Counted from the stretch's first letter, positions 1 to 64,000 are shown. The stretch: 64,000 nucleotides of DNA from Nonlabens sp. Hel1_33_55 (GCF_900101765.1 NZ_LT627735.1:2331344-2395343), one strand, 5' to 3'. Program-made: numbers and translations. The notes: generated from the letters alone by a model not told the origin.

Positions 1-696
1 ATCAATTTTAATTTCCTCTGCGGGTTGCAGATGGAACAATTTTCTAAAAATATAAACACCAGCATAGAGCAATGGTGTATCAAATAAGGCAACCAGCACT
101 TTAAAGAAAAAACCAGCACCTAATAACGGCCAGAATTTATCCCAAGGTAGTATGCCAGCGTAACATAGCAATAATAGTACCGCCATCGTATCTACAAACT
201 GTGAGAAAAAAGTACTGAGGTTGTTACGCAACCAGAGCATTTTACCTTTAGTAACGCGTTTCCAAAAATGGTAGATCTGGATATCGACAAATTGTGCAAA
301 CAGATAAGCCAGCATGCTGGAAATTACCGCCAGCGTTGTCGCACCAAAAACCCTATTGAAAACACCATCCTGTATCGCGCTTTCTGGAATCGCTGGTGCC
401 ATGTCTGCCACATAAATAATTCCTAAACTAAAAACCGATGCAAAAATTCCAGCCAGTACCAGGTCGTTTGCCTTGCGCCTACCATAGATCTCACTGACTA
501 AATCTGTAATCAAAAAAGTGATGGGATAAGGCAGCAAACCAACTGATATCTCAAACCTGAACCACCCAAACGGGTTCCAAAAAAAGAACTTCTGGAAAAT
601 CAAGTTAGAAACTACCAAAGAACAAATAAATAGACTCGCCAGCACTAAATAAATACGGTGCGCCAGTCGTAAATCCTTGCCTGTGAGCTGTTTCAT
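1..696 (-). CDS. yhhQ: Queuosine precursor transporter YhhQ/DUF165 family (C-terminus runs off window edge)
   Basis: Minus-strand ORF starting with ATG at 696 and open to position 1 (232 codons); not in the ORF track because it is truncated. My translation, MKQLTGKDLRLAHRIYLVLASLFICSLVVSNL...ITFLITDLVSEIYG, resembles E. coli YhhQ. It is a multi-TM protein. Confidence 0.6.
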   Translation of the reverse strand, partial: MKQLTGKDLRLAHRIYLVLASLFICSLVVSNLIFQKFFFWNPFGWFRFEISVGLLPYPITFLITDLVSEIYGRRKANDLVLAGIFASVFSLGIIYVADMAPAIPESAIQDGVFNRVFGATTLAVISSMLAYLFAQFVDIQIYHFWKRVTKGKMLWLRNNLSTFFSQFVDTMAVLLLLCYAGILPWDKFWPLLGAGFFFKVLVALFDTPLLYAGVYIFRKLFHLQPAEEIKID

Positions 697-780
697 ATAG
701 ATGCAAAAGTACCAAAGCAGTTCCCCATTATTCCTTAATTTGCTGCAAAAGTAATAACCATCACGCTACACCATAATCAT

Positions 781-1968
781 AAGATTTTCATTGCTTTAGG
801 AAGTAATCTGGGCGACAGGTTTGAGAACCTTTGCACGGCGGTTGACTATATTGAGCAACAACTTGGGCTCATCATAAAGGTCGCGCCAGTCTATGAGGTT
901 CCTGCGATGGGTTTTGACGGTGATGATTTTTTGAATAGTTGTATTCTGGTTCACACGGCTAAAACTCCAACCGAATCCCTAGAGATCCTTCAAGGCATTG
1001 AACAATCCATGGGCCGGCAGCCAAAAACTGGAAAAGACTATGAAAATAGGGTGATCGACCTAGATATATTGCTGTTTGATGACTTGATCCTTAATGAGGA
1101 TCGATTGATAATACCGCATCCGCACATGGTCGATCGCGATTTTGTTATGAAGCCGTTAAGCGTTATTGCCGCTGATGTTGAGCATCCAGTTTTGAAGAAA
1201 TCCATTGCGTCGCTTGGCTTTTCAAAGGAGCTGGAACATGTGGTTGAGGAAAGTGGAATATCGCTTTCGCGAAAGGTAACTTCAGAAGAGGCCATTGTAG
1301 AATCCGAAGAGAGTTTAAATAGCAACCTACTTGCGCTGAACAGATTTCCTATTGATAAACTTAACTTCATAGCGATTGAAGGGAATATAGGTTCTGGTAA
1401 AACCAGTCTGGCACATAAAATAAGCGAGGATTTTAAAGGGAAATGTGTTTTGGAACGTTTTGCTGACAATCCGTTTTTGCCGCTGTTCTATGAAGATAAG
1501 GAGCGTTACAGCTTCCCGCTAGAGATGTCTTTTCTTGCAGATCGCTACCAGCAACTAAGCGATGATGTGGCGCAACACGATCTATTTGCCAACTTCACAG
1601 TAGCCGATTATTACGTGATAAAGTCCTTGATATTTAGCAAGATCACTTTACAAGCGGAAGAGTACGCGCTCTACAAGCGACTTTTCAATATGATGTATAA
1701 AGAACTTGTCAAACCAGATCTTTACGTTTACCTATATCAAACTGAAAAGCGACTGCTTGAAAACATCAAAACACGTGGACGCGACTATGAACAAAATATT
1801 GAGGCGAGTTATTTGGCTCAAATTCAGCAAGGCTATTCAGACTTTATAAGATCACAGAAAGATCTCAAAATTAAAGTCATCGACGTGACTGATCTGGACT
1901 TTGTGAATAATCAGGCAGATTATATTAAGGTGTTAGAGCAGATTAGTGCTGCTATCGCAACGGACTGA
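781..1968 (+). CDS. folK: Bifunctional 6-hydroxymethyl-7,8-dihydropterin pyrophosphokinase (HPPK) / deoxynucleoside kinase fusion
   Basis: The frame is open from 739. HPPK homology (KIFIALGSNLGDR...IIPHPHMVDRDFVMKPL) begins near 781, upstream of the first ATG at 907, and there is no ATG/GTG/TTG in-frame between 739 and 907, so the start is probably ATT/ATC/ATA. The C-terminal half (IAIEGNIGSGKTSLA P-loop ... DRY ...) is a dNK-family deoxynucleoside kinase, joined by a linker of about 45 aa in the same frame. Confidence 0.6.
   Translation, partial: KIFIALGSNLGDRFENLCTAVDYIEQQLGLIIKVAPVYEVPAMGFDGDDFLNSCILVHTAKTPTESLEILQGIEQSMGRQPKTGKDYENRVIDLDILLFDDLILNEDRLIIPHPHMVDRDFVMKPLSVIAADVEHPVLKKSIASLGFSKELEHVVEESGISLSRKVTSEEAIVESEESLNSNLLALNRFPIDKLNFIAIEGNIGSGKTSLAHKISEDFKGKCVLERFADNPFLPLFYEDKERYSFPLEMSFLADRYQQLSDDVAQHDLFANFTVADYYVIKSLIFSKITLQAEEYALYKRLFNMMYKELVKPDLYVYLYQTEKRLLENIKTRGRDYEQNIEASYLAQIQQGYSDFIRSQKDLKIKVIDVTDLDFVNNQADYIKVLEQISAAIATD
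1262..1277. repeat. 16-bp palindrome, 15/16 copy in the folK-dNK linker (LSRK)
   Basis: CGCTTTCGCGAAAGGT. Confidence 0.8.
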
Positions 1969-2497
1969 TCTTATTGAAGATATCATAGATTACAATCCCT
2001 GCACAAACGGCAATATTCAAGCTATGCTTGGTGCCGAATTGGTCCAACTCAATTACTTCTTTACAAACATCTACCACTTCCTGCTGTACGCCTTTGACCT
2101 CATTACCTAGAACAATAGCTACTTTTTCATTTTTTGAAGGTGAGAAATGAAAGAGATTTTGGGAGCGCTCTGCTTGCTCGATGGCGCATGTCGTGTAACC
2201 ATTCTGATTTAGTTTATGGACCACATCAATAGTTTCTTCCGCATATTCCCATGCGACAGATTCTGTAGCACCTAGCGCGGTTTTGCGTATCTCACGATGT
2301 GGTGGTTGCGCTGTTATACCGCATAAGTAGATTTTCTCAACACGATAGGCATCTGCACTGCGAAAAACGCTACCCACATTATTCAAACTACGGACATTGT
2401 CTAGAACGATGATGAGTGGTGTTTTTTCGCTTTCGCGAAAGCGGTCTGGTGACAATCTATCCAGCTCGTCGTTCAGAAGTTTTCTGGTTTCAGACAA
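1952..2497 (-). CDS. SpoU/TrmH-family RNA 2'-O-methyltransferase
   Basis: 181 aa with SpoU methylase motifs (LIIVLDNVRSLNNVGSVFRSADA ... IVLGNEVKGV ... LNIAVCAGIVIY). Confidence 0.7.
   Translation of the reverse strand: MSETRKLLNDELDRLSPDRFRESEKTPLIIVLDNVRSLNNVGSVFRSADAYRVEKIYLCGITAQPPHREIRKTALGATESVAWEYAEETIDVVHKLNQNGYTTCAIEQAERSQNLFHFSPSKNEKVAIVLGNEVKGVQQEVVDVCKEVIELDQFGTKHSLNIAVCAGIVIYDIFNKISPLR
2428..2443. repeat. 16-bp palindrome CGCTTTCGCGAAAGCG (perfect), in the SpoU CDS (encodes RFRES)
   Basis: Exact match read from the sequence. Confidence 0.95.
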
Positions 2498-2508
2498 AAT
2501 GATACGTC

Positions 2509-3513
2509 TTATAGATTGACAGCAGGACAGTTACAACTCCAGCGATCCTTAGTACATAAGAAATCGATCCCAAGAGTGATCTGGTGGAAACCACCACTGG
2601 CAAATTGCACATCACCGAATTGCTGGCTGTAGGTATATCCAACGGTGAAACTGTCAAACTTGGCTCCAATAAATGGTGACAACAAAGAAAGGTTTTGTTG
2701 CTGGATATCAGTTCCATCCTGAAATTCTGCACCTTCAAAACTTTGACGGTAAGAAAGACCCATGTAAAGCGTGGTTCCTTCATTCAGGTCATAAAATGCT
2801 TTTGCATTAAGGTCTACGAATTGCTCCTTAGTACGGTCTGTACGCTGGTACAATACAGATGGCTCAAACTGCCAGTCAGACTTGCGCGGCGCGATTAGGT
2901 AACCAGCGTTCACAACGTAGCGCAGCTGATTTGTACTTTCAAAACCTTCAGAGTAGATCTCGCGGTTTTGGAAAATAGGGTTCTTCAATGTAGCATGGAT
3001 AAAGAAGTCTTTGTATAAGTAAGACATTCCAAAATCAATATTGAAGTAAGAGTCACTGACTAAAACACCTGTGATGATCGGGTCAAAATTTGTTCGATCA
3101 AAATTAGTTTCATCAAGTCTACTCTGCACCAGACCGACATTTGCTCCAAAGGAAAGTCTGTTCAAATCTTCATAGCCACCACCTACTTGCAAGTGGTACG
3201 CATACGATAAGTAAGCGCCAGTCTGTGAGTGGTAACCATTCTTGTCGTTAAATACAATTGCACCTATACCACTATTCTGACCTATGGCAGTATTGAAACT
3301 AAGCGTCTGTAAGTTGGGAGCATCTTCCTGATCAAACCACTGTTGTCTTGCTGTAGCTCTTACCTTACCGCAATTTGCGGCACCTGCCATGGATGGATGT
3401 AATAGATATAAATTATCCATCAAGTAATCCTGATATACGGGAATACCTTCCTGAGCGGCGCTCAAGTTGAAAAAACAGACGAAAGAAAGGAAAAATAAAA
3501 AATGCTTCATCAA
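2509..3513 (-). CDS. Type IX secretion system membrane protein, PorP/SprF family
   Basis: 334 aa with a signal peptide followed by QEGIPVYQDYLMDNLYLLHPSMAGA, matching the PorP/SprF N-terminal Y..N...NP..AG pattern. Beta-rich, with a C-terminal aromatic residue. Confidence 0.55.
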   Translation of the reverse strand: MMKHFLFFLSFVCFFNLSAAQEGIPVYQDYLMDNLYLLHPSMAGAANCGKVRATARQQWFDQEDAPNLQTLSFNTAIGQNSGIGAIVFNDKNGYHSQTGAYLSYAYHLQVGGGYEDLNRLSFGANVGLVQSRLDETNFDRTNFDPIITGVLVSDSYFNIDFGMSYLYKDFFIHATLKNPIFQNREIYSEGFESTNQLRYVVNAGYLIAPRKSDWQFEPSVLYQRTDRTKEQFVDLNAKAFYDLNEGTTLYMGLSYRQSFEGAEFQDGTDIQQQNLSLLSPFIGAKFDSFTVGYTYSQQFGDVQFASGGFHQITLGIDFLCTKDRWSCNCPAVNL

Positions 3514-3716
3514 GTAGATTCTGTAGAAATAACGTCACCTAATTGTAATTGTTTCATTTCAACCATCACATTTAGGACTCTATTTCTATTGGTTCAAATA
3601 TATCATATAATGAGAACAAAACTGCATCAGGTACGATCACCCTTGACGATTGTATTTGACCATTGAGCCATAAATGAATGCATTTGTAATTAACCCTTTT
3701 TGACAACAGATGCCAC

Positions 3717-3724
3717 TATCTTTG
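3717..3724 (+). promoter_or_regulatory. Candidate Bacteroidetes-type -7 promoter box (TAtcTTTG) for the NifU-like gene
   Basis: Matches TAnnTTTG about 20 bp upstream of the ATG at 3745. No convincingly spaced -33 element. Confidence 0.3.
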
Positions 3725-3744
3725 TAAACAGTAAAAATTAAGCT

Positions 3745-4653
3745 ATGAGTACACATACCATTAAAGTTGTTTCCACCTCAAATGAATCCATTGTTAAATT
3801 TGAAAGCAATCAGTTTCTTGTAAAGAACCACAGCTACGAGTTTAAAAATATCGATGAGGCAAAGCCATCGCCGCTGGCACAGCAGTTATTTTATCTGCCG
3901 TTTGTGAAAACCGTATATATAGCTCAGAATTTTATCGCGATTGAACGCTACGATATAGTTGAGTGGAGCGATGTTCAGGATGAAGTGGCGCAACAAATAG
4001 AGCAATATCTCAATGGTGACAAACCATTGCTACCTGAAGAAGGTGAAGTCAAAAAGGTTCCGGTAACTGTTTACGCAGAGGCAACGCCAAATCCTTCGGT
4101 TATGAAATATGTGGCCAACAAAAAATTAACGGTAACTACTCAAGAGTTCAAAACGATTGAGGATACTGAATCTGGTTCGCTTTCGCGAAAGCTGTACTCC
4201 TTTCCTTTTATTAAGGAATTATTTGTCGATGAGAACTACATTTCCGTCACAAAACATGATATCGTGGAATGGCCTGAAATTACCAATGAGATTAGATCAT
4301 TCATTAAAGAATCCATTGAAAACGGAAGTGAAGTAGGTGTTTCAAAATATAGTGCAGGAACATCTAAAGAAAAAGGTGAGGAAATGAGTTTGCCTAAATT
4401 TGAAAACTTAAGCGAGGTTTCCAAAAAGATCGTTGAGATTCTTGATGAATATATCAGACCAGCAGTAGCCAGCGATGGCGGTAATATTGCTTTTGAAAGC
4501 TACAATGAGGAATCACAGGAAGTGAATGTGATATTACAAGGTGCCTGTAGCGGTTGCCCTAGTTCTACAATGACTTTAAAAAACGGTATTGAGACCATGC
4601 TTAAAGAGATGATTCCCGGTAAGATAGAGCGAGTGATTGCTGTTAATGGGTAG
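3745..4653 (+). CDS. NifU/Nfu-family Fe-S cluster assembly protein
   Basis: 302 aa. C-terminal Nfu domain with a CSGC motif (ILQGACSGCPSSTMTLKNGIE), and an N-terminal Nfu_N-like domain. Confidence 0.6.
   Translation: MSTHTIKVVSTSNESIVKFESNQFLVKNHSYEFKNIDEAKPSPLAQQLFYLPFVKTVYIAQNFIAIERYDIVEWSDVQDEVAQQIEQYLNGDKPLLPEEGEVKKVPVTVYAEATPNPSVMKYVANKKLTVTTQEFKTIEDTESGSLSRKLYSFPFIKELFVDENYISVTKHDIVEWPEITNEIRSFIKESIENGSEVGVSKYSAGTSKEKGEEMSLPKFENLSEVSKKIVEILDEYIRPAVASDGGNIAFESYNEESQEVNVILQGACSGCPSSTMTLKNGIETMLKEMIPGKIERVIAVNG
4178..4193. repeat. 16-bp palindrome, 15/16 copy in the NifU-like CDS (LSRK)
   Basis: CGCTTTCGCGAAAGCT. Confidence 0.8.
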
Positions 4654-4714
4654 TTAAATGAACTTGCCTTGGCATGATTTATGTTTAATATTCCTATATA
4701 AAATTCGAGATATT

Positions 4715-5470
4715 ATGAAAACAAAGATCATACTTTTAACTAGTGTAGCAATTTTAGGTTCTTTGATACTTCATGCGCAAACAGCGTCAGGTGCAACGAC
4801 TGGTTTTAGTCAAGGTATAAGTTCCAATGGGGTTCAAGTAGATTTACAAACATTTCAAAATTCACAGTTGACTTCTAAAGATGCCACCGAACCTGTAGGT
4901 GTTGATGGAACTCCTTTCCTTTTTGAAACTTACATGCCTGCAGAAATTTATTTCCTCAATTCTGATCAGGAGCCAATAAGGTATAATTTGAATTATAATA
5001 TTTATGCTGACTTGATGAAAATGTCAGATAGCAACGAGGATACTGGCGAAGTCAAGGCACTTCCTAAAGGAGCAAATTATGAAGTGGTAATGGGCAACAA
5101 AAACTTTAGATATATGAGCTTTGAAGCTGATGGCGAAGTTTTTAATAATTATGTAGAAATTTTAGACGTTTATGAAAATGGCGATGCCTTAGTTTTACGC
5201 CGTTCCCAAGAGATTCAACAAGCTCAATCTTCAGGTTCTACTTATTCAACGCCTAAAAATGCTCGGTTGAAATCAAATGATGTCTTTTATTATATTGACA
5301 GGGATGGCTATGCTTTTGAAATGGAAAATCACAAAAGAAAAGTGATGGATGAAATGTCTGGGGCTGCAGAGAAAAAAGTTAAGAATTACATCAAGGAAAA
5401 TAATATACGCTTTGATGATGATTTACGAGGGTTGAAAGGTGTTGCTAAATATTATAGCAGTATCAAATAA
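4715..5470 (+). CDS. Secreted hypothetical protein, paralog 1 of a tandem triplet
   Basis: Signal peptide MKTKIILLTSVAILGSLILHAQ. Shares the motifs G[TS]PFLF, LNYN..AD.M, YVEILE..EN and C-terminal DLRGLKGVA.YY with the ORFs at 5556 and 6666. Confidence 0.5.
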   Translation: MKTKIILLTSVAILGSLILHAQTASGATTGFSQGISSNGVQVDLQTFQNSQLTSKDATEPVGVDGTPFLFETYMPAEIYFLNSDQEPIRYNLNYNIYADLMKMSDSNEDTGEVKALPKGANYEVVMGNKNFRYMSFEADGEVFNNYVEILDVYENGDALVLRRSQEIQQAQSSGSTYSTPKNARLKSNDVFYYIDRDGYAFEMENHKRKVMDEMSGAAEKKVKNYIKENNIRFDDDLRGLKGVAKYYSSIK

Positions 5471-5555
5471 GTATTGCTCATCGATATTATTTTATTGTAA
5501 TAAATATTAACCAGAGGCGGATCATTTGAGGTTCTTTCCATTAAAATAAACAATT

Positions 5556-6284
5556 ATGAAAAATCTATTAAGTTTAAGTTTTTTGATCCTTTTCGCGAGT
5601 TCTCATGAATTAATTGCCCAAGTTTTTACTAAAGGTCAATTTCCCGCTGGCTCAAGAACAAACACCATCTGGCACTCGGGAAACAATTTAGGGAATTCAA
5701 ACTCAACCTTAAAAGAAATTACAGAGCCAGAAAATATTAATGGTTCTCCTTTTCTTTTTCAAGAAGCTATCAAAGCGCAACTTATATTTAACGATCCTGA
5801 AGAAGATGCGATAGAGCTCAATCTCAATTATAATGCTTTTGCAGATTTTATGAAGATTGTAGATGATACGAAAGCAAATAATGCGGAAATTGAATTACTG
5901 CCAAGAGCATGGAATTTTGATGTGTTAATGGATGGTAAAAGATTCAGATACATAAATTTTACTCATAATAAAGAAGAGATCAATTCTTACGTTGAAATAT
6001 TAGAATCTTTTGAAAATAATAGTTTCTTAGCCTTAAGGAGATCAAAAGAAGTTAGCAATCCTAGTTCAAGTCGAAAAAGTTATACCGATGTCAATAACTT
6101 TTACCTTATTAATGCAAATGGTATAGCTATAAAACTAGAAAACGATGACAAACGAATTCTGAATGATATACCTCAAGATAAAAAGTCAATTCTTTCATCT
6201 TTCATTTCAGATAAGAATGTTGAATTTGATGATACTTATCGAGGAGTGAAAGGAGTCGCTAGATATTACGCAAGTTTGGACTAA
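5556..6284 (+). CDS. Secreted hypothetical protein, paralog 2
   Basis: Signal peptide plus the shared family motifs (see the 4715 feature). Confidence 0.5.
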   Translation: MKNLLSLSFLILFASSHELIAQVFTKGQFPAGSRTNTIWHSGNNLGNSNSTLKEITEPENINGSPFLFQEAIKAQLIFNDPEEDAIELNLNYNAFADFMKIVDDTKANNAEIELLPRAWNFDVLMDGKRFRYINFTHNKEEINSYVEILESFENNSFLALRRSKEVSNPSSSRKSYTDVNNFYLINANGIAIKLENDDKRILNDIPQDKKSILSSFISDKNVEFDDTYRGVKGVARYYASLD

Positions 6285-6300
6285 TTATTTTCTATTAAAT

Positions 6301-6329
6301 AAAAAACCTGCCTAAGGCAGGTTTTTTTG
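6301..6329 (+). terminator. Rho-independent terminator
   Basis: AACCTGCC-TAAG-GGCAGGTT hairpin followed by TTTTTTTG. Confidence 0.6.
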
Positions 6330-6404
6330 TAACTTACTGTTAATCATTGCTTATCTAAGTTTAATTACTTTATCTTAAAGTATAATAATCAAAAATAAAA
6401 TATC

Positions 6405-6605
6405 ATGGCAGTTTTAAAGGTAATAGAAGTATTAGCAAATAGCGAAAAAAGCTGGGAAGATGCAGCACAAAAAGCGGTATCTCATGCAGCAAAAAGCGTA
6501 AAGAATATTAAGTCTGTATACATTAATGAGCAAAGCGCGCATGTGAAGGACGATAAGATAACAGATTACAGAGTTAACGTAAAAATTACCTTTGAAGTAA
6601 ACTAA
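6405..6605 (+). CDS. Dodecin-family flavin-binding protein
   Basis: 66 aa (MAVLKVIEVLANSEKSWEDAAQKAV...KITDYRVNVKITFEV), matching the dodecin pattern V.E..G.S..S.EDA...A......I......V.....Y.V..K..F. Confidence 0.6.
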   Translation: MAVLKVIEVLANSEKSWEDAAQKAVSHAAKSVKNIKSVYINEQSAHVKDDKITDYRVNVKITFEVN

Positions 6606-6665
6606 GAATTATAACTTCATATTATAAAATAGTACTCTAAATTTATTACTATAAAATAATACGAT

Positions 6666-7394
6666 ATGAAAAACATCGAAATCAAAAACATCCTAATATT
6701 TACAATGTTGGTATTGTTTTGTCAATCCCAAATTTGCACCGCACAACTATCAACTCCAATGAATGGCGGTTGGGCGAGCAATATGCATTGGTCAAAAGAG
6801 CCTTTGTTGATTCACATTATTGATCCACAAGATATTAAAGGTAATCCGTATCTCTATAAAGACTTTCAGAAAGCAATTGTAGTTGAGGGAAGTTCAATGA
6901 AAGAAAAAGAATACTCTCTCAATTATAATTTACTCACAGACTTGATGATTTTAGAGTACAATGATGTAAATGATATAAAGTATTTAGAACGCTCTGCGCG
7001 ATATGATATATTAATCGATGGTCGTAGATTTAGATGGATTGAATTTGAGCATGAGAAAGATAAAATAGAGTCCTATGCAGAGATTTTAGAATCCTATCAA
7101 AATGATTCATTTTTGGTGCGATTGCATAAAATTAAGGTTTTGAAACCTGGTGCTTACAATGCTAACCGGTTTTCAACATTCAATCAGTATTATTTAATTT
7201 ATAAAAATGGGAGTTCAATTGAATTAAAAAACAATAAAAAAGAAATAACTGGTGTCATGTCTGAAGAATTTTCAGATGAGGTTAAAGATTATATAGATAC
7301 TAAAAATATAAAATTTGAAAACGATCTTAGAGGTCTCAAAGGAGTTGCGAGGTATTACACTGGACTGACTGACGTAAATTACCTCAACGAATGA
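6666..7394 (+). CDS. Secreted hypothetical protein, paralog 3
   Basis: Signal peptide plus the shared family motifs (GNPYLY, LNYNLLTDLM, YAEILESYQNDSFLV, DLRGLKGVARYY). Confidence 0.5.
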   Translation: MKNIEIKNILIFTMLVLFCQSQICTAQLSTPMNGGWASNMHWSKEPLLIHIIDPQDIKGNPYLYKDFQKAIVVEGSSMKEKEYSLNYNLLTDLMILEYNDVNDIKYLERSARYDILIDGRRFRWIEFEHEKDKIESYAEILESYQNDSFLVRLHKIKVLKPGAYNANRFSTFNQYYLIYKNGSSIELKNNKKEITGVMSEEFSDEVKDYIDTKNIKFENDLRGLKGVARYYTGLTDVNYLNE

Positions 7395-7395
7395 T

Positions 7396-8082
7396 CTAAT
7401 TAGATTTAAACTCTTTCAAATAATAAGGTTCAAAATAGGCGATGTCATTAACGACATCGCTTTTTTTATAGGCTTGAATAGCTAGGTCGCACATCGTTAA
7501 AGCACTTGGCAAACAGTCTATATATATGTTGGTATGATCCTCGTTGAGTTCTTGGAACTTATTAGCACCGGAGCCAATAACAGTTACATTTCCTGCGCTT
7601 AGAAGCTCATCAAAGCTTTCTTCTTCCAAAATTTTAGCAGAGGTATCTACTGTCTTTTCCTGATTTTGAAACACGGCGGTATAAACTTCCATCCTACGAG
7701 CATCGATCATAGGAATAATTGTATTTGTTGGTTTTGGGACTTGCAAAGTAAGAGACTGCAAAGTATCTATAGCAATCAATGGTATGTCTAATGCAAAACA
7801 CAATCCTTTAGCACTAGCAACTCCTATCCGTAATCCTGTATAAGAACCTGGACCTTTACTAATCGCTACGGCATTAAGATCTTTTGTGGTTAGTTGATTG
7901 CGTTCTAATATTTCTTCTATAAATACATGAAGACGCTCACCATGACCATAAGAGTCACTTTGATCCTCTTTGAGATCCAAACAATATTTGATGTTTAATG
8001 AGTTTTCAAAACCAGCTTCAAAAGCAGCAAGTGCTACTGAACAATTAGTAGAAGTGGTTTCCAGACAAAGAATGATAGCCAT
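7396..8082 (-). CDS. tsaB: tRNA threonylcarbamoyladenosine biosynthesis protein TsaB
   Basis: 228 aa; MAIILCLETTSTNCSVALA... is YeaZ/TsaB-like. Confidence 0.75.
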   Translation of the reverse strand: MAIILCLETTSTNCSVALAAFEAGFENSLNIKYCLDLKEDQSDSYGHGERLHVFIEEILERNQLTTKDLNAVAISKGPGSYTGLRIGVASAKGLCFALDIPLIAIDTLQSLTLQVPKPTNTIIPMIDARRMEVYTAVFQNQEKTVDTSAKILEEESFDELLSAGNVTVIGSGANKFQELNEDHTNIYIDCLPSALTMCDLAIQAYKKSDVVNDIAYFEPYYLKEFKSN

Positions 8083-8089
8083 TTAAGAT

Positions 8090-9367
8090 TTATTCAGTCT
8101 CTGTAGGTTTTACGGTATCAGTTGTAGTTTTACTGTTAACCGTTTTGCCGCTTTTGAGCACATCAGTTACGGTGCGATATGGACCCGTGATAACTGTTTC
8201 TCCAGATTTTAATCCTGAAGTAATCACGATATTCTTGTCATCCTGAATTCCCGTTTTTACAACTTTTAATTGTGCTTTTCCGTTTTTTTCTACGAACACA
8301 CATTCAAATTTTTCTGCATTAGCAGAAACCTCAGTCTTTTTGAAAGAACTGGTGGTATCGGTTTTTACTACAATGGCACTAATTGGAACAGCGATAGCAT
8401 CCTTTCTTTCTTTGGTAATAATATCTACTGTGGCGGTCATTCCTGGTTTGAAAGGGCTGTAGTTTTCTGGTTTACCTTCAAGTAAATCTTTATAAGAATC
8501 TGCGACAATTCTAACCTTTACTTTGAAATTCGTCACTTGATCTGCAGTTAAAGTTCCTGTCGCTGTGTTTGCAATTTCAGTTACTTGACCTTCAAATTCT
8601 TTTTTCAAATAAGCATCAACTTCTACAATAGCCTTATCGCCCACATTTATTTTAACAATATCGTTCTCATTAACGTCTACCTCAACTTCCATTTGAGATA
8701 GATCTGCTACTCGTAGCAACTCTGTACCTGCCATTTGCTGAGTCCCGACCACACGCTCTCCTAACTCTACCGCAAGAAGTGAAACTGTACCAGTCATAGG
8801 TGCATAAATACTTGTACGACCTAAATTATCGGCTGCTTCATTTACTGTAGCTGCTGCACTTTGCACATTAAAATAAGCAGATCTTTCTGATGCTTTGGCG
8901 TGATCAAAGTTTGCTAAAGCTGTGTCATATTCGGATTGCGATATCACGCCTTTCTTGAATAATTGTGAACTACGATCAAAATTGGCTTTTGCTTCGGTGA
9001 GGCTGGCTTGAGCCTGTGCATAATTCGATCTAGAATTAGATAAACCTGCTCGCGATCTATTCACGCTGGATTCTAAAAGATCTGGATTAATCATAACAAG
9101 CAATTGACCTTTCTCTACGGCTTCACCTTCCTTGACATTAAGTTCGATGATTTCTCCTGGAACTTCAGGAGAGATACTTACTTCTATCTCTGGTTTGATC
9201 TTACCGGTAGCGCTCACAGTCTCTGTGACGTCCATTTGCTCGACAATCATTGTCTCTACCTTAGTGCCTTCATCAGAAGACCCAATCACGCCCAAAAGGT
9301 TCAAGGCGACAAATCCAACGACCAGTACTCCAACAATAATAAGTGCTATGAGTAATTTTCTATTCAT
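8090..9367 (-). CDS. Efflux transporter periplasmic adaptor subunit (HlyD/MacA family)
   Basis: 425 aa with an N-terminal TM segment, coiled-coil hairpin and barrel domains; part of the efflux operon. Confidence 0.7.
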   Translation of the reverse strand: MNRKLLIALIIVGVLVVGFVALNLLGVIGSSDEGTKVETMIVEQMDVTETVSATGKIKPEIEVSISPEVPGEIIELNVKEGEAVEKGQLLVMINPDLLESSVNRSRAGLSNSRSNYAQAQASLTEAKANFDRSSQLFKKGVISQSEYDTALANFDHAKASERSAYFNVQSAAATVNEAADNLGRTSIYAPMTGTVSLLAVELGERVVGTQQMAGTELLRVADLSQMEVEVDVNENDIVKINVGDKAIVEVDAYLKKEFEGQVTEIANTATGTLTADQVTNFKVKVRIVADSYKDLLEGKPENYSPFKPGMTATVDIITKERKDAIAVPISAIVVKTDTTSSFKKTEVSANAEKFECVFVEKNGKAQLKVVKTGIQDDKNIVITSGLKSGETVITGPYRTVTDVLKSGKTVNSKTTTDTVKPTETE

Positions 9368-9369
9368 GT

Positions 9370-10818
9370 TTATAATTTTAATTCGCTAGGATCAATACCA
9401 AAATATAGTTCCAGAACCTTCAGTCTAAAGATGTAATCGTATTTAGCTTGATTCAAACTAATTACGGAATTGTCGTAACGCAACTTACTCTGACTAAAAT
9501 CAAAAGCATTTATAAGTCCAACATCATAACGTTCCCTTGCGTATTCATAAGCAAGTTCCTGTGATTCTAAAGAGGTCTGTGCTGCTTCAAAGGCTCTTTT
9601 AGATCCTTGTACATCAACATATGCTTGATACACATTGCTTTCTAAATCTAATCTTGCCTGCTCTAATTGAAATTCAGCGCGATCAACATTGATCTTGTTA
9701 CGCTCAATATTAGATCTCGTGCTGAAACCGTTGAGGATAGGGATGTTCAATTGTAGACCATAAGAAATACCATCATTTTGATATAATTGATCAAAAAATG
9801 GATCAGCACCAGTGATCACTGCCGTTGTGTTAGGAATCTCACTGATTACAGCTTGGCCAGTTTCCTGAACAACACCTATTTGTTCAATTCTCACTGGATC
9901 GTCTGGATCGACAATCTGGGAAAATGATGTAGCATCAGTATATCTCGTGTCGTAGCTAAAGAATGCAGATATAGTAGGATAATTAGCTGCCTTTGCGATC
10001 TGCAAATCTTTCTTTGCTAATTCTACGTCCTGTTCTGCAATGCGCACTTCACTACGAGTAGCTTCTGCTGCACCAATGATATCATTGACCGGTTTTTCTG
10101 CAATTTCCTCATCAATGACCTCAAATTCACTATCGACGATGTCAAAATTCTCGTAGTCCTTAATGAGCAGTAATTGTGCAAGACTAATCTTACTAATAGT
10201 CACCGCATTTTGAGCAAGAATAATTTGCTGCTGTTCTGATGCGTTGGTTGCCTGTATTTCCAATAAATCACCACGTGGCAATTGACCGCCATCTACTAGT
10301 TGTTGAGTACGATCAATTTGTTCTTTGGTAACAAGGTTTTGGGCAGTAAGGCTTTTTAGGTTTGCCTTATTATTCAATATTTCCAGATAATTATTTGCAA
10401 CAAATAAAGAAATATCATCCTTCATCTTATCTAGTCTGTAGCGGCTGGCTAATTGCGACATTTTTGCACGCTGCAACTGCTTGACATTTCTCAACCCATC
10501 AAAAAGGGTATAACCTACATTGATACGTCCAGAAACTGATAGAAATGTAGTGGTCTGAGCATTATTGGTTACCGGGTTGAAACTCAATCCAGTATTTTCT
10601 GAAATGCTGGAGTTGGCATTCAAGCTAGGAATAAAATTTCCTACTGCGCTTAATTTTTCAACCTCAGCAGCGTCAATATCCAACTCACTTAACTTTACGG
10701 AGATATTGTTTTCAAGTGCATATTGGATGCATTCCTGTAGCGTCCATACTTGAGGTGTTTGCGCTTTCGCGAAAGCGAAACAACCAAAAACTGCTATGCA
10801 TAAAAATAAATTCTTCAT
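9370..10818 (-). CDS. TolC-family outer membrane efflux protein
   Basis: 482 aa with a signal peptide and two OEP repeat halves with coiled-coil. Confidence 0.75.
   Translation of the reverse strand: MKNLFLCIAVFGCFAFAKAQTPQVWTLQECIQYALENNISVKLSELDIDAAEVEKLSAVGNFIPSLNANSSISENTGLSFNPVTNNAQTTTFLSVSGRINVGYTLFDGLRNVKQLQRAKMSQLASRYRLDKMKDDISLFVANNYLEILNNKANLKSLTAQNLVTKEQIDRTQQLVDGGQLPRGDLLEIQATNASEQQQIILAQNAVTISKISLAQLLLIKDYENFDIVDSEFEVIDEEIAEKPVNDIIGAAEATRSEVRIAEQDVELAKKDLQIAKAANYPTISAFFSYDTRYTDATSFSQIVDPDDPVRIEQIGVVQETGQAVISEIPNTTAVITGADPFFDQLYQNDGISYGLQLNIPILNGFSTRSNIERNKINVDRAEFQLEQARLDLESNVYQAYVDVQGSKRAFEAAQTSLESQELAYEYARERYDVGLINAFDFSQSKLRYDNSVISLNQAKYDYIFRLKVLELYFGIDPSELKL
10762..10777. repeat. 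16-bp palindrome (perfect), in the TolC signal peptide (AFAKA)
   Basis: Exact match. Confidence 0.95.
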
Positions 10819-10871
10819 AATCTGATAATGTCTATAGGTAGCCGAATAATAGGAATTGTTACAAGGAAATT

Positions 10872-12041
10872 TTAACCGCCGTAATTTGCAGCAGCAATGG
10901 GAGCTTTAAGGGCATTCCACACCTTAACTCGATCTGTCTTATTGATACCATTTTTGACTTCTACAAATATTCCATTGCTCAAGCCTAACTCTATTTCACG
11001 ACGCTCAAACTCCTGATCGCCAGTTTCTACTTCAACAAATGGTTTTTTAGTCTCTGGATCGTATTGCACCAATGCTTCCTTGATTGATAGCACATCTGTA
11101 ACCTTATCGAGTATTATACTCGCATTTGCACTAAGTCCTGCACGTACGAAAGAAGTGTCCCCAGTATTTTTCAAGGTTCCTTTTATAGCAAACTGGATAG
11201 CGCCATTTTCTGCAATTCCCTTGGGAGCTATATAGTCAAGAATAGCATCGAACCTTTTGTTATCATAGGCTCCAACAGTAATCTCCAATGGCAAACCTTC
11301 TTTGATTTTTCCAACTTCAGATTCGTCAACGGTTCCCTCAAAGATCATCTTATTGACATCTGCAATAAGTGCGATGGCTGTTCCTTCATTGAAATTGTTA
11401 GCTTCTATAACCTGGTTTCCAACTTTCACTGGTACGTCAAGGACCATTCCTGCAACTGTAGCTCTTACATTGGTATTAGCATATTCTCCAAGACCTGCCG
11501 TGGTTCCTGTACGTATGATATCATAATTCTGACTGGCACCTCTTAAAGCTACTTGCTCCTGGCTATAACGCTGTCTAGCATTGTTATAGTTGTTTTGAGC
11601 TAAATCAAAATCATTTGCAGCAATCACACCTTTGTCAAAAAGTTCTTTTTGTCTGTTATATATCGCAGTCTGATTGTCAAAAGCCAGCTTTGCAGTCTCT
11701 ACAGCATTACGTTGAGAAGCGATGCTGTTCTTGGCACTAGTTAGCGAACTAACATTTGGAACCACTTTTATATCTGCGATAAGGTCACCTGCCTCAACAT
11801 ATTCTCCAGCTTCTACATGTATCGTTTCTATAACTCCTGAAATGTTAGGTTTTATATTAACTTCCTCTTTAGGCACAATACTTCCTGTAGCGACAGTCTC
11901 TTTTACAATCGTGCGCTGCTCTGGCATCTCTGTAGAGTATTCTACTGGATCTTCCAGGTCTTTTACAACGATGTACCATATTCCAGCGATAACTGAGATC
12001 ACGATAACGGACAGTAGTATGATGGTTCCTTTACGTTTCAT
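10872..12041 (-). CDS. Efflux transporter periplasmic adaptor subunit (HlyD/MacA family)
   Basis: 389 aa membrane-fusion protein. Confidence 0.7.
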   Translation of the reverse strand: MKRKGTIILLSVIVISVIAGIWYIVVKDLEDPVEYSTEMPEQRTIVKETVATGSIVPKEEVNIKPNISGVIETIHVEAGEYVEAGDLIADIKVVPNVSSLTSAKNSIASQRNAVETAKLAFDNQTAIYNRQKELFDKGVIAANDFDLAQNNYNNARQRYSQEQVALRGASQNYDIIRTGTTAGLGEYANTNVRATVAGMVLDVPVKVGNQVIEANNFNEGTAIALIADVNKMIFEGTVDESEVGKIKEGLPLEITVGAYDNKRFDAILDYIAPKGIAENGAIQFAIKGTLKNTGDTSFVRAGLSANASIILDKVTDVLSIKEALVQYDPETKKPFVEVETGDQEFERREIELGLSNGIFVEVKNGINKTDRVKVWNALKAPIAAANYGG

Positions 12042-12069
12042 TCTATATTTAGTTTAGTCTTCTATTATT

Positions 12070-13329
12070 TTATTCTGTTCTAAGTGCATCCACAGGCTTC
12101 ATTTGCGTCGCTCTTGAAGCTGGAATAAATCCAGCCAATAAACCAGCAATTACTAAAATGAGCAATGCGATGAAAATCACGTTGATATTTACTGTTGGGT
12201 TTGCAAAATTCTCTACGGGACCACTACTATCGAGTATGGTATTCATGATCCATATCACTCCTGCAGAAAAAGCTATTCCTGCAAATCCAGCGGCTAGAGT
12301 CAATACGACGCTTTCTTGTAATATTTGTGCTTTGATATCCCAAGGCGTTGCACCTAAGGCTCTTCGTACTCCTATTTCGTTCGTTCTTTCCTTTACCACG
12401 ATCAACATAATGTTGCTGATTCCAATACCACCAGAGATCAAGATCAATCCGCCAACAAAGAAGCCTACAAATGAAAGAATGTTGAACAGACCATTGACTT
12501 TGGCAAATTGTTCTGCAATATCATAATTACCTAAAGCGCGTTCATCATTGGGATGGACGCTGCGCTGTTCTTTTATAGTTGCGAGAATTTGTGGTTTGAG
12601 TTCTGTGATGCTATAGCCATCGTAAGCGGTTAACGCCATGAATCCTACGTTGTCACCAGAGTTGAATGATTTGGCAAACGTGGTAAAAGGTAAATAAATG
12701 GTATTGGCATCTTCTTCTGTGTCCCCAGAACTATTTGGGTTTTGGAATACTCCAACCACTTTGAAGTTCACACCATTAATGGAAATATAAGTGCCAATAG
12801 GATCTACACCGACATCGTACAATGTTTTTACAACGTCAACGCCTATTACCGCTGACTTTAAATTATTGTCAATATCTGAATAGCTAATAAACCTGCCCTT
12901 GATAATATCCATGGGCTGCTGGTTGATGAATTCTGGATAATCACCGCTTATTTCAAAGGCTCCTGTTTTTTCATTGCGTGTGACGTTGTTGGCACCACGA
13001 TAACCGCCTAATCGAAATCTAGGGGAAACATATTTAAGTTGTGGAAATTTCTGTTTGAGGACATCTACATCACCTATCTTCAAATCAAAGCGGCGGCCTT
13101 TTTCAAAACCTTTATAAGGCATGGAGGTACTCTGTGCCCACATGAACATGGAATTAGTAGCAAAGTCACCAAAGTCTTTACTTACTCCAGTTTTCAAACC
13201 ATTTGTCATGGCGAGTAGCAAAACCAAAATAAGGATACCCCAAAAAACACCAAACGCAGTCAAAAAGGTTCTAAACCTATTTGCGTTAAGCGCTTCTAAT
13301 ATTTCATTCCAACGATCTTTGCTAAACAT
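12070..13329 (-). CDS. ABC transporter permease, FtsX/MacB-like
   Basis: 419 aa; MacB_PCD plus an FtsX 4-TM domain. Confidence 0.75.
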   Translation of the reverse strand: MFSKDRWNEILEALNANRFRTFLTAFGVFWGILILVLLLAMTNGLKTGVSKDFGDFATNSMFMWAQSTSMPYKGFEKGRRFDLKIGDVDVLKQKFPQLKYVSPRFRLGGYRGANNVTRNEKTGAFEISGDYPEFINQQPMDIIKGRFISYSDIDNNLKSAVIGVDVVKTLYDVGVDPIGTYISINGVNFKVVGVFQNPNSSGDTEEDANTIYLPFTTFAKSFNSGDNVGFMALTAYDGYSITELKPQILATIKEQRSVHPNDERALGNYDIAEQFAKVNGLFNILSFVGFFVGGLILISGGIGISNIMLIVVKERTNEIGVRRALGATPWDIKAQILQESVVLTLAAGFAGIAFSAGVIWIMNTILDSSGPVENFANPTVNINVIFIALLILVIAGLLAGFIPASRATQMKPVDALRTE

Positions 13330-13330
13330 A

Positions 13331-14578
13331 TTATTCGTCTCTTAAGGCTTCGATGGGTTTTATGTTTGCCGCTCTACGCGCTGGAATATATCCAGCAATA
13401 GCTCCAGCAACAATTAAAAGTATCACGGTGGTTAGTGATGTTCTTAAATCTGCTTTAGGATATTTAAGAAAGTCAGTTTCCACTAGTGGACTTATAGCTT
13501 CCATGGCTAGGACACCGGCGAACAATCCTATAAACCCTGCGATCGCGGTGATGAAAATAGCTTCTTGAAGAATCATTCCAGTAATTTGTGAAGGTAGTGC
13601 TCCCAACGCCTTGCGGATTCCTATTTCCTTTGTTCTCTCTTTTACTATGATGAGCATAATATTACTTACTCCTACAATTCCAGCAATGATTGTTCCTATA
13701 CCGATGAACCAAAAAACGGCTCTTATCGTATCGATAAGACCGTAAATTTTCTGCGCCTGTTCCAATGTATTATCGACTCGCACTGCAGCACGATCATCTG
13801 GCGCTACTGCAAATCTTGATCTCAAATCCTGATCGATCGCTTGTGACATGGCCATACTCAAATCAACAGCCTCGTCAAAGTTATCGCTCATCTTAACGGT
13901 GTATGCAATGCTTCTTATATCATCACCAGCGTTGAAAACCTGCTGCGCTGTACTTAACGGTATGAACAACCTAGATTCCTCACGATTACCGCCTGGATCT
14001 GTATAAACGCCTACAACCTGAAAGTTGATATTATTATTTAATAGAATGGTTTTATTGATAGGATTTTCATCCTTAAAAAGGTCAAGCTTCATCTGGTTAC
14101 CTATCACGGCGACCTTTTTCTTCTCATCAATATCTGTCTGATTAAGAAAGCGACCTGAAACCATAGATTGGTTCTCTATAAATTGCTGATCTGCATTAGC
14201 GCCTTCAATACGGTAATTACCTTGTTGTTGCTGGTAATTTACTTGTCCGCCCCATGTAGAATAAGTCCCAGTTTTATATTCAATCTGCTCATCGTATTTC
14301 TGACTCAGATTATCATAATCACCGTTGCGCAATTGCAACCTGCGCCCTGGGTTGAGTCCGTTGTAGCTTTTGGTAGTGATTCCGGTTCGGATGGATATCC
14401 TATTGGTGGCATCACTTTCAAATTCTGACTTTACACCGTTCTCGATTCCGTTGGAGAAACCCATTAGGATCACTAGAATAAAAATTCCGAGAAATACAGA
14501 AAATGCAGTTAAAAACGTACGTAGTTTATTCTTACGAATGGTTTCAAAAATCTCTTGCCAGCTTTCTATATTAAACAT
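13331..14578 (-). CDS. ABC transporter permease, FtsX/MacB-like
   Basis: 415 aa; paralog of the 12070 ORF. Confidence 0.75.
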   Translation of the reverse strand: MFNIESWQEIFETIRKNKLRTFLTAFSVFLGIFILVILMGFSNGIENGVKSEFESDATNRISIRTGITTKSYNGLNPGRRLQLRNGDYDNLSQKYDEQIEYKTGTYSTWGGQVNYQQQQGNYRIEGANADQQFIENQSMVSGRFLNQTDIDEKKKVAVIGNQMKLDLFKDENPINKTILLNNNINFQVVGVYTDPGGNREESRLFIPLSTAQQVFNAGDDIRSIAYTVKMSDNFDEAVDLSMAMSQAIDQDLRSRFAVAPDDRAAVRVDNTLEQAQKIYGLIDTIRAVFWFIGIGTIIAGIVGVSNIMLIIVKERTKEIGIRKALGALPSQITGMILQEAIFITAIAGFIGLFAGVLAMEAISPLVETDFLKYPKADLRTSLTTVILLIVAGAIAGYIPARRAANIKPIEALRDE

Positions 14579-15272
14579 GACTCATGGCTTTTACTTGATC
14601 CACCAGCGTATCATCGATAATACGACCATCTTTGAGATTGACAATACGTTTTGTCATTTGAGCAATATCTGGTTCGTGTGTAACGACCAGAATGGTACGG
14701 CCTTCATCGTTGATGCCTTGAATAAGGTCCATCACTTCATAAGAAGTTTTGGTATCCAGTGCACCTGTTGGCTCATCTGCCAGTAATACTTTTGGGTCAC
14801 TGGCAAGCGCTCTTGCAATAGCTACACGCTGTTTTTGTCCACCAGATAGTTGATTAGGCAAGTGATCTGCCCAGTCTGCAAGTCCTACCTTTTCTAGATA
14901 GTGCATGGCGCGTTCTTCACGTTCCTTTCTGGGAAGTTTTTGATAATACAACGGTAAAGCCACATTATCAATGGCATTTTTGTAACTGATAAGATTGAAC
15001 GACTGAAAAATAAATCCCAAGAACTTGTTGCGATACTTTGCAGCAATCTTTTCATTGAGGTTTTTGATGGGTGTGCCGTCTAGTGTATAGCTGCCTTCAT
15101 CTGCCTCATCCAGCATTCCCAATATGTTGAGTAGCGTCGATTTTCCTGAACCTGAAGACCCCATGATAGAGACCAACTCACCTTCTTTTACATTAAAATT
15201 GATTCCCTTGAGAACGTGTAGCGAGTTGCTACCCGTTTTATATGACTTGTGTAGGTCTTTTATTTCAATCAT
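14571..15272 (-). CDS. ABC transporter ATP-binding protein (MacB/LolD-type)
   Basis: Walker A GSSGSGKST, signature LSGGQKQRVAIARAL, Walker B LLADEPTGALD. Confidence 0.85.
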   Translation of the reverse strand: MIEIKDLHKSYKTGSNSLHVLKGINFNVKEGELVSIMGSSGSGKSTLLNILGMLDEADEGSYTLDGTPIKNLNEKIAAKYRNKFLGFIFQSFNLISYKNAIDNVALPLYYQKLPRKEREERAMHYLEKVGLADWADHLPNQLSGGQKQRVAIARALASDPKVLLADEPTGALDTKTSYEVMDLIQGINDEGRTILVVTHEPDIAQMTKRIVNLKDGRIIDDTLVDQVKAMSHV

Positions 15273-15355
15273 GGATCAATTTTTCAGCGCACGAGAGTGC
15301 AGCTATATAGACTCCAAAAAAACCTAATAGTTACACTATAGCTGTTAAGAATCCG

Positions 15356-15574
15356 TTAATTCAATTTTTTACGTGTGGTACTGCGATAAATCATGTAGAT
15401 AATACCTCCAACTAGCAAATATGGAAAGATCATTAAATAAGTAATCCCATTGTTCAGACCTTCAGCTTCGGCATTGCTACCGTCACTTTCTATAACGGCG
15501 CGGCACATGGCACATTGCGCTTTCGCGAAAGCGGAATAAAGAAGAACTACAGTAAATATGACAATCTTTTTCAC
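15356..15574 (-). CDS. Small hypothetical membrane/secreted protein (72 aa, GTG start)
   Basis: ORF trimmed to the GTG at 15574 to avoid overlap with the DUF420 gene. It has a signal-like N-terminus and a C-terminal TM helix. The signal peptide is encoded across the 16-bp palindrome (SAFAKAQ). Confidence 0.3.
   Translation of the reverse strand: MKKIVIFTVVLLYSAFAKAQCAMCRAVIESDGSNAEAEGLNNGITYLMIFPYLLVGGIIYMIYRSTTRKKLN
15518..15533. repeat. 16-bp palindrome (perfect), in the small-protein signal peptide (AFAKA)
   Basis: Exact match. Confidence 0.95.
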
Positions 15575-15579
15575 CTGAT

Positions 15580-16101
15580 CTAATAATAGGGTTGCATGAA
15601 TACGTAAACCAAAACTCCTGTGATGGCGATATAAAGCCATATAGGAAAGGTCCATCGTGCTATTTTCTTATGTCGTTCAAACCTCTTATTCCATGCAAAA
15701 TACATGGTATAAAGTACTAACGGCAATATTATGGCAGAGAGTAAAATATGTGAGACAAGTATAAAAAGATAGAGAACTCGCAGTGGCGCGTCTTCTGGAT
15801 AGGGAACCGGCTCGTTGCTGATTTTTGATATGACATAGCTCACTAAAAAAATCGCACTGATGACAAAAGCCGTGGTCATAACGGCACGGTGTGCGGTACG
15901 GTTTCCATTTTTTATTAAGGTGAATCCAGTAATTAACAACAATGCTGTACTACCGTTGAGTAAGGCATGAAATAAAGGGAACAAACCAGAATCCACACCT
16001 AGGAAGTTGTAACGTTCTGGCATAAACATAAGAACCACTACCACTAATGGAACTACTATTGAAATCGCGATAATGATGGCTGGGCCGCGTTTTTCTAACA
16101 T
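15580..16101 (-). CDS. DUF420 family membrane protein (cytochrome oxidase-associated)
   Basis: 173 aa, 4 TM segments; typical neighbour of SCO1/cox genes. Confidence 0.6.
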   Translation of the reverse strand: MLEKRGPAIIIAISIVVPLVVVVLMFMPERYNFLGVDSGLFPLFHALLNGSTALLLITGFTLIKNGNRTAHRAVMTTAFVISAIFLVSYVISKISNEPVPYPEDAPLRVLYLFILVSHILLSAIILPLVLYTMYFAWNKRFERHKKIARWTFPIWLYIAITGVLVYVFMQPYY

Positions 16102-16103
16102 GT

Positions 16104-16805
16104 TTATTTATTTAAAAGGGTTTCTGCATCTTCAGTAATCTCTTTAAGCATTGCAGGAAAATCATTTTCTTCAATACCACTGTAAACTTTTATCCAGTTG
16201 CCATAAGCGTCTTTTCTAGATCTTATGTAACCTTCTTGATCCACAAGAGCAAAATTACCACTATGCTCAAATCGTATGGCTGGATCATCACTTTCTCCAA
16301 CGAATGAACTAAAGCCCTCACGAGCTAATTTATAGGTGTCTAATTTATCGCCTGTTAAAAATTGCCAGATAGAATCATTTGCCTGGTAACGTGCTGCATA
16401 TTCCTTCAACACTTCTGGCGTGTCGTTAGCTGGATCAATGCTTATCGACACTGACATATAATCATCATATTTAGAGAGTTTGTCTGTGACGATGGACAGA
16501 TTGCGGCTCATAGGTGTACAAATCGTAGGGCAGGTTGTGAAGAAAAAATCTAGGATGTACACTTTTCCTAAAAGCGTTTCATTAGTTACTGTATCTCCAT
16601 TTTGGTTCACAAATTCAAAGTCTGGAACCTTATTAAATTTATAGAGAAATTTGTCTGCTACTGGATCACGATCTTCACTGCGGTTGCTATCCACGACTTT
16701 ATCCTTCTGGATGTAGTCAACAATGTTGGTAACCGCAAAATATCCAAAGATCAAAATGATGATCCCTAATCCTATATAATAAGGTGTGTTATTCTCTCTA
16801 CTCAT
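16104..16805 (-). CDS. SCO1/SenC family copper chaperone
   Basis: CPTIC motif (FFFTTCPTICTPM) in a thioredoxin fold, with an N-terminal membrane anchor. Confidence 0.75.
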   Translation of the reverse strand: MSRENNTPYYIGLGIIILIFGYFAVTNIVDYIQKDKVVDSNRSEDRDPVADKFLYKFNKVPDFEFVNQNGDTVTNETLLGKVYILDFFFTTCPTICTPMSRNLSIVTDKLSKYDDYMSVSISIDPANDTPEVLKEYAARYQANDSIWQFLTGDKLDTYKLAREGFSSFVGESDDPAIRFEHSGNFALVDQEGYIRSRKDAYGNWIKVYSGIEENDFPAMLKEITEDAETLLNK

Positions 16806-17496
16806 CGTCCTTTATTTGATCGTCACGATTTTTCTTGAAGGCAAATCTATATTCTGCTAGCAAGACGCGCATGTCATCGATCATTGTTTTTTGCAATGCG
16901 GCTACACTTTCTGTGTCGTACCCATAAAGTTCTGGGTCTTCATCATCTGCCTCACGACCTCTTAAGGAGGCGTCTTTGTCAAAGATGAAGGCAAAATTGG
17001 AAGAAAGATCTGGATTGAGCTGCAAATCAGAATCAAGCGTGTTGAAAAACTCCTTGATCTGAGCATCAGTGGCAGTAATAAAATGCCAGTCTTCAATATC
17101 TGTAGTGCCACGCATTTGTGAACGCATCTCTTCTATATCTGCAATACCAGCTTGCGGAATGATCGAAATCATCTGGAACGTATCAAACTCATGAAATTCC
17201 TTATAGATCTTCTCATTGATATTAGAAACATATCCCAATCTATCATAAGGCTTACTTCCCAAGAAGGTAATTACACTAACGCTATCCAGTAGTTGAACTT
17301 GATCTCCTTCTAACGTTCTAAAACTTTCTAGAGATCCAACCGATTCCTTCATTACCGGCAGCGTATCAAAGTGATGTTTGCCACCTAAAAAGAATAGATA
17401 AGCAACTAATGGCAGAGCAAACAAGACTACCAAAACAAAATACTTGGCAACCTTATTCGTTTTTTTGATCTCGTAAGAATCTTTCTTTTCTGACAT
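16798..17496 (-). CDS. Membrane-anchored hypothetical protein in the cox accessory cluster
   Basis: 232 aa with an N-terminal TM segment; no recognised catalytic motif. Confidence 0.4.
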   Translation of the reverse strand: MSEKKDSYEIKKTNKVAKYFVLVVLFALPLVAYLFFLGGKHHFDTLPVMKESVGSLESFRTLEGDQVQLLDSVSVITFLGSKPYDRLGYVSNINEKIYKEFHEFDTFQMISIIPQAGIADIEEMRSQMRGTTDIEDWHFITATDAQIKEFFNTLDSDLQLNPDLSSNFAFIFDKDASLRGREADDEDPELYGYDTESVAALQKTMIDDMRVLLAEYRFAFKKNRDDQIKDDE

Positions 17497-17502
17497 CTTT
17501 AG

Positions 17503-17531
17503 GTATAAAAAAGGACGGAAAAACCGTCCTT
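17503..17531 (-). terminator. Rho-independent terminator (minus strand)
   Basis: AAGGACGG-AAAAA-CCGTCCTT hairpin, followed on the minus strand by a T-run. Confidence 0.5.
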
Positions 17532-17554
17532 AATATGTTTGTAGTTAGTATCGC

Positions 17555-17959
17555 CTAGAAGTCAAAACTTACAGCGGCGTTCTTGTAAACCTCATAGATA
17601 TAATCACCTTCTACTAAAAGAATAGCGATCAGATAAATGATCAAGAAAACAGCGGTCCAGACGACGGCTCTTCTCAATCCACTTACCTCGTCACGCATGT
17701 GCATGAAGTCCCAAGTAATGTAGTATGCTTTAACTAATGTAAGAATGATGAAAATCCAGTTGAGAAATTTCAAAGCTAGAAATTCGCCATTAAGAAAATT
17801 AGGCTTAATAACACCTAATGCTACTTCAACAATAGTTATGAGAGAAAGAAAAATAAGAACTCCCCAAATTTTCTGGACGTTGTTCTTGAACTTCAACTTG
17901 CCTCTAAAGATTGCTAGTTTATGTTCATTATGTTCTGCGTGTGATGCGTGATCTGCCAT
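17555..17959 (-). CDS. Cytochrome c oxidase subunit IV (bacterial caa3-type)
   Basis: 134 aa with His-rich N-terminus and 3 TM segments; small cox subunit IV family. Confidence 0.6.
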   Translation of the reverse strand: MADHASHAEHNEHKLAIFRGKLKFKNNVQKIWGVLIFLSLITIVEVALGVIKPNFLNGEFLALKFLNWIFIILTLVKAYYITWDFMHMRDEVSGLRRAVVWTAVFLIIYLIAILLVEGDYIYEVYKNAAVSFDF

Positions 17960-17976
17960 CTTGATTTCTTAAAAAA

Positions 17977-18975
17977 TTAAACGAGGTAGAAGAATGTAAA
18001 TACAAATACCCAAACAAGGTCTACAAAGTGCCAGTATAAACCGACCTTCTCTACCATCTCATAGCTTCCTCTACGCTCATAAGTTCCCAAAAGAACGTTG
18101 AAGAAAATAATCAAGTTGAAGATAACTCCAGAAAATACGTGGAAACCGTGGAATCCAGTAATGAAGAAAAAGAAGTCTGCAAATAATGGTGCTCCATATT
18201 CATTTTCAGTCAGATTAGCACCTTCCACAACACTTACTGCTTGATTATCTAATTTGAAAAGCGATTCTTCTCTAGACAAAATAGTCTTTTCAGACGCTCC
18301 AGTTTCTTCATTAACTTGAAGAAGTTGGGTACGAATTAATAGGTCTGGTCTCGCTGCAAAGCCTTGTTGTACTTCAGATAGTGTGTAGGTAGCATTTTCA
18401 TATCCAGAAGATTCATACCATATCCCTTCGCTTTGACCATATGGTTGCACCTGTCTAGGTCCAACGGTAACAAACTCTTCAAGTGCTACTCTTTCGCCTT
18501 GAGCGTCAACAAACTGCAATATTTTACCACCTTTTGTTTTGACTGCTCCATATTCACCAGCGATAAAATTCTTCCATTCCCAAGCTTGAGAACCAACGAA
18601 TATCAAACCACCTATAACTGTAAGTAAGAGATAAAAAGCAACCTTTTTGCGGTTCATATAATGCCCAGCATCTACAGCTAGTACCATAGTAACTGACGAC
18701 CCAATAAGTATAAACGTCATCAATGCTACATAGAACATCGGCGCATCTACACCATGCATAAATGGGAAGTGATTAAACACCTCATCTGCTATAGGCCATT
18801 CCTCGATAAACTTGAATCGGGAAAATCCATAGGCAGCAAGAAAACCAGAAAACGTAAGCGCATCTGACAAGATGAAGAACCACATCATCAACTTTCCATA
18901 ACTCGCGTTGAGTGGTCGTGTGCCGCCACCCCATTTTTGGCCTTCTGTACCAGTAGCAGCTACCGTCGTATCCAT
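17977..18975 (-). CDS. Cytochrome c oxidase subunit III
   Basis: 332 aa with C-terminal HFVDLVWVFVFTFFYL, typical of CoxIII. Confidence 0.8.
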   Translation of the reverse strand: MDTTVAATGTEGQKWGGGTRPLNASYGKLMMWFFILSDALTFSGFLAAYGFSRFKFIEEWPIADEVFNHFPFMHGVDAPMFYVALMTFILIGSSVTMVLAVDAGHYMNRKKVAFYLLLTVIGGLIFVGSQAWEWKNFIAGEYGAVKTKGGKILQFVDAQGERVALEEFVTVGPRQVQPYGQSEGIWYESSGYENATYTLSEVQQGFAARPDLLIRTQLLQVNEETGASEKTILSREESLFKLDNQAVSVVEGANLTENEYGAPLFADFFFFITGFHGFHVFSGVIFNLIIFFNVLLGTYERRGSYEMVEKVGLYWHFVDLVWVFVFTFFYLV

Positions 18976-19012
18976 ATCTTGAGATTAGTTGTAATAAGTC
19001 GCAAAAATAGGT

Positions 19013-19603
19013 CTAAAAAATATCTTTAGCAAAAACTAAAAACAATAGTAAATAGATCCATAATATATCTACAAAGTGCCAGAACATTGAGCCCAGCTCA
19101 AAACCCAATAGGTTTTCACTTGTATATTTTCCTCTTATCGTTTGTACCGTCATTACGGTAAGTGCGATCAAGCCAGCAACAATGTGGGCAAGGTGCGCCA
19201 CGACTATGACATAAATAAAGGAAGCATTCACATTGCTGGCCGCACCAGTAAAGCGGTATCCCATTTCAATAATAGAATTGAAACCCATGAACTGCATAAT
19301 GACAAAAATAGTTCCCAATACAAAAGTGATCACGGTAAAAATCATCGCGGCACCTTTATCTCCTTTTTTAATCAAGCTCTTTGCAAGCCATAATGTCAAA
19401 CTACTCAATAAAATCACTCCAGTACTATAGAAAAACTCTGATGGCATATCAATATCCACCCAATCTCTTCTACTACTACTCACCACATAAGCACTCGTCA
19501 ATCCAGCAAACATCATGACAAGGCTGGCAATGGCAAACCACATCATCTGTTTTTTGGATCGAGCTAACTTTTGCTCAATGGGTAATTCCGTTACATCTGT
19601 CAT
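19013..19603 (-). CDS. Cytochrome c oxidase subunit III family protein (short form)
   Basis: 196 aa ending in MFWHFVDILWIYLLLFLV. Confidence 0.7.
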   Translation of the reverse strand: MTDVTELPIEQKLARSKKQMMWFAIASLVMMFAGLTSAYVVSSSRRDWVDIDMPSEFFYSTGVILLSSLTLWLAKSLIKKGDKGAAMIFTVITFVLGTIFVIMQFMGFNSIIEMGYRFTGAASNVNASFIYVIVVAHLAHIVAGLIALTVMTVQTIRGKYTSENLLGFELGSMFWHFVDILWIYLLLFLVFAKDIF

Positions 19604-20460
19604 TATCTTATAAATTTATCTATCACGTAGATGATCTGTATTAATGTTATATAACTCACACTAACCAGCATGAGTTTGCGCGCTACCGCATTCGTTCTTT
19701 CCCTAAATAATTTGACTGAATAATATAAAAACCAAAGTCCCAACAGTAAGATCACCGCAGCACTCCATAAGGTCATGTATAAAGAACCAGTCACGCCAAA
19801 AGCTGGGATCAACGACACCGCAATCGTCCATATCGTATAAAGAACAATCTGAATCGCCGTACCACGATCTGCATTTCCTGTGGGCAACATTTCAAAGCCA
19901 CCAGCTTTGTAGTCGCTTTCCAGCATCCATCCTATCGCCCAAAAATGCGGAAATTGCCAGAAAAACTGCAACATAAATAATGTTCCAGGCTCAATGCCAA
20001 AACTACCACTCGCTGCTACCCAACCCAACATATACGGAATCGCTCCAGGAAAGGCACCCACAAAAACGCATAGCGGAGTTCTCGTCTTCAACGGCGTATA
20101 TACCGCAGCATATAGAATAATACTCAGCGCACCGAAGAAAGCCGTAGGCCAGTTGATCAAGTACAATAAGTAAACACCTGTCAAGGCCATGGTCAGGCCA
20201 AAAATCCAAGCATGGTTCACCGCTATTCTTCCGGTAGGAATAGGCCGGTTCATCGTGCGTTTCATGAGCGCATCGCGATCCTGTTCAATGATTTGGTTGA
20301 AAACGTTTGAGGATCCTACGAGAAAGTAACCACCTATACATAGCAAAACGACCGTTAACCAGTCATAAGTGACAGCACCTAAAAAGTATCCGGCGATAGA
20401 AGAAAACACGACAACGATAGACAGGCGCGGCTTTGTGATTTCCACATAATTGGCCAGCAT
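19603..20460 (-). CDS. cyoE: Protoheme IX farnesyltransferase (heme o synthase)
   Basis: UbiA prenyltransferase fold. The ORF is open to 20568, but the likely start is the Met at 20460 (MLANYVEITKPRLS). Confidence 0.8.
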   Translation of the reverse strand: MLANYVEITKPRLSIVVVFSSIAGYFLGAVTYDWLTVVLLCIGGYFLVGSSNVFNQIIEQDRDALMKRTMNRPIPTGRIAVNHAWIFGLTMALTGVYLLYLINWPTAFFGALSIILYAAVYTPLKTRTPLCVFVGAFPGAIPYMLGWVAASGSFGIEPGTLFMLQFFWQFPHFWAIGWMLESDYKAGGFEMLPTGNADRGTAIQIVLYTIWTIAVSLIPAFGVTGSLYMTLWSAAVILLLGLWFLYYSVKLFRERTNAVARKLMLVSVSYITLIQIIYVIDKFIR

Positions 20461-20589
20461 TCCGGGAGATTTCGCTATGGCTTGTGCCTCACTCAAAAGT
20501 GTCGTTTTTAAGGGTTTGCAAAGATACCCTACAACGCCTTTGTAGCAAAGCAAATAACAGCCTTTCAAGAAGTATGTTAAAGATGAGTC

Positions 20590-20605
20590 CGCTTTCGCGA
20601 AAGTG
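20590..20605. repeat. 16-bp palindrome, 15/16 copy in the leuS-cyoE intergenic region
   Basis: CGCTTTCGCGAAAGTG. Confidence 0.8.
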
Positions 20606-20715
20606 AGGAGTAAATAAGCTTATTTGCAAGTGAAATGCATTTCTTAAAAACGCTCCTTCTCGACTGCCGCTCGAAGCGGCTTGCAAAAGTTTAAAACCAC
20701 AATTGCCCATAAACC

Positions 20716-20762
20716 AATGTCGAGCGACAGCGCTGCGCTGAGTTTACCGAAGCGTCGAGACA
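20716..20762. repeat. Diverged copy of the MITE-like repeat family (inner module CTG.GCTGAGTTTA.CGAAG..TCGA.GAC)
   Basis: TGTCGAGCGACAGCGCTGCGCTGAGTTTACCGAAGCGTCGAGACA aligns with the internally duplicated left arm of the element at 33557. Confidence 0.5.
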
Positions 20763-20861
20763 TGGTTCTTGCACAAATTACAGTACTACCTGTCATCCTG
20801 AACTCGTTTCAGGATCTGCTAGATTATTGTTCCCAGGACATGTTCACTCAAGATCAACGAG

Positions 20862-20882
20862 ACGCTGAAATGAATTCAGCGT
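20862..20882. other. Conserved hairpin ACGCTGAA-ATGAA-TTCAGCGT
   Basis: 8-bp stem with a 5-nt loop; a near-identical hairpin occurs at 42336-42356. Confidence 0.4.
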
Positions 20883-20914
20883 GAAAGTTTGATGAGAGCA
20901 AACACACTTAAATA

Positions 20915-23900
20915 CTATCCCACCACAAAATTCACAATCTTTCCAGGCACGATAATCGTCTTGCGTACTACCTTTCCTTCCAACTGCTCTTGAACTTTCT
21001 CGTTTTCCAAAACCATTTGTTCCAGTTCATCTTTTGAAACATCTACTGGTAGGTCCAGTGTAAATTTCATTTTACCGTTAAACGAAATAGGGTACGTCTT
21101 GCTGCTTTCTACCAGATATTTCTCTTCAAATACTGGAAACTCAGCCTCGCTGATGGATTCATTGTGACCTAGTAATGACCACAATTCTTCTGCGATGTGT
21201 GGCGCATATGGCGACACCAATATCGCAAGTGGTTCCAATACTCCACGGTTATTGCATTTTTGAGCGGTCAATTCATTCACTGCGATCATAAAGCTACTCA
21301 CGCTGGTATTAAATGAGAAGTTCTCAATATCCTCGCGAGTTTTCTTGATGGTTTTATGCAAGGTTTTCATGCTGTCTGGCGAGGCTTTCTCATCGCTCAC
21401 ATTAAAACCGTTTTCATCGTGATACAGTTTCCACAGCTTTTTGATAAAACCATAAACTCCCGTAATTCCTGCGGTATTCCAAGGCTTGGCCTGCTCTAGC
21501 GGACCTAGAAACATTTCATACAAACGCAACGTATCTGCTCCATATTGATCGCAGATATCGTCTGGATTAACGACGTTGTATTTGGACTTAGACATTTTTT
21601 CAACCTCTCGGGAGACCTTCCAGTCAGTAGTGTTAGGTGAATTAAAAAGCTTTCCGTTTTGGAATTCCAGAAAAACACTATTCACATATTCTTGGTGATT
21701 GTTGTGTGATCTGAAATCATCGGTATTCATTTTATCATTATGGACAATTGAAACGTCAACCCTAATTTTACTTAAACTAAAGCTTGGTTCTTCTGGAATA
21801 TCAGACACCGCATTTTTTACGATATAGTCCTGTAATAGATAATCAACGTCTGTGTAAAGCAATGAGTCTGGACCTTCTTTGCTTTCACAAGATTTTGAAA
21901 AGACATCTAAGCTGACAAATGTCGGGTTCTGCATTGAAATCCCATGAATTTCATTTCGTAATTGGTAATAAGGATTCAGTCGATAAGCAAAAGCACTTTC
22001 ACCTAAAATCATCCCTTGATTGATCATCTTTTGGAATGGCTCATTGACCGTGACTTTTCCAAGATCATGCAACAACTTCACCCAGAATCTGCTGTACAAC
22101 AAGTGACCTGTTGCGTGCTCGCTTCCTCCTATATATAGATCGACGTTTTGCCAGTATTCTTGAGCCTCGCTCGAGAACATTTCGTTCTCATTGTTGGCAT
22201 CCATGTATCTAAACATGTACCATGAACTTCCTGCCCAGCCTGGCATGGTGTTTAATTCTAAGGGATATACACAATCACGGTCGTCATCGTTGGAAACGAC
22301 TTTGTTTTCTTTGGTACACCAACTCCAATGCGTGGCACGTCCCAAAGGTGGTGCGCCATCTTCGGTAGGTAGATATTCATCTACCTCTGGTAATTCCAGT
22401 GGCAAATATTTGCGGTCAATCATTTGTGGCAAACCATCTTTGAAATACACTGGAAATGGCTCACCCCAATAACGTTGTCTGGAGAATACCGCATCGCGCA
22501 ATCTGTAGTTGGTCTTTCCTTTACCAGCACCAACTTCTTCCAGCTTTTCAATAGCTGCTGCCATCGCGCCAGATTTATAACTCATTCCGTTAAGGGACTC
22601 GCTGTTGGTGATTTTTGTATCGTCTTTTGCGGCATAGGCTTCCTCACTCACGTCCACATCCTTGAAGATGTTTTTGATTTCGGGCATTCCTTTCTGACCT
22701 GCAAAGAAGTTGGCAAAAGCATGATCACGCTCATCACCACATGGTACTGCCATTACAGCTCCAGTTCCATAACCTGCCAATACATAATCGCCTATCCATA
22801 CCGGTATCTTTTCACCGCTCAATGGATGTAGCGCATAGGCTCCCGTGAATACACCTGATATGGTTTTCACATCTGCCATGCGCTCTCGCTCTGATCTCGC
22901 CGCGGTAGCTTTTTTGTACGCCTCAACCGCTTGTTTTTGATCTTCTGTGGTTATGATATCGACCAACTCATGTTCTGGTGCCAGCGTCATGAAGGTCACT
23001 CCATAGATAGTATCAGGTCGTGTGGTGAAGACGTCTATTTTCAAATCTTTTTCGGAAACATCTGCCCCATTGCCTGCGGCATTTCCCCTAAGGGGAAAAT
23101 TGTCATCGCTTCGATCCAGCTTAAAGGTTACCATCGATCCTATCGATTTTCCAATCCAGTTGCGCTGGATTTCTTTGATGGATTCGCTCCAGTCGAGACC
23201 TTCCAAATCATTCAATAAACGCTCTGCAAATGCGCTAATACGCATCATCCACTGGCGCATTTTTTTGCGCACTACTGGATGACCACCACGTTCTGAAACG
23301 CCGTTGACTATTTCATCATTGGCCAGTACGGTTCCTAATGCTGGACACCAGTTGACTTCGGTATCTGCAAGGAAAGTCAAACGATATTCGAGTAGAATTT
23401 CTTGTTGTTCTTGTTCTGTAAAAGCGTTCCATTCTGCTGCTGTGAACTGTCGCAAATCTTCATCTGTTGCAGCGTTGATGGAAGTTGTTCCGCTTTCGCG
23501 AAAGCAAAACTCCAACTCACTTATAGGGCGTGCTTTGTTTGCAATGTTATCGTACCAGCTGTCAAACAACATGATGAAGATCTCCTGCGTGTATTTGTAA
23601 TAATCTGGAGAGGAGGTTTTTACCTCACGCGACCAGTCAAAACTAAACCCGATGCGGTCCATCTGCTCGCGGTACCTCGCAATGTTGTCCTTTGTAGTAA
23701 TCGCAGGATGCTGACCAGTTTGTATCGCGTACTGTTCTGCCGGCAATCCAAAGCTATCATAACCCATGGGGTGTAACACGTTAAAGCCAGTGTGGCGCTT
23801 ATAACGAGAGACAATGTCGCTGGCGATGTAGCCCAATGGATGACCCACATGCAGACCAGCGCCACTAGGATATGGGAACATATCTAGCGCGTAGAATTTT

Positions 23901-23995
23901 GGCTTTTCAGAATGATTCTGAGCGTGGAACGTGCCGTTCTGGGCCCAGTAATTCTGCCATTTCTTTTCAATTTCCTTGTGGTCGTACAGTAACAT
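20915..23995 (-). CDS. leuS: Leucine--tRNA ligase
   Basis: Class I aaRS with a HIGH-like motif (PYPSGAGLHVGHPLGY) and KMSKS (EKMSKSKYN). The ORF is open to 24037; the likely start is the Met at 23995 (MLLYDHKEIEKKWQ). Confidence 0.9.
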   Translation of the reverse strand: MLLYDHKEIEKKWQNYWAQNGTFHAQNHSEKPKFYALDMFPYPSGAGLHVGHPLGYIASDIVSRYKRHTGFNVLHPMGYDSFGLPAEQYAIQTGQHPAITTKDNIARYREQMDRIGFSFDWSREVKTSSPDYYKYTQEIFIMLFDSWYDNIANKARPISELEFCFRESGTTSINAATDEDLRQFTAAEWNAFTEQEQQEILLEYRLTFLADTEVNWCPALGTVLANDEIVNGVSERGGHPVVRKKMRQWMMRISAFAERLLNDLEGLDWSESIKEIQRNWIGKSIGSMVTFKLDRSDDNFPLRGNAAGNGADVSEKDLKIDVFTTRPDTIYGVTFMTLAPEHELVDIITTEDQKQAVEAYKKATAARSERERMADVKTISGVFTGAYALHPLSGEKIPVWIGDYVLAGYGTGAVMAVPCGDERDHAFANFFAGQKGMPEIKNIFKDVDVSEEAYAAKDDTKITNSESLNGMSYKSGAMAAAIEKLEEVGAGKGKTNYRLRDAVFSRQRYWGEPFPVYFKDGLPQMIDRKYLPLELPEVDEYLPTEDGAPPLGRATHWSWCTKENKVVSNDDDRDCVYPLELNTMPGWAGSSWYMFRYMDANNENEMFSSEAQEYWQNVDLYIGGSEHATGHLLYSRFWVKLLHDLGKVTVNEPFQKMINQGMILGESAFAYRLNPYYQLRNEIHGISMQNPTFVSLDVFSKSCESKEGPDSLLYTDVDYLLQDYIVKNAVSDIPEEPSFSLSKIRVDVSIVHNDKMNTDDFRSHNNHQEYVNSVFLEFQNGKLFNSPNTTDWKVSREVEKMSKSKYNVVNPDDICDQYGADTLRLYEMFLGPLEQAKPWNTAGITGVYGFIKKLWKLYHDENGFNVSDEKASPDSMKTLHKTIKKTREDIENFSFNTSVSSFMIAVNELTAQKCNNRGVLEPLAILVSPYAPHIAEELWSLLGHNESISEAEFPVFEEKYLVESSKTYPISFNGKMKFTLDLPVDVSKDELEQMVLENEKVQEQLEGKVVRKTIIVPGKIVNFVVG
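23491..23506. repeat. 16-bp palindrome, 15/16 copy in the leuS CDS (FCFRES)
   Basis: CGCTTTCGCGAAAGCA. Confidence 0.8.
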
Positions 23996-24084
23996 TCGAT
24001 GGATTTGTAAGCCGCAAAAATAGGCAGTTTGCAACAAGTAATAAACTTATGACGTTGTAAACCCGGACACCACAGGAACTTTGT

Positions 24085-24092
24085 TATTTTTG
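24085..24092 (+). promoter_or_regulatory. Candidate -7 promoter box TAttTTTG upstream of ftsX
   Basis: Matches the Bacteroidetes sigma-A -7 consensus TAnnTTTG about 15-30 bp upstream of the candidate starts. Confidence 0.3.
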
Positions 24093-24120
24093 TTCTCTTA
24101 ATCCATTGCAACAGCGATTT

Positions 24121-24999
24121 ATGGCATCATCTTCTTCCTATCAAAAGCGCCGCTTGTTCAGCTCCTATTTTTGGGTGGTGATCAGTGTTTTCTTGGTACT
24201 TTTTATGTTGGGCCTACAGGGCTTTTTCTTGCTGAATAGCCAGAAACTAGCCGATTACTTCCGCGAGCAGGTGCCTATGTCCATCTATTTTAAGGACAGC
24301 GCCAAGGATGTAGAAATGCAACAGTTGGAGAAATCATTACAAATGGCAGACTATACCAAAAGTGCTGTGTTTGTGAGTAGTGAAGAAGGCGCCAAACAAA
24401 CGATTGACGATCTGGGCGAGGATTTTGTAGCAAAATTGGACGGTTTTAACCCAATACCTAATTCTATTGATGTGCGATTGAACGCAAGTTTTGTGGATGA
24501 TAGCCAGATCCAGCAAATTGCAGATGATCTTGCCGCAAAGGATTTTGTTCAGGAAGTGAGTTATGACAAGCCGCTAGTTTCCCTATTGAACGAGAACGTA
24601 AAACGTATCTCTTTCTGGATGTTGATCGTGAGCGGTGTCTTTATTTTTATTGCCTTCCTATTGATTAACAGCTCTATTCGACTATCGATTTACGCCAAAC
24701 GTTTTACCATCAAAACCATGCAAATGGTAGGTGCGACCAAAGGTTTTATACGCAAACCATTTATCACGACCAGCATCAAACTGGGCGTCATCGGTGCATT
24801 GCTAGCACTAGTAGCCTTAGGCGGCGTGGTCTATTGGATGGATGGTTACGTACCCGAATTAGAAATTTTACAGAACTATAAAATGCTGGCAATTTTGTTT
24901 GTGGGCGTTTTAGTTTTTGGAGTCTTGATCAGTTTGATAAGTACATTTTTTGCAACGACTCGTTATCTTAATTTAAGAACGGATCAGCTTTACTATTAA
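24121..24999 (+). CDS. ftsX: Cell division protein FtsX-like permease
   Basis: An N-terminal TM segment, a periplasmic domain and 3 C-terminal TM segments. The ORF begins at a TTG at 24106; the ATG is at 24121. Confidence 0.7.
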   Translation: MASSSSYQKRRLFSSYFWVVISVFLVLFMLGLQGFFLLNSQKLADYFREQVPMSIYFKDSAKDVEMQQLEKSLQMADYTKSAVFVSSEEGAKQTIDDLGEDFVAKLDGFNPIPNSIDVRLNASFVDDSQIQQIADDLAAKDFVQEVSYDKPLVSLLNENVKRISFWMLIVSGVFIFIAFLLINSSIRLSIYAKRFTIKTMQMVGATKGFIRKPFITTSIKLGVIGALLALVALGGVVYWMDGYVPELEILQNYKMLAILFVGVLVFGVLISLISTFFATTRYLNLRTDQLYY

Positions 25000-25071
25000 A
25001 GACAAAAGATCGCTGCACTCAACGACGAAAGACGAAAGACTATTCTGGTTGCGTAGAATTGATGATGAGTT

Positions 25072-25087
25072 CGCTTTCGCGAAAGCG
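25072..25087. repeat. 16-bp palindrome (perfect), intergenic between ftsX and DUF3098
   Basis: Exact match; about 20 bp upstream of the ATG at 25105. Confidence 0.95.
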
Positions 25088-25104
25088 GAATTATAAAAGA
25101 AATT

Positions 25105-25389
25105 ATGAGTAAAAAAGTCAAAAAGAACGAACCAGTCCAAAGCAACGAGCCTGATTATGTCAAGCCGGTTTTTGGATTTGTTTTTAAGAAGAAAAATTAC
25201 ACGTGGATGATCATAGGTCTTGCCGTGATTGCGTTAGGTTTTATCCTGATGATAGGTGGCGGTAGTGACGATCCCAGCGTATTCAACCCAGAGATATTCT
25301 CGTGGAGACGTATTAGACTTGCGCCAGCTTTAGTTATCATAGGTTTTGGGATTCAGGTATATGCCATCCTTCTAGATCCAGATAAATAA
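25105..25389 (+). CDS. DUF3098-family small membrane protein
   Basis: 94 aa with 2 TM segments, in the conserved position between ftsX and uppP in Bacteroidetes. Confidence 0.5.
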   Translation: MSKKVKKNEPVQSNEPDYVKPVFGFVFKKKNYTWMIIGLAVIALGFILMIGGGSDDPSVFNPEIFSWRRIRLAPALVIIGFGIQVYAILLDPDK

Positions 25390-26186
25390 TGGATGCATTT
25401 GATGCCGCCATCCTGGGCGTAGTTCAAGGTCTCACCGAATTTCTTCCTGTTTCTTCCAGTGGACATTTGGAATTGGGAAAAGCCATTTTAGGAGACACTT
25501 CTGTTCCTGAAGAAAGTTTAATGTTTACAGTGGTGCTTCATTTTGCCACTGCGTTGAGCACCATTGTTGTTTTTAGAAAAGACATTATGGAACTGCTTAA
25601 AGGGATCTTTGCGTTCCAATGGAATGAGGAAACCCAGTTTGCAGCCAAGATTGTCCTATCCATGATTCCAGCAGTATTCGTCGGTTTACTATTTGAAGAA
25701 GAATTGGAATCACTTTTTGGCGGCAATGTGCTGCTTGTTGGATTTATGTTGATCGTTACAGGCCTTTTACTTTTCCTCGCTGGCCGTGCCAAGAATACTG
25801 GTAAATCGGTAAGTTGGAAGGATGCTATCATCATAGGTGTTTCTCAAGCAATCGCAATATTACCAGGAGTTTCACGTAGCGGTGCTACTATTTCAACGTC
25901 CGTTTTGTTAGGTAATGATCGTACTAAAGCGGCTCGCTTTTCCTTTTTGATGGTAGTTCCGTTAATTCTAGGAAAAATAGCCAAAGACGTCATGAGTGGC
26001 GATTTGAATGTAGAATCTAGTTCTAGCTTGCCATTGCTTATAGGTTTTATAGCTGCATTTGTAACTGGGTTGGTGGCTTGTACGTGGATGATTTCGCTCG
26101 TGAAAAAAGCCAAGTTGCATTACTTCTCTTATTACTGTTTTGCGGTTGGGATTGTAGCAATAATTGCAGGCAGTCTCGCAGCGTAA
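25389..26186 (+). CDS. uppP: Undecaprenyl-diphosphate phosphatase
   Basis: GLTEFLPVSSSGHL plus the PGVSRSGATI motifs of BacA/UppP. Confidence 0.85.
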   Translation: MDAFDAAILGVVQGLTEFLPVSSSGHLELGKAILGDTSVPEESLMFTVVLHFATALSTIVVFRKDIMELLKGIFAFQWNEETQFAAKIVLSMIPAVFVGLLFEEELESLFGGNVLLVGFMLIVTGLLLFLAGRAKNTGKSVSWKDAIIIGVSQAIAILPGVSRSGATISTSVLLGNDRTKAARFSFLMVVPLILGKIAKDVMSGDLNVESSSSLPLLIGFIAAFVTGLVACTWMISLVKKAKLHYFSYYCFAVGIVAIIAGSLAA

Positions 26187-26218
26187 ACTTTTTATATTCA
26201 TTCCCAGAAAATCACAAA

Positions 26219-26923
26219 TTGAATCAGCAAGTTCCCGACAACCCATATTCTCCAGGTAACGTCCTACTTTTTGACAAACCTTTAAACTGGACATCGTTCC
26301 AAGTGGTTAACAAAGTTCGCTGGATGATTAAGCAGCGTTATGGATTGAAGAAAATCAAGGTAGGTCATGCGGGAACATTGGATCCGCTAGCTACGGGATT
26401 ACTGATCATTTGCACAGGAAAAAAAACCAAGAACATTGATTCCTACCAAGCCCAAAAAAAGGAATATACTGGAACTATAACATTAGGAGCCACGACACCT
26501 AGCTATGATCTAGAAACCGAGATCGATCAAAATTTTCCAACAGATCATTTAACAAAAGAATTACTTCAAAAAACCACTGAACAGTTCACTGGCGAAATCC
26601 AGCAGCGACCACCTATTTTTAGCGCCATAAAACAAGACGGCAAACGTCTGTATGAACTTGCTCGAGAGGGAAAAACTACAGAGATACCAACCAGATCGGT
26701 AACCGTAATAGATTTTGAATTGACTAGAATCAATCTGCCAGAAGTTGATTTTAGAATCAGCTGCAGTAAAGGAACCTATATTAGATCATTGGCTCATGAT
26801 TTTGGAGCAGCGCTGGACAATGGTGGTCATTTAAGCGCACTGCGCAGGACTAAGATTGGTGATTATAGCGTTGAAGATGCTATAAGTATTGAGGAGTTTG
26901 AGGAAATATTGGAGGTCAATTAA
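26219..26923 (+). CDS. truB: tRNA pseudouridine(55) synthase
   Basis: LLFDKPLNWTSFQVVNKVR...GHAGTLDPLATGLL is TruB. The ORF opens at 26078 overlapping uppP; the likely start is the TTG at 26219 (uncertain). Confidence 0.75.
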   Translation: MNQQVPDNPYSPGNVLLFDKPLNWTSFQVVNKVRWMIKQRYGLKKIKVGHAGTLDPLATGLLIICTGKKTKNIDSYQAQKKEYTGTITLGATTPSYDLETEIDQNFPTDHLTKELLQKTTEQFTGEIQQRPPIFSAIKQDGKRLYELAREGKTTEIPTRSVTVIDFELTRINLPEVDFRISCSKGTYIRSLAHDFGAALDNGGHLSALRRTKIGDYSVEDAISIEEFEEILEVN

Positions 26924-26959
26924 AAACTCAGATGCATTTCAATGCAACGATCTTCTTTT

Positions 26960-27859
26960 TTATTCTTCATTGAGTAACTTTTCCATAAAGCCGACAATCA
27001 GCGGCTTTATCAATTCTGGTCGCGCCCACGCTATCTCGTGTCCAGTATCTGGAATAGTTATGATTTCTATATTCTCAAAAACACCTCTCGTATAATTGAC
27101 GTTATCGTAAGGTACGATGTCATCAACATCGCCATGTATGTGAAGCACTGGAACCTTGATTTGATCCCATTCCGCAGCGATCAAATCCAATTCCTTTGAA
27201 TGAACGGTTTTTTCATCGCCTGCGACACGGTAACCAGTGGGAACCAACCAACGCGTCAGCCACCATTGGGTAAATTTTGATTGCCATATATACTTCTCGT
27301 TATTAGGATCAATCGCTGGTGAAATCATGATGACTCCTTTGACACGGCTGTTTTCATAAGCTAATCTAGCTGCTAGTGGTCCGCCATAGGATGAACCAAC
27401 TGCAATCACATTTTCCAACTCGAAATGATCTAATAGACCGCTCATCAATTTGGCTTGTAAATCGATGGAAGTCATTTCCTTTCCAAAATTGGAATATCCA
27501 TAACCTGGTCGATCTACAGCATGTAAGTTGGCATTCGTAACAAAAGTACTATCACTTAAATATCTGTTCCATGCCGAAAGTGAACTGGGCGATCCATGAA
27601 AAAACACAAAGTTGACGGTAGCATTTTGCCTCTTTACACTTTGAATACGAATATTGAGGTCGAGACTATCGATAGCAAAGTAATCAATCTGATTTTGGAT
27701 TTTTTTAGCGCTGAAATGTTCCTGTAATTCAGCATCTGTGGAGCGGTATTGCAGAACGGTGCAGGATTGTAATACAGCAAATGAAATCGCTATAAAAAAA
27801 AAGGTGACCAATCGCCTGATTAGATTAAACGAGATATTTTGGTCTAAAATTTTTATCAC
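26960..27859 (-). CDS. Alpha/beta-fold hydrolase (secreted/lipoprotein)
   Basis: GSSYGG nucleophile elbow, HGDVDDIVP, and a C-terminal histidine in TGHEIAW. Confidence 0.7.
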   Translation of the reverse strand: MIKILDQNISFNLIRRLVTFFFIAISFAVLQSCTVLQYRSTDAELQEHFSAKKIQNQIDYFAIDSLDLNIRIQSVKRQNATVNFVFFHGSPSSLSAWNRYLSDSTFVTNANLHAVDRPGYGYSNFGKEMTSIDLQAKLMSGLLDHFELENVIAVGSSYGGPLAARLAYENSRVKGVIMISPAIDPNNEKYIWQSKFTQWWLTRWLVPTGYRVAGDEKTVHSKELDLIAAEWDQIKVPVLHIHGDVDDIVPYDNVNYTRGVFENIEIITIPDTGHEIAWARPELIKPLIVGFMEKLLNEE

Positions 27860-27885
27860 CTGATTATCAAATTATAAAGTAAAAA

Positions 27886-28644
27886 CTAGCTGGTCAATTT
27901 ACGCAGTTCTTCCATTTGTTGTTGAAGAGCATTCATTTTACTAGAAATATCGTTTGCAATCTCAGGCAAACGACGGTAGAAGACATATCTCGCGCGCCAT
28001 AGTTCTTTAATTTGTGTAAGCTCGAGTGTCACATCCTCTATTTTTTTATGATCTGCTCTCAAGATCAATTTTTTGCCTGTGATGTACATCCTGCGTAATA
28101 TGAATTGATCTGCAGTGATCGCTAGCACCATGGTACCTGCATTTAATTTGGGGATTACTGCAGTAGGAACACGCTCTGATATAACGATGTCCTTGGGAAA
28201 CAAACCTTCATCACGGCTCGTCATTTCTAAACTATCTACTGTGTAAGCAATGAATTCTTTCTCAAGATTGATAGGCAGACTCAATTGAGGCATGTCTTCA
28301 ATAAACTGGTCGTTCTCTCTGTATTGAAGATATTCACTAGCATTATTAGGAGTAATACAGGGCACACAGGCAAATTTTTCTCTTTCTAAATCATCAGGAG
28401 AGATCGTCAGTTCATCATTAAATCTTAGCAATTGATTCACCGTTAATTCTGCAGTGAGCATATGGTCAATAGAAATGCTAAAATAATTAGCAATCATAAT
28501 GATTGTTTCAATTTTTGGTTCACTACGTCCTTCTTCATAAGCGCCTAATGTACCACGCTTTAAATTAAACAAGTCGGCAAATGCTTGCTGTGACAAACCC
28601 TTAACTCCACGTATCTTTTTGATGTTTTTTCCGAAAAAGGACAT
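27886..28644 (-). CDS. XRE-family helix-turn-helix transcriptional regulator with C-terminal domain
   Basis: N-terminal Cro/C1 HTH (IRGVKGLSQQAFADLFNLKRGTLGAYEEG) plus a C-terminal domain of about 180 aa. Divergent from the ybjN-pspA operon. Confidence 0.65.
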   Translation of the reverse strand: MSFFGKNIKKIRGVKGLSQQAFADLFNLKRGTLGAYEEGRSEPKIETIIMIANYFSISIDHMLTAELTVNQLLRFNDELTISPDDLEREKFACVPCITPNNASEYLQYRENDQFIEDMPQLSLPINLEKEFIAYTVDSLEMTSRDEGLFPKDIVISERVPTAVIPKLNAGTMVLAITADQFILRRMYITGKKLILRADHKKIEDVTLELTQIKELWRARYVFYRRLPEIANDISSKMNALQQQMEELRKLTS

Positions 28645-28804
28645 TATTTTGCTAATTTTATTTGCAATTAAAACTTTTTGCTTATATTTACACTAACAAT
28701 ATTAGCAATATCAATTCATAATTGCTAATTTTTTGAACATTAATACCTCTAGTATTTATGATTAACATTCAAATTAGAACGATGCAGTAGGCCGTTGCAG
28801 AGTT

Positions 28805-28820
28805 CGCTTTCGCGAAAGCG
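28805..28820. repeat. 16-bp palindrome (perfect, extended TTCGCTTTCGCGAAAGCGAAA), in the divergent XRE / ybjN-pspA promoter region
   Basis: Exact match; centred between the divergent starts at 28644 and 28942. Confidence 0.95.
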
Positions 28821-28941
28821 AAATAACCATCAACCTTAAAACAACTATTATGACGACGTTTATTCTTCTCTATATTCAGGAATGCTTAACTATTTTCCTG
28901 TGATCACGAAGCAGCTTTTTGTAATATTAAACCTCTAAAAA

Positions 28942-29343
28942 ATGCCAATGGACAATTATTTTAATACCATTAAGGACTTCCTACAAGAACTTAATTTTGA
29001 GATTACCAGAGAAAATCGTGCTGACGGCATTCTTGTCATTGAAAAAGAAAGTGTAGGTGTAAAGAACCTGATATTAGGGATTGCACCTCCTATTTTAATC
29101 ATGGAGCAATATATTTTCAAAATCAATAACAAAAATGAAGAGGTTTTTAAAAGCCTACTTCAAAAAAATAGAGATATCATTCACGGCGCTTTTGTACTGG
29201 ATGAGAGTGGATCTAAAGTCATCTTTAGAGACACCCTGCAAATTGAGAACATCGACTTGAATGAACTAGAAGGTACACTTAATTCCTTAAGCTTGCTTTT
29301 AAGTGAATACTCTGACCACATTATTAAATTTTCTAAATACTAA
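28942..29343 (+). CDS. YbjN-domain protein (putative sensory transduction regulator/chaperone-like)
   Basis: 133 aa acidic alpha/beta protein, commonly paired with PspA in Bacteroidetes. Confidence 0.5.
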   Translation: MPMDNYFNTIKDFLQELNFEITRENRADGILVIEKESVGVKNLILGIAPPILIMEQYIFKINNKNEEVFKSLLQKNRDIIHGAFVLDESGSKVIFRDTLQIENIDLNELEGTLNSLSLLLSEYSDHIIKFSKY

Positions 29344-29355
29344 AAAAACAATATC

Positions 29356-30069
29356 ATGAACATATTCAAACGACTTTTCAAAATAGGACAGGCAGAAGCA
29401 AACGCAGCTGTCAACAACATGGAAGACCCAATCAAAATGACCGAACAAGGAATTCTTGATATGAAGGAAGACCTGAATAAAAGCGTAGAGGCAATGGCTC
29501 AAGTAAAAGCACTAGCTATACGCTCCAAAAATGACAAGGAAGAACATGCTGCTACCGCAAAGGATTATGAGCAAAAGGCTATAATTATTCTAAAGAAAGC
29601 CCATAGTGGCGAGATGGATACTACAGCAGCAGATCGACTTGCTAAAGAAGCGCTAGCCAAAAAAGAGGCAGCACAACTTAATGTAGAGCGTGCCCAGAAG
29701 GAAAGTGAGAAATTTGAGAATAACGTGGCTCAATTGAAGTCAACTATTGACACGATCAAATCTAATATCACCAACTGGGAGAATGAATTAAAGACATTGA
29801 AAGCGCGTGTCAAAGTAAGCGATGCAACCAAAAATGTCAATAAACAAATGGCAGAACTTGACAGCACTGGCACTGTGAGCATGCTTGAGCGTATGAAGGA
29901 AAAGGTAGCTCAAGACGAAGCACTTGCTGAAGCCTACAGCGACATGGCTGGATCAAGAACAAGTGTTGATGACGAAATCGACGCTGCGGCAGACACCAAA
30001 CAAGCTAAAGTGGATGACGACCTTGCCAAATTAAAAGCACAATTGGGCATCAAGAAGGATGAAGCATAA
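29356..30069 (+). CDS. pspA: PspA/IM30 family protein (phage shock protein A homolog)
   Basis: MNIFKRLFKIGQAEANAAVNNMEDPIKMTEQGILDM matches the PspA N-terminus (MGIFSRF...NALLDKAEDPQKL). It is a 237-aa coiled-coil protein. Confidence 0.8.
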   Translation: MNIFKRLFKIGQAEANAAVNNMEDPIKMTEQGILDMKEDLNKSVEAMAQVKALAIRSKNDKEEHAATAKDYEQKAIIILKKAHSGEMDTTAADRLAKEALAKKEAAQLNVERAQKESEKFENNVAQLKSTIDTIKSNITNWENELKTLKARVKVSDATKNVNKQMAELDSTGTVSMLERMKEKVAQDEALAEAYSDMAGSRTSVDDEIDAAADTKQAKVDDDLAKLKAQLGIKKDEA

Positions 30070-30139
30070 AATGCTTTTGAAGGGATTGGCAACAATGTCA
30101 GTCTAAGCGTGTAAAAACCTAACCATTAACAACCAACCA

Positions 30140-30853
30140 TTGGAAAACTATTTCAACATTCTATTTTCTGAAGTCAACATCACGCTTACCGTGCTGCTGC
30201 TCATCCTTATTGTTTATTGGATTTTTACCATGATCAGCGGTATTGATTTTGACCTGGATGTAGATGTGGACATCGATGTTGATGTGGATGCAGACCTAGA
30301 CATGGATTTTGACAGCATTGAAGGTGGCAACCTTGATTTTGAAGATGTTGCCAATGCAGAAGTGGATCGCGAGCACGTGGTCAACAAACGAACTCGACAG
30401 CTCAAATGGTGGCAAATCATATTGATTTACTTCAATTTTGTGGGTTTGCCGTTCATGTTCACCTTCACGTTTTGGATTTTCTTATGGTGGCTCATGAGCG
30501 TTTTAACAACAGCAGTAACAGGAAGCTATGATAATGTTTTTGGCTTCATTATCGTGCTGGCAGCTCTCATTCCAGCGCTATTTGTGACAAAAATCGTAAC
30601 CACACCATTTAAAGCGTTTTTCAAAAACTTGAATAAAGATGGCGACAAGGCAGTAGACTTTCTAGGCCGCAGCGCTATCTTGATGTCCTCCATTTCAGGA
30701 GATAAGTTGGGCAATGCAGAAGTGCTTGCCGATGGAAATCCCATGAGTATTTACGTCAAGTCGTTGGATGGATCAGAATTACGCTTTCGTGAAAGCGTGC
30801 TCATCATCAAGCAATCGGACGATAAAAATTATTTTTTAGTGAGTAAGGCGTAA
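30140..30853 (+). CDS. NfeD-like (YqiJ/DUF1449) membrane protein with C-terminal OB-fold
   Basis: N-terminal TM segment, an acidic DVDVDID repeat, further TM segments, and a C-terminal beta-barrel (GRSAILMSSISGDKLGNAEVLADGNPMSIYVKS). It sits immediately upstream of the flotillin gene, as in yqiJ-yqiK. Confidence 0.6.
   Translation: MENYFNILFSEVNITLTVLLLILIVYWIFTMISGIDFDLDVDVDIDVDVDADLDMDFDSIEGGNLDFEDVANAEVDREHVVNKRTRQLKWWQIILIYFNFVGLPFMFTFTFWIFLWWLMSVLTTAVTGSYDNVFGFIIVLAALIPALFVTKIVTTPFKAFFKNLNKDGDKAVDFLGRSAILMSSISGDKLGNAEVLADGNPMSIYVKSLDGSELRFRESVLIIKQSDDKNYFLVSKA
30782..30797. repeat. 16-bp palindrome, 15/16 copy in the NfeD CDS (RFRES)
   Basis: CGCTTTCGTGAAAGCG. Confidence 0.8.
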
Positions 30854-30861
30854 TCCATAAA

Positions 30862-30888
30862 GATGTCAGTCTGAGCTTGTCGAAGACG
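30862..30888 (+). repeat. Solo arm of the MITE-like repeat family (GATGTCAGTCTGAGCTTGTCGAAGACG)
   Basis: Exact family consensus, directly after the NfeD stop codon. Confidence 0.7.
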
Positions 30889-30964
30889 TGTCACTAAATA
30901 AAAAGATTAATAAATAATAACAACCGCAGAAACCATTCTGCACAACCATTAATAAAACCAAACT

Positions 30965-33037
30965 ATGGACGGAATTTTAGGAATTATTGTAACAGGACTG
31001 GGAATTCTCCTTTTCCTAGTCATCGTTTACTTCGCGATCATCGCGATGTTTTACAAAAAAGTACATCAAGGACAGGCGCTGGTGCGTACTGGTTTTGGAG
31101 GTACTAAAGTCGCGACAGACAAAGGTTTGTATGTAGTGCCGGTTTTCCACCGTGTGGAGACCATGGATATTTCAGTTAAGAAAATCCAGATTGAGCGTAT
31201 GGGCGTGGAAGGATTGATATGTAAGGATAACATGCGAGCCGATATCAAAGTAGCCTTTTTTGTACGCGTTAATAATGAGGTTGAATACATCAAGAAAGTA
31301 GCACAGACTATAGGTGTGCAGCGCGCTTCTCGCATTGAAACGCTAGAAGATCTTTTTGAAGCCAAATTCTCTGAAGCGCTCAAAACTGTAGGTAAGAAAT
31401 TCCAATTCATTGATTTGTACGAGGCTCGTCGGGAATTTCGCGATGAGATTGTGGATATCATTGGAACAGACTTGAATGGTTACACGCTGGAAGACTGTGC
31501 GATTGACTTTCTAGAGCAAACAAGTGTTGAATTTTTAAAGAAAGACAACATTCTGGATGCAGAAGGTATCAAGAAGATTACCGAATTGACCGCTGCGCAA
31601 AATATCAAGGCCAACTTGATCACTCGTGATGAAGAAAAAACAATTCGCAAGCAAGATGTTGAGGCTCGGGAAGCAATTCTCGAACTGGACAAACAACTCG
31701 CCGAAAAAGAAGAGCAACAAAAACGTGAGATTGCTAACATCAAATCTCGCGAAGACGCAGAAACTCTCAAAGTCGCCGAAGAAGAAAGACTCAAGTCTGA
31801 AACGGCACGCATAGCAACTGAGGAAAAAGTGAAAGTTGCCGAAGAAAACATGCAACGTCAGATTATTGTTGCAGAGAAAAACAAGCAACGTACCGATGCT
31901 GTAGAAACAGAACGCGTAGAAAAAGATCGACTATTAGAAGCAACAGAACGGGAAAGAGTCGTGACTCTGGCACAAATCGAGAAAGAGAAAGTAGTTGAAG
32001 TTGAGAAAAAGAACATCCAGGATGTCATTAGAGATCGCGTGGTTCTTGAAAAAGGAGTAGTTCAGGAGCAGGAAAACATGAAAGACATTGAAGCTTTCAA
32101 ATCTGCCGATCGTGCTAAACAAGTAGCCATTACAAATGCTGAGGCAAAAGCACAAGACGACTTGATCCGTATCACAATTGCTGCAGAGGCCTCTAAACAA
32201 GCAGCTGTTCAAAAAGCAGAGGAAATCAATATCGAAGCTCTTGCTCATAAAGAAGCCAGTGAAAAAGAAGCTGATGCACGTAAAATTCTTGCAGAAGCTA
32301 CCGCTAAAGAAGAAGCAACCGTTGGTTTATCTGAAGCACAAGTAATGCATGCAAAAGCTGAGGCTAGTGAACGTCAAGGAATTGTTGACGCACTGATCAT
32401 CCAGAAAAAAGCTGAAGCAGAGGCAAGCGGAATCACCGCAAAAGCGGCTGCAAAACGTCAAGATGGACTTGCTGAAGCCGAGGTTATCAAAGAAAAAGCC
32501 CTTGCAGATGCTGCTGGAATTGAAGAGAAAGCCAATGCGATGAAGAAACTCGATGGTGTAGGTAAAGATCACGAAGAGTTCAAACTACGTCTGGACAAAG
32601 AACTTCAAGTAGACCTGGCGCAAATCAACATCCAGAAAGATATTGCAGATGCACAAGCACAAGTGATAGGAGATGCATTGAGAGCGGCTAAGATTGATAT
32701 CGTTGGTGGTGAGACCATGTTCTTTGAACAAATCATCGGTCAGATCACTAAAGCCAAAGGTTATGATAGACTCGTGAATCATTCAGAAACGGTTACTGAA
32801 GTAAAAGATGCGATTCTAGGAAGTGGTGACGTGAAAGGGAATTTGCTTGATAAAGTCAAGGACTTTGCAGACCGCTACAACATCAGTTCTGAAGACATTA
32901 AAAACCTAACGATTGCCAATCTATTGATTGATTTACAGGCAAGAGTTGACAATAATGAAGACCAGAACATCTTGACCAACCTTATGAATCTGGCTAAAGG
33001 AATGGGGTTGTCCAATAAGAAGTTGGGTAATATCTAG
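30965..33037 (+). CDS. Flotillin-family SPFH-domain protein (YqiK-like)
   Basis: N-terminal TM segment, an SPFH/band-7 domain (QALVRTGFGGTKV...KVAFFVRV) and a long EA-rich coiled coil; 690 aa. Confidence 0.8.
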   Translation: MDGILGIIVTGLGILLFLVIVYFAIIAMFYKKVHQGQALVRTGFGGTKVATDKGLYVVPVFHRVETMDISVKKIQIERMGVEGLICKDNMRADIKVAFFVRVNNEVEYIKKVAQTIGVQRASRIETLEDLFEAKFSEALKTVGKKFQFIDLYEARREFRDEIVDIIGTDLNGYTLEDCAIDFLEQTSVEFLKKDNILDAEGIKKITELTAAQNIKANLITRDEEKTIRKQDVEAREAILELDKQLAEKEEQQKREIANIKSREDAETLKVAEEERLKSETARIATEEKVKVAEENMQRQIIVAEKNKQRTDAVETERVEKDRLLEATERERVVTLAQIEKEKVVEVEKKNIQDVIRDRVVLEKGVVQEQENMKDIEAFKSADRAKQVAITNAEAKAQDDLIRITIAAEASKQAAVQKAEEINIEALAHKEASEKEADARKILAEATAKEEATVGLSEAQVMHAKAEASERQGIVDALIIQKKAEAEASGITAKAAAKRQDGLAEAEVIKEKALADAAGIEEKANAMKKLDGVGKDHEEFKLRLDKELQVDLAQINIQKDIADAQAQVIGDALRAAKIDIVGGETMFFEQIIGQITKAKGYDRLVNHSETVTEVKDAILGSGDVKGNLLDKVKDFADRYNISSEDIKNLTIANLLIDLQARVDNNEDQNILTNLMNLAKGMGLSNKKLGNI

Positions 33038-33174
33038 GTTGATTTCTAGGGCGCTACACGGTTCTTTCTTTAGAAAGAATCGTGTCGGGCTATCCGCTAT
33101 ATCTTTTAAGCCTTATAGCCTTAAAAGGATACCGCTGCTATCCCTAGCGCGAGAAGCCAAAATATAATATTGAC

Positions 33175-33199
33175 TGTCAGTCTGAGCTTGTCGAAGACG
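33175..33199 (+). repeat. Solo arm of the MITE-like repeat family, upstream flank of the GIY-YIG gene
   Basis: TGTCAGTCTGAGCTTGTCGAAGACG. Confidence 0.7.
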
Positions 33200-33223
33200 G
33201 AATCATTAATCACTAAACCATCT

Positions 33224-33544
33224 ATGAAATTCTATTTTGTCTACATCTTAAAATGCAGCGATGATAGTTTTTACGCAGGTTTTACTTCTAATCTTGACCA
33301 AAGACTTGCAGAACATCAAATGGGTAAATCCGCTGGATATACATCTAAAAGATTACCCTTAGAATTGGTCTGGTTTGAGCAGTTTTTGGATTATCCAGAA
33401 CAAGCAATTCAATGGGAAAAGCGAATCAAAGGCTGGTCAAGGAGAAAGAAACAGGCATTAATCGATGGAAATTGGGACAATTTGATTTTGTTTTCAAAAA
33501 ACTACGCTGAGTATGGAAATAAGATTAAAAGAGTTGAAGATTGA
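33224..33544 (+). CDS. GIY-YIG nuclease family protein (YhbQ/UPF0213-like)
   Basis: FYFVYILKCSDDSFYAGFTSNLDQRLAEHQMG is a GIY-YIG motif. The protein is about 106 aa and is flanked on both sides by repeat-family copies. Confidence 0.7.
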   Translation: MKFYFVYILKCSDDSFYAGFTSNLDQRLAEHQMGKSAGYTSKRLPLELVWFEQFLDYPEQAIQWEKRIKGWSRRKKQALIDGNWDNLILFSKNYAEYGNKIKRVED

Positions 33545-33556
33545 TTCAAATTGAAT

Positions 33557-33660
33557 TGTCAGTCTGAGCTACACCTGTGCTGAGTTTATCGAAGTATCGA
33601 AGACGTTGTAGAAACTAATAAAGATGGTGCAGTCGCACTTCGACAAGCTCAGTGTGACAC
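33557..33660. repeat. Complete MITE-like element (inverted arm pair, left arm with internal duplication)
   Basis: Left arm TGTCAGTCTGAGC[TACACCTGTGCTGAGTTTATCGAAGTA]TCGAAGACG. Right arm GTCGCACTTCGACAAGCTCAGTGTGACAC is the reverse complement of the left arm. Confidence 0.7.
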
Positions 33661-33691
33661 AAACATTGAAAAATGAATATTGATACAACGA

Positions 33692-33775
33692 GATGTCAGT
33701 CTGAGCTTGTCGAAGACGATATAGGGACTAACAAAGCTTTTTAGAAGTCGCACTTCGACAGGCTCAGTGTGACAC
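33692..33775. repeat. Complete MITE-like element (inverted arm pair)
   Basis: GATGTCAGTCTGAGCTTGTCGAAGACG ... GTCGCACTTCGACAGGCTCAGTGTGACAC; 84 bp hairpin-forming. Confidence 0.7.
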
Positions 33776-33805
33776 GAGCATATAAAAAAGAGAAATGAAA
33801 TCGCA

Positions 33806-33831
33806 ATGTCAGTCTGAGCCTGTCGAAGACG
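33806..33831 (+). repeat. Solo arm of the MITE-like repeat family
   Basis: ATGTCAGTCTGAGCCTGTCGAAGACG, about 30 bp upstream of the giant ORF start. Confidence 0.7.
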
Positions 33832-33862
33832 ATTCGAACCAATAAAACTAACTACCATTTCA

Positions 33863-36800
33863 ATGGCAGATAAAGAACTAAAAGACACCACACAACTGGA
33901 CTCTGGAACTTACGAGATCATCCAGAGTCGATTGCTCAAGCAAAAAAATGACTTGCAGCAACGACTCCATGCGCTCAACGAAGAGCGCAAGAAAGTCTTC
34001 GGCTCGCTGGAAACTAGGTTGATTGCAAACGACCGTGTGAATACAGAGAATAACTGTATCGCTCGTGATATTGTGACCATCGGCAAGAACAGCATCTTTG
34101 GTTATAACGTGCACTTTGGATTACGTACAGAGATCAATCTGAGTGATGTTTTTAGTATTTATGAATTTGATCGGGAAGGGAAAGATGGTGATGCATTACG
34201 CTTTCGCGACCTGCCTGCCGGCAGGCAGGAAGCTGGGTCAAGTTTAGAACTCATTGAAGACCCAATCTTTCAAACCGACTTTGAAAATCTTTACAAGTAC
34301 TATCGCAATACCATTTTTTCCAAGTTTGCGATCATAGGGAATTACCTGCACATGGTTTTCCAGCTGAGTGATTCAGTGACGGATATCAAGACCTTTAAGT
34401 GGTTGATAAAAGAAAACGAATTGCAGTATGTGGACAACCGCAGTGAACACGAGTACCGTTTCCCAGCGCAATATGGATTTCAATGGAAAGAAGCTGGACG
34501 TGATAACCAGCGTGCAGGAAAGCACGGCCATGTATCGATTTTAGACAAAGTTTTTGTAGAAACTATAGGTGGTGATTTAACCATTAAAGTAGAAGATAAT
34601 ACAGACGATGGTCAAGGAATCTATCGGGAAGATGTAGAGCACCGCGACCAGACACTCGATGATGGTCAATACCGATATGCAGATTTAGGGAACCTCATCG
34701 TTCTAGAAATCAAACCATTTCAAGAAGAACCGCGTCATTTTGTGTACAACCACAAGATCAAGGAAGTAGAAAAAATTGACAGTATTGCTCAAGCTGCAGT
34801 GCTGTTACCAGACGAGCAAGGAATCATTTTCCCTAGCGGTTATTACTTGCAAACTGGTGAGTACAACGTGTTTCCAAGCGATGCTGGAAAACTAAAATTT
34901 CAGCAAAAAATTGCCTCGCCTAATGGTGAAGATCATTTATACGTTTTCTATAATGCTGCACAAGGATTGTACGTTCTCATGTCGTACAACGTGATTGATC
35001 AATCGGTAAAGACACCTATCGTTTGTAATGGATTTACAATTTTGGAACAAGGTGAGCTGTGCTACTTCCGTAATGGAGATGAGCAGACGAAGCACCACAT
35101 GATGCAAATATGGCAAACCCCTTATTTGAAAGGTGATATTGTACCGTCAGAGCATCAAGATACCATGCTCTATAAAATAGGTAACAAGGACATTGTAAAA
35201 GCAATGGCCGAAGCAAACGAGCTACTGACTCTTTTAAATAAAGAAGACAGCTACGGCGGTTTATATGATGATATCGCTCGTGCCTCAAAAGATATCCTAG
35301 ACGCATACTATTGGCTGCCAGAAGAGGAAACCAAGCAGATCAATCTGCCTCTTGGCGAAATCAACAAAGCATCTAATGCTGCGATTGACGAGTTTGAGAA
35401 AGTCAAGCAAATGCGCAAACAAGCAGCTGCAGAGACTAAGGATATTTCTAAAAAGGCTGAGACGCTATTCAGCAAAATAAAAAGCACGTCGTTCAAATCT
35501 ATTAATGATTTTGTAGAGCTGTTAACTCAACTGCGCAGTTTGCGTGGTGAAGCGATAGGTTTGTATGAAATACGTTATGTAGATACCGATTTCATAAAAG
35601 GAATCGAGGATCAAATCGTGGAGCAAAACGAAGTGATTTCTCGTCGTGCGGTTACCTTTTTGTTAGATGATAAGGCTCTAGCACCTTATCATGAGGCTGT
35701 TGCCGAAAAGCAAAAAGCTCTCGATGCTACTAAAAAGGTTATCGAGATTAAAAACCTTGAAAAGGAGGTCAATCAGATTGCAGAAGATCTGGAGTTACTA
35801 ATAGAAATCGTTTCTAATCTGGATATTGAGGACACGTCGCATTCCACTAAAATTATTGAGAACATCTCCTTGATATTTGCGACCATCAATCAGGTAAAAG
35901 CGGCGATTAAAAACAAGGTGAAAATTGTAGGTAAAAAAGAAGCTCAAGCCGATTTTGCCGCACAGCTGAAGTTGATTGATCAGAGCATTATCAATTACCT
36001 AGACATTGCCAACACGCCAGAAAAGTGTGATGAATTCTTAACTAAAATCTCCATACAGCTAGAAGAGCTAGAAGGAAAGTTTGCGGATTATGATGAGTAC
36101 ATCACAGAAATTATTGCCAAGCGTGAAGAAGTGTATGCCGCTTTTGATAATCGCAAAAGCAGTCTGATAGAAGCGCGTAATAAAAAGGCAATATCCTACC
36201 AAAACGCTGCAGAACGTATTATCAAAGGGGTTCAAAAAAGAGCACAATCACTGGATAGCGCGACAGAAATCAACGGCTATTTTGCCAGTGATTTAATGAT
36301 TAATAAAGTGCGAGACATCATCGCACAATTAAAAGATCTGGAGGACGCTGGAAAAGCCGAAGCCATTGAAACAGCCCTCAAAGTAGCTCGAGAAGATGCC
36401 TTGAGAAAACTCAAGGATAAGAACGAGCTTTATGAGGATGGTGATAACATCATCAAGCTGGGCAAGCATAAATTTGGCGTTAATAAACAACAGCTGGACT
36501 TAACCATAGTCTTCAAGGATAATGCGCTGTTTTATCATCTTACAGGGACCGATTTCTATCAGGAATTACACAATGAGATCCTGACGCAATCCAAAGGAAT
36601 CTGGAATCAAGAATTGGTTTCAGAAAACTCTGAAGTCTATCGGGCGGCTTATCTCGCCTACTCTATCTTTAAAACTGGAGACAAAGAAGCTTTGAGAATG
36701 ATGAGTCCTACAGATTTGCTATTGCGCGTGCAGGAAATAGCGAGCGGCAACTATTCTGGCGGTTATGTGAAAGGTGTTCACGATCACGACACAGCACAGA

Positions 36801-38875
36801 TTTTAAGCGTTTTATTACACAAACATCATGATCTAGGCTTGCTCACATATGATCCAAACACGAGAGCAAAAGCGCAGTTTTTTTGGAACAGTTTAGAGCA
36901 GTCGCAACGTTCCAACCTCAACCGTATTTTAAAAAGTGCTGGCGAGGTGTTATCTGTTTTTCCAGATAGTAAAGAGTATGATTTTATTGTGGAGGAATTG
37001 GCTGATGAGATTTTTAAAGCCAATAGTGCAAACAAGACCGACTTCGACAAGCTCAGTCTGACAAAGGAAAAAACACCAAGCGATGTCACGTTGAGCCTGT
37101 CGAAACGGAGTTTAGATTCTATAAAGCATAATTCCAACTCGACTGCTGGAAACGAACACCAAATCGCTGAATATCTATTCAATGAACTAAAAGACAACGA
37201 TCATTTTACTGTAAGTACGAGTGCTATTCAGTTAAAGGAAGCTTTTGAGAAAAAAATAAAATCTCAAAATGCCGATTTGAAATTCAAGAAAAGTCTAGAA
37301 GCCTGTGAGGACGAGAAGTCTAAAGTAGAACTGGTGAGACATTGGGTTTCTGCTTTCGCGAAAGCGGAATCAAAACAAGCTTTATTGCCCTATACAAACG
37401 AATGTGTTGCTAACATCCTCTACGGAAAACTGACTGCCGATAAAACGGTAGCAATATCGCCTGTGGAAACAATTACAGGATTAAAAGGATCGCATGGAAC
37501 GATCAACGAAAGTGAATTTGTATTCAATTACCACGAGTTTGTGAACGTTTTGGAGCATTTTACTACTGTAAAAGTGCCAGCTTATGAAACCTTTAGAAAA
37601 GCAAAACATCAAGTAACTGAAGAGTTAAAAGAATCGTTGCGATTGGAAGAATTCAAGCCACGAGTGCTAAGCTCATTTGTGCGTAACAAATTGATCGACC
37701 AAGTATATTTCCCATTGATAGGCGATAATCTGGCCAAACAATTAGGAACCGTAGGCGATACGAAACGTACCGACCGAATGGGATTGTTGCTCTTGATATC
37801 ACCACCAGGTTATGGTAAAACCACCTTGATGGAATACATGGCTAACCGGTTGGGCTTGATTTTTATGAAAATCAACGGTCCAGCTATAGGTCACGATATT
37901 ACCTCTGTAGATCCAGAAGCTGCTTCTAATGCGGCAACTCGTGAAGAACTCAAAAAGCTGAATCTTGCTTTTGAAATGGGTGATAACGTGATGTTATATC
38001 TGGATGATATCCAGCACTGTAATCCCGAGTTTTTACAAAAGTTCATCAGTCTGTCTGATGGAACACGTAAGATTGAAGGAGTTTATAATGGCAAGCCTAA
38101 AACCTATGATCTACGTAGTAAGAAATTCTGCGTGATCATGGCTGGTAATCCTTATACAGAAAGCGGAGATAAATTCCAGATTCCAGACATGCTTGCCAAC
38201 CGTGCAGATATTTATAATCTTGGAGATATCATAGGCGATACGGCTCATTTGTTTGAACTAAGTCTGGTTGAAAATGCATTAACGAGCAATCCAGTATTAC
38301 AACAGTTAAGTAACAAGCACTTTGATGATGTATATGCCTTAATCGATCGAGTTCAAAATGGCGCCAGCGATAACGAACTCAAAGGAAACCACAGCAACCA
38401 AGAAATAGCCGACTATGTCGCTGTCCTAGAAAAGGTATTGAAGATACGGGATACGGTTCTTAAAGTAAATGAAGCGTACATCGCCAGCGCAGGAATGGAA
38501 GATGCTTATCGTACGGAGCCTTCTTTCAAACTACAAGGTTCTTATCGTGATATGAATAAACTGGTCGCTAAAGTTGTTCCTATCATGGATGATAAAGAGT
38601 TACAAACTCTCCTATCATCACACTATGAAAGTGAATCACAAACCTTAACCAGCGCTGCAGAAGCAAACTTGTTGAAATACAAAGAACTGGTAAGCACCAT
38701 AAAACCAAAAGAGCAAGAACGATGGACAGCCATCAAAGAAATTTTTGCAAAAAATAACAAGCTGAACGGTCTAGGTGGGCAAAATCAAATGTCTCAAGTA
38801 TTGAATCAGATGATGGATTTTACTGAAAATCTAGAGGGAATAAAAGAGGTGTTGAAGAAAGGGTTAGCTAAGTAA
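33863..38875 (+). CDS. Giant multidomain protein (1670 aa) with C-terminal AAA+ ATPase module (MoxR/AAA_5-like)
   Basis: Continuous ORF. Walker A LLLLISPPGYGKTTL, Walker B VMLYLDDIQHCNPE, sensor-1 FCVIMAGNPYT and arginine ANRADIYNL at about aa 1300-1450. The N-terminal 1250 aa comprise a coiled coil, a beta-rich region and long helical arrays. It contains an in-frame copy of the repeat family at 37041-37107. Confidence 0.6.
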   Translation: MADKELKDTTQLDSGTYEIIQSRLLKQKNDLQQRLHALNEERKKVFGSLETRLIANDRVNTENNCIARDIVTIGKNSIFGYNVHFGLRTEINLSDVFSIYEFDREGKDGDALRFRDLPAGRQEAGSSLELIEDPIFQTDFENLYKYYRNTIFSKFAIIGNYLHMVFQLSDSVTDIKTFKWLIKENELQYVDNRSEHEYRFPAQYGFQWKEAGRDNQRAGKHGHVSILDKVFVETIGGDLTIKVEDNTDDGQGIYREDVEHRDQTLDDGQYRYADLGNLIVLEIKPFQEEPRHFVYNHKIKEVEKIDSIAQAAVLLPDEQGIIFPSGYYLQTGEYNVFPSDAGKLKFQQKIASPNGEDHLYVFYNAAQGLYVLMSYNVIDQSVKTPIVCNGFTILEQGELCYFRNGDEQTKHHMMQIWQTPYLKGDIVPSEHQDTMLYKIGNKDIVKAMAEANELLTLLNKEDSYGGLYDDIARASKDILDAYYWLPEEETKQINLPLGEINKASNAAIDEFEKVKQMRKQAAAETKDISKKAETLFSKIKSTSFKSINDFVELLTQLRSLRGEAIGLYEIRYVDTDFIKGIEDQIVEQNEVISRRAVTFLLDDKALAPYHEAVAEKQKALDATKKVIEIKNLEKEVNQIAEDLELLIEIVSNLDIEDTSHSTKIIENISLIFATINQVKAAIKNKVKIVGKKEAQADFAAQLKLIDQSIINYLDIANTPEKCDEFLTKISIQLEELEGKFADYDEYITEIIAKREEVYAAFDNRKSSLIEARNKKAISYQNAAERIIKGVQKRAQSLDSATEINGYFASDLMINKVRDIIAQLKDLEDAGKAEAIETALKVAREDALRKLKDKNELYEDGDNIIKLGKHKFGVNKQQLDLTIVFKDNALFYHLTGTDFYQELHNEILTQSKGIWNQELVSENSEVYRAAYLAYSIFKTGDKEALRMMSPTDLLLRVQEIASGNYSGGYVKGVHDHDTAQILSVLLHKHHDLGLLTYDPNTRAKAQFFWNSLEQSQRSNLNRILKSAGEVLSVFPDSKEYDFIVEELADEIFKANSANKTDFDKLSLTKEKTPSDVTLSLSKRSLDSIKHNSNSTAGNEHQIAEYLFNELKDNDHFTVSTSAIQLKEAFEKKIKSQNADLKFKKSLEACEDEKSKVELVRHWVSAFAKAESKQALLPYTNECVANILYGKLTADKTVAISPVETITGLKGSHGTINESEFVFNYHEFVNVLEHFTTVKVPAYETFRKAKHQVTEELKESLRLEEFKPRVLSSFVRNKLIDQVYFPLIGDNLAKQLGTVGDTKRTDRMGLLLLISPPGYGKTTLMEYMANRLGLIFMKINGPAIGHDITSVDPEAASNAATREELKKLNLAFEMGDNVMLYLDDIQHCNPEFLQKFISLSDGTRKIEGVYNGKPKTYDLRSKKFCVIMAGNPYTESGDKFQIPDMLANRADIYNLGDIIGDTAHLFELSLVENALTSNPVLQQLSNKHFDDVYALIDRVQNGASDNELKGNHSNQEIADYVAVLEKVLKIRDTVLKVNEAYIASAGMEDAYRTEPSFKLQGSYRDMNKLVAKVVPIMDDKELQTLLSSHYESESQTLTSAAEANLLKYKELVSTIKPKEQERWTAIKEIFAKNNKLNGLGGQNQMSQVLNQMMDFTENLEGIKEVLKKGLAK
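37041..37107. repeat. MITE-like element (arm pair in opposite arrangement) embedded in-frame in the giant ORF
   Basis: CTTCGACAAGCTCAGTCTGACA ... GATGTCACGTTGAGCCTGTCGAAACGG; translated as ...DFDKLSLTKEKTPSDVTLSLSKRS... Confidence 0.65.
37351..37366. repeat. 16-bp palindrome, 15/16 copy in the giant ORF (AFAKA)
   Basis: TGCTTTCGCGAAAGCG. Confidence 0.8.
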
Positions 38876-38913
38876 ATATTGGTCTAATTTGATCATTATC
38901 ACTTTAGAAATTA

Positions 38914-38953
38914 AAAAAGCCATCACAATTCAGTTGTGATGGCTTTTTCTTTT
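38914..38953 (+). terminator. Rho-independent terminator after the giant gene
   Basis: AAAAGCCATCACAA-TTCAG-TTGTGATGGCTTTTTCTTTT. Confidence 0.7.
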
Positions 38954-39234
38954 ATATCCTCTATACATCTTAAAGAGACTCAATCGCCTTAGTCGCTTTT
39001 TTTATACTCGCTTCTTTAGATTGACTAGTAAGATCAGCGGCAATAATTTTGACATCGTTAGTTATTTAAGAGCCGAGAAAAAGGCTTCACATAACAAGCT
39101 ATTAATCAACATTACTTCCAACTGACGCGCACTTATAAAATATACGCAATCAATTAAACAAGCGATCATCAAATCATTTTCACAATTTTTTAGCCTTGTC
39201 TAAAAAAAGATTTATACAAACCAAATTAATATTT

Positions 39235-39242
39235 TACCTTTG
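39235..39242 (+). promoter_or_regulatory. Candidate -7 promoter box TAccTTTG (leaderless dtxR-family transcript)
   Basis: Matches TAnnTTTG and ends 5 bp before the ATG at 39247, which would give a leaderless mRNA. Confidence 0.3.
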
Positions 39243-39246
39243 TCGT

Positions 39247-39903
39247 ATGCATTCAGTATCAGAGGAAAACTATATTAAGGCCATCTATCATCTTCAAAAA
39301 GGAACTGCGCTAGTTTCTACTAATGAGATTGCTGGAGAAATGAATACTAAGGCTTCCTCGGTTACGGATATGCTTAAAAGGCTGGCAGATAAAAATCTAG
39401 CAGAATACATTCCTTATAAAGGCTCGCGACTCACAAAGAGCGGCATCGATTGTGCCAACCAGATCGTTAGAAAGCATCGGCTTTGGGAGGTTTTTCTGGT
39501 AGAAAAGCTAGATTTCACTTGGGATGAGGTTCATGATGTGGCAGAACAGCTGGAACATATCCAGTCTCGCAAACTCATTGATGAACTGGATAAGCACTTG
39601 GGCTTTCCCAGAAAGGATCCGCATGGCGATCCTATTCCTGACCGAGATGGGAATTATGAAGAGGTCCAACAAATCCAATTATCAAAACTTACCAAGGGTG
39701 ATCAGGGAACCATCACTGGCGTTATCGATACGTCCAGTAGTTTTTTAAAATATTTGGATAAGCACCAGATAGAGTTGGGCAGTCATATCGAGGTCTTGGA
39801 ACGTGAAGAATTTGACGGGTCCTTCGTTATTAAAACCGATTATAAAACTCTACACATTTCACAGGCGATCGCAAACAATATTTATTTAAACTCCCAATCA
39901 TGA
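39247..39903 (+). CDS. DtxR/MntR-family metal-dependent transcriptional regulator with FeoA-like C-terminal domain
   Basis: The N-terminus MHSVSEENYIKAIYHL...SSVTDMLKRLADKNL is a DtxR HTH, followed by a metal-binding/dimerisation domain and a C-terminal SH3-like domain. Confidence 0.75.
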   Translation: MHSVSEENYIKAIYHLQKGTALVSTNEIAGEMNTKASSVTDMLKRLADKNLAEYIPYKGSRLTKSGIDCANQIVRKHRLWEVFLVEKLDFTWDEVHDVAEQLEHIQSRKLIDELDKHLGFPRKDPHGDPIPDRDGNYEEVQQIQLSKLTKGDQGTITGVIDTSSSFLKYLDKHQIELGSHIEVLEREEFDGSFVIKTDYKTLHISQAIANNIYLNSQS

Positions 39904-40640
39904 AAAAGTGGGCGTATTTCATGATGACTAGCTTTACGGCCTCAGGTTTTGCGCAAGAACTCATAGAGCCTGCGACAACCATGAATACTGGTGAATTTCA
40001 AGCACAGATTGCTGTGATCTATACAGAAAATAGTGAGTTCCGCTTTCGCGAAAGCGTACTAACCTACAACAATACCCTACTACTTTATGGCATTTTTCCT
40101 CATATGGAATTGCGTCTGGGAATTGATGTCAACTCCTCAGAAACCACGGATGGCGGCGCTAGGATAGGTGATAGAACTAGCGGTACAACGCCTTTACAGA
40201 TAGGTGCTAAATATCGCTTTTTCCAGCAGACTGAATCCACTCCGGAGATATCAGTCATGAGTCACGTATTTCTGCCACTTACGGCTAGTTCTGACAACAA
40301 ACCAAACTATACTGGATATGATCTCTGGGTTCTAGGATTACATCAAATCAACGATCAACATGCCGTCCGTGTTAATATAGGAGCGGCTACTGGTGGAGAT
40401 TCAAGAGGTATTTTGCCATTATATATTCTGGCCCACAACTGGCTACCCTTTGGGAAATGGGGTTTGAATACTGAAGTATATGGCGAATTTCCATCAAATG
40501 AATCATCCAAACATTTCTTTGACGTTGGTATTAGCTACTTTTTTAGACCTACGGTTCAGCTAGACCTCAACGCTGGTCGTGGCATCAACAATAACCAATC
40601 GATTCTCGCCAGCATGAGACTCACTTATACTATTATTTGA
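39900..40640 (+). CDS. Outer membrane beta-barrel protein (putative metal-uptake porin), first gene of the metal ABC operon
   Basis: Signal peptide, alternating beta-strand pattern and C-terminal aromatic residues. The ATGA overlap with the dtxR stop suggests translational coupling. Confidence 0.4.
   Translation: MKKWAYFMMTSFTASGFAQELIEPATTMNTGEFQAQIAVIYTENSEFRFRESVLTYNNTLLLYGIFPHMELRLGIDVNSSETTDGGARIGDRTSGTTPLQIGAKYRFFQQTESTPEISVMSHVFLPLTASSDNKPNYTGYDLWVLGLHQINDQHAVRVNIGAATGGDSRGILPLYILAHNWLPFGKWGLNTEVYGEFPSNESSKHFFDVGISYFFRPTVQLDLNAGRGINNNQSILASMRLTYTII
40041..40056. repeat. 16-bp palindrome (perfect), in the OM barrel CDS (RFRES)
   Basis: Exact match. Confidence 0.95.
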
Positions 40641-41551
40641 ATATGAAACATGGAATTTTAATTATCATAACCTTAATACTAGTATCCTGTGGTGGTCCCA
40701 AGGCAAGTGATGGAAAGTTACAAGTTGTTACCACAACAACCATGATTACTGATATGGTCAAAAACATAGGCGGCGACAAAATTGATGTCCAAGGATTGAT
40801 GGGTAGCGGCGTCGATCCACACTTATATAAGGCAAGTGAAGGTGATGTATCTAAGCTCTTCAACGCAGACCTCATCATTTATAACGGGCTGCATCTAGAA
40901 GGAAAATTGGTCGAAGTGTTCGAAAAAATGAATGCGCAGGGAAAAAACACATTGGCGATTAGTGATGCGCTTGATAAAAGCACGTTGATAGGTAGCGAGT
41001 ATTTTGCCAGTAGCTACGATCCGCATATTTGGTTTGATGTAGATTACTGGAAGTCAATGACAATCTATATTACCCAACAATTGTCAGACCTAGACCCAGA
41101 AAATGCGGAAACCTATAAAGCCAACAACGATGCCTACTTAGCAACTATTGATCAATTGGAAAATGATCTCAAAGCAACCATAGAGCAATTACCAGCAGAG
41201 AAGAGAATCCTTGTAACCGCCCATGATGCATTTAATTACTTTGGTAGAAAATTTGGTTTTGAGGTGGTTGGATTACAAGGACTTTCTACAGCAACCGAAG
41301 CTGGTGTGCAAGATGTCCAGCGCATTACTCAATTCATTATCGATAATCAAGTCAAAGCCGTTTTTATAGAAAGTAGCGTACCGCGACGTACGGTTGAAGC
41401 ATTGCAGGCAGCGGTACGTGCCCAAAGTCAAGAGGTACAAATAGGTGGAGAGTTATATAGCGATGCCTTAGGAAGTGCTGGCACACCTGAAGGCACCTAC
41501 GTTGGAATGTATCGCCATAACGTAGAAACCATAGTTAACGCACTGAAATAA
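40637..41551 (+). CDS. Metal (Mn/Zn) ABC transporter substrate-binding protein, TroA/ZnuA family
   Basis: Lipoprotein signal (LVSCGG); cluster-9 SBP motifs ([22 protein letters not shown] ... PHIWFD). Confidence 0.8.
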
Positions 41552-42288
41552 TGGAAGAAAAGATAGCAGTAGCGGTAGATGATTTAACGGTAGCCTACAA
41601 TTATAAGCCTGTGTTATGGGACATAGATTTATCCATCCCAGAAGGCGTTCTTATGGCCATCGTTGGTCCGAATGGTGCAGGAAAATCGACGCTGATAAAA
41701 TCCATTTTGGGAATCATTGATCCTATTGCTGGGTCTGTGGCAATTTATGGGAAACCCTATAGCAAACAACGCGATAAAGTAGCCTACGTACCACAAAAAG
41801 GTAGCGTGGATTGGGATTTCCCTACGACAGCGCTGGATGTGGTAATGATGGGAACTTATGGCTCTCTGGGCTGGATCAAGCGCCCAGGTGCCAAAGAAAA
41901 AAAACAGGCGCTGGAAGCATTGGAAAAAGTTGGAATGCTGGCATTTAAAAGTAGACAAATCAGCCAATTGAGTGGTGGACAGCAACAGCGTATTTTCCTT
42001 GCCAGAGCATTAGTGCAGAACGCTGCGATCTATTTCATGGACGAACCTTTCCAAGGTGTGGATGCAACCACTGAAATCGCCATTATCAACATCCTCAAAG
42101 AATTACGTAAGGCAGGAAAAACGGTCATCGTCGTACATCATGATTTACAGACCGTTCCGGAATATTTTGACTGGGTGACTTTTTTAAATGTAAAACACAT
42201 TGCTACGGGACCAGTGAAAGATATTTTCAACGATGATAACCTGACTAAAACTTATGGTATTAATTATAAAGTAGCAGTGCAGCAATAA
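41551..42288 (+). CDS. Metal ABC transporter ATP-binding protein
   Basis: Walker [10 protein letters not shown], signature LSGGQQQR, Walker [13 protein letters not shown]. Confidence 0.85.
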
Positions 42289-42291
42289 TAT

Positions 42292-42307
42292 CGCTTTCGC
42301 GAAAGCG
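42292..42307. repeat. 16-bp palindrome (perfect), intergenic inside the metal ABC operon
   Basis: Exact match. Confidence 0.95.
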
Positions 42308-42335
42308 GAAAAACTCAAGAAATAATAAAGAGCAG

Positions 42336-42356
42336 ATGCTGAAATGAATTCAGCAT
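42336..42356. other. Conserved hairpin ATGCTGAA-ATGAA-TTCAGCAT
   Basis: Same loop and inner stem as the 20862 hairpin; lies within the operon between the ATPase and permease genes. Confidence 0.4.
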
Positions 42357-42395
42357 GACAGAAACGGGAACTTGGAACTTTAAAACCAACAATTA

Positions 42396-43508
42396 GTGGA
42401 CATTACGCAATACTTTACGGATTACACTTTACGTACCATTACGCTGGGAACAGCCGTGCTGGGTGCGATCTGTGGTATGCTGGGAAGTTTTGCGGTGTTA
42501 CGCAAACAAAGCTTATTGGGTGATGCGATTTCGCACGCTGCCTTACCAGGAATAGCGATTGCGTTTCTCATCACTGGTGCTAAAGATTCCAATGTATTGT
42601 TATTAGGTGCCCTCGTCAGCGGTTTAATAGGTGTCTGGTGGATTCGTGGGATCACCACTAAAACACATTTAAAAACCGATACCGCTTTGGGCTTAATTTT
42701 AAGTCTGTTTTTTGGGTTTGGGATGTTGTTGTTGACCTACATCCAAAAACAGCCCAATGCCAATCAAGCTGGATTGGACAAATATTTATTTGGTCAAGCG
42801 GCAACCTTAGTGGAAAGTGATGTCATCATGATGAGCATTGTTACTGGTATCAGTTTATTAGTGATGCTGCTGTTTTGGAAGGAGTTTAAGCTATTACTGT
42901 TTGATAAAAACTATGCCATGACTTTGGGTTTCAATACCAAGTTTATTGATGGCTTGATCAGCTTCTTTATTGTTTTGGCGATTGTCATAGGATTACAAAC
43001 CGTTGGTGTTGTTTTGATGAGTGCGATGCTGCTCGCGCCTGCAGCTGCAGCAAGACAGTGGACCAATAGTTTGAGTGTGATGGTGTTGCTTGCGGCGATT
43101 TTCGGAATGTTTTCTGGTGTATTTGGTACTGCTATTAGTGCAAGTCAGCCTAATGTTTCAACGGGTCCGGTAATTGTTCTGGTAGCAGCCGTATTTGTCG
43201 CTGTTTCATTTATATTTTCTCCTGGTCGTGGAATACTATTTAAACAATTACGATTGCTGCGCAATCGTCGTGAGCTTGAGCTACAAAAAACGTTGTACTT
43301 CATGTACACAATTGTAAGAGAACATGAAGATATCTCAAGACCTCACGCCATTAGAATTTTAAATAATTTTCAGGGATTTACTAAAAATACGTTGTCCCAA
43401 TTAGAACACAAGCATTGGATTGAAATCAGCGGTAACCAATGGTCACTAACCAATTCTGGATTTGAAACCGCTTCTAATTTGTATAATACCAATATCCCAG
43501 AATCATGA
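42396..43508 (+). CDS. Metal ABC transporter permease with C-terminal winged-helix-like extension
   Basis: ABC-3 permease core plus a cytoplasmic tail of about 90 aa (LRNRRELELQKTLYFMYTIVREHEDISRPHAIRIL...). Confidence 0.75.
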   Translation: MDITQYFTDYTLRTITLGTAVLGAICGMLGSFAVLRKQSLLGDAISHAALPGIAIAFLITGAKDSNVLLLGALVSGLIGVWWIRGITTKTHLKTDTALGLILSLFFGFGMLLLTYIQKQPNANQAGLDKYLFGQAATLVESDVIMMSIVTGISLLVMLLFWKEFKLLLFDKNYAMTLGFNTKFIDGLISFFIVLAIVIGLQTVGVVLMSAMLLAPAAAARQWTNSLSVMVLLAAIFGMFSGVFGTAISASQPNVSTGPVIVLVAAVFVAVSFIFSPGRGILFKQLRLLRNRRELELQKTLYFMYTIVREHEDISRPHAIRILNNFQGFTKNTLSQLEHKHWIEISGNQWSLTNSGFETASNLYNTNIPES

Positions 43509-44662
43509 ATCCGTCGATAGAGATACAGCTTATTGCCGCCGTCACTGCTGCTGCCTGTGCGATTCCAGGTGTGTTCTTGGTATTGCGTAAAATGGCACTT
43601 ATCAGTGATGCGATCAGTCATTCCATTTTGCCTGGAATCGTGATTGGTTTCATGATTACTCAAGATCTCGCGTCGCCGTGGTTGATCCTTCTCGCAGCTG
43701 TCAGCGGAATTATCACAGTAGTTCTAGTAGAAATGATTCAGAAAACAGGACTGGTCAAAGAGGATACCGCAATAGGCCTAGTATTTCCCGCACTGTTTAG
43801 TATAGGTGTAATACTGATCGCGCAAAATGCTAATGATGTTCACCTTGATGTGGATGCGGTATTGTTAGGCGAATTAGCTTTTGCACCTTTTGATCGACTT
43901 TATATAGACAGTATTGACGCTGGACCTAAAGCACTATGGGTAATTTCTACCATTCTAGTGATCACCATAGGTTTATTACTAGCCTTTTATAAAGAATTAA
44001 AGTTGAGCACCTTTGACATCGGGCTTTCTTCGGCGTTAGGATTCTCGCCTGTAATATTACATTATGGATTGATGAGTGTAGCTTCTGTAACTACCGTAGC
44101 TGCTTTTGATGCCGTTGGTGCTATTCTGGTGGTTGCCCTTATGATAACTCCAGCGGCAGCCGCATATTTATTGACAACAGACTTGAAAAAGATGCTGGTG
44201 CTGTCACTTCTTTTTGGAGTTGGTAGTGCCATAGGTGGATATTGGTTTGCAAGATGGTTGGATGCCTCTATATCGGGATCTATTACAACTGTTTTGGGAT
44301 TATTATTTCTTGCGATCTATCTTTTTGCTCCCAGTAAAGGTCTGATCGCTGTACTGTTACGTCAGAATCGTCAACGCAAAGAAGTTTCCCTGCTCACTTT
44401 TTTATTACACCTCAATAATCATGATAGTTTAGAAGAACGTAACGTGGCTCACTTACAAGAACATATCAACTGGCATCATGTAAGAGCCAAATCCGTTCTA
44501 GATCTTGCAGTCCAAAATAACCTGATCACGATTGAAAATCAATTGGTTTCTCTGACCAATAAAGGCCTTGAGTTCACGGAAAAAGCTTTGGAATATATTA
44601 TCACCAACAAGGACGAAAAAATCGAAGACATGAAAAATGACTTCTTCCTATTTAGGGGTTGA
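43505..44662 (+). CDS. Metal ABC transporter permease (second), with C-terminal extension
   Basis: ABC-3 permease core plus a C-terminal domain of about 100 aa (LRQNRQRKEVSLLTFLLHLNNHD...). Confidence 0.75.
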   Translation: MNPSIEIQLIAAVTAAACAIPGVFLVLRKMALISDAISHSILPGIVIGFMITQDLASPWLILLAAVSGIITVVLVEMIQKTGLVKEDTAIGLVFPALFSIGVILIAQNANDVHLDVDAVLLGELAFAPFDRLYIDSIDAGPKALWVISTILVITIGLLLAFYKELKLSTFDIGLSSALGFSPVILHYGLMSVASVTTVAAFDAVGAILVVALMITPAAAAYLLTTDLKKMLVLSLLFGVGSAIGGYWFARWLDASISGSITTVLGLLFLAIYLFAPSKGLIAVLLRQNRQRKEVSLLTFLLHLNNHDSLEERNVAHLQEHINWHHVRAKSVLDLAVQNNLITIENQLVSLTNKGLEFTEKALEYIITNKDEKIEDMKNDFFLFRG

Positions 44663-44671
44663 TGGCAGTAA

Positions 44672-44687
44672 CGCTTTCGCGAAAGCG
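44672..44687. repeat. 16-bp palindrome (perfect), between convergent genes
   Basis: Exact match. Confidence 0.95.
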
Positions 44688-44689
44688 GA

Positions 44690-45457
44690 CTAGAATTCTG
44701 CCTTACGCTTTTCTAAAAAGGCCGTCGTTCCCTCGACAAATTCCTCAGTTCCAAAACAGCTTCCGAAATTATCGATCTCTACTTGATAACCGTCCGTTCC
44801 ATCAGTGTAGCCGGCATTGACGGCATCGATGGCAGCAGCTACGGCCATTGGGCTATTTTTAATGACCTTTCTGGCGAGATCATAGGTGAAGTCGAGCAAT
44901 TCTTCTTGAGCAACCACGTGGTTGACTAATCCATAAGTCAATGCCTGATTGGCATCAATCATTCCTGCCGTCATGATCATTTCCATGGCGCGACCTTTTC
45001 CAACCAATTGCGGCAAACGCTGCGTTCCACCATAACCTGGAATGACACCTAACGAGGTTTCTGGCAATCCCAATCGAGCATTATCGCTAGCAACTCTAAA
45101 GTGTGCCGCCATGGCAAGCTCTAAACCACCACCTAATGCAAAACCGTTCACAGCTGCTATAACTGGAGTGGCGCAATTTTCAACGACATCAAATAATTCC
45201 TGCTGTCCTCTTCCAGCCAACTTCTTTCCTTCCATCTCGTCATAGTCTGCGAATTCTGAAATATCTGCACCTGCAACGAAGGCCTTTTCACCAGATCCTG
45301 TGATCACGATTACTCGCACATCCTCATTTTCCTCCAAATCTGCAAACGCGGTTCCTAATTCTTCAATGGTTTCCCTATTAAGCGCATTCAGCTTTTTGGG
45401 TCTGTCGATGGTGATTGTTGCGATGCGATTATCTATGTCTACTTGGATGTTGTTCAT
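44690..45457 (-). CDS. Enoyl-CoA hydratase/isomerase family protein
   Basis: Crotonase fold: VIVITGSGEKAFVAGADI ... AAVNGFALGGGLELAMA. Confidence 0.8.
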   Translation of the reverse strand: MNNIQVDIDNRIATITIDRPKKLNALNRETIEELGTAFADLEENEDVRVIVITGSGEKAFVAGADISEFADYDEMEGKKLAGRGQQELFDVVENCATPVIAAVNGFALGGGLELAMAAHFRVASDNARLGLPETSLGVIPGYGGTQRLPQLVGKGRAMEMIMTAGMIDANQALTYGLVNHVVAQEELLDFTYDLARKVIKNSPMAVAAAIDAVNAGYTDGTDGYQVEIDNFGSCFGTEEFVEGTTAFLEKRKAEF

Positions 45458-45668
45458 GGCTTGGGTATTTGATTATGCTCAAAGTTACAGAGAATCTGTG
45501 AGTTTAAACGTTAGCAAAAAATGAAGAAAATTACTTAGACCTGCACATCACAAGGCGCAGAATGAATTCCGCATCTTATGATTGAGATCCACTTAGTTGA
45601 TGACTTTCACCGAACTGATTTGGAAATTGAGGTTTGGAGCTTGGAGCTTTAAGTTTAGAGTATGGAAC

Positions 45669-47123
45669 TTACTTGATCCGTGGCAAACAAACAGTAAAGG
45701 TGGTACCTGATCCATATTCCGTTTGCATGGTGATATTCCCGTTAAAATTTTCTACGATCTGTTTTACCATGGCCAGTCCTAATCCCATGCCGCTATTCTT
45801 AGTGGTAAATTTAGGTTCGAAGATTTTAAATTCATTTTCTGGTGCAACACCGGTGCCGTTATCAGTGACCTTTAAATAGATATTAGATTCATCGTGAGTT
45901 ACTGATACAGTTATTTCAGGATCACGATCATCATGCGCCGCTTGCATCGCGTTTTTAACGAGATTTGTTACCACACGTATCAATTGGGTACGATCAAATA
46001 TGGCCGTGAGCTCCTCAGAATCTTCATAATACTCTATATGAGAATCATTGAAAATATCTAGTGCAAGCTGAGTAATCTTAGGTACATTGGTTTCTTCAGA
46101 TTGCTGTGCTGGCATGGTAGCGTAGGTTGAAAATGCACTAGCTATATTACTCATGACATCGATTTGCTCAATGAGCGAGTTGGAGTATTCGGCAAGTTTT
46201 TCTTTTGCCTCTGGATCTTGCGGGTCAAAACGTCTTTCAAAACTTTGCACCGTCAATCGCATGGGCGTTAGCGGGTTTTTGATTTCATGCGCCACCTGTT
46301 TAGCCATCTCGCGCCAGGCTTGTTCGCGCTCATTAGTAGCTAGTTTCACGGCACTTTCTTCCAGCTCATCCACCATGCCGTTATAGGATTCTACAAGAGT
46401 GTTGATCTCTTCAGTTCCTGATACGTCCACGTTGATCTTTTTGTTGCGTTTGGCGATATTCAAGCTCTTGATTCCGTCACTAATCAAGCGTATAGATCTA
46501 GTCACGTATTTAGAAAGTAAATAAGCAATCAAGATCGAGAACAAAATCATGAGGATGTAAACGATCCCTATTCTATATAGAAATTCCCGCAACTCATAAT
46601 TAATAAACCCATCATTCTCGAGATAAGGCAAATGAATAATCGCGATATTCTTGAACTGGTCGTCTTTTAAATAGGTATAACTCGCACGGTAATGCTTGCC
46701 GTGCTCATCAAACTGCACCACGTAACGACCGGTATCAGAATCGCGCAGGTTATTGAGGACATCATCGTCCAGTCGTCTGGTCTTGCTATCGGTCAATTTT
46801 TTACTACTGGTCTTGATCAGGCGACCGCGCAGATCGTACATACGAACCGGCAACGCATGAATGTCACTGATATCAAAAATGACATCCCTAAAGATGATGG
46901 GCAAATTTGCTGTGGTAATCGCAAAATCAGTCCTGTTGAGCTCGTACTTAAAGCTCTCTAGAATAGCTTCTTCCTTACGTTCCAGCCGCTCGTTATGGTA
47001 ATCCTTTCCCTGTTCAGAATACTGGTAAATGGACATCCCAGCAATAAGAATACTGGAGATAAGAGTCAGCAGGATCATGGAGAAAAATATCCTGTTGCGC
47101 AGACTGTTTCGGTACAATTTCAT
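45669..47123 (-). CDS. Sensor histidine kinase (two TM segments, HAMP, HisKA, HATPase_c)
   Basis: H-box VAHEIKNPLTPM, N-box LVKNAMQA, G-boxes DNGTGV and GMGLGLAMV. No response regulator is adjacent. Confidence 0.75.
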   Translation of the reverse strand: MKLYRNSLRNRIFFSMILLTLISSILIAGMSIYQYSEQGKDYHNERLERKEEAILESFKYELNRTDFAITTANLPIIFRDVIFDISDIHALPVRMYDLRGRLIKTSSKKLTDSKTRRLDDDVLNNLRDSDTGRYVVQFDEHGKHYRASYTYLKDDQFKNIAIIHLPYLENDGFINYELREFLYRIGIVYILMILFSILIAYLLSKYVTRSIRLISDGIKSLNIAKRNKKINVDVSGTEEINTLVESYNGMVDELEESAVKLATNEREQAWREMAKQVAHEIKNPLTPMRLTVQSFERRFDPQDPEAKEKLAEYSNSLIEQIDVMSNIASAFSTYATMPAQQSEETNVPKITQLALDIFNDSHIEYYEDSEELTAIFDRTQLIRVVTNLVKNAMQAAHDDRDPEITVSVTHDESNIYLKVTDNGTGVAPENEFKIFEPKFTTKNSGMGLGLAMVKQIVENFNGNITMQTEYGSGTTFTVCLPRIK

Positions 47124-47197
47124 GGCATTAAATGTAGCAATTATTAAGCCAGTCGTATCGCGATGATGGATTTGAAAATTTAAGATGGGTTTAGTTA

Positions 47198-47213
47198 CGC
47201 TTTCGCGAAAGCG
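47198..47213. repeat. 16-bp palindrome (perfect), in the divergent HK / AKR promoter region
   Basis: Exact match; about 30 bp upstream of the AKR ATG. Confidence 0.95.
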
Positions 47214-47241
47214 CCATTATCTTCAACATCAAAACAAGATT

Positions 47242-48339
47242 ATGGCTTTGGAGAGATATTACACATTGGGAAATACCGGGTTGCGCGTGAGTCGTCTGGC
47301 GCTGGGAACCATGACCTTTGGTGAAGAATGGGGTTGGGGAAATGATAAGAAAGTTGCCCAGCAAATATTTGATTACTATCTGGATCACGGCGGGAATTTT
47401 GTGGACACCGCAGACATGTATACGGAAGGCACCAGTGAGGAACTGCTAGGCGAATTCATGCAGCAGCGCGGGAATCGCGAGGAAATTGTGCTGGCTACCA
47501 AGTTCACTTTCAACACGAGCAAAAACAAGCACGTCAACGGTGGTGGAAACTCTCGCAAGAACATACGCCGTACGGTAGAAGAATCTCTCAAGCGACTGAA
47601 AACAGATTACATCGATCTCTACATCATGCACGTTTGGGATCGCATGACTCCAGCCGAAGAAGTGATGCGCACCCTAAACGATCTTGTTGCAGAAGGTAAA
47701 ATATTGCACTACGCGCTATCCAATGTTCCGTCGTGGTACGCCAGCAAAGCACAGATGATAGCACGCTACAATAATTACGAACCAGTAAGCGCCCTGCAGC
47801 TGGAATATTCACTTACCCAGCGTAATATTGAACATGAGTATATTGATTTGTGTCAGCAAACAAACACCGGCATCATGGCGTGGTCACCGCTAGGTGGCGG
47901 TTTACTTTCTGGTAAGTACAAACCAGGAATTGATGAGCAGGAAGATGTAGAAGGCCGACTCAAGCATATCGTCGATAATGGTGGAGAGGTCAGTTCCAAG
48001 GACAATGAGCGCAACTGGAACATCGTGAAAACTCTGCATGAAGTAAGTGAGGAAATCAACCAGCCTATGGCGAGTATCGCACTCAACTGGACCGCTAATA
48101 GACCTAGTGTTGCTAGCGTTCTTGTAGGTGCCACTAAAATGAGCCAGATAGAAGCCAACATGAAGGCATTGGATTTTGAAATCCCTACGGATCTACTTCA
48201 AAAATTGAATGATGTTAGTGCACCACCTGTAGAATATCCTTATTCCTTTTTCCAGCCAAAAACACAGCAACGTATCTATCCTGATACTAAGGTTGGTTTA
48301 AAGCCTGATAGTTACTGGAAGGATTTGAGGATTGGGTAG
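47242..48339 (+). CDS. Aldo/keto reductase
   Basis: MALERYYTLGNTGLRVSRLALGTMTFG ... DTADMY is AKR. The ORF is open from 47185; the likely start is 47242. Confidence 0.8.
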   Translation: MALERYYTLGNTGLRVSRLALGTMTFGEEWGWGNDKKVAQQIFDYYLDHGGNFVDTADMYTEGTSEELLGEFMQQRGNREEIVLATKFTFNTSKNKHVNGGGNSRKNIRRTVEESLKRLKTDYIDLYIMHVWDRMTPAEEVMRTLNDLVAEGKILHYALSNVPSWYASKAQMIARYNNYEPVSALQLEYSLTQRNIEHEYIDLCQQTNTGIMAWSPLGGGLLSGKYKPGIDEQEDVEGRLKHIVDNGGEVSSKDNERNWNIVKTLHEVSEEINQPMASIALNWTANRPSVASVLVGATKMSQIEANMKALDFEIPTDLLQKLNDVSAPPVEYPYSFFQPKTQQRIYPDTKVGLKPDSYWKDLRIG

Positions 48340-48398
48340 TGGTGTGATCACTTCGACTTCGCTCAGGGACCTTAAACTTTTATATAAATGAGTTAAGC

Positions 48399-48437
48399 AA
48401 AAACTCCCATCAAGGCTGGCCTTGATGGGAGTTTTTG
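48399..48437. terminator. Bidirectional rho-independent terminator
   Basis: AAAACTCCCATCAAGG-CTGG-CCTTGATGGGAGTTTTT between convergent genes. Confidence 0.7.
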
Positions 48438-48451
48438 AATTGCATCTAAAA

Positions 48452-48895
48452 TTATAAATCGTCTAGATAAAACATACTGTCGTAACTGCAATACATATCT
48501 GAACAAGAGCGCTTTCCTTCCTCCATTACCTGATAGGTATGCTCACCATTCTTTAAGTCATGGTTAGTAACGTAGACTGTTAATTGATGAGAAACCCCTT
48601 CATTTGCCTCATTCTCTTCTGTTTCAATGCCTTTAAGAGGTCTACTATCTGCAAAATAAAGTGTTGAAGTCAAAATACACTCTTTGAATGCATGTTGCTG
48701 AAAGACCTTAACGATCTCATCACCTTTTTTCCAGATTTTGGTAATTGAGGTTTCAGTGGAATCTACACTCTTGGAAAATGAAGATAGATTTTCATTTATC
48801 TCTATAATTTGCCTGTCAATTATCTCTGCATTTTGAGCAACAGCAATTGACGCAGCACCCGATAAAAACAAGAAAAGAACAAAAGATTTCATCAA
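48452..48895 (-). CDS. Secreted hypothetical protein
   Basis: Signal peptide MMKSFVLFLFLSGAASIAVAQ; no recognised domain. Confidence 0.4.
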   Translation of the reverse strand: MMKSFVLFLFLSGAASIAVAQNAEIIDRQIIEINENLSSFSKSVDSTETSITKIWKKGDEIVKVFQQHAFKECILTSTLYFADSRPLKGIETEENEANEGVSHQLTVYVTNHDLKNGEHTYQVMEEGKRSCSDMYCSYDSMFYLDDL

Positions 48896-48914
48896 TTTAA
48901 CTTTGATTAAAAAT

Positions 48915-48950
48915 AAAAAAAGTCCTTGAAAATTTTCAAGGACTTTTTTA
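48915..48950. terminator. Rho-independent terminator (palindromic, A/T-flanked)
   Basis: AAAAAGTCCTTGAAAATTTTCAAGGACTTTTTT. Confidence 0.6.
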
Positions 48951-49952
48951 TTACGATACCAATGCCGGCTGCACCCATTTGAATTTATGGGATTCTGCAG
49001 GGATTTTCATGCGTTGAGCGATGCGTTCCATGCGTGATGGTAGTTTCATCAAATAATCACGGGCTTTTTCAGCATCTTCTGTAAGATCGTTCATGTTGGA
49101 AATATCCCAAGTGTCGATCAAGTTTTGAAGGATGTCAATATAATCTTGTGCTGTGTAAACACCTATGCGCTGTGCGCTGTTAGAAAAGTCTTCAAATGCT
49201 GCTCCTATCGTCTGGCCTGATTCACGTAAAAAGTGTGCAGGCATTACGATCTTGTGTACCATCATTTCTTTGAAGGCGATCATCATGTTGCTAGGATCTA
49301 CCTTAAAAATCTCATCCACAAATGTGGAGTAAGCTTTATGGTGACGCATCTCGTCTCCAGAGATAATACGACACATGCGTGATAGTGCTGTGTTCCCGTA
49401 TTCACGAGCCATTTTTGCCACACGGTTATGTGATATGTATGTAGCCAATTCCTGGAAACTGGTATAGACGAAATTCTTATAAGGATCACGATCTGTTCCT
49501 ATATCAAAACCATCTGCGATCAAGTGCTGTGTCGTTATTTCTACCTCACGCATGTTCACGCGTCCTGACAAATAAAGGTATTTATTGAGGACATCACCGT
49601 GGCGATTCTCTTCAGACGTCCATTGACGCACCCATTTTGACCAGGCATTTCCTTTTCCTTCCATCTGATTAATACCTTCCACATCCATTAACCAGGATTC
49701 GTAAGTTGGTAGTGCTTCTTCAGTAATTGTGTCACCTACAAGGGTTACCCAAAAGTCATAAGGCAATTCTTTAGCCAGCTCTCTCATCTCCTTCAATTTA
49801 TCCAAAAATCCATCTGCTTGGGAATCAGGAAGAAAATCTGTAGGCTGCCATATTTTTTCCACAGGAATAAGGAATTTATCCATGAAGGACTCCACTTTGG
49901 ACTCCAGCGATTGCATAACTTCTATGCGAATATTTTTAAGAGGTGTTATCAT
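48951..49952 (-). CDS. Acyl-ACP desaturase (soluble diiron, ferritin-like)
   Basis: Diiron carboxylate motifs (EENRHGD ... SGDEMRHHKAY), homologous to plant-type stearoyl-ACP desaturase. Confidence 0.75.
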   Translation of the reverse strand: MITPLKNIRIEVMQSLESKVESFMDKFLIPVEKIWQPTDFLPDSQADGFLDKLKEMRELAKELPYDFWVTLVGDTITEEALPTYESWLMDVEGINQMEGKGNAWSKWVRQWTSEENRHGDVLNKYLYLSGRVNMREVEITTQHLIADGFDIGTDRDPYKNFVYTSFQELATYISHNRVAKMAREYGNTALSRMCRIISGDEMRHHKAYSTFVDEIFKVDPSNMMIAFKEMMVHKIVMPAHFLRESGQTIGAAFEDFSNSAQRIGVYTAQDYIDILQNLIDTWDISNMNDLTEDAEKARDYLMKLPSRMERIAQRMKIPAESHKFKWVQPALVS

Positions 49953-49994
49953 TTAAAAACTTTGATTTATAAAGGTAAGATTTTGAGCTTAGTA

Positions 49995-50010
49995 CGCTTT
50001 CGCGAAAGCG
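49995..50010. repeat. 16-bp palindrome (perfect), upstream of the desaturase gene
   Basis: Exact match; about 45 bp upstream of the start at 49952 (minus strand). Confidence 0.95.
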
Positions 50011-50033
50011 AAACATTAACAACTTTTCCGCAT

Positions 50034-50777
50034 TTAAACGGCAGTTGAAGTGATACTATTATGTACCACAGATTGTGCCGCTTCTATAATTTCGTTGGGA
50101 TCCTTACTCGCGATAGGCATAGGTTTGTGAACCGTCACGCTTATGTGATTCCCTATCCCAAAGGGAAACTTACCATATCTGTCGACTTTCCAGCTATTGT
50201 TTACAGTCACGGGCACCACAATAGCATCAGGAACCTGACTAAATATAGTCAACAAACCACCACGCTGGAAGGGTTTAGGCACGCCGGTCCGGCTGCGTGT
50301 ACCTTCTGCAAAAATTACGACGCTGCGGTTTTTCTCATGAACGTTTTTTGCAAAAGCCGTCAATGCTTTTAGGGATTGCAGGCGATCCTTGCGGTCAATA
50401 GCGCAGTTCTCGCCTATTCTAAGGTTGAGCGATATGCTGGGAATATTTTTTGCCAGCTCCTTTTTTGCCACAAACTTGGGGTAATATTTCCTTAGGTAAT
50501 AGATCAACGGTGGTATGTCAAACATACTCTGGTGATTGCTCACAAAAATATAAGACGGCCCAATAGGTAAATCCTGCTCGTATTTAATGCTAAATGTATT
50601 GAATAGCGGTAGTTGCGTTCCCATCAAACACAAGTTGAGGATTGCCACACTTTTTTGATGCAAGTCATGTCCACCTATCCAGTGACAAATCAACTGAATA
50701 GGATGAAAGATCAACAACATCAGGAAAAAAAGCACCAGATGTATGACCGACAGCGGATAGGAAAGAATTTTCTGCAT
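50034..50777 (-). CDS. plsC: 1-acyl-sn-glycerol-3-phosphate acyltransferase
   Basis: HX4D motif NHQSMFD and FAEGTRS. The ORF is open to 50981 through the heptamer SSR (artefactual MELGTWN repeats); the likely start is the Met at 50777 (MQKILSYPLSV). Confidence 0.75.
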   Translation of the reverse strand: MQKILSYPLSVIHLVLFFLMLLIFHPIQLICHWIGGHDLHQKSVAILNLCLMGTQLPLFNTFSIKYEQDLPIGPSYIFVSNHQSMFDIPPLIYYLRKYYPKFVAKKELAKNIPSISLNLRIGENCAIDRKDRLQSLKALTAFAKNVHEKNRSVVIFAEGTRSRTGVPKPFQRGGLLTIFSQVPDAIVVPVTVNNSWKVDRYGKFPFGIGNHISVTVHKPMPIASKDPNEIIEAAQSVVHNSITSTAV

Positions 50778-50853
50778 CCTGCAAAGATAGGATGCTTTGC
50801 GATGTGTGATTGCGATTGGGTCAGGAATCAGTATGCGTGCATAGTAAATTGCC

Positions 50854-50986
50854 GAGTTCCGAGTTCCGAGTTCCGAGTTCCAAGTTCCAAGTTCCAAGTT
50901 CCAAGTTCCAAGTTCCAAGTTCCAAGTTCCAAGTTCCAAGTTCCAAGTTCCAAGTTCCAAGTTCCAAGTTCCAAGTTCCAAGTTTA
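50854..50986. repeat. Heptanucleotide tandem repeat (GAGTTCC)4(AAGTTCC)14 plus one degenerate unit
   Basis: 18 perfect 7-bp units read directly from the sequence, 77-210 bp upstream of the probable plsC start on the minus strand. Confidence 0.9.
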
Positions 50987-51067
50987 TAAAATATTTACTC
51001 GCAAATTAGAATGTGCTTCTTCACACCCAAACTTTTCAAACCTTTGTAACAAACTATCACAAAATAA

Positions 51068-51095
51068 AAACGCATCCCTTTTTGGAATGCGTTTC
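51068..51095 (-). terminator. Probable terminator downstream of the bacilliredoxin gene
   Basis: The minus-strand hairpin AAACGCATTCC-AAAAAGGG-ATGCGTTT is followed by a U-run. Confidence 0.4.
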
Positions 51096-51118
51096 TGATA
51101 TTTAAACGATTACTATTT

Positions 51119-51529
51119 CTAGCAGTTCTCGTTGTAGGCTCCTTTGAGGTTTTCTGCAATCATTTCTGCTGGGCGACCTTCAATGTGGTGACGCTCTAGC
51201 ATGTGCACCAGTTCACCATTTTTAAACAATGCCATACTAGGTGAACTAGGAGGAAATGGGACCATCGCGCTTCTTGCTGCATCAACCGCCTCGCGATCTA
51301 CACCTGCAAAAACCGTTACGATATTATCTGGCTTCTTGGAATTATCAAGAGACATCTTTGCTCCTGGACGTGCATTTGCTGCAGCACAACCACAAACGGA
51401 ATTCACAACTACTAAAGTTGTTCCCTCTTGATTGATGGCTTTGTTTACTGCGTCTGCTGTATATAAATGTTCAAAACCTGCGTTACCTAAATCGTCGCGC
51501 ATGGGTTGAACTAATTCTGCTGGGTACAT
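51119..51529 (-). CDS. Bacilliredoxin BrxA/BrxB (YphP/YqiW, DUF1094) family
   Basis: MYPAELVQPMRDDL...TTLVVVNSVCGCAAANARPGA...PSSPSMALFKNGELVHMLERHHIEG is closely similar to B. subtilis BrxA/BrxB. Confidence 0.75.
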   Translation of the reverse strand: MYPAELVQPMRDDLGNAGFEHLYTADAVNKAINQEGTTLVVVNSVCGCAAANARPGAKMSLDNSKKPDNIVTVFAGVDREAVDAARSAMVPFPPSSPSMALFKNGELVHMLERHHIEGRPAEMIAENLKGAYNENC

Positions 51530-51616
51530 AATTTAAATTTTTTCAAAGTTATGGATTGCTTGACTTCCTGCTATTACCGTACCATCGTTTTAAACTATGA
51601 CACATTAGCATTTGAC

Positions 51617-52126
51617 TTATTCCTCTTCTTCAAGGAGTTCGTCTAGTTCTTTTTTGTAGAGCGTTTCTGCAAGATCTTCTGCGGTGCGCTCATATAGGTT
51701 TTCAATTTCTGGATCTGCACCGTGTTCTACAAGAAGACGCACTAATTTGAAGTCGCCTTTTGAATTCATGAGCGCCACCCACAATGGACCATTCTCATGC
51801 TCGTCCAATAGATTGGGATCTGCAAAATTATTGAGTAAAAGCTGTGCGGTACCTGTTTGCTTGTTCAAACTGCAATGGTGCAGCGCACTGTATCCTATCT
51901 TGTCCTGGTGGTTGGTGTCTGCTCCTTTTTTAATAAGTTCTGCCATGAGGTCTTCCTTACCAAAAAAAGCGGCGTGCATCAATGCCGTCCTGCCATCAGA
52001 ATCCTTAGCATCCACACCGTGGTCATCTAATAATTTGTTTAATTCTTCTGTCGCATCGCGATCCACAAGACTGCGCATACGTCTCAACGCATCGAAGGGA
52101 ACCAATGGTTGTTTTTCTTTTGCCAT
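51617..52126 (-). CDS. Ankyrin-repeat protein
   Basis: At least three ANK repeats (GRTALMHAAFFGKEDLMAELIKKGADTN ...). The start is trimmed to the Met at 52126 to remove overlap with the HIT gene. Confidence 0.65.
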   Translation of the reverse strand: MAKEKQPLVPFDALRRMRSLVDRDATEELNKLLDDHGVDAKDSDGRTALMHAAFFGKEDLMAELIKKGADTNHQDKIGYSALHHCSLNKQTGTAQLLLNNFADPNLLDEHENGPLWVALMNSKGDFKLVRLLVEHGADPEIENLYERTAEDLAETLYKKELDELLEEEE

Positions 52127-52127
52127 T

Positions 52128-52529
52128 TTATTTATAACTGTTATTAAATCTTTCTTGAATTTTATCTGCAAGTTCCTGCATCTCAGTATTTTCGAGCGTT
52201 ACTTTATTGTTAAATCGCATGTCTTCCATGTCTCGCAGCGGTATCAAGTGCACATGAACATGCGGCACTTCCAATCCTATGACAGACATGCCTATACGTT
52301 TACAGGTCACTTCTTCACGCAAACACAACGCTACCTGTCGGGAAAATTGCATGAGCCTGGTGTAAATGTCTTCCTCTAGGTCAAAAAGTTTATTGACCTC
52401 AACCTTTGGGACGCAAAGTGTGTGTCCAGGTGCGTTGGGATTGATGTCGAGAAAAGCGTAGAAATCATCAGTTTCTGCAACCTTATAAGACGGTATTTCT
52501 CCAGAAATGATTTTAGTGAATATGCTCAT
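52128..52529 (-). CDS. HIT-family (histidine triad) hydrolase
   Basis: HVHVHLIP histidine-triad motif. Confidence 0.75.
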   Translation of the reverse strand: MSIFTKIISGEIPSYKVAETDDFYAFLDINPNAPGHTLCVPKVEVNKLFDLEEDIYTRLMQFSRQVALCLREEVTCKRIGMSVIGLEVPHVHVHLIPLRDMEDMRFNNKVTLENTEMQELADKIQERFNNSYK

Positions 52530-52531
52530 GA

Positions 52532-53008
52532 TTAATCTCTGCTTATTTCCAGAATTTCTAGCTTGATAGTTCCTACGGGTACAGTAACCTCTGCCGTGTC
52601 ACCTACTTCCTTTCCTAGCAATCCTTGACCAATTGGAGAATCGACACTTATGTGACCTTTAGAAAGATCTGCCTCGCTTTGTGCCACAAGTTTGTAGTTC
52701 ATCACCATGTTATTGTTATGGTTTTTGATCTTGACAGTACTATGAATCAACGCTTTTGATAAATCAAGCGTATTCTCGTCAATAATACGTGCATTAGACA
52801 CAATAGCTTCCAACTTTGAAATGCGCATCTCGAGCATTCCTTGAGCTTCTTTTGCAGCATCATATTCTGCGTTTTCACTCAGGTCACCTTTGTCTCGCGC
52901 TTCGCCAATTGCCTGCGACGCCGCAGGTCTCTCGACGTCCTTCAATTGCTTCAGTTCGTCCTTTAATTTCTTAAGTCCTTCTTCTGTATAGTATGAAACG
53001 TTACTCAT
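52532..53008 (-). CDS. greA: Transcription elongation factor GreA
   Basis: 158 aa with an N-terminal coiled coil and a C-terminal FKBP-like domain (DSPIGQGLLGKEVGD). Confidence 0.85.
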   Translation of the reverse strand: MSNVSYYTEEGLKKLKDELKQLKDVERPAASQAIGEARDKGDLSENAEYDAAKEAQGMLEMRISKLEAIVSNARIIDENTLDLSKALIHSTVKIKNHNNNMVMNYKLVAQSEADLSKGHISVDSPIGQGLLGKEVGDTAEVTVPVGTIKLEILEISRD

Positions 53009-53087
53009 GATAAATAATGTTTAGTTGTTTGTAGGATAAGGTCACATTCGTTCTTCAAATGCACTCAGTATGAACTTGTTTTGATAT

Positions 53088-53103
53088 CGCTTTCGCGAAA
53101 GCG
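53088..53103. repeat. 16-bp palindrome (perfect), in the divergent greA / lipoprotein promoter region
   Basis: Exact match. Confidence 0.95.
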
Positions 53104-53244
53104 AAACAATCATTCCAACTTCCCTTTACAGAGACACAGGTCTCTACAAAACAGAAAATCCCACGATTGCTGCGGGATTTCTATGCAAATATACGAAATA
53201 TGGAAATGAACGTTATACTTTTAGCATCTTAGCACCATTCCTTT

Positions 53245-53673
53245 ATGAAAAAGATATTGCTTGTTTTATCTGTTTTGGCACTTTTTGCCTGTCAAAGTGA
53301 TGACGATATCAGACGCAATCCATTTCTTGTCGATATATCTTTCCAAATAGCGCTCAACACAGATTTACCACAATATTCCAGTCTTAATTTTGCCAATAAT
53401 TTTGTGGTTGTCAATAGTCAAGGAATACGCGGTCTTGTGGTATTTCATTTAGGTAATGATCAGTTCGTCGCCTATGAATTGAGTGATCCCAATCACTCGC
53501 CCAGTTCCTGTTCTGCCATGAATATTGAAGGTATTATTGCCACCTGTCCATGTACAGATGATGACAACACCTACAACATCATCGACGGGCGCCATCAAAC
53601 CGATCCCAATTTATTTCCCATGAAACCTTATCGTGTCAGTCGCCAGGGAACTAATGTGGTGGTTTCTAATTAA
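53245..53673 (+). CDS. Hypothetical lipoprotein
   Basis: Lipobox LALFAC; Cys-rich; 142 aa. Confidence 0.4.
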   Translation: MKKILLVLSVLALFACQSDDDIRRNPFLVDISFQIALNTDLPQYSSLNFANNFVVVNSQGIRGLVVFHLGNDQFVAYELSDPNHSPSSCSAMNIEGIIATCPCTDDDNTYNIIDGRHQTDPNLFPMKPYRVSRQGTNVVVSN

Positions 53674-53850
53674 TGGGTAGTTGCTTCTAATTTTATTATA
53701 TAATTAGCCATCACCATTCTCAGTATTACCTTGACTTAAGATCACTACAAGACCACACTATTATCCACCAAATTATTACAAGAAAAAACCGATCATCAGC
53801 GTGGCTAATAATCGGTTTGGGATTGGATAATTTGTTTTTGTAATTAGCTC

Positions 53851-56025
53851 TTAGAAAGTTAATGTTACTCCAGTCAAAAAGTTAATTCCAGCCTGTGGGA
53901 ACAAGAAACTACCAAATCCTGGGAAAACATAACCGTTGGAAATGTATTCTTCATCCAGAATATTATTGACCAGCAAACTCAGGGTAACTTCCTTGACCAG
54001 ATTGTTCGGCTTCCAGATGTATTGTGCGTTGAAATCGTTGACAAAATAACTATCCAATCTTGCCGTATCACTATCCGTATTATCCAATTGCTGCTCGCCC
54101 ACATATTTAGACAATAGCGATACTTCAAAATTATCACGAATGCTATAGGTGATCGCATTACCAGCAACAACTGATGGTGAGTAAGCAATTTCAGTATCGC
54201 CTAGATTGTTGGGCGTACCATTATCGTCTATTATAAAGTCTTGGTTTCGGTTTTGGGAAATTGCAAAATTGGGTTGCAGGAATAACTTGTCGGTTATTCT
54301 GAATCTTGCATCGATCTCAAGTCCCAACCGATAGCTATTACCACTATTGGCTCTCAATGGCACACCTTGATTATCAATTTCACCAGTCAACACCAGTTGA
54401 TCCTTGTAATCCATATAATAAAGGTTGACATTGACGTTCATGGAAGGTTTGGCAAAGCGGTAGCCCAATTCATAATCGATCAAATCCTCTGCTTCTGGAG
54501 AGCCGTTCTGGAAATCTGCACGGCTGGGTTCTCTTTGTGCGCGAGCGACACTACCGTACAGCTGGTTACTTGGGTTGAACCTGTAAACAGCACCTGCTTT
54601 TGGGTTGAAAAAATCGTAACGCTCATCAGTTAAAAATTGGTCTACTGCAAAATCACTTCCCGTAGTGTTGTAATCCACACGACGTTGCTGCAAGTCAATG
54701 AATGCTGTTAGTTCAGAGGATATTTTGAAGTTCGCTTTCGCGAAAGCGTTAAAATCATTCTTCACGCTATTACCGGTATAAAATCGCTGCAACGGTTCGT
54801 TGAGCTGTATAAAACTGCCCGCGATAATCTCACCATAATGCTCACCGTCATACTGATTGATTCCAGCACCAAAACTTGCGTCTATCCAGTCATTCTTGTA
54901 GTTAAGGTTAGTCACAACACCATAAAACTCATTGTCCAACCAGCGGCGTGTCTCCAGATCACTACTGGTCACCGTCATTCCATTCGCCTGAAAAGCATCC
55001 AACCCATAGACGTCAAATTGGGTTCTTCCAGCAGCATCAAAGAAAAAATCACTCTCTTGATATTCCTGGAAGTAGCCACGTCCTTTTGTGTAATGCAAAG
55101 TGGCACTGGCACTCCAGTTGTTATTGAATCTATGGCTCAATAGCAACTGGTAGTGATCTTGATTGTAGTTATCTACCTGCGCGTCATAGAATTGAGTGTT
55201 ACCATTTTCATCTATGTACAATCCTGCGCTATTGAAGGTGCGATCAGTTTCGAGCGTAACTGGATCAATACCATAATATGCTTGATACGTGCGTTCCTGA
55301 CCTCCAAAGATGATGGCTTTGACCAATGTTTTATCACCTACATAAGAACCGGAAACATAATAGGATTTCAGGTCGCTATCTGCGCGATCGATGTAACCAT
55401 CGCTATAGATCTGTGAAGCGCGGCCGTTAAATTCCCAGCGGTCATCCAGCAACCCTGTGGTGAACTGGATGTTATGCTTGCGTGAGTTAAAAGAGCCAAT
55501 GGAATTGGCCACTTTAACCTCAGCTTCATCGCTGTAGTCCGTGGTTTTTATGTTGAGACTTGCGCCAAAAGCACCGCTACCATTAGTACTGGTACCAACG
55601 CCGCGTTGCAGCTGCACACTTTCTACACTGCTGGAAAAGTCAGGTAAATTGACCCAGAAGGTTCCCTGGGATTCTGCATCATTGTAGGGAACACCGTTGA
55701 GTGTCACGTTGACTCTTGTGGCATCACTACCTCGCACGCGTATTCCCGTATAACCTATTCCAGCACCGGCATCACTTGTAGTAACCACGTTAGGCAAATA
55801 ATTGAGTAAAATAGGTAGGTCCTGACCTAGATTTCTCGACTTGAGATCCTCTGCCGTGACGTTAGAAAAGGTTACTGGATTTTCTGTAGTTACTCGTGTG
55901 GCTTTGAGAACAATTTGGTTGAGCTTTTCAGCTTTAGTGGTGTCTTGTTCCTGCGCGTTTTGTGCTGTTACCGTGCTGGATAGTGTTAATGCAACGGCAA
56001 TTACAGCGACTGATAAATGTTTCAT
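53851..56025 (-). CDS. TonB-dependent receptor (probable thiamine/thiamine-precursor outer membrane transporter)
   Basis: Signal peptide, a plug domain and a 22-strand barrel with C-terminal ...GVTLTF. Preceded by a TPP riboswitch. Confidence 0.85.
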   Translation of the reverse strand: MKHLSVAVIAVALTLSSTVTAQNAQEQDTTKAEKLNQIVLKATRVTTENPVTFSNVTAEDLKSRNLGQDLPILLNYLPNVVTTSDAGAGIGYTGIRVRGSDATRVNVTLNGVPYNDAESQGTFWVNLPDFSSSVESVQLQRGVGTSTNGSGAFGASLNIKTTDYSDEAEVKVANSIGSFNSRKHNIQFTTGLLDDRWEFNGRASQIYSDGYIDRADSDLKSYYVSGSYVGDKTLVKAIIFGGQERTYQAYYGIDPVTLETDRTFNSAGLYIDENGNTQFYDAQVDNYNQDHYQLLLSHRFNNNWSASATLHYTKGRGYFQEYQESDFFFDAAGRTQFDVYGLDAFQANGMTVTSSDLETRRWLDNEFYGVVTNLNYKNDWIDASFGAGINQYDGEHYGEIIAGSFIQLNEPLQRFYTGNSVKNDFNAFAKANFKISSELTAFIDLQQRRVDYNTTGSDFAVDQFLTDERYDFFNPKAGAVYRFNPSNQLYGSVARAQREPSRADFQNGSPEAEDLIDYELGYRFAKPSMNVNVNLYYMDYKDQLVLTGEIDNQGVPLRANSGNSYRLGLEIDARFRITDKLFLQPNFAISQNRNQDFIIDDNGTPNNLGDTEIAYSPSVVAGNAITYSIRDNFEVSLLSKYVGEQQLDNTDSDTARLDSYFVNDFNAQYIWKPNNLVKEVTLSLLVNNILDEEYISNGYVFPGFGSFLFPQAGINFLTGVTLTF
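54733..54748. repeat. 16-bp palindrome (perfect), in the TonB receptor CDS (AFAKA)
   Basis: Exact match. Confidence 0.95.
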
Positions 56026-56139
56026 GTGAACTTGTTTTAAGTTCGAATGAAAGGGGCATTCAATCGGTCGTGATTAAAATTAAAAATGTTTGAGAGGATT
56101 CTCTTTTTTACGCCACAAACCAATCTCGACTGTCGCTCG

Positions 56140-56245
56140 AATCGGTTTGTCGCATCAAATCCCTTGGCAGCATTACCTGCCCAGGTTCCTCGGGTATAAT
56201 CTCAGCCTTCGATTAAAAAAGCACCCCTTGAGATGGAGCAAAAGT
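56140..56245 (-). promoter_or_regulatory. TPP (thiamine pyrophosphate, THI-box) riboswitch
   Basis: The minus-strand RNA AAGGGGUGC...GGCUGAGAUUAUACCCGAGGAACCUGGGCAGGUAAUGCUGCCAAGGGA carries the conserved THI-box elements GGGGUGC / CUGAGA / UACCC / ACCUG / GUAAUGC / AGGGA. Confidence 0.8.
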
Positions 56246-56299
56246 AGTGTGTAAAATCAAAACCTAAATCAAAATGAAAAATAATTTTGAGGAATGTTT

Positions 56300-56315
56300 C
56301 GCTTTCGCGAAAGCG
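56300..56315. repeat. 16-bp palindrome (perfect), in the divergent TPP-riboswitch / PLDc_N promoter region
   Basis: Exact match. Confidence 0.95.
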
Positions 56316-56428
56316 AAATAGAGACATTCCATAAGTGAAAGGAATCTAGCAGGTTAAATGTTGTGGCAAACGTTAATTGCTGCTGTAGATATGAGCCGTG
56401 GTGTAATTTTACAGCAACCGAATAAATT

Positions 56429-56641
56429 ATGTATTCTTCTCCTATTTATTATCTCGCGCCACTGCTTGTTGCCTTATGGTTTTACTGTATCTATGATATC
56501 GTACAGGGTAAATTTGATACAGGAAAAGAAAAGTTGACTTATTTCCTGCTCCTTCTTATCCTACCAATTATTGGAATACCAGTGTACCTGATTGTGGGTA
56601 AGAGACATAAACGTGGGAAACTGGACAAGTCGCTTTTTTAG
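56429..56641 (+). CDS. PLD-nuclease N-terminal domain (PLDc_N) small membrane protein
   Basis: 70 aa with 2 TM segments (WFYCIYDIVQ ... PIIGIPVYLIVGKR); paralog at 57648. Confidence 0.5.
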   Translation: MYSSPIYYLAPLLVALWFYCIYDIVQGKFDTGKEKLTYFLLLLILPIIGIPVYLIVGKRHKRGKLDKSLF

Positions 56642-56724
56642 ATTCTGCTAAAATTTCTATCTTTCAATATATGTGATACGCCTATTAAGGCATTTCACGT
56701 TTTATCTATTTTACTATTTTAAAG

Positions 56725-57600
56725 ATGTCCAATACTGGTTTAATTATAGAAGAACGCAGTCGCGATATAGGTGACTTTCTCGTAGGTCGATTGATACCAT
56801 TTCGTAAGAAGCGCATGGTTGGTCCGTTTATTTTTATAGATCACATGGGTCCAGAAGCTTTGGGACCTGACCAATATATGGATATTGATCAGCATCCGCA
56901 TATTGGGTTATCGACCTTGACTTATTTGATGGAAGGTGAAATCACACATCAGGACGGTATAGGCACGAACCAAATTATCAAACCAGGATCTGTCAACTGG
57001 ATGGTTGGTGGTAAAGGCGTCACGCACACAGAGCGTACACCTCAACACCTGCGAGATTCCGCAGCCGAATTTACCATGCACGGTTACCAGATTTGGGTGG
57101 CGTTGCCCAAAGACCTTGAAGATTGTGAGCCAGAATTTCACCACATCGATGCAGATGCGTTGCCTGTATGGGAAGATGCAGGAGCTACCTTCAAGCTGGT
57201 CGCTGGAAAAGGCTATGGTAAGGAATCGCCAGTTCCGGTTCATTCTGAACTTTTTATGATTGATATAAAAACTGAAAGCGATTATCATCTAAACGTAGCT
57301 GGCAATCTAAAAGGCGAGATAGGAATCACCATTGTTACCGGTAACGTGACGGCTTGTGGCGACTTGATTGAAGCAGGAAATATGCTAGTCAGTAAAACGG
57401 AAGATATTTGCAATATCACCATCAAGGCTGGAAGCCATATTTTGATATTTGGCGGTGAGCCGTTCCCTGAAGAGCGCCACATCTATTGGAATTTTGTAAG
57501 CCATTCCAAAGACAAGATTGAAGCTGCAAAACAAGCCTGGAAAGACAAGACCTTTCCCATGATGAAAAATGATGATAGTTATGTGGCGATGCCGGAATAG
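56725..57600 (+). CDS. Pirin-family protein
   Basis: Cupin metal-site motifs (HPHIGLSTLTYLMEGEITHQDGIG). Confidence 0.8.
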   Translation: MSNTGLIIEERSRDIGDFLVGRLIPFRKKRMVGPFIFIDHMGPEALGPDQYMDIDQHPHIGLSTLTYLMEGEITHQDGIGTNQIIKPGSVNWMVGGKGVTHTERTPQHLRDSAAEFTMHGYQIWVALPKDLEDCEPEFHHIDADALPVWEDAGATFKLVAGKGYGKESPVPVHSELFMIDIKTESDYHLNVAGNLKGEIGITIVTGNVTACGDLIEAGNMLVSKTEDICNITIKAGSHILIFGGEPFPEERHIYWNFVSHSKDKIEAAKQAWKDKTFPMMKNDDSYVAMPE

Positions 57601-57647
57601 CAATTCACAATTTTATCTAAAAAACCTATATTTAAAAAAGTTTCTTC

Positions 57648-57866
57648 ATGGACGGATTTTTTCCTGCTAGCTTATTTGTGTTTTTAGGTCTTTTTTTAAT
57701 GGGCTTATGGGTCTACTGCATTATAGACATTGCTCGCAGCACATTTCGAAAAGATGACAATAAATTGATCTATATTCTAGTAGTAGTTCTTGCGCCAGTA
57801 ATTGGAATTTTACTTTACTTAGCTATTTGGCAAAAGGAAAAGGTGACATTACCAAGAGATATTTAA
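57648..57866 (+). CDS. PLDc_N-family small membrane protein (paralog)
   Basis: LWVYCIIDIARS ... APVIGILLYLAIWQ. Confidence 0.5.
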   Translation: MDGFFPASLFVFLGLFLMGLWVYCIIDIARSTFRKDDNKLIYILVVVLAPVIGILLYLAIWQKEKVTLPRDI

Positions 57867-57869
57867 AAC

Positions 57870-58385
57870 ATGTGCCTCACTAAGAAGTGCTACTTTGCCT
57901 TATTTCTATTCATCTCATTTTTGGCCTTTCCACAAGAATCTCAAACAGACGATAGTTACTACGATTCAATTAATATTCAGGCTGGTTATCAGCTGAATTT
58001 TGAAGGACCCAACGATCGTAACTTCCATCTTCTAGATGTAGGTATCCATAAATTAAGGTATGGCGGTCGCCACGGTAGCGGATTTCAATACGGCATCAGT
58101 ACAGAAATAGGTCTTAATACAGAATCCTTTATCCTAGGCCCAAAAGTTACTGGCTTGATCTATTATCAGATTCTAGTCTTGGGTAACGAACTTGTCACCT
58201 ATACCGATTTTGATTCTTGGTCTTTGAGGTATGTTCCTATTTTTGGAATAGGTGGAAATGGTTTTTCATTAACCTTAAGACCTCAAGTGATTTTGACCAA
58301 CGACAACTTCAAACCAGTAAATAAAATAGGCGCTCACTTAAGTGCAGTGATACCTCTTTTCAAAGAAAAGATGACGAGGAATTGA
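57870..58385 (+). CDS. Secreted hypothetical protein (possible small OM beta-barrel)
   Basis: Signal peptide; beta-rich. Confidence 0.35.
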   Translation: MCLTKKCYFALFLFISFLAFPQESQTDDSYYDSINIQAGYQLNFEGPNDRNFHLLDVGIHKLRYGGRHGSGFQYGISTEIGLNTESFILGPKVTGLIYYQILVLGNELVTYTDFDSWSLRYVPIFGIGGNGFSLTLRPQVILTNDNFKPVNKIGAHLSAVIPLFKEKMTRN

Positions 58386-58490
58386 GTTTACTGATGGTAA
58401 AGTATTGTTAGCAACAGTTGTTGCGAGTCATACATTGCTTAACTTGTAGGAAATCGCTTTAAAGCGATGAATTAATTTAAAAAGAAAACT

Positions 58491-58628
58491 ATGAAAACGC
58501 CAAACTTCGAAGAAACTAAAGGAAAACACCCAATACCTCACGCAAAAGGAATCGCTAAAGACGACAACCTACAGCCAAATTCCATGGAAAAAGGAGAAGC
58601 TGCAAAAAACAGTAGCGAGGAAGAGTAG
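58491..58628 (+). CDS. Possible small acidic/basic protein (45 aa)
   Basis: Below the ORF-track size cutoff. ATG with an A-rich upstream region, followed by a strong terminator hairpin. Encodes MKTPNFEETKGKHPIPHAKGIAKDDNLQPNSMEKGEAAKNSSEEE. Confidence 0.25.
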   Translation: MKTPNFEETKGKHPIPHAKGIAKDDNLQPNSMEKGEAAKNSSEEE

Positions 58629-58654
58629 GTTTTAGAATAATTCTACTGAAAAAT

Positions 58655-58694
58655 CAAAAGGTGCGGAATTAATTCCGCACCTTTTGATTTTTAT
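58655..58694. terminator. Bidirectional rho-independent terminator
   Basis: AAAAGGTGCGGAATTAATTCCGCACCTTTTGATTTTT (10-bp perfect stem). Confidence 0.75.
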
Positions 58695-58698
58695 TATG

Positions 58699-60786
58699 TT
58701 ACGCTATCGTTGCACCATTCACAATCGTATCATCTGGATTGACAAAAACTAGTTTTCCGTCGGGATCCTCGGCAAGTAGGATCATTCCTTGAGATTCTAC
58801 GCCCATCAACTTTCTAGGTGCAAGGTTTGCTAGGACGGTTACTTTTCTGCCTACCAATTCTTCAGCCGTGTAGTGTTTTGCGATTCCTGAAACGATAGTA
58901 CGCTTATCAATACCTGTATCGACTGTCATTACCATCAATTTGTTGGACTTGGGCAATTTTTCTGCAGTGAGGATTTCTGCGACGCGTAGGTCCATTTTCA
59001 TGAAATCGTCGTAGTTGGTTTCTTCTTTCTGTGGCATAAGATTAGGTGTTGTGGATTTGTTGGCAGCTTTGGTAGCTTCTAGTTTGGCGAGCTGCGCTTC
59101 TATTTGTTCGTCTTCGATTTTAGAGAAGAGCAATTCGGCTGGATTGATTTTGTAGCCGTGGTGCAACAGCTCTTGTTTTTCAGCAATATCATTCCATTCG
59201 ATCTTGACCAGATCTGCACGCAATCTGGCAGCAGGATTTGAAGCGATGTTAAGCATGTTTTGTAATTTCTTAGCCGTATGAGGCAAGAACGGTTCTGCAA
59301 GAACGGCAAGAGCTGCAGCAATTTGCAAGCCGACGAACATGATCGTTTTTACACGTTCTGGATCGGTTTTGATGATTTTCCAAGGCTCTTCATCGGCTAG
59401 GTATTTGTTTCCTAATCGTGCAAGGTTCATGAACTCGTTGGCGCTTTCGCGAAAGCGATATCTCTCCAAACTACTTTCTATACTGGCTGGAAAAGCATTG
59501 ACCGCATCCAGTGTTTCTTGATCAATGGCGGTAAATGCGCCAGGTTCTGGCACTACTCCATCGTAATATTTATGGGTCAATACCAGCGCCCGATTGATGA
59601 AATTACCAAGGATGGCCACCAACTCATTGTTGTTGCGCGCCTGGAAATCTTTCCAAGTGAAATTGTTGTCCTTAGTTTCCGGTGAGTTTGCCGTTAATAC
59701 ATAGCGCAACACATCTTGTTGTCCCGGGAAATCCTCGAGGTATTCATGCAACCAAACCGCCCAATTGCGCGAGGTCGAAATTTTATCGTCTTCTAGATTC
59801 AAGAATTCGTTTGCTGGAACATTGTCCGGCAAAATGAACTCGCCATGCGCCTTCAACATCGCAGGGAAAATGATGCAATGAAAAACGATGTTGTCCTTGC
59901 CTATAAAATGAAGCAGTTTAGTGTCGTCCTTCTTCCAGTAATCCTCCCAATTCTTGCCTTCTCGATCTGCCCATTCCTTAGTGGACGATATATAACCGAT
60001 GGGTGCGTCGAACCAAACGTAAAGCACTTTACCATCGGCTCCTTCAACGGGAACAGGAATTCCCCAATCCAGATCGCGCGTTACTGCGCGAGGTTTGAGA
60101 CCGTCAGTCACCCAACCTTTTACTTGGCCCAACACGTTAGTTTTCCAGTCGGCAGCATGGCCTTCTACTATCCATTCATTCAACCAGTCGCTGTATTGAT
60201 CCAGCGGCAGGAACCAGTGTTTGGTCTCGCGCAATTCTGGAACATTGCCGGTGATGGCGCTTTTTGGCTCTATTAAATCAGTAGCGTTGTGGGACGTACC
60301 GCAGCGCTCGCATTGATCGCCGTATGATTCTGGGTTGCCGCATTTAGGACAAGTTCCTACCACAAAACGGTCGGCTAGAAATTGGTTGGCTTCTGCATCA
60401 TACAGCTGCTCTGTAACTTGTTCTATAAACTTGCCGTCGTCATATAATTTGATGAAAAAGGCACTTGCAGTTTCGTGGTGAATAGGCGCACTGGTACGGC
60501 TGTAATTGTCAAACGAAATTCCAAATTCTTCAAAAGAATCACCAATAATTTTATGGTAGCGATCCACAATTTCTTGTGGCGATACACCTTCTTTTTTGGC
60601 CTTTAAAGTAATGGGCACACCATGCTCATCACTACCGCAAATAAAGGCTACATCGTTGCCTTTCAACCGCTGGTAACGCGCATAGATATCTGCTGGGACG
60701 TAAACTCCAGCCAGGTGACCTATGTGCACAGGTCCATTTGTATACGGCAATGCCGCTGTAATCGTATATCGTTGTTGATCGCTCAT
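58699..60786 (-). CDS. metG: Methionine--tRNA ligase
   Basis: HIGH ([14 protein letters not shown]), a zinc knuckle (CPKCGNP..C..CG), KMSKS-equivalent region, and a C-terminal EMAP/tRNA-binding domain. The ORF is open to 60897; the likely start is the Met at 60786 ([15 protein letters not shown]). Confidence 0.9.
59442..59457. repeat. 16-bp palindrome (perfect), in the metG CDS (RFRES)
   Basis: Exact match. Confidence 0.95.
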
Positions 60787-60868
60787 GAAATCTCTAAAAG
60801 GCCACAAATTTACAATATCTGTGGCAGCTTTAATGTTCTGTTGGGAGCAGTAATGAATGTAATGAATT

Positions 60869-60884
60869 AGCTTTCGCGAAAGCG
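60869..60884. repeat. 16-bp palindrome, 15/16 copy in the divergent metG / lipoprotein promoter region
   Basis: AGCTTTCGCGAAAGCG. Confidence 0.8.
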
Positions 60885-60902
60885 AGTTCCTTAGCATTCC
60901 TC

Positions 60903-61520
60903 ATGAAAAACTTCATCCTTCTTCTTACCGTGATCTTGATTGCAATAAGTTGCAAAGATAAAGAGCCGCAAATATTGGAAACTAGCATTCCCGCTGCTGA
61001 GAATGCTCAAGAAGCAGCTTACTGGACTCTCGAGAATCTCGGCACTGAAATACGTAATGGATCCTACAAAAACACGTATCATGATCTTGATATGAATGAG
61101 GCCAGTATGAATTTTGAGGAAGGAACGGTAACGCGTAAAGTTCTTTTCCTGGGAGAAGGAACGTCTGACGAGCTATTGATATCTTTTGAGGATGGTGCAG
61201 CCTATAAAATTTATGTGTCCAATCGCGGCAGATGGCGCCTTGAAAATGGCATCCAAATAGGCACTTCACTTGAAAAGCTGAATGAAATCAATGGTACCAA
61301 CGTGAAATTTGCGGGTTTTGAATGGGACAATAGTGGCTATGTGTTGTTTGAAAACGGTGCTATCGATAAGGATCGATATTCCATTTCATTGTCTCCCAAC
61401 TATGACGATATCCCGCAAGATGCTGTGACTGAGTTTCTAGGCAGTACTATCTATGATTCTGCCAGCCCTAATGTTGAAAACCTTCAGCTTTATGTAGATC
61501 GTATGATATATAAATTTTAA
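60903..61520 (+). CDS. Hypothetical lipoprotein
   Basis: Lipobox IAISCKDKEP; weak paralogy with the ORF at 61558. Confidence 0.4.
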   Translation: MKNFILLLTVILIAISCKDKEPQILETSIPAAENAQEAAYWTLENLGTEIRNGSYKNTYHDLDMNEASMNFEEGTVTRKVLFLGEGTSDELLISFEDGAAYKIYVSNRGRWRLENGIQIGTSLEKLNEINGTNVKFAGFEWDNSGYVLFENGAIDKDRYSISLSPNYDDIPQDAVTEFLGSTIYDSASPNVENLQLYVDRMIYKF

Positions 61521-61557
61521 AATGCACCGCTATATTTGTAGCTGGTAAAATGATTTC

Positions 61558-62142
61558 ATGAAAAAGATATTGCTCCTATTTGTTGCTATTGCCATAGCTT
61601 CCTGTCAAAAAGATAAAGAACCTATTGACCCATGGGATGCTCCATCTCTTGTGGAGCAAATTGCTACCAATCAAAATTGGGAAGATGAGTACAGCGACGC
61701 AAATATTACTGAAGAAACCAAATTTGTCGATGAATACGGTGGTGTAAGAACCGTAATGACACTGTATCCTGGTACACTGGATGAATTAACCGTCATATAT
61801 AATGATTCCCTACCACAAGAATTATATTGGAACAAGTCTGGACAATGGACAACACCCTATGGCAAAGTGGGCGACCCTATCGAGGTCTTACAGAAAGCAA
61901 ATAACGCTCCTATCTCATTTTATGGTTTGGGATATGACCTACCCGGAAAGGTCAAAATCGATAGTGGCCAAATCGCTGACAAGAAAATCACCTATACGGT
62001 CAGACCTACATCTGACGTGATCCCATCAGAATATTACAGTTATAATAGTTTTGATTTGTCCTCCAAAGAATCCCAAGATTTGAAACTCTTTATAAACAGG
62101 ATTCAGATTGAGATTCCTAAGACAGCCACTACTACTCAGTAG
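61558..62142 (+). CDS. Hypothetical lipoprotein (paralog)
   Basis: Lipobox IAIASCQKDKEP. Confidence 0.4.
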   Translation: MKKILLLFVAIAIASCQKDKEPIDPWDAPSLVEQIATNQNWEDEYSDANITEETKFVDEYGGVRTVMTLYPGTLDELTVIYNDSLPQELYWNKSGQWTTPYGKVGDPIEVLQKANNAPISFYGLGYDLPGKVKIDSGQIADKKITYTVRPTSDVIPSEYYSYNSFDLSSKESQDLKLFINRIQIEIPKTATTTQ

Positions 62143-62326
62143 CTCTATTAATCCTATTTAAGAGAGCAGCTATCAAACGATTGATAGCATTTGCGATAGA
62201 ATCATATAAGGTTTTGATTTACTTCATAACTTCCATTCTTCTATAGTACCAATTATTTTCTAGTATTTTTAATCTAAAGACTGCTGGTCTAATAAAATTT
62301 GCTGTTTTTTAAGGGCAATCTATCTC

Positions 62327-63229
62327 ATGAAAGAATATCAATCGTATCCATTACTTAAGAAAGGTGACCACATTCGCATTTTATGTACCGCAAGATCTGT
62401 TGAAGCAAAAGATTTGAACCTTGCTACGCAATGGGTGGAATCCTTAGGCTACCAAGTAAGTCTAGGAAATACTATTGGAAAACAGCACCATCAATATGGT
62501 GGTTCCAATAAAGAACGCCTCGAGGATTTTATGGACGCGCTAAAAGATGATTCTGTAAATGCAATCTGGATCGCTCGTGGTGGCTATGGCACAGTAAAGA
62601 TTGTAGATAGTATTGATATGGATGTCTTGAAGGGTAGCAATAAGCTATTAATAGGCTATTCTGATGTCACACATTTACATGGATTATGGCAGCAACATGG
62701 TTTACGAAGCTTGCATACGTTCATGCCTAGAGAACTGGAAGAGAAAGCTGATGAAGTGAAAATCAGTTGGAAAAAAGCGGTAGAAGGAAGTCGGCAGGAG
62801 TTTGTAATTCCAAATCACCAAAATTTAAAATCTGAAACCATTAATGCACCCGTTGTAGGTGGTAACCTTTCTGTACTGGTGAGTATGTTGGGATCTCCAA
62901 CTTTTCCAAATGTCGATGGGCACTTTCTATTCTTGGAAGATCTGGATGAATTACGCTATCACATAGACCGCATGATGACCGTTTTGAAACGTGCAGGAAA
63001 ACTAGCCCATTTAAAAGGCTTGATTATTGGAGGTTTTACAGATATCAGGGATCATGAAACTCCGTTTGGCAAGACCGTTGAAGAAATCATTAATGAACAC
63101 ACTACTGACTATGACTATCCTGTCATTTATAATTTCCCAGCAGGTCATGTGGTTGATAACTATAGTTTTGTTCTAGGTAAACAAACTAATGTTATCATTG
63201 AAACAGATAAAATCTTTATCTCACAATAA
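62327..63229 (+). CDS. ldcA: LD-carboxypeptidase (peptidase S66)
   Basis: IARGGYGT and GYSDVTHLH motifs of the S66 family. Confidence 0.8.
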   Translation: MKEYQSYPLLKKGDHIRILCTARSVEAKDLNLATQWVESLGYQVSLGNTIGKQHHQYGGSNKERLEDFMDALKDDSVNAIWIARGGYGTVKIVDSIDMDVLKGSNKLLIGYSDVTHLHGLWQQHGLRSLHTFMPRELEEKADEVKISWKKAVEGSRQEFVIPNHQNLKSETINAPVVGGNLSVLVSMLGSPTFPNVDGHFLFLEDLDELRYHIDRMMTVLKRAGKLAHLKGLIIGGFTDIRDHETPFGKTVEEIINEHTTDYDYPVIYNFPAGHVVDNYSFVLGKQTNVIIETDKIFISQ

Positions 63230-63238
63230 TCGTTTCAA

Positions 63239-63601
63239 ATGGCAGAACATAATGATTTAGGTTCCACAGGTGAAGATCTTGCCGCCGCGCATCTACTGAA
63301 AAAAGGGTATCAAATACTTACCAGAAATTACACCTACTTAAAAGGCGAGATTGATATCATTGCTAGAATGAAAGATGTTATTGTCATTGTTGAGGTAAAG
63401 ACTAGATCTACTCCAGACTTTGGAGATCCTCAAGACTTTTTAAAGCCCTTACAAATCAAAAGACTCGTTGAAACAGCCCACCATTTTGTGGAGGAACTAG
63501 GAGAAAATGATGTAGAAGTTCGTTTTGATATTGTGGCCATCATAAAAAATAAGGCTGGAACTAACATCGAGCATTTAGAAGATGCCTTCTACCACTTTTA
63601 A
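63239..63601 (+). CDS. yraN: YraN-family (UPF0102) endonuclease-like protein
   Basis: GEIDIIARMKDVIVIVEVKTRS motif. Confidence 0.75.
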   Translation: MAEHNDLGSTGEDLAAAHLLKKGYQILTRNYTYLKGEIDIIARMKDVIVIVEVKTRSTPDFGDPQDFLKPLQIKRLVETAHHFVEELGENDVEVRFDIVAIIKNKAGTNIEHLEDAFYHF

Positions 63602-63648
63602 ACCAAAAATGCGCTCGTTGAGCGCATTCTTATAATTCTTAGAATACT

Positions 63649-64000
63649 TTAATTATCAGTTTTGAGCTCATTAACGGTTTCCTTTGCTTCTTCTATTGCT
63701 TCATTTACGTTGTCTTGCTCTGTAATCTCTTTTACAAGGTAAACGTACACTGGGAAGTGATCGCTGTAACCACCTGTGAAAGTACTGCCTAGAAAGCTTC
63801 TGTAAGGATATCCTTTGTATTGGCCAGTTTTATTACTCATAAAACTTGGATTGTAAATATGAGATTGCCAGTACTGGTAGCCGGTTTGATTGGCTTCAGT
63901 CAGCATAGGGTAAGTAAACATAATCTGGTCAAATACATTACCTGCATCTCTATAAAATAAAGTGCTGTAACCATCCTTATGCATTTGCATGTATGGATTG
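63649..64000 (-). CDS. Endonuclease/exonuclease/phosphatase-family protein (C-terminal part; N-terminus beyond the window)
   Basis: The C-terminal SDHFPVYVYL motif is typical of the EEP superfamily. The ORF is open to the window edge. Confidence 0.45.
   Translation of the reverse strand, partial: NPYMQMHKDGYSTLFYRDAGNVFDQIMFTYPMLTEANQTGYQYWQSHIYNPSFMSNKTGQYKGYPYRSFLGSTFTGGYSDHFPVYVYLVKEITEQDNVNEAIEEAKETVNELKTDN

Follow-up and report, generated by a model that had tools for sequence, protein, structure and literature searches.

To our knowledge, nearly all documented contingency loci based on simple-sequence repeats (SSRs) concern surface or restriction-modification genes of host-adapted pathogens, and we know of no established role for the commoner heptamer long simple-sequence repeats (LSSRs) of free-living bacteria. 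A promoter-upstream SSR is found at nadA of Neisseria meningitidis, where a TAAA tract changes the phasing of regulator sites and expression is graded, a system that depends on conserved regulator sites flanking the tract on both sides. In non-typeable Haemophilus influenzae, hmw1A and hmw2A carry (TGAAAGA)n tracts of 13-38 units, 69-106 bp upstream of the start codon (Dawid et al. 1999, summarised in PMC2651432). According to the account in PMC2651432, 8- and 9-mer SSRs occupy the same promoters in other strains, and the copy number varies both between and within strains and modulates expression of a surface adhesin in this host-adapted pathogen, possibly through two start sites.

Tandem heptamers are also described in free-living bacteria. 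As the work of Mrazek et al. 2007 is summarised in PMC4679880 and PMC4692102, LSSRs with units of 5-11 nt typify non-pathogens, heptamers being the most abundant class; they are mostly intergenic and are attributed to polymerase slippage, with no demonstrated switch function in those summaries. Within the Flavobacteriaceae, Gramella forsetii KT0803 and Aequorivita sublithincola carry long intergenic heptamer arrays oriented with the downstream ORF, with other heptamer repeats nearby, while in close relatives that share the gene neighbourhood the intergenic regions are shorter and free of repeats (MacGregor 2015, PMC4679880). Many of these TAACTGA sets lie within a few nucleotides of start codons, suggesting a 5'-UTR or translational role (PMC4679880). 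Finally, the cyanobacterial STRR heptamers and the Xanthomonas GGGAATC repeats are intergenic tandem heptamers that vary in length and sequence between close relatives at the same sites; both are genome-wide families with G-rich units, some of which form G-quadruplexes (PMC4692102).

The tract considered here lies in a window of 64,000 nucleotides (64 kb) from Nonlabens sp. Hel1_33_55, the window being the whole stretch of DNA analysed. Positions are counted from its first letter, and negative positions from the ATG of the acyltransferase gene. The features of the region, all read on the minus strand, are as follows.

52532-53008, minus: neighbouring gene, GreA
52128-52529, minus: neighbouring gene, HIT
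51617-52171, minus: ankyrin-repeat protein gene, between HIT and bacilliredoxin
51119-51529, minus: BrxA/BrxB bacilliredoxin gene (TIGR04191, 201 bits)
51066-51096, minus: hairpin and T-run terminator of the bacilliredoxin gene, conserved in relatives by alignment
50980-50986, minus: degenerate terminal unit TAAACTT (AAGTTTA on the plus strand), the distal end of the array at -209, by direct reading
50882-50979, minus: distal SSR block, perfect (GGAACTT)14, or (AAGTTCC)14 on the plus strand, by direct reading and Tandem Repeats Finder
50854-50881, minus: promoter-proximal SSR block, (GGAACTC)4 in gene orientation and (GAGTTCC)4 on the plus strand, -77 to -104 from the ATG, a perfect period-7 run by direct reading
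50826-50850, minus: conserved block AATTTACTATGCACGCATACTGATT / TTTACTATGCAYGCATAYTGATT / AATTTACTATGCAYGCATAYTGATT, about -72 to -50, at a fixed distance from the ATG in 11 lineages
50782-50789, minus: predicted Bacteroidetes -7 element TATCTTTG (TAHHTTTG), -12 to -5, ending 4 nt before the ATG
50034-50777, minus: gene of the PF01553 lysophospholipid-acyltransferase family ("plsC-like"), 247 aa (Pfam PF01553, E = 5e-18)
48951-49952, minus: soluble acyl-ACP desaturase gene (PF03405), 81 nt downstream of the acyltransferase gene

Read directly, the plus strand at 50854-50986 consists of (GAGTTCC)4(AAGTTCC)14 and AAGTTTA, with a partial unit CC beside the array at 50852-50853; in gene orientation the repeat is TAAACTT (GGAACTT)14 (GGAACTC)4 GG, running from -209 to -77. 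Tandem Repeats Finder reports it at 50855-50984 with 99% matches and a score of 239, and its period of 7 and 18.6 copies, longer than chance, are those of an LSSR with a unit of 5-11 nt. It is the sole array with more than five copies that the program finds in the window. The 14-mer AAGTTCCAAGTTCC, which spans two units, has 20 matches in the window with up to two mismatches, 18 of them inside the array, while dinucleotide-preserving shuffles give an expectation of 0.52. The tract is real and far beyond chance. With 14 and 4 perfect units and a single degenerate one, it is long and uninterrupted, as are the slippage-prone tracts of SSR contingency loci, and its position 76 nt from the ATG and outside the ORF falls within the range of the hmw type (about 70-100 bp upstream of the start codon). 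As single-stranded DNA, the distal block (GGAACTT)14 is predicted to be unstructured (MFE -0.3 kcal/mol, z = 0.59), and the RNA of the tract region folds more weakly than shuffled sequences (z = +2.56), and a mechanism driven by hairpins or other structure was rejected. A mobile-element origin was also rejected, as the spacer and the flanks of the array have no other copies in the window. A search of 50600-51200 against Rfam found no family, a 13.5-bit match to SurA at E = 0.34 being taken as noise.

The neighbouring genes are all on the minus strand, and the order GreA-HIT-(Ank)-Brx-acyltransferase-desaturase is conserved among Nonlabens loci. The ankyrin-repeat gene at 51617-52171 is kept in most of the Nonlabens loci fetched and missing from N. 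ulvanivorans. The bacilliredoxin gene has its own -7 box, 14 nt before its ATG, and its terminator bounds an unconstrained spacer of 79 nt (50987-51065) distal to the SSR. The acyltransferase has its best match in Nonlabens sp. YIK11 (94% protein identity), and nearly all of its close homologues are 247 aa long and start with MQKI; these homologues place the host in Nonlabens (Flavobacteriaceae). Since the acyltransferase-desaturase pair is present in every Nonlabens locus fetched, the two genes likely form an operon. As to the product of the first gene, the profile scores establish membership of the PF01553 family and go no further than family level, lying under the NCBIfam cut-offs for PlsC (67.6 bits against 102.95 for TIGR00530, 30 against 501 for PRK15018).

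Much of what the earlier note had read from the sequence agrees with these results. Its repeat structure is borne out by direct reading, by Tandem Repeats Finder and by the shuffle expectation, and the array does lie 76 nt upstream of the minus-strand start that it proposed (MQKILSYPLSV, 50777) and downstream of the bacilliredoxin gene, beyond both that gene (51119-51529) and its terminator (51096-51066). The ORF beginning MELGTWN is, as it held, the repeat translated in frame. Its description of a slippage-prone SSR also holds, as the heptanucleotide tract is long, pure and unstructured and lies next to the acyltransferase gene on its upstream side, in a place where turnover between Nonlabens lineages is fast. 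Of its designation of the gene as plsC, encoding a lysophosphatidate acyltransferase, the family membership stands, while PlsC identity goes further than the score supports (67.6 bits against the cut-off of 102.95).

Array-bearing lineages were found by scanning metagenomes for the conserved block, followed by exact-protein look-ups. The junction is without an array in YIK11 (94%), the P0002 lineage (90%), P0008 (85%), P0004 (84%) and GCA_947491755 (80%), as well as in N. marinus and in four N. ulvanivorans strains (75%), in which the intergenic region is 146 bp long (4 strains, among the matches listed). As with other LSSRs, the array is intergenic and missing from close relatives with the same gene neighbourhood. 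When YIK11 is compared with the window, the terminator and the proximal 75 bp align, while the 79-nt spacer distal to the array, which ends at the conserved terminator, cannot be aligned even here; the array behaves as an insertion. A conspecific sequence for comparing copy numbers was not found, the exact Brx protein not being on record and the best acyltransferase match being at 94%.

Other lineages carry arrays of their own at this junction. An uncultured lineage (82% identity), whose protein falls into the same 90% protein cluster as that of N. marinus, has at least 17 copies of GGAACCT at the same junction, ending ...GGAACCTGGA|TTTACTATGC. Of its five metagenome contigs, four break off within the array, and the remaining one, a 334-kb scaffold, is interrupted there by a 100-N gap; because short-read assemblies break inside the array, copy numbers in this lineage are unusable. 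The complete genome of N. ponticola (83%, CP034549.1) contains a perfect octamer array, (ACTCACCA)10.1, at the orthologous junction (L138 1349-1429, 81 bp), ending ...ACTCACC|AATTTACTATGC. In the P0009 lineage (80%), the conserved block is preceded at a distance of 25 nt by six degenerate CYTCCAR heptamers (L128/L129 137-179). Its contigs also start, at positions 1-30 of L128/L129, with at least four copies of GCATTAA, which looks like an assembly break in another heptamer array. Moreover, decayed units occupy the array position in array-free lineages, namely CCTGGAA in P0002, CCTAGAA ATTTGAA in N. marinus and ACTAGAA in YIK11, and the N. ponticola unit (AACTCACC) is similar to the 8 nt of the window closest to the junction (AACTCGGC). 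In about 120-129 kb of Nonlabens DNA, the only other array with a period of at least 5 and at least three copies is in L025, a locus selected by the search itself. The junction is a true hot spot for repeat expansion, because such arrays are otherwise nearly lacking in the Nonlabens DNA compared. The turnover between lineages is fast (no array, a 7-mer, a variant 7-mer or an 8-mer), as a slippage-prone tract predicts, and the aligned sequences indicate that the site is evolutionarily unstable between related species. As a separate observation, L025 5599-5627 (Nonlabens sp. MAG-97) holds (GGAACTT)3 GGGACTT between two convergent genes, so that the GGAACTT unit recurs at unrelated loci within the genus.

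The proximal side of the tract was compared in 11 lineages (the window, YIK11, N. ponticola, N. marinus S1-08, N. ulvanivorans, GCA_947491755 and five metagenomic lineages), using an ungapped intergenic alignment anchored on the ATG. Promoters were sought by the Bacteroidetes TAHHTTTG element, and a sigma-70 scan was set aside as irrelevant for Bacteroidetes. The TA..TTTG box and its 4-nt spacer to the ATG are invariant in 11 of 11 Nonlabens lineages, and the copy at 50789-50782 is the sole TAHHTTTG on the gene's strand in the intergenic region. In the Bacteroidetes -7 element TAHHTTTG, the G lies 4-5 nt before the transcription start (PMC6847099). Given this published spacing and a -7 box 4 nt before the ATG, the transcription start site (TSS) is predicted to be the A of the ATG, giving a leaderless mRNA; the same leaderless -7 architecture is seen at one other gene of the window, at 39247. 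Further upstream, the conserved block has invariant columns TA.TATGC..GCATA...ATT in the 11 Nonlabens lineages (block positions also at L001, L002, L004, L127, L128, L130, L131, L136, L138 and L141), and its core, TATGCAYGCATA / TATGCATGCATA, centred at -60.5, forms a palindrome in most lineages. Block and -7 box are at a fixed distance of 47-48 nt from each other; neither the sequence separating them nor the DNA upstream of the block is conserved across the 11 lineages. From this pattern we infer that the block is a putative operator for a dimeric transcription factor, and the spacing of block and -7 box predicts a regulator-controlled leaderless promoter for the acyltransferase-desaturase pair. 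Other copies of the palindromic block, which might mark a regulon, were not found in the 64-kb window. The SSR adjoins the distal (5') edge of the block, 3-4 nt apart. No TAHHTTTG was found upstream of the tract on the gene's strand, where the sole relaxed match, TAAACTTG, derives from the terminal unit, though a start site lacking the motif may exist there.

The unit itself was examined in a GTDB scan for (GGAACTT)3, with one genome per species, in which 128 arrays in at least 120 stretches (loci L005-L124) were considered. Arrays of at least three GGAACTT units occurred in at least 120 stretches from Verrucomicrobiota, Planctomycetota, Acidobacteriota, Bacteroidota, CPR and other groups, and several genomes have many such sites, e.g., Pyrinomonadaceae BC1.208 and Gammaproteobacteria CSMAG_2624. 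Among the matches listed, these arrays often abut arrays of unrelated heptamers, and the 0.84 Mb around the 128 arrays contains 70 further perfect period-7 arrays of very diverse sequence, as compared with 3-9 arrays each for periods 4, 5, 6, 8 and 9; in these loci period 7 exceeds the other periods from 4 to 9 more than 10-fold. Three control heptamers of matched composition gave 2, 6 and 8 loci in viral contigs, where (GGAACTT)3 gave 9. Single GGAACTT copies in the window (8 + 7) exceed expectation at most about 1.8-fold and are not clearly enriched. A special, cross-phylum functional motif was rejected as the main explanation on the 70 diverse other heptamer arrays at the same loci and on control heptamers about as frequent; the phenomenon is a generic over-representation of heptamer SSRs, with no GGAACTT-specific element. 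The orientation of arrays and ORFs was measured by a strand-symmetric test: among the matches listed, 37 of the 128 arrays are followed in the sense direction, no more than 20 nt downstream, by the start of an ORF of at least 100 aa, as against 14 in the antisense direction. This bias echoes the TAACTGA story, yet it is not applicable to the tract upstream of the acyltransferase.

Several other repeats were observed in the window. The most frequent, a 16-bp perfect palindrome CGCTTTCGCGAAAGCG, has 21 sites with up to two mismatches (15 exact) in 64 kb, where 0 are expected, e.g., at 2428, 10762, 15518, 25072, 28805, 40041, 42292, 44672, 47198, 49995, 53088, 54733, 56300 and 59442. Most sites are intergenic, many of them shortly past the end of a gene, and their flanks are conserved in part (GTT.CGCTTTCGCGAAAGCG.AA); by its appearance the palindrome is either a dispersed element of the REP-like kind or a terminator hairpin that lacks a T-run. 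A second exact GGAACTTGGAACTT is found at 42367-42380 on the plus strand, in sense and 15 nt before the GTG start of an ABC-3 permease gene (42396), with a chance probability of roughly 0.003; this two-unit site would fit the description of the TAACTGA type in 5'-UTRs. The surrounding intergenic region, 42289-42395 (107 nt), also contains the REP-like palindrome and a second hairpin, and the orthologues flanking it in N. ulvanivorans are 1 nt apart. In addition, GGAGCTTGGAGCTT followed by TAAG at 45636-45649, between sensor-kinase and enoyl-CoA-hydratase genes, forms a 2.3-copy heptamer resembling the main unit, the hairpin AGAYGCTGAAATGAATTCAGCRTGA is present twice (20860-20887 and 42334-42361), and TGTCAGTCTGAGCYTGTCGAA (5 copies) and the partly complementary AGTCGCACTTCGACARGCTCAGTGTGACAC (2 copies) are spread over 30843-37104, around a 1670-aa ORF.

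What the tract might do depends largely on its position relative to these promoter elements. The earlier note had suggested a phase-variable contingency locus, in which gain or loss of units would shift the frame if translated or alter the promoter spacing if not. Such ON/OFF switching, by frameshift in an N-terminally extended ORF (a 315-aa ORF from TTG) or by a changed core promoter spacing, now appears extremely unlikely. The repeat can be read through without a stop in the frame of the gene, and seven is not a multiple of three; however, the homologues are 247 aa long with an MQKI start, the N-terminal extension is missing from relatives, and between tract and ATG there are a conserved -7 box and a conserved block that is non-coding. 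With the start codon conserved and promoter elements between tract and ATG, the tract is probably untranslated, which speaks against the frameshift that the note had envisaged. Its other route, through promoter spacing, fares no better, as the sole -7 box lies at 50789-50782 and the tract, at -77 to -209, lies beyond the block centred at -60.5 and at least 65 bp upstream of that box. A contingency tract that switches expression would be expected inside the translated ORF or at the core promoter elements, and this one is outside both, given the -7 box (-12 to -5), the block (-72 to -50) and the predicted TSS. Since the tract is outside the core promoter and the operator-promoter interval, changes in unit number would shift neither frame nor promoter spacing. 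Thus, the slippage-type SSR at a fast-turnover site is retained from the note's overall interpretation, while the anatomy of the locus contradicts ON/OFF switching by either route, and the label of contingency locus could apply only hypothetically, in a graded, hmw-like form. The units might instead be iterated, sequence-specific sites for a DNA- or RNA-binding protein, and the RNA version would resemble the proposal for TAACTGA repeats in 5'-UTRs. The sense-orientation ORF-start bias around the GTDB arrays (37 against 14 antisense) and the second exact GGAACTTGGAACTT before the gene at 42396 are in line with such binding. Yet, the lineages have different units (GGAACTT/C, GGAACCT, ACTCACCA), a variation that a conserved recognition sequence does not permit, and GGAACTT shows no over-representation against the control heptamers or as single copies in the window. 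Moreover, the mRNA should not contain the tract, which lies upstream of the predicted start site; we regard this explanation as very improbable. A further possibility, that the tract is genuine and only its length in the window was guessed by the assembler, deserves hardly any credence. Short-read assembly is indeed defeated in the related lineage, whose metagenome contigs break or gap inside the array, but the 133-bp tract in the window has unique flanks on both sides and an internal two-block structure, the complete genome of N. ponticola has an 81-bp array at the same junction, and arrays here are reproducible across independent data sets.

On balance, and by a little better than an even chance, the tract would be an LSSR that has expanded from a proto-repeat in the one intergenic segment that is unconstrained, and its influence on expression would be nil or small and graded. 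Replication slippage, which we infer as the generating process, would make the tract and keep it pure, starting from a proto-repeat of one or two units, (C)CTRGAA, at the distal edge of the promoter/operator. This shared proto-repeat may have expanded in different registers in several lineages, or may have been lost repeatedly. The array would then occupy the only stretch free of constraint, from the bacilliredoxin terminator to the putative operator (-60.5), itself upstream of the predicted leaderless -7 promoter, and gain or loss of units would only lengthen or shorten a non-conserved spacer upstream of -77, leaving the reading frame, the core-promoter spacing and the operator-to-promoter distance unchanged. 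As only this spacer would be affected, the tract is expected to be length-polymorphic, with no effect or a small graded effect on expression and no ON/OFF switch. A regulatory effect of the tract may yet exist. Arrays recur at precisely this junction in three or four lineages, which counts against a neutral LSSR, and recurrence with different unit lengths is also a signature of selected mutability, as at the H. influenzae hmw promoters (PMC2651432). It is therefore possible, if rather doubtful, that the tract is a rheostat of the hmw type, in which slippage alters the unit number and the tract length tunes transcription of the acyltransferase-desaturase pair. This could work through altered geometry or flexibility of the upstream DNA beside the -60.5 operator or through occupancy by nucleoid proteins, and the outcome would be a heritable, reversible diversity of membrane lipids within the population. 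The geometry resembles that of hmw1A/hmw2A, with 18 units 76 bp upstream of the start, the arrays are long and pure, the junction is strongly array-enriched relative to the other Nonlabens DNA compared, and it is the recurrence of 7- and 8-mer arrays, including the 7-mer variant, at one junction in other lineages that keeps the idea alive. Against it, the DNA upstream of the tract has no conserved element for which spacing or phasing would count, most lineages, the closest included, lack the array and have promoter and operator intact, the host is a free-living marine bacterium and the target a lipid-metabolism operon rather than a surface or restriction-modification gene, and a shared proto-repeat would explain the recurrence without selection. 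A stronger form, in which the junction is a selected "mutability module" where lineages have independently recruited 7- or 8-mers and the unit number tunes a lipid-remodelling operon, seems improbable. Were it true, it would amount to heritable, reversible bet-hedging of membrane unsaturation in free-living marine flavobacteria, and would extend an hmw-like rheostat beyond pathogens and surface-antigen genes.

The locus offers a natural series within one genus at one defined junction, from no array through a single unit to a 7-mer, a variant 7-mer and an 8-mer array. As cultured comparators exist, N. ponticola with an array and N. marinus, N. ulvanivorans and YIK11 without, it becomes directly testable whether heptamer LSSRs do anything. 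If the array does nothing, the locus would still be a useful strain-typing (VNTR) marker, and it warns that short-read assemblies break here.

Compared with the systems described above, the tract resembles hmw in its 7-bp unit and its position outside the coding frame, and the 7-mer, variant 7-mer and 8-mer of Nonlabens parallel the 7-, 8- and 9-mers of hmw. It differs from hmw in having one recognisable promoter, which is downstream of the tract, and in its lipid-metabolism target and free-living marine host. As at nadA, where expression is graded and not binary, the SSR lies upstream of the core promoter; unlike at nadA, the distal side of the Nonlabens tract is a non-conserved spacer. In contrast to the STRR and Xanthomonas repeats, it stands alone in 64 kb, and no structure is predicted for it. 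The Gramella and Aequorivita arrays belong to the same family and are likewise missing in relatives with the same neighbourhood, although their unit is TAACTGA, while that of the Nonlabens tract is GGAACTT/GGAACTC. Unlike the TAACTGA type, the Nonlabens tract stops 76 nt short of the ATG, outside the ribosome-binding region and on the upstream side of the predicted TSS. The LSSR work of Mrazek et al. consists of genome-wide statistics, and in the summaries of that work the recurrence of different units at one orthologous promoter-distal junction is not reported. The tract is best read as a slippage-generated LSSR of the heptamer class that earlier work has described from free-living bacteria, the Flavobacteriaceae among them.
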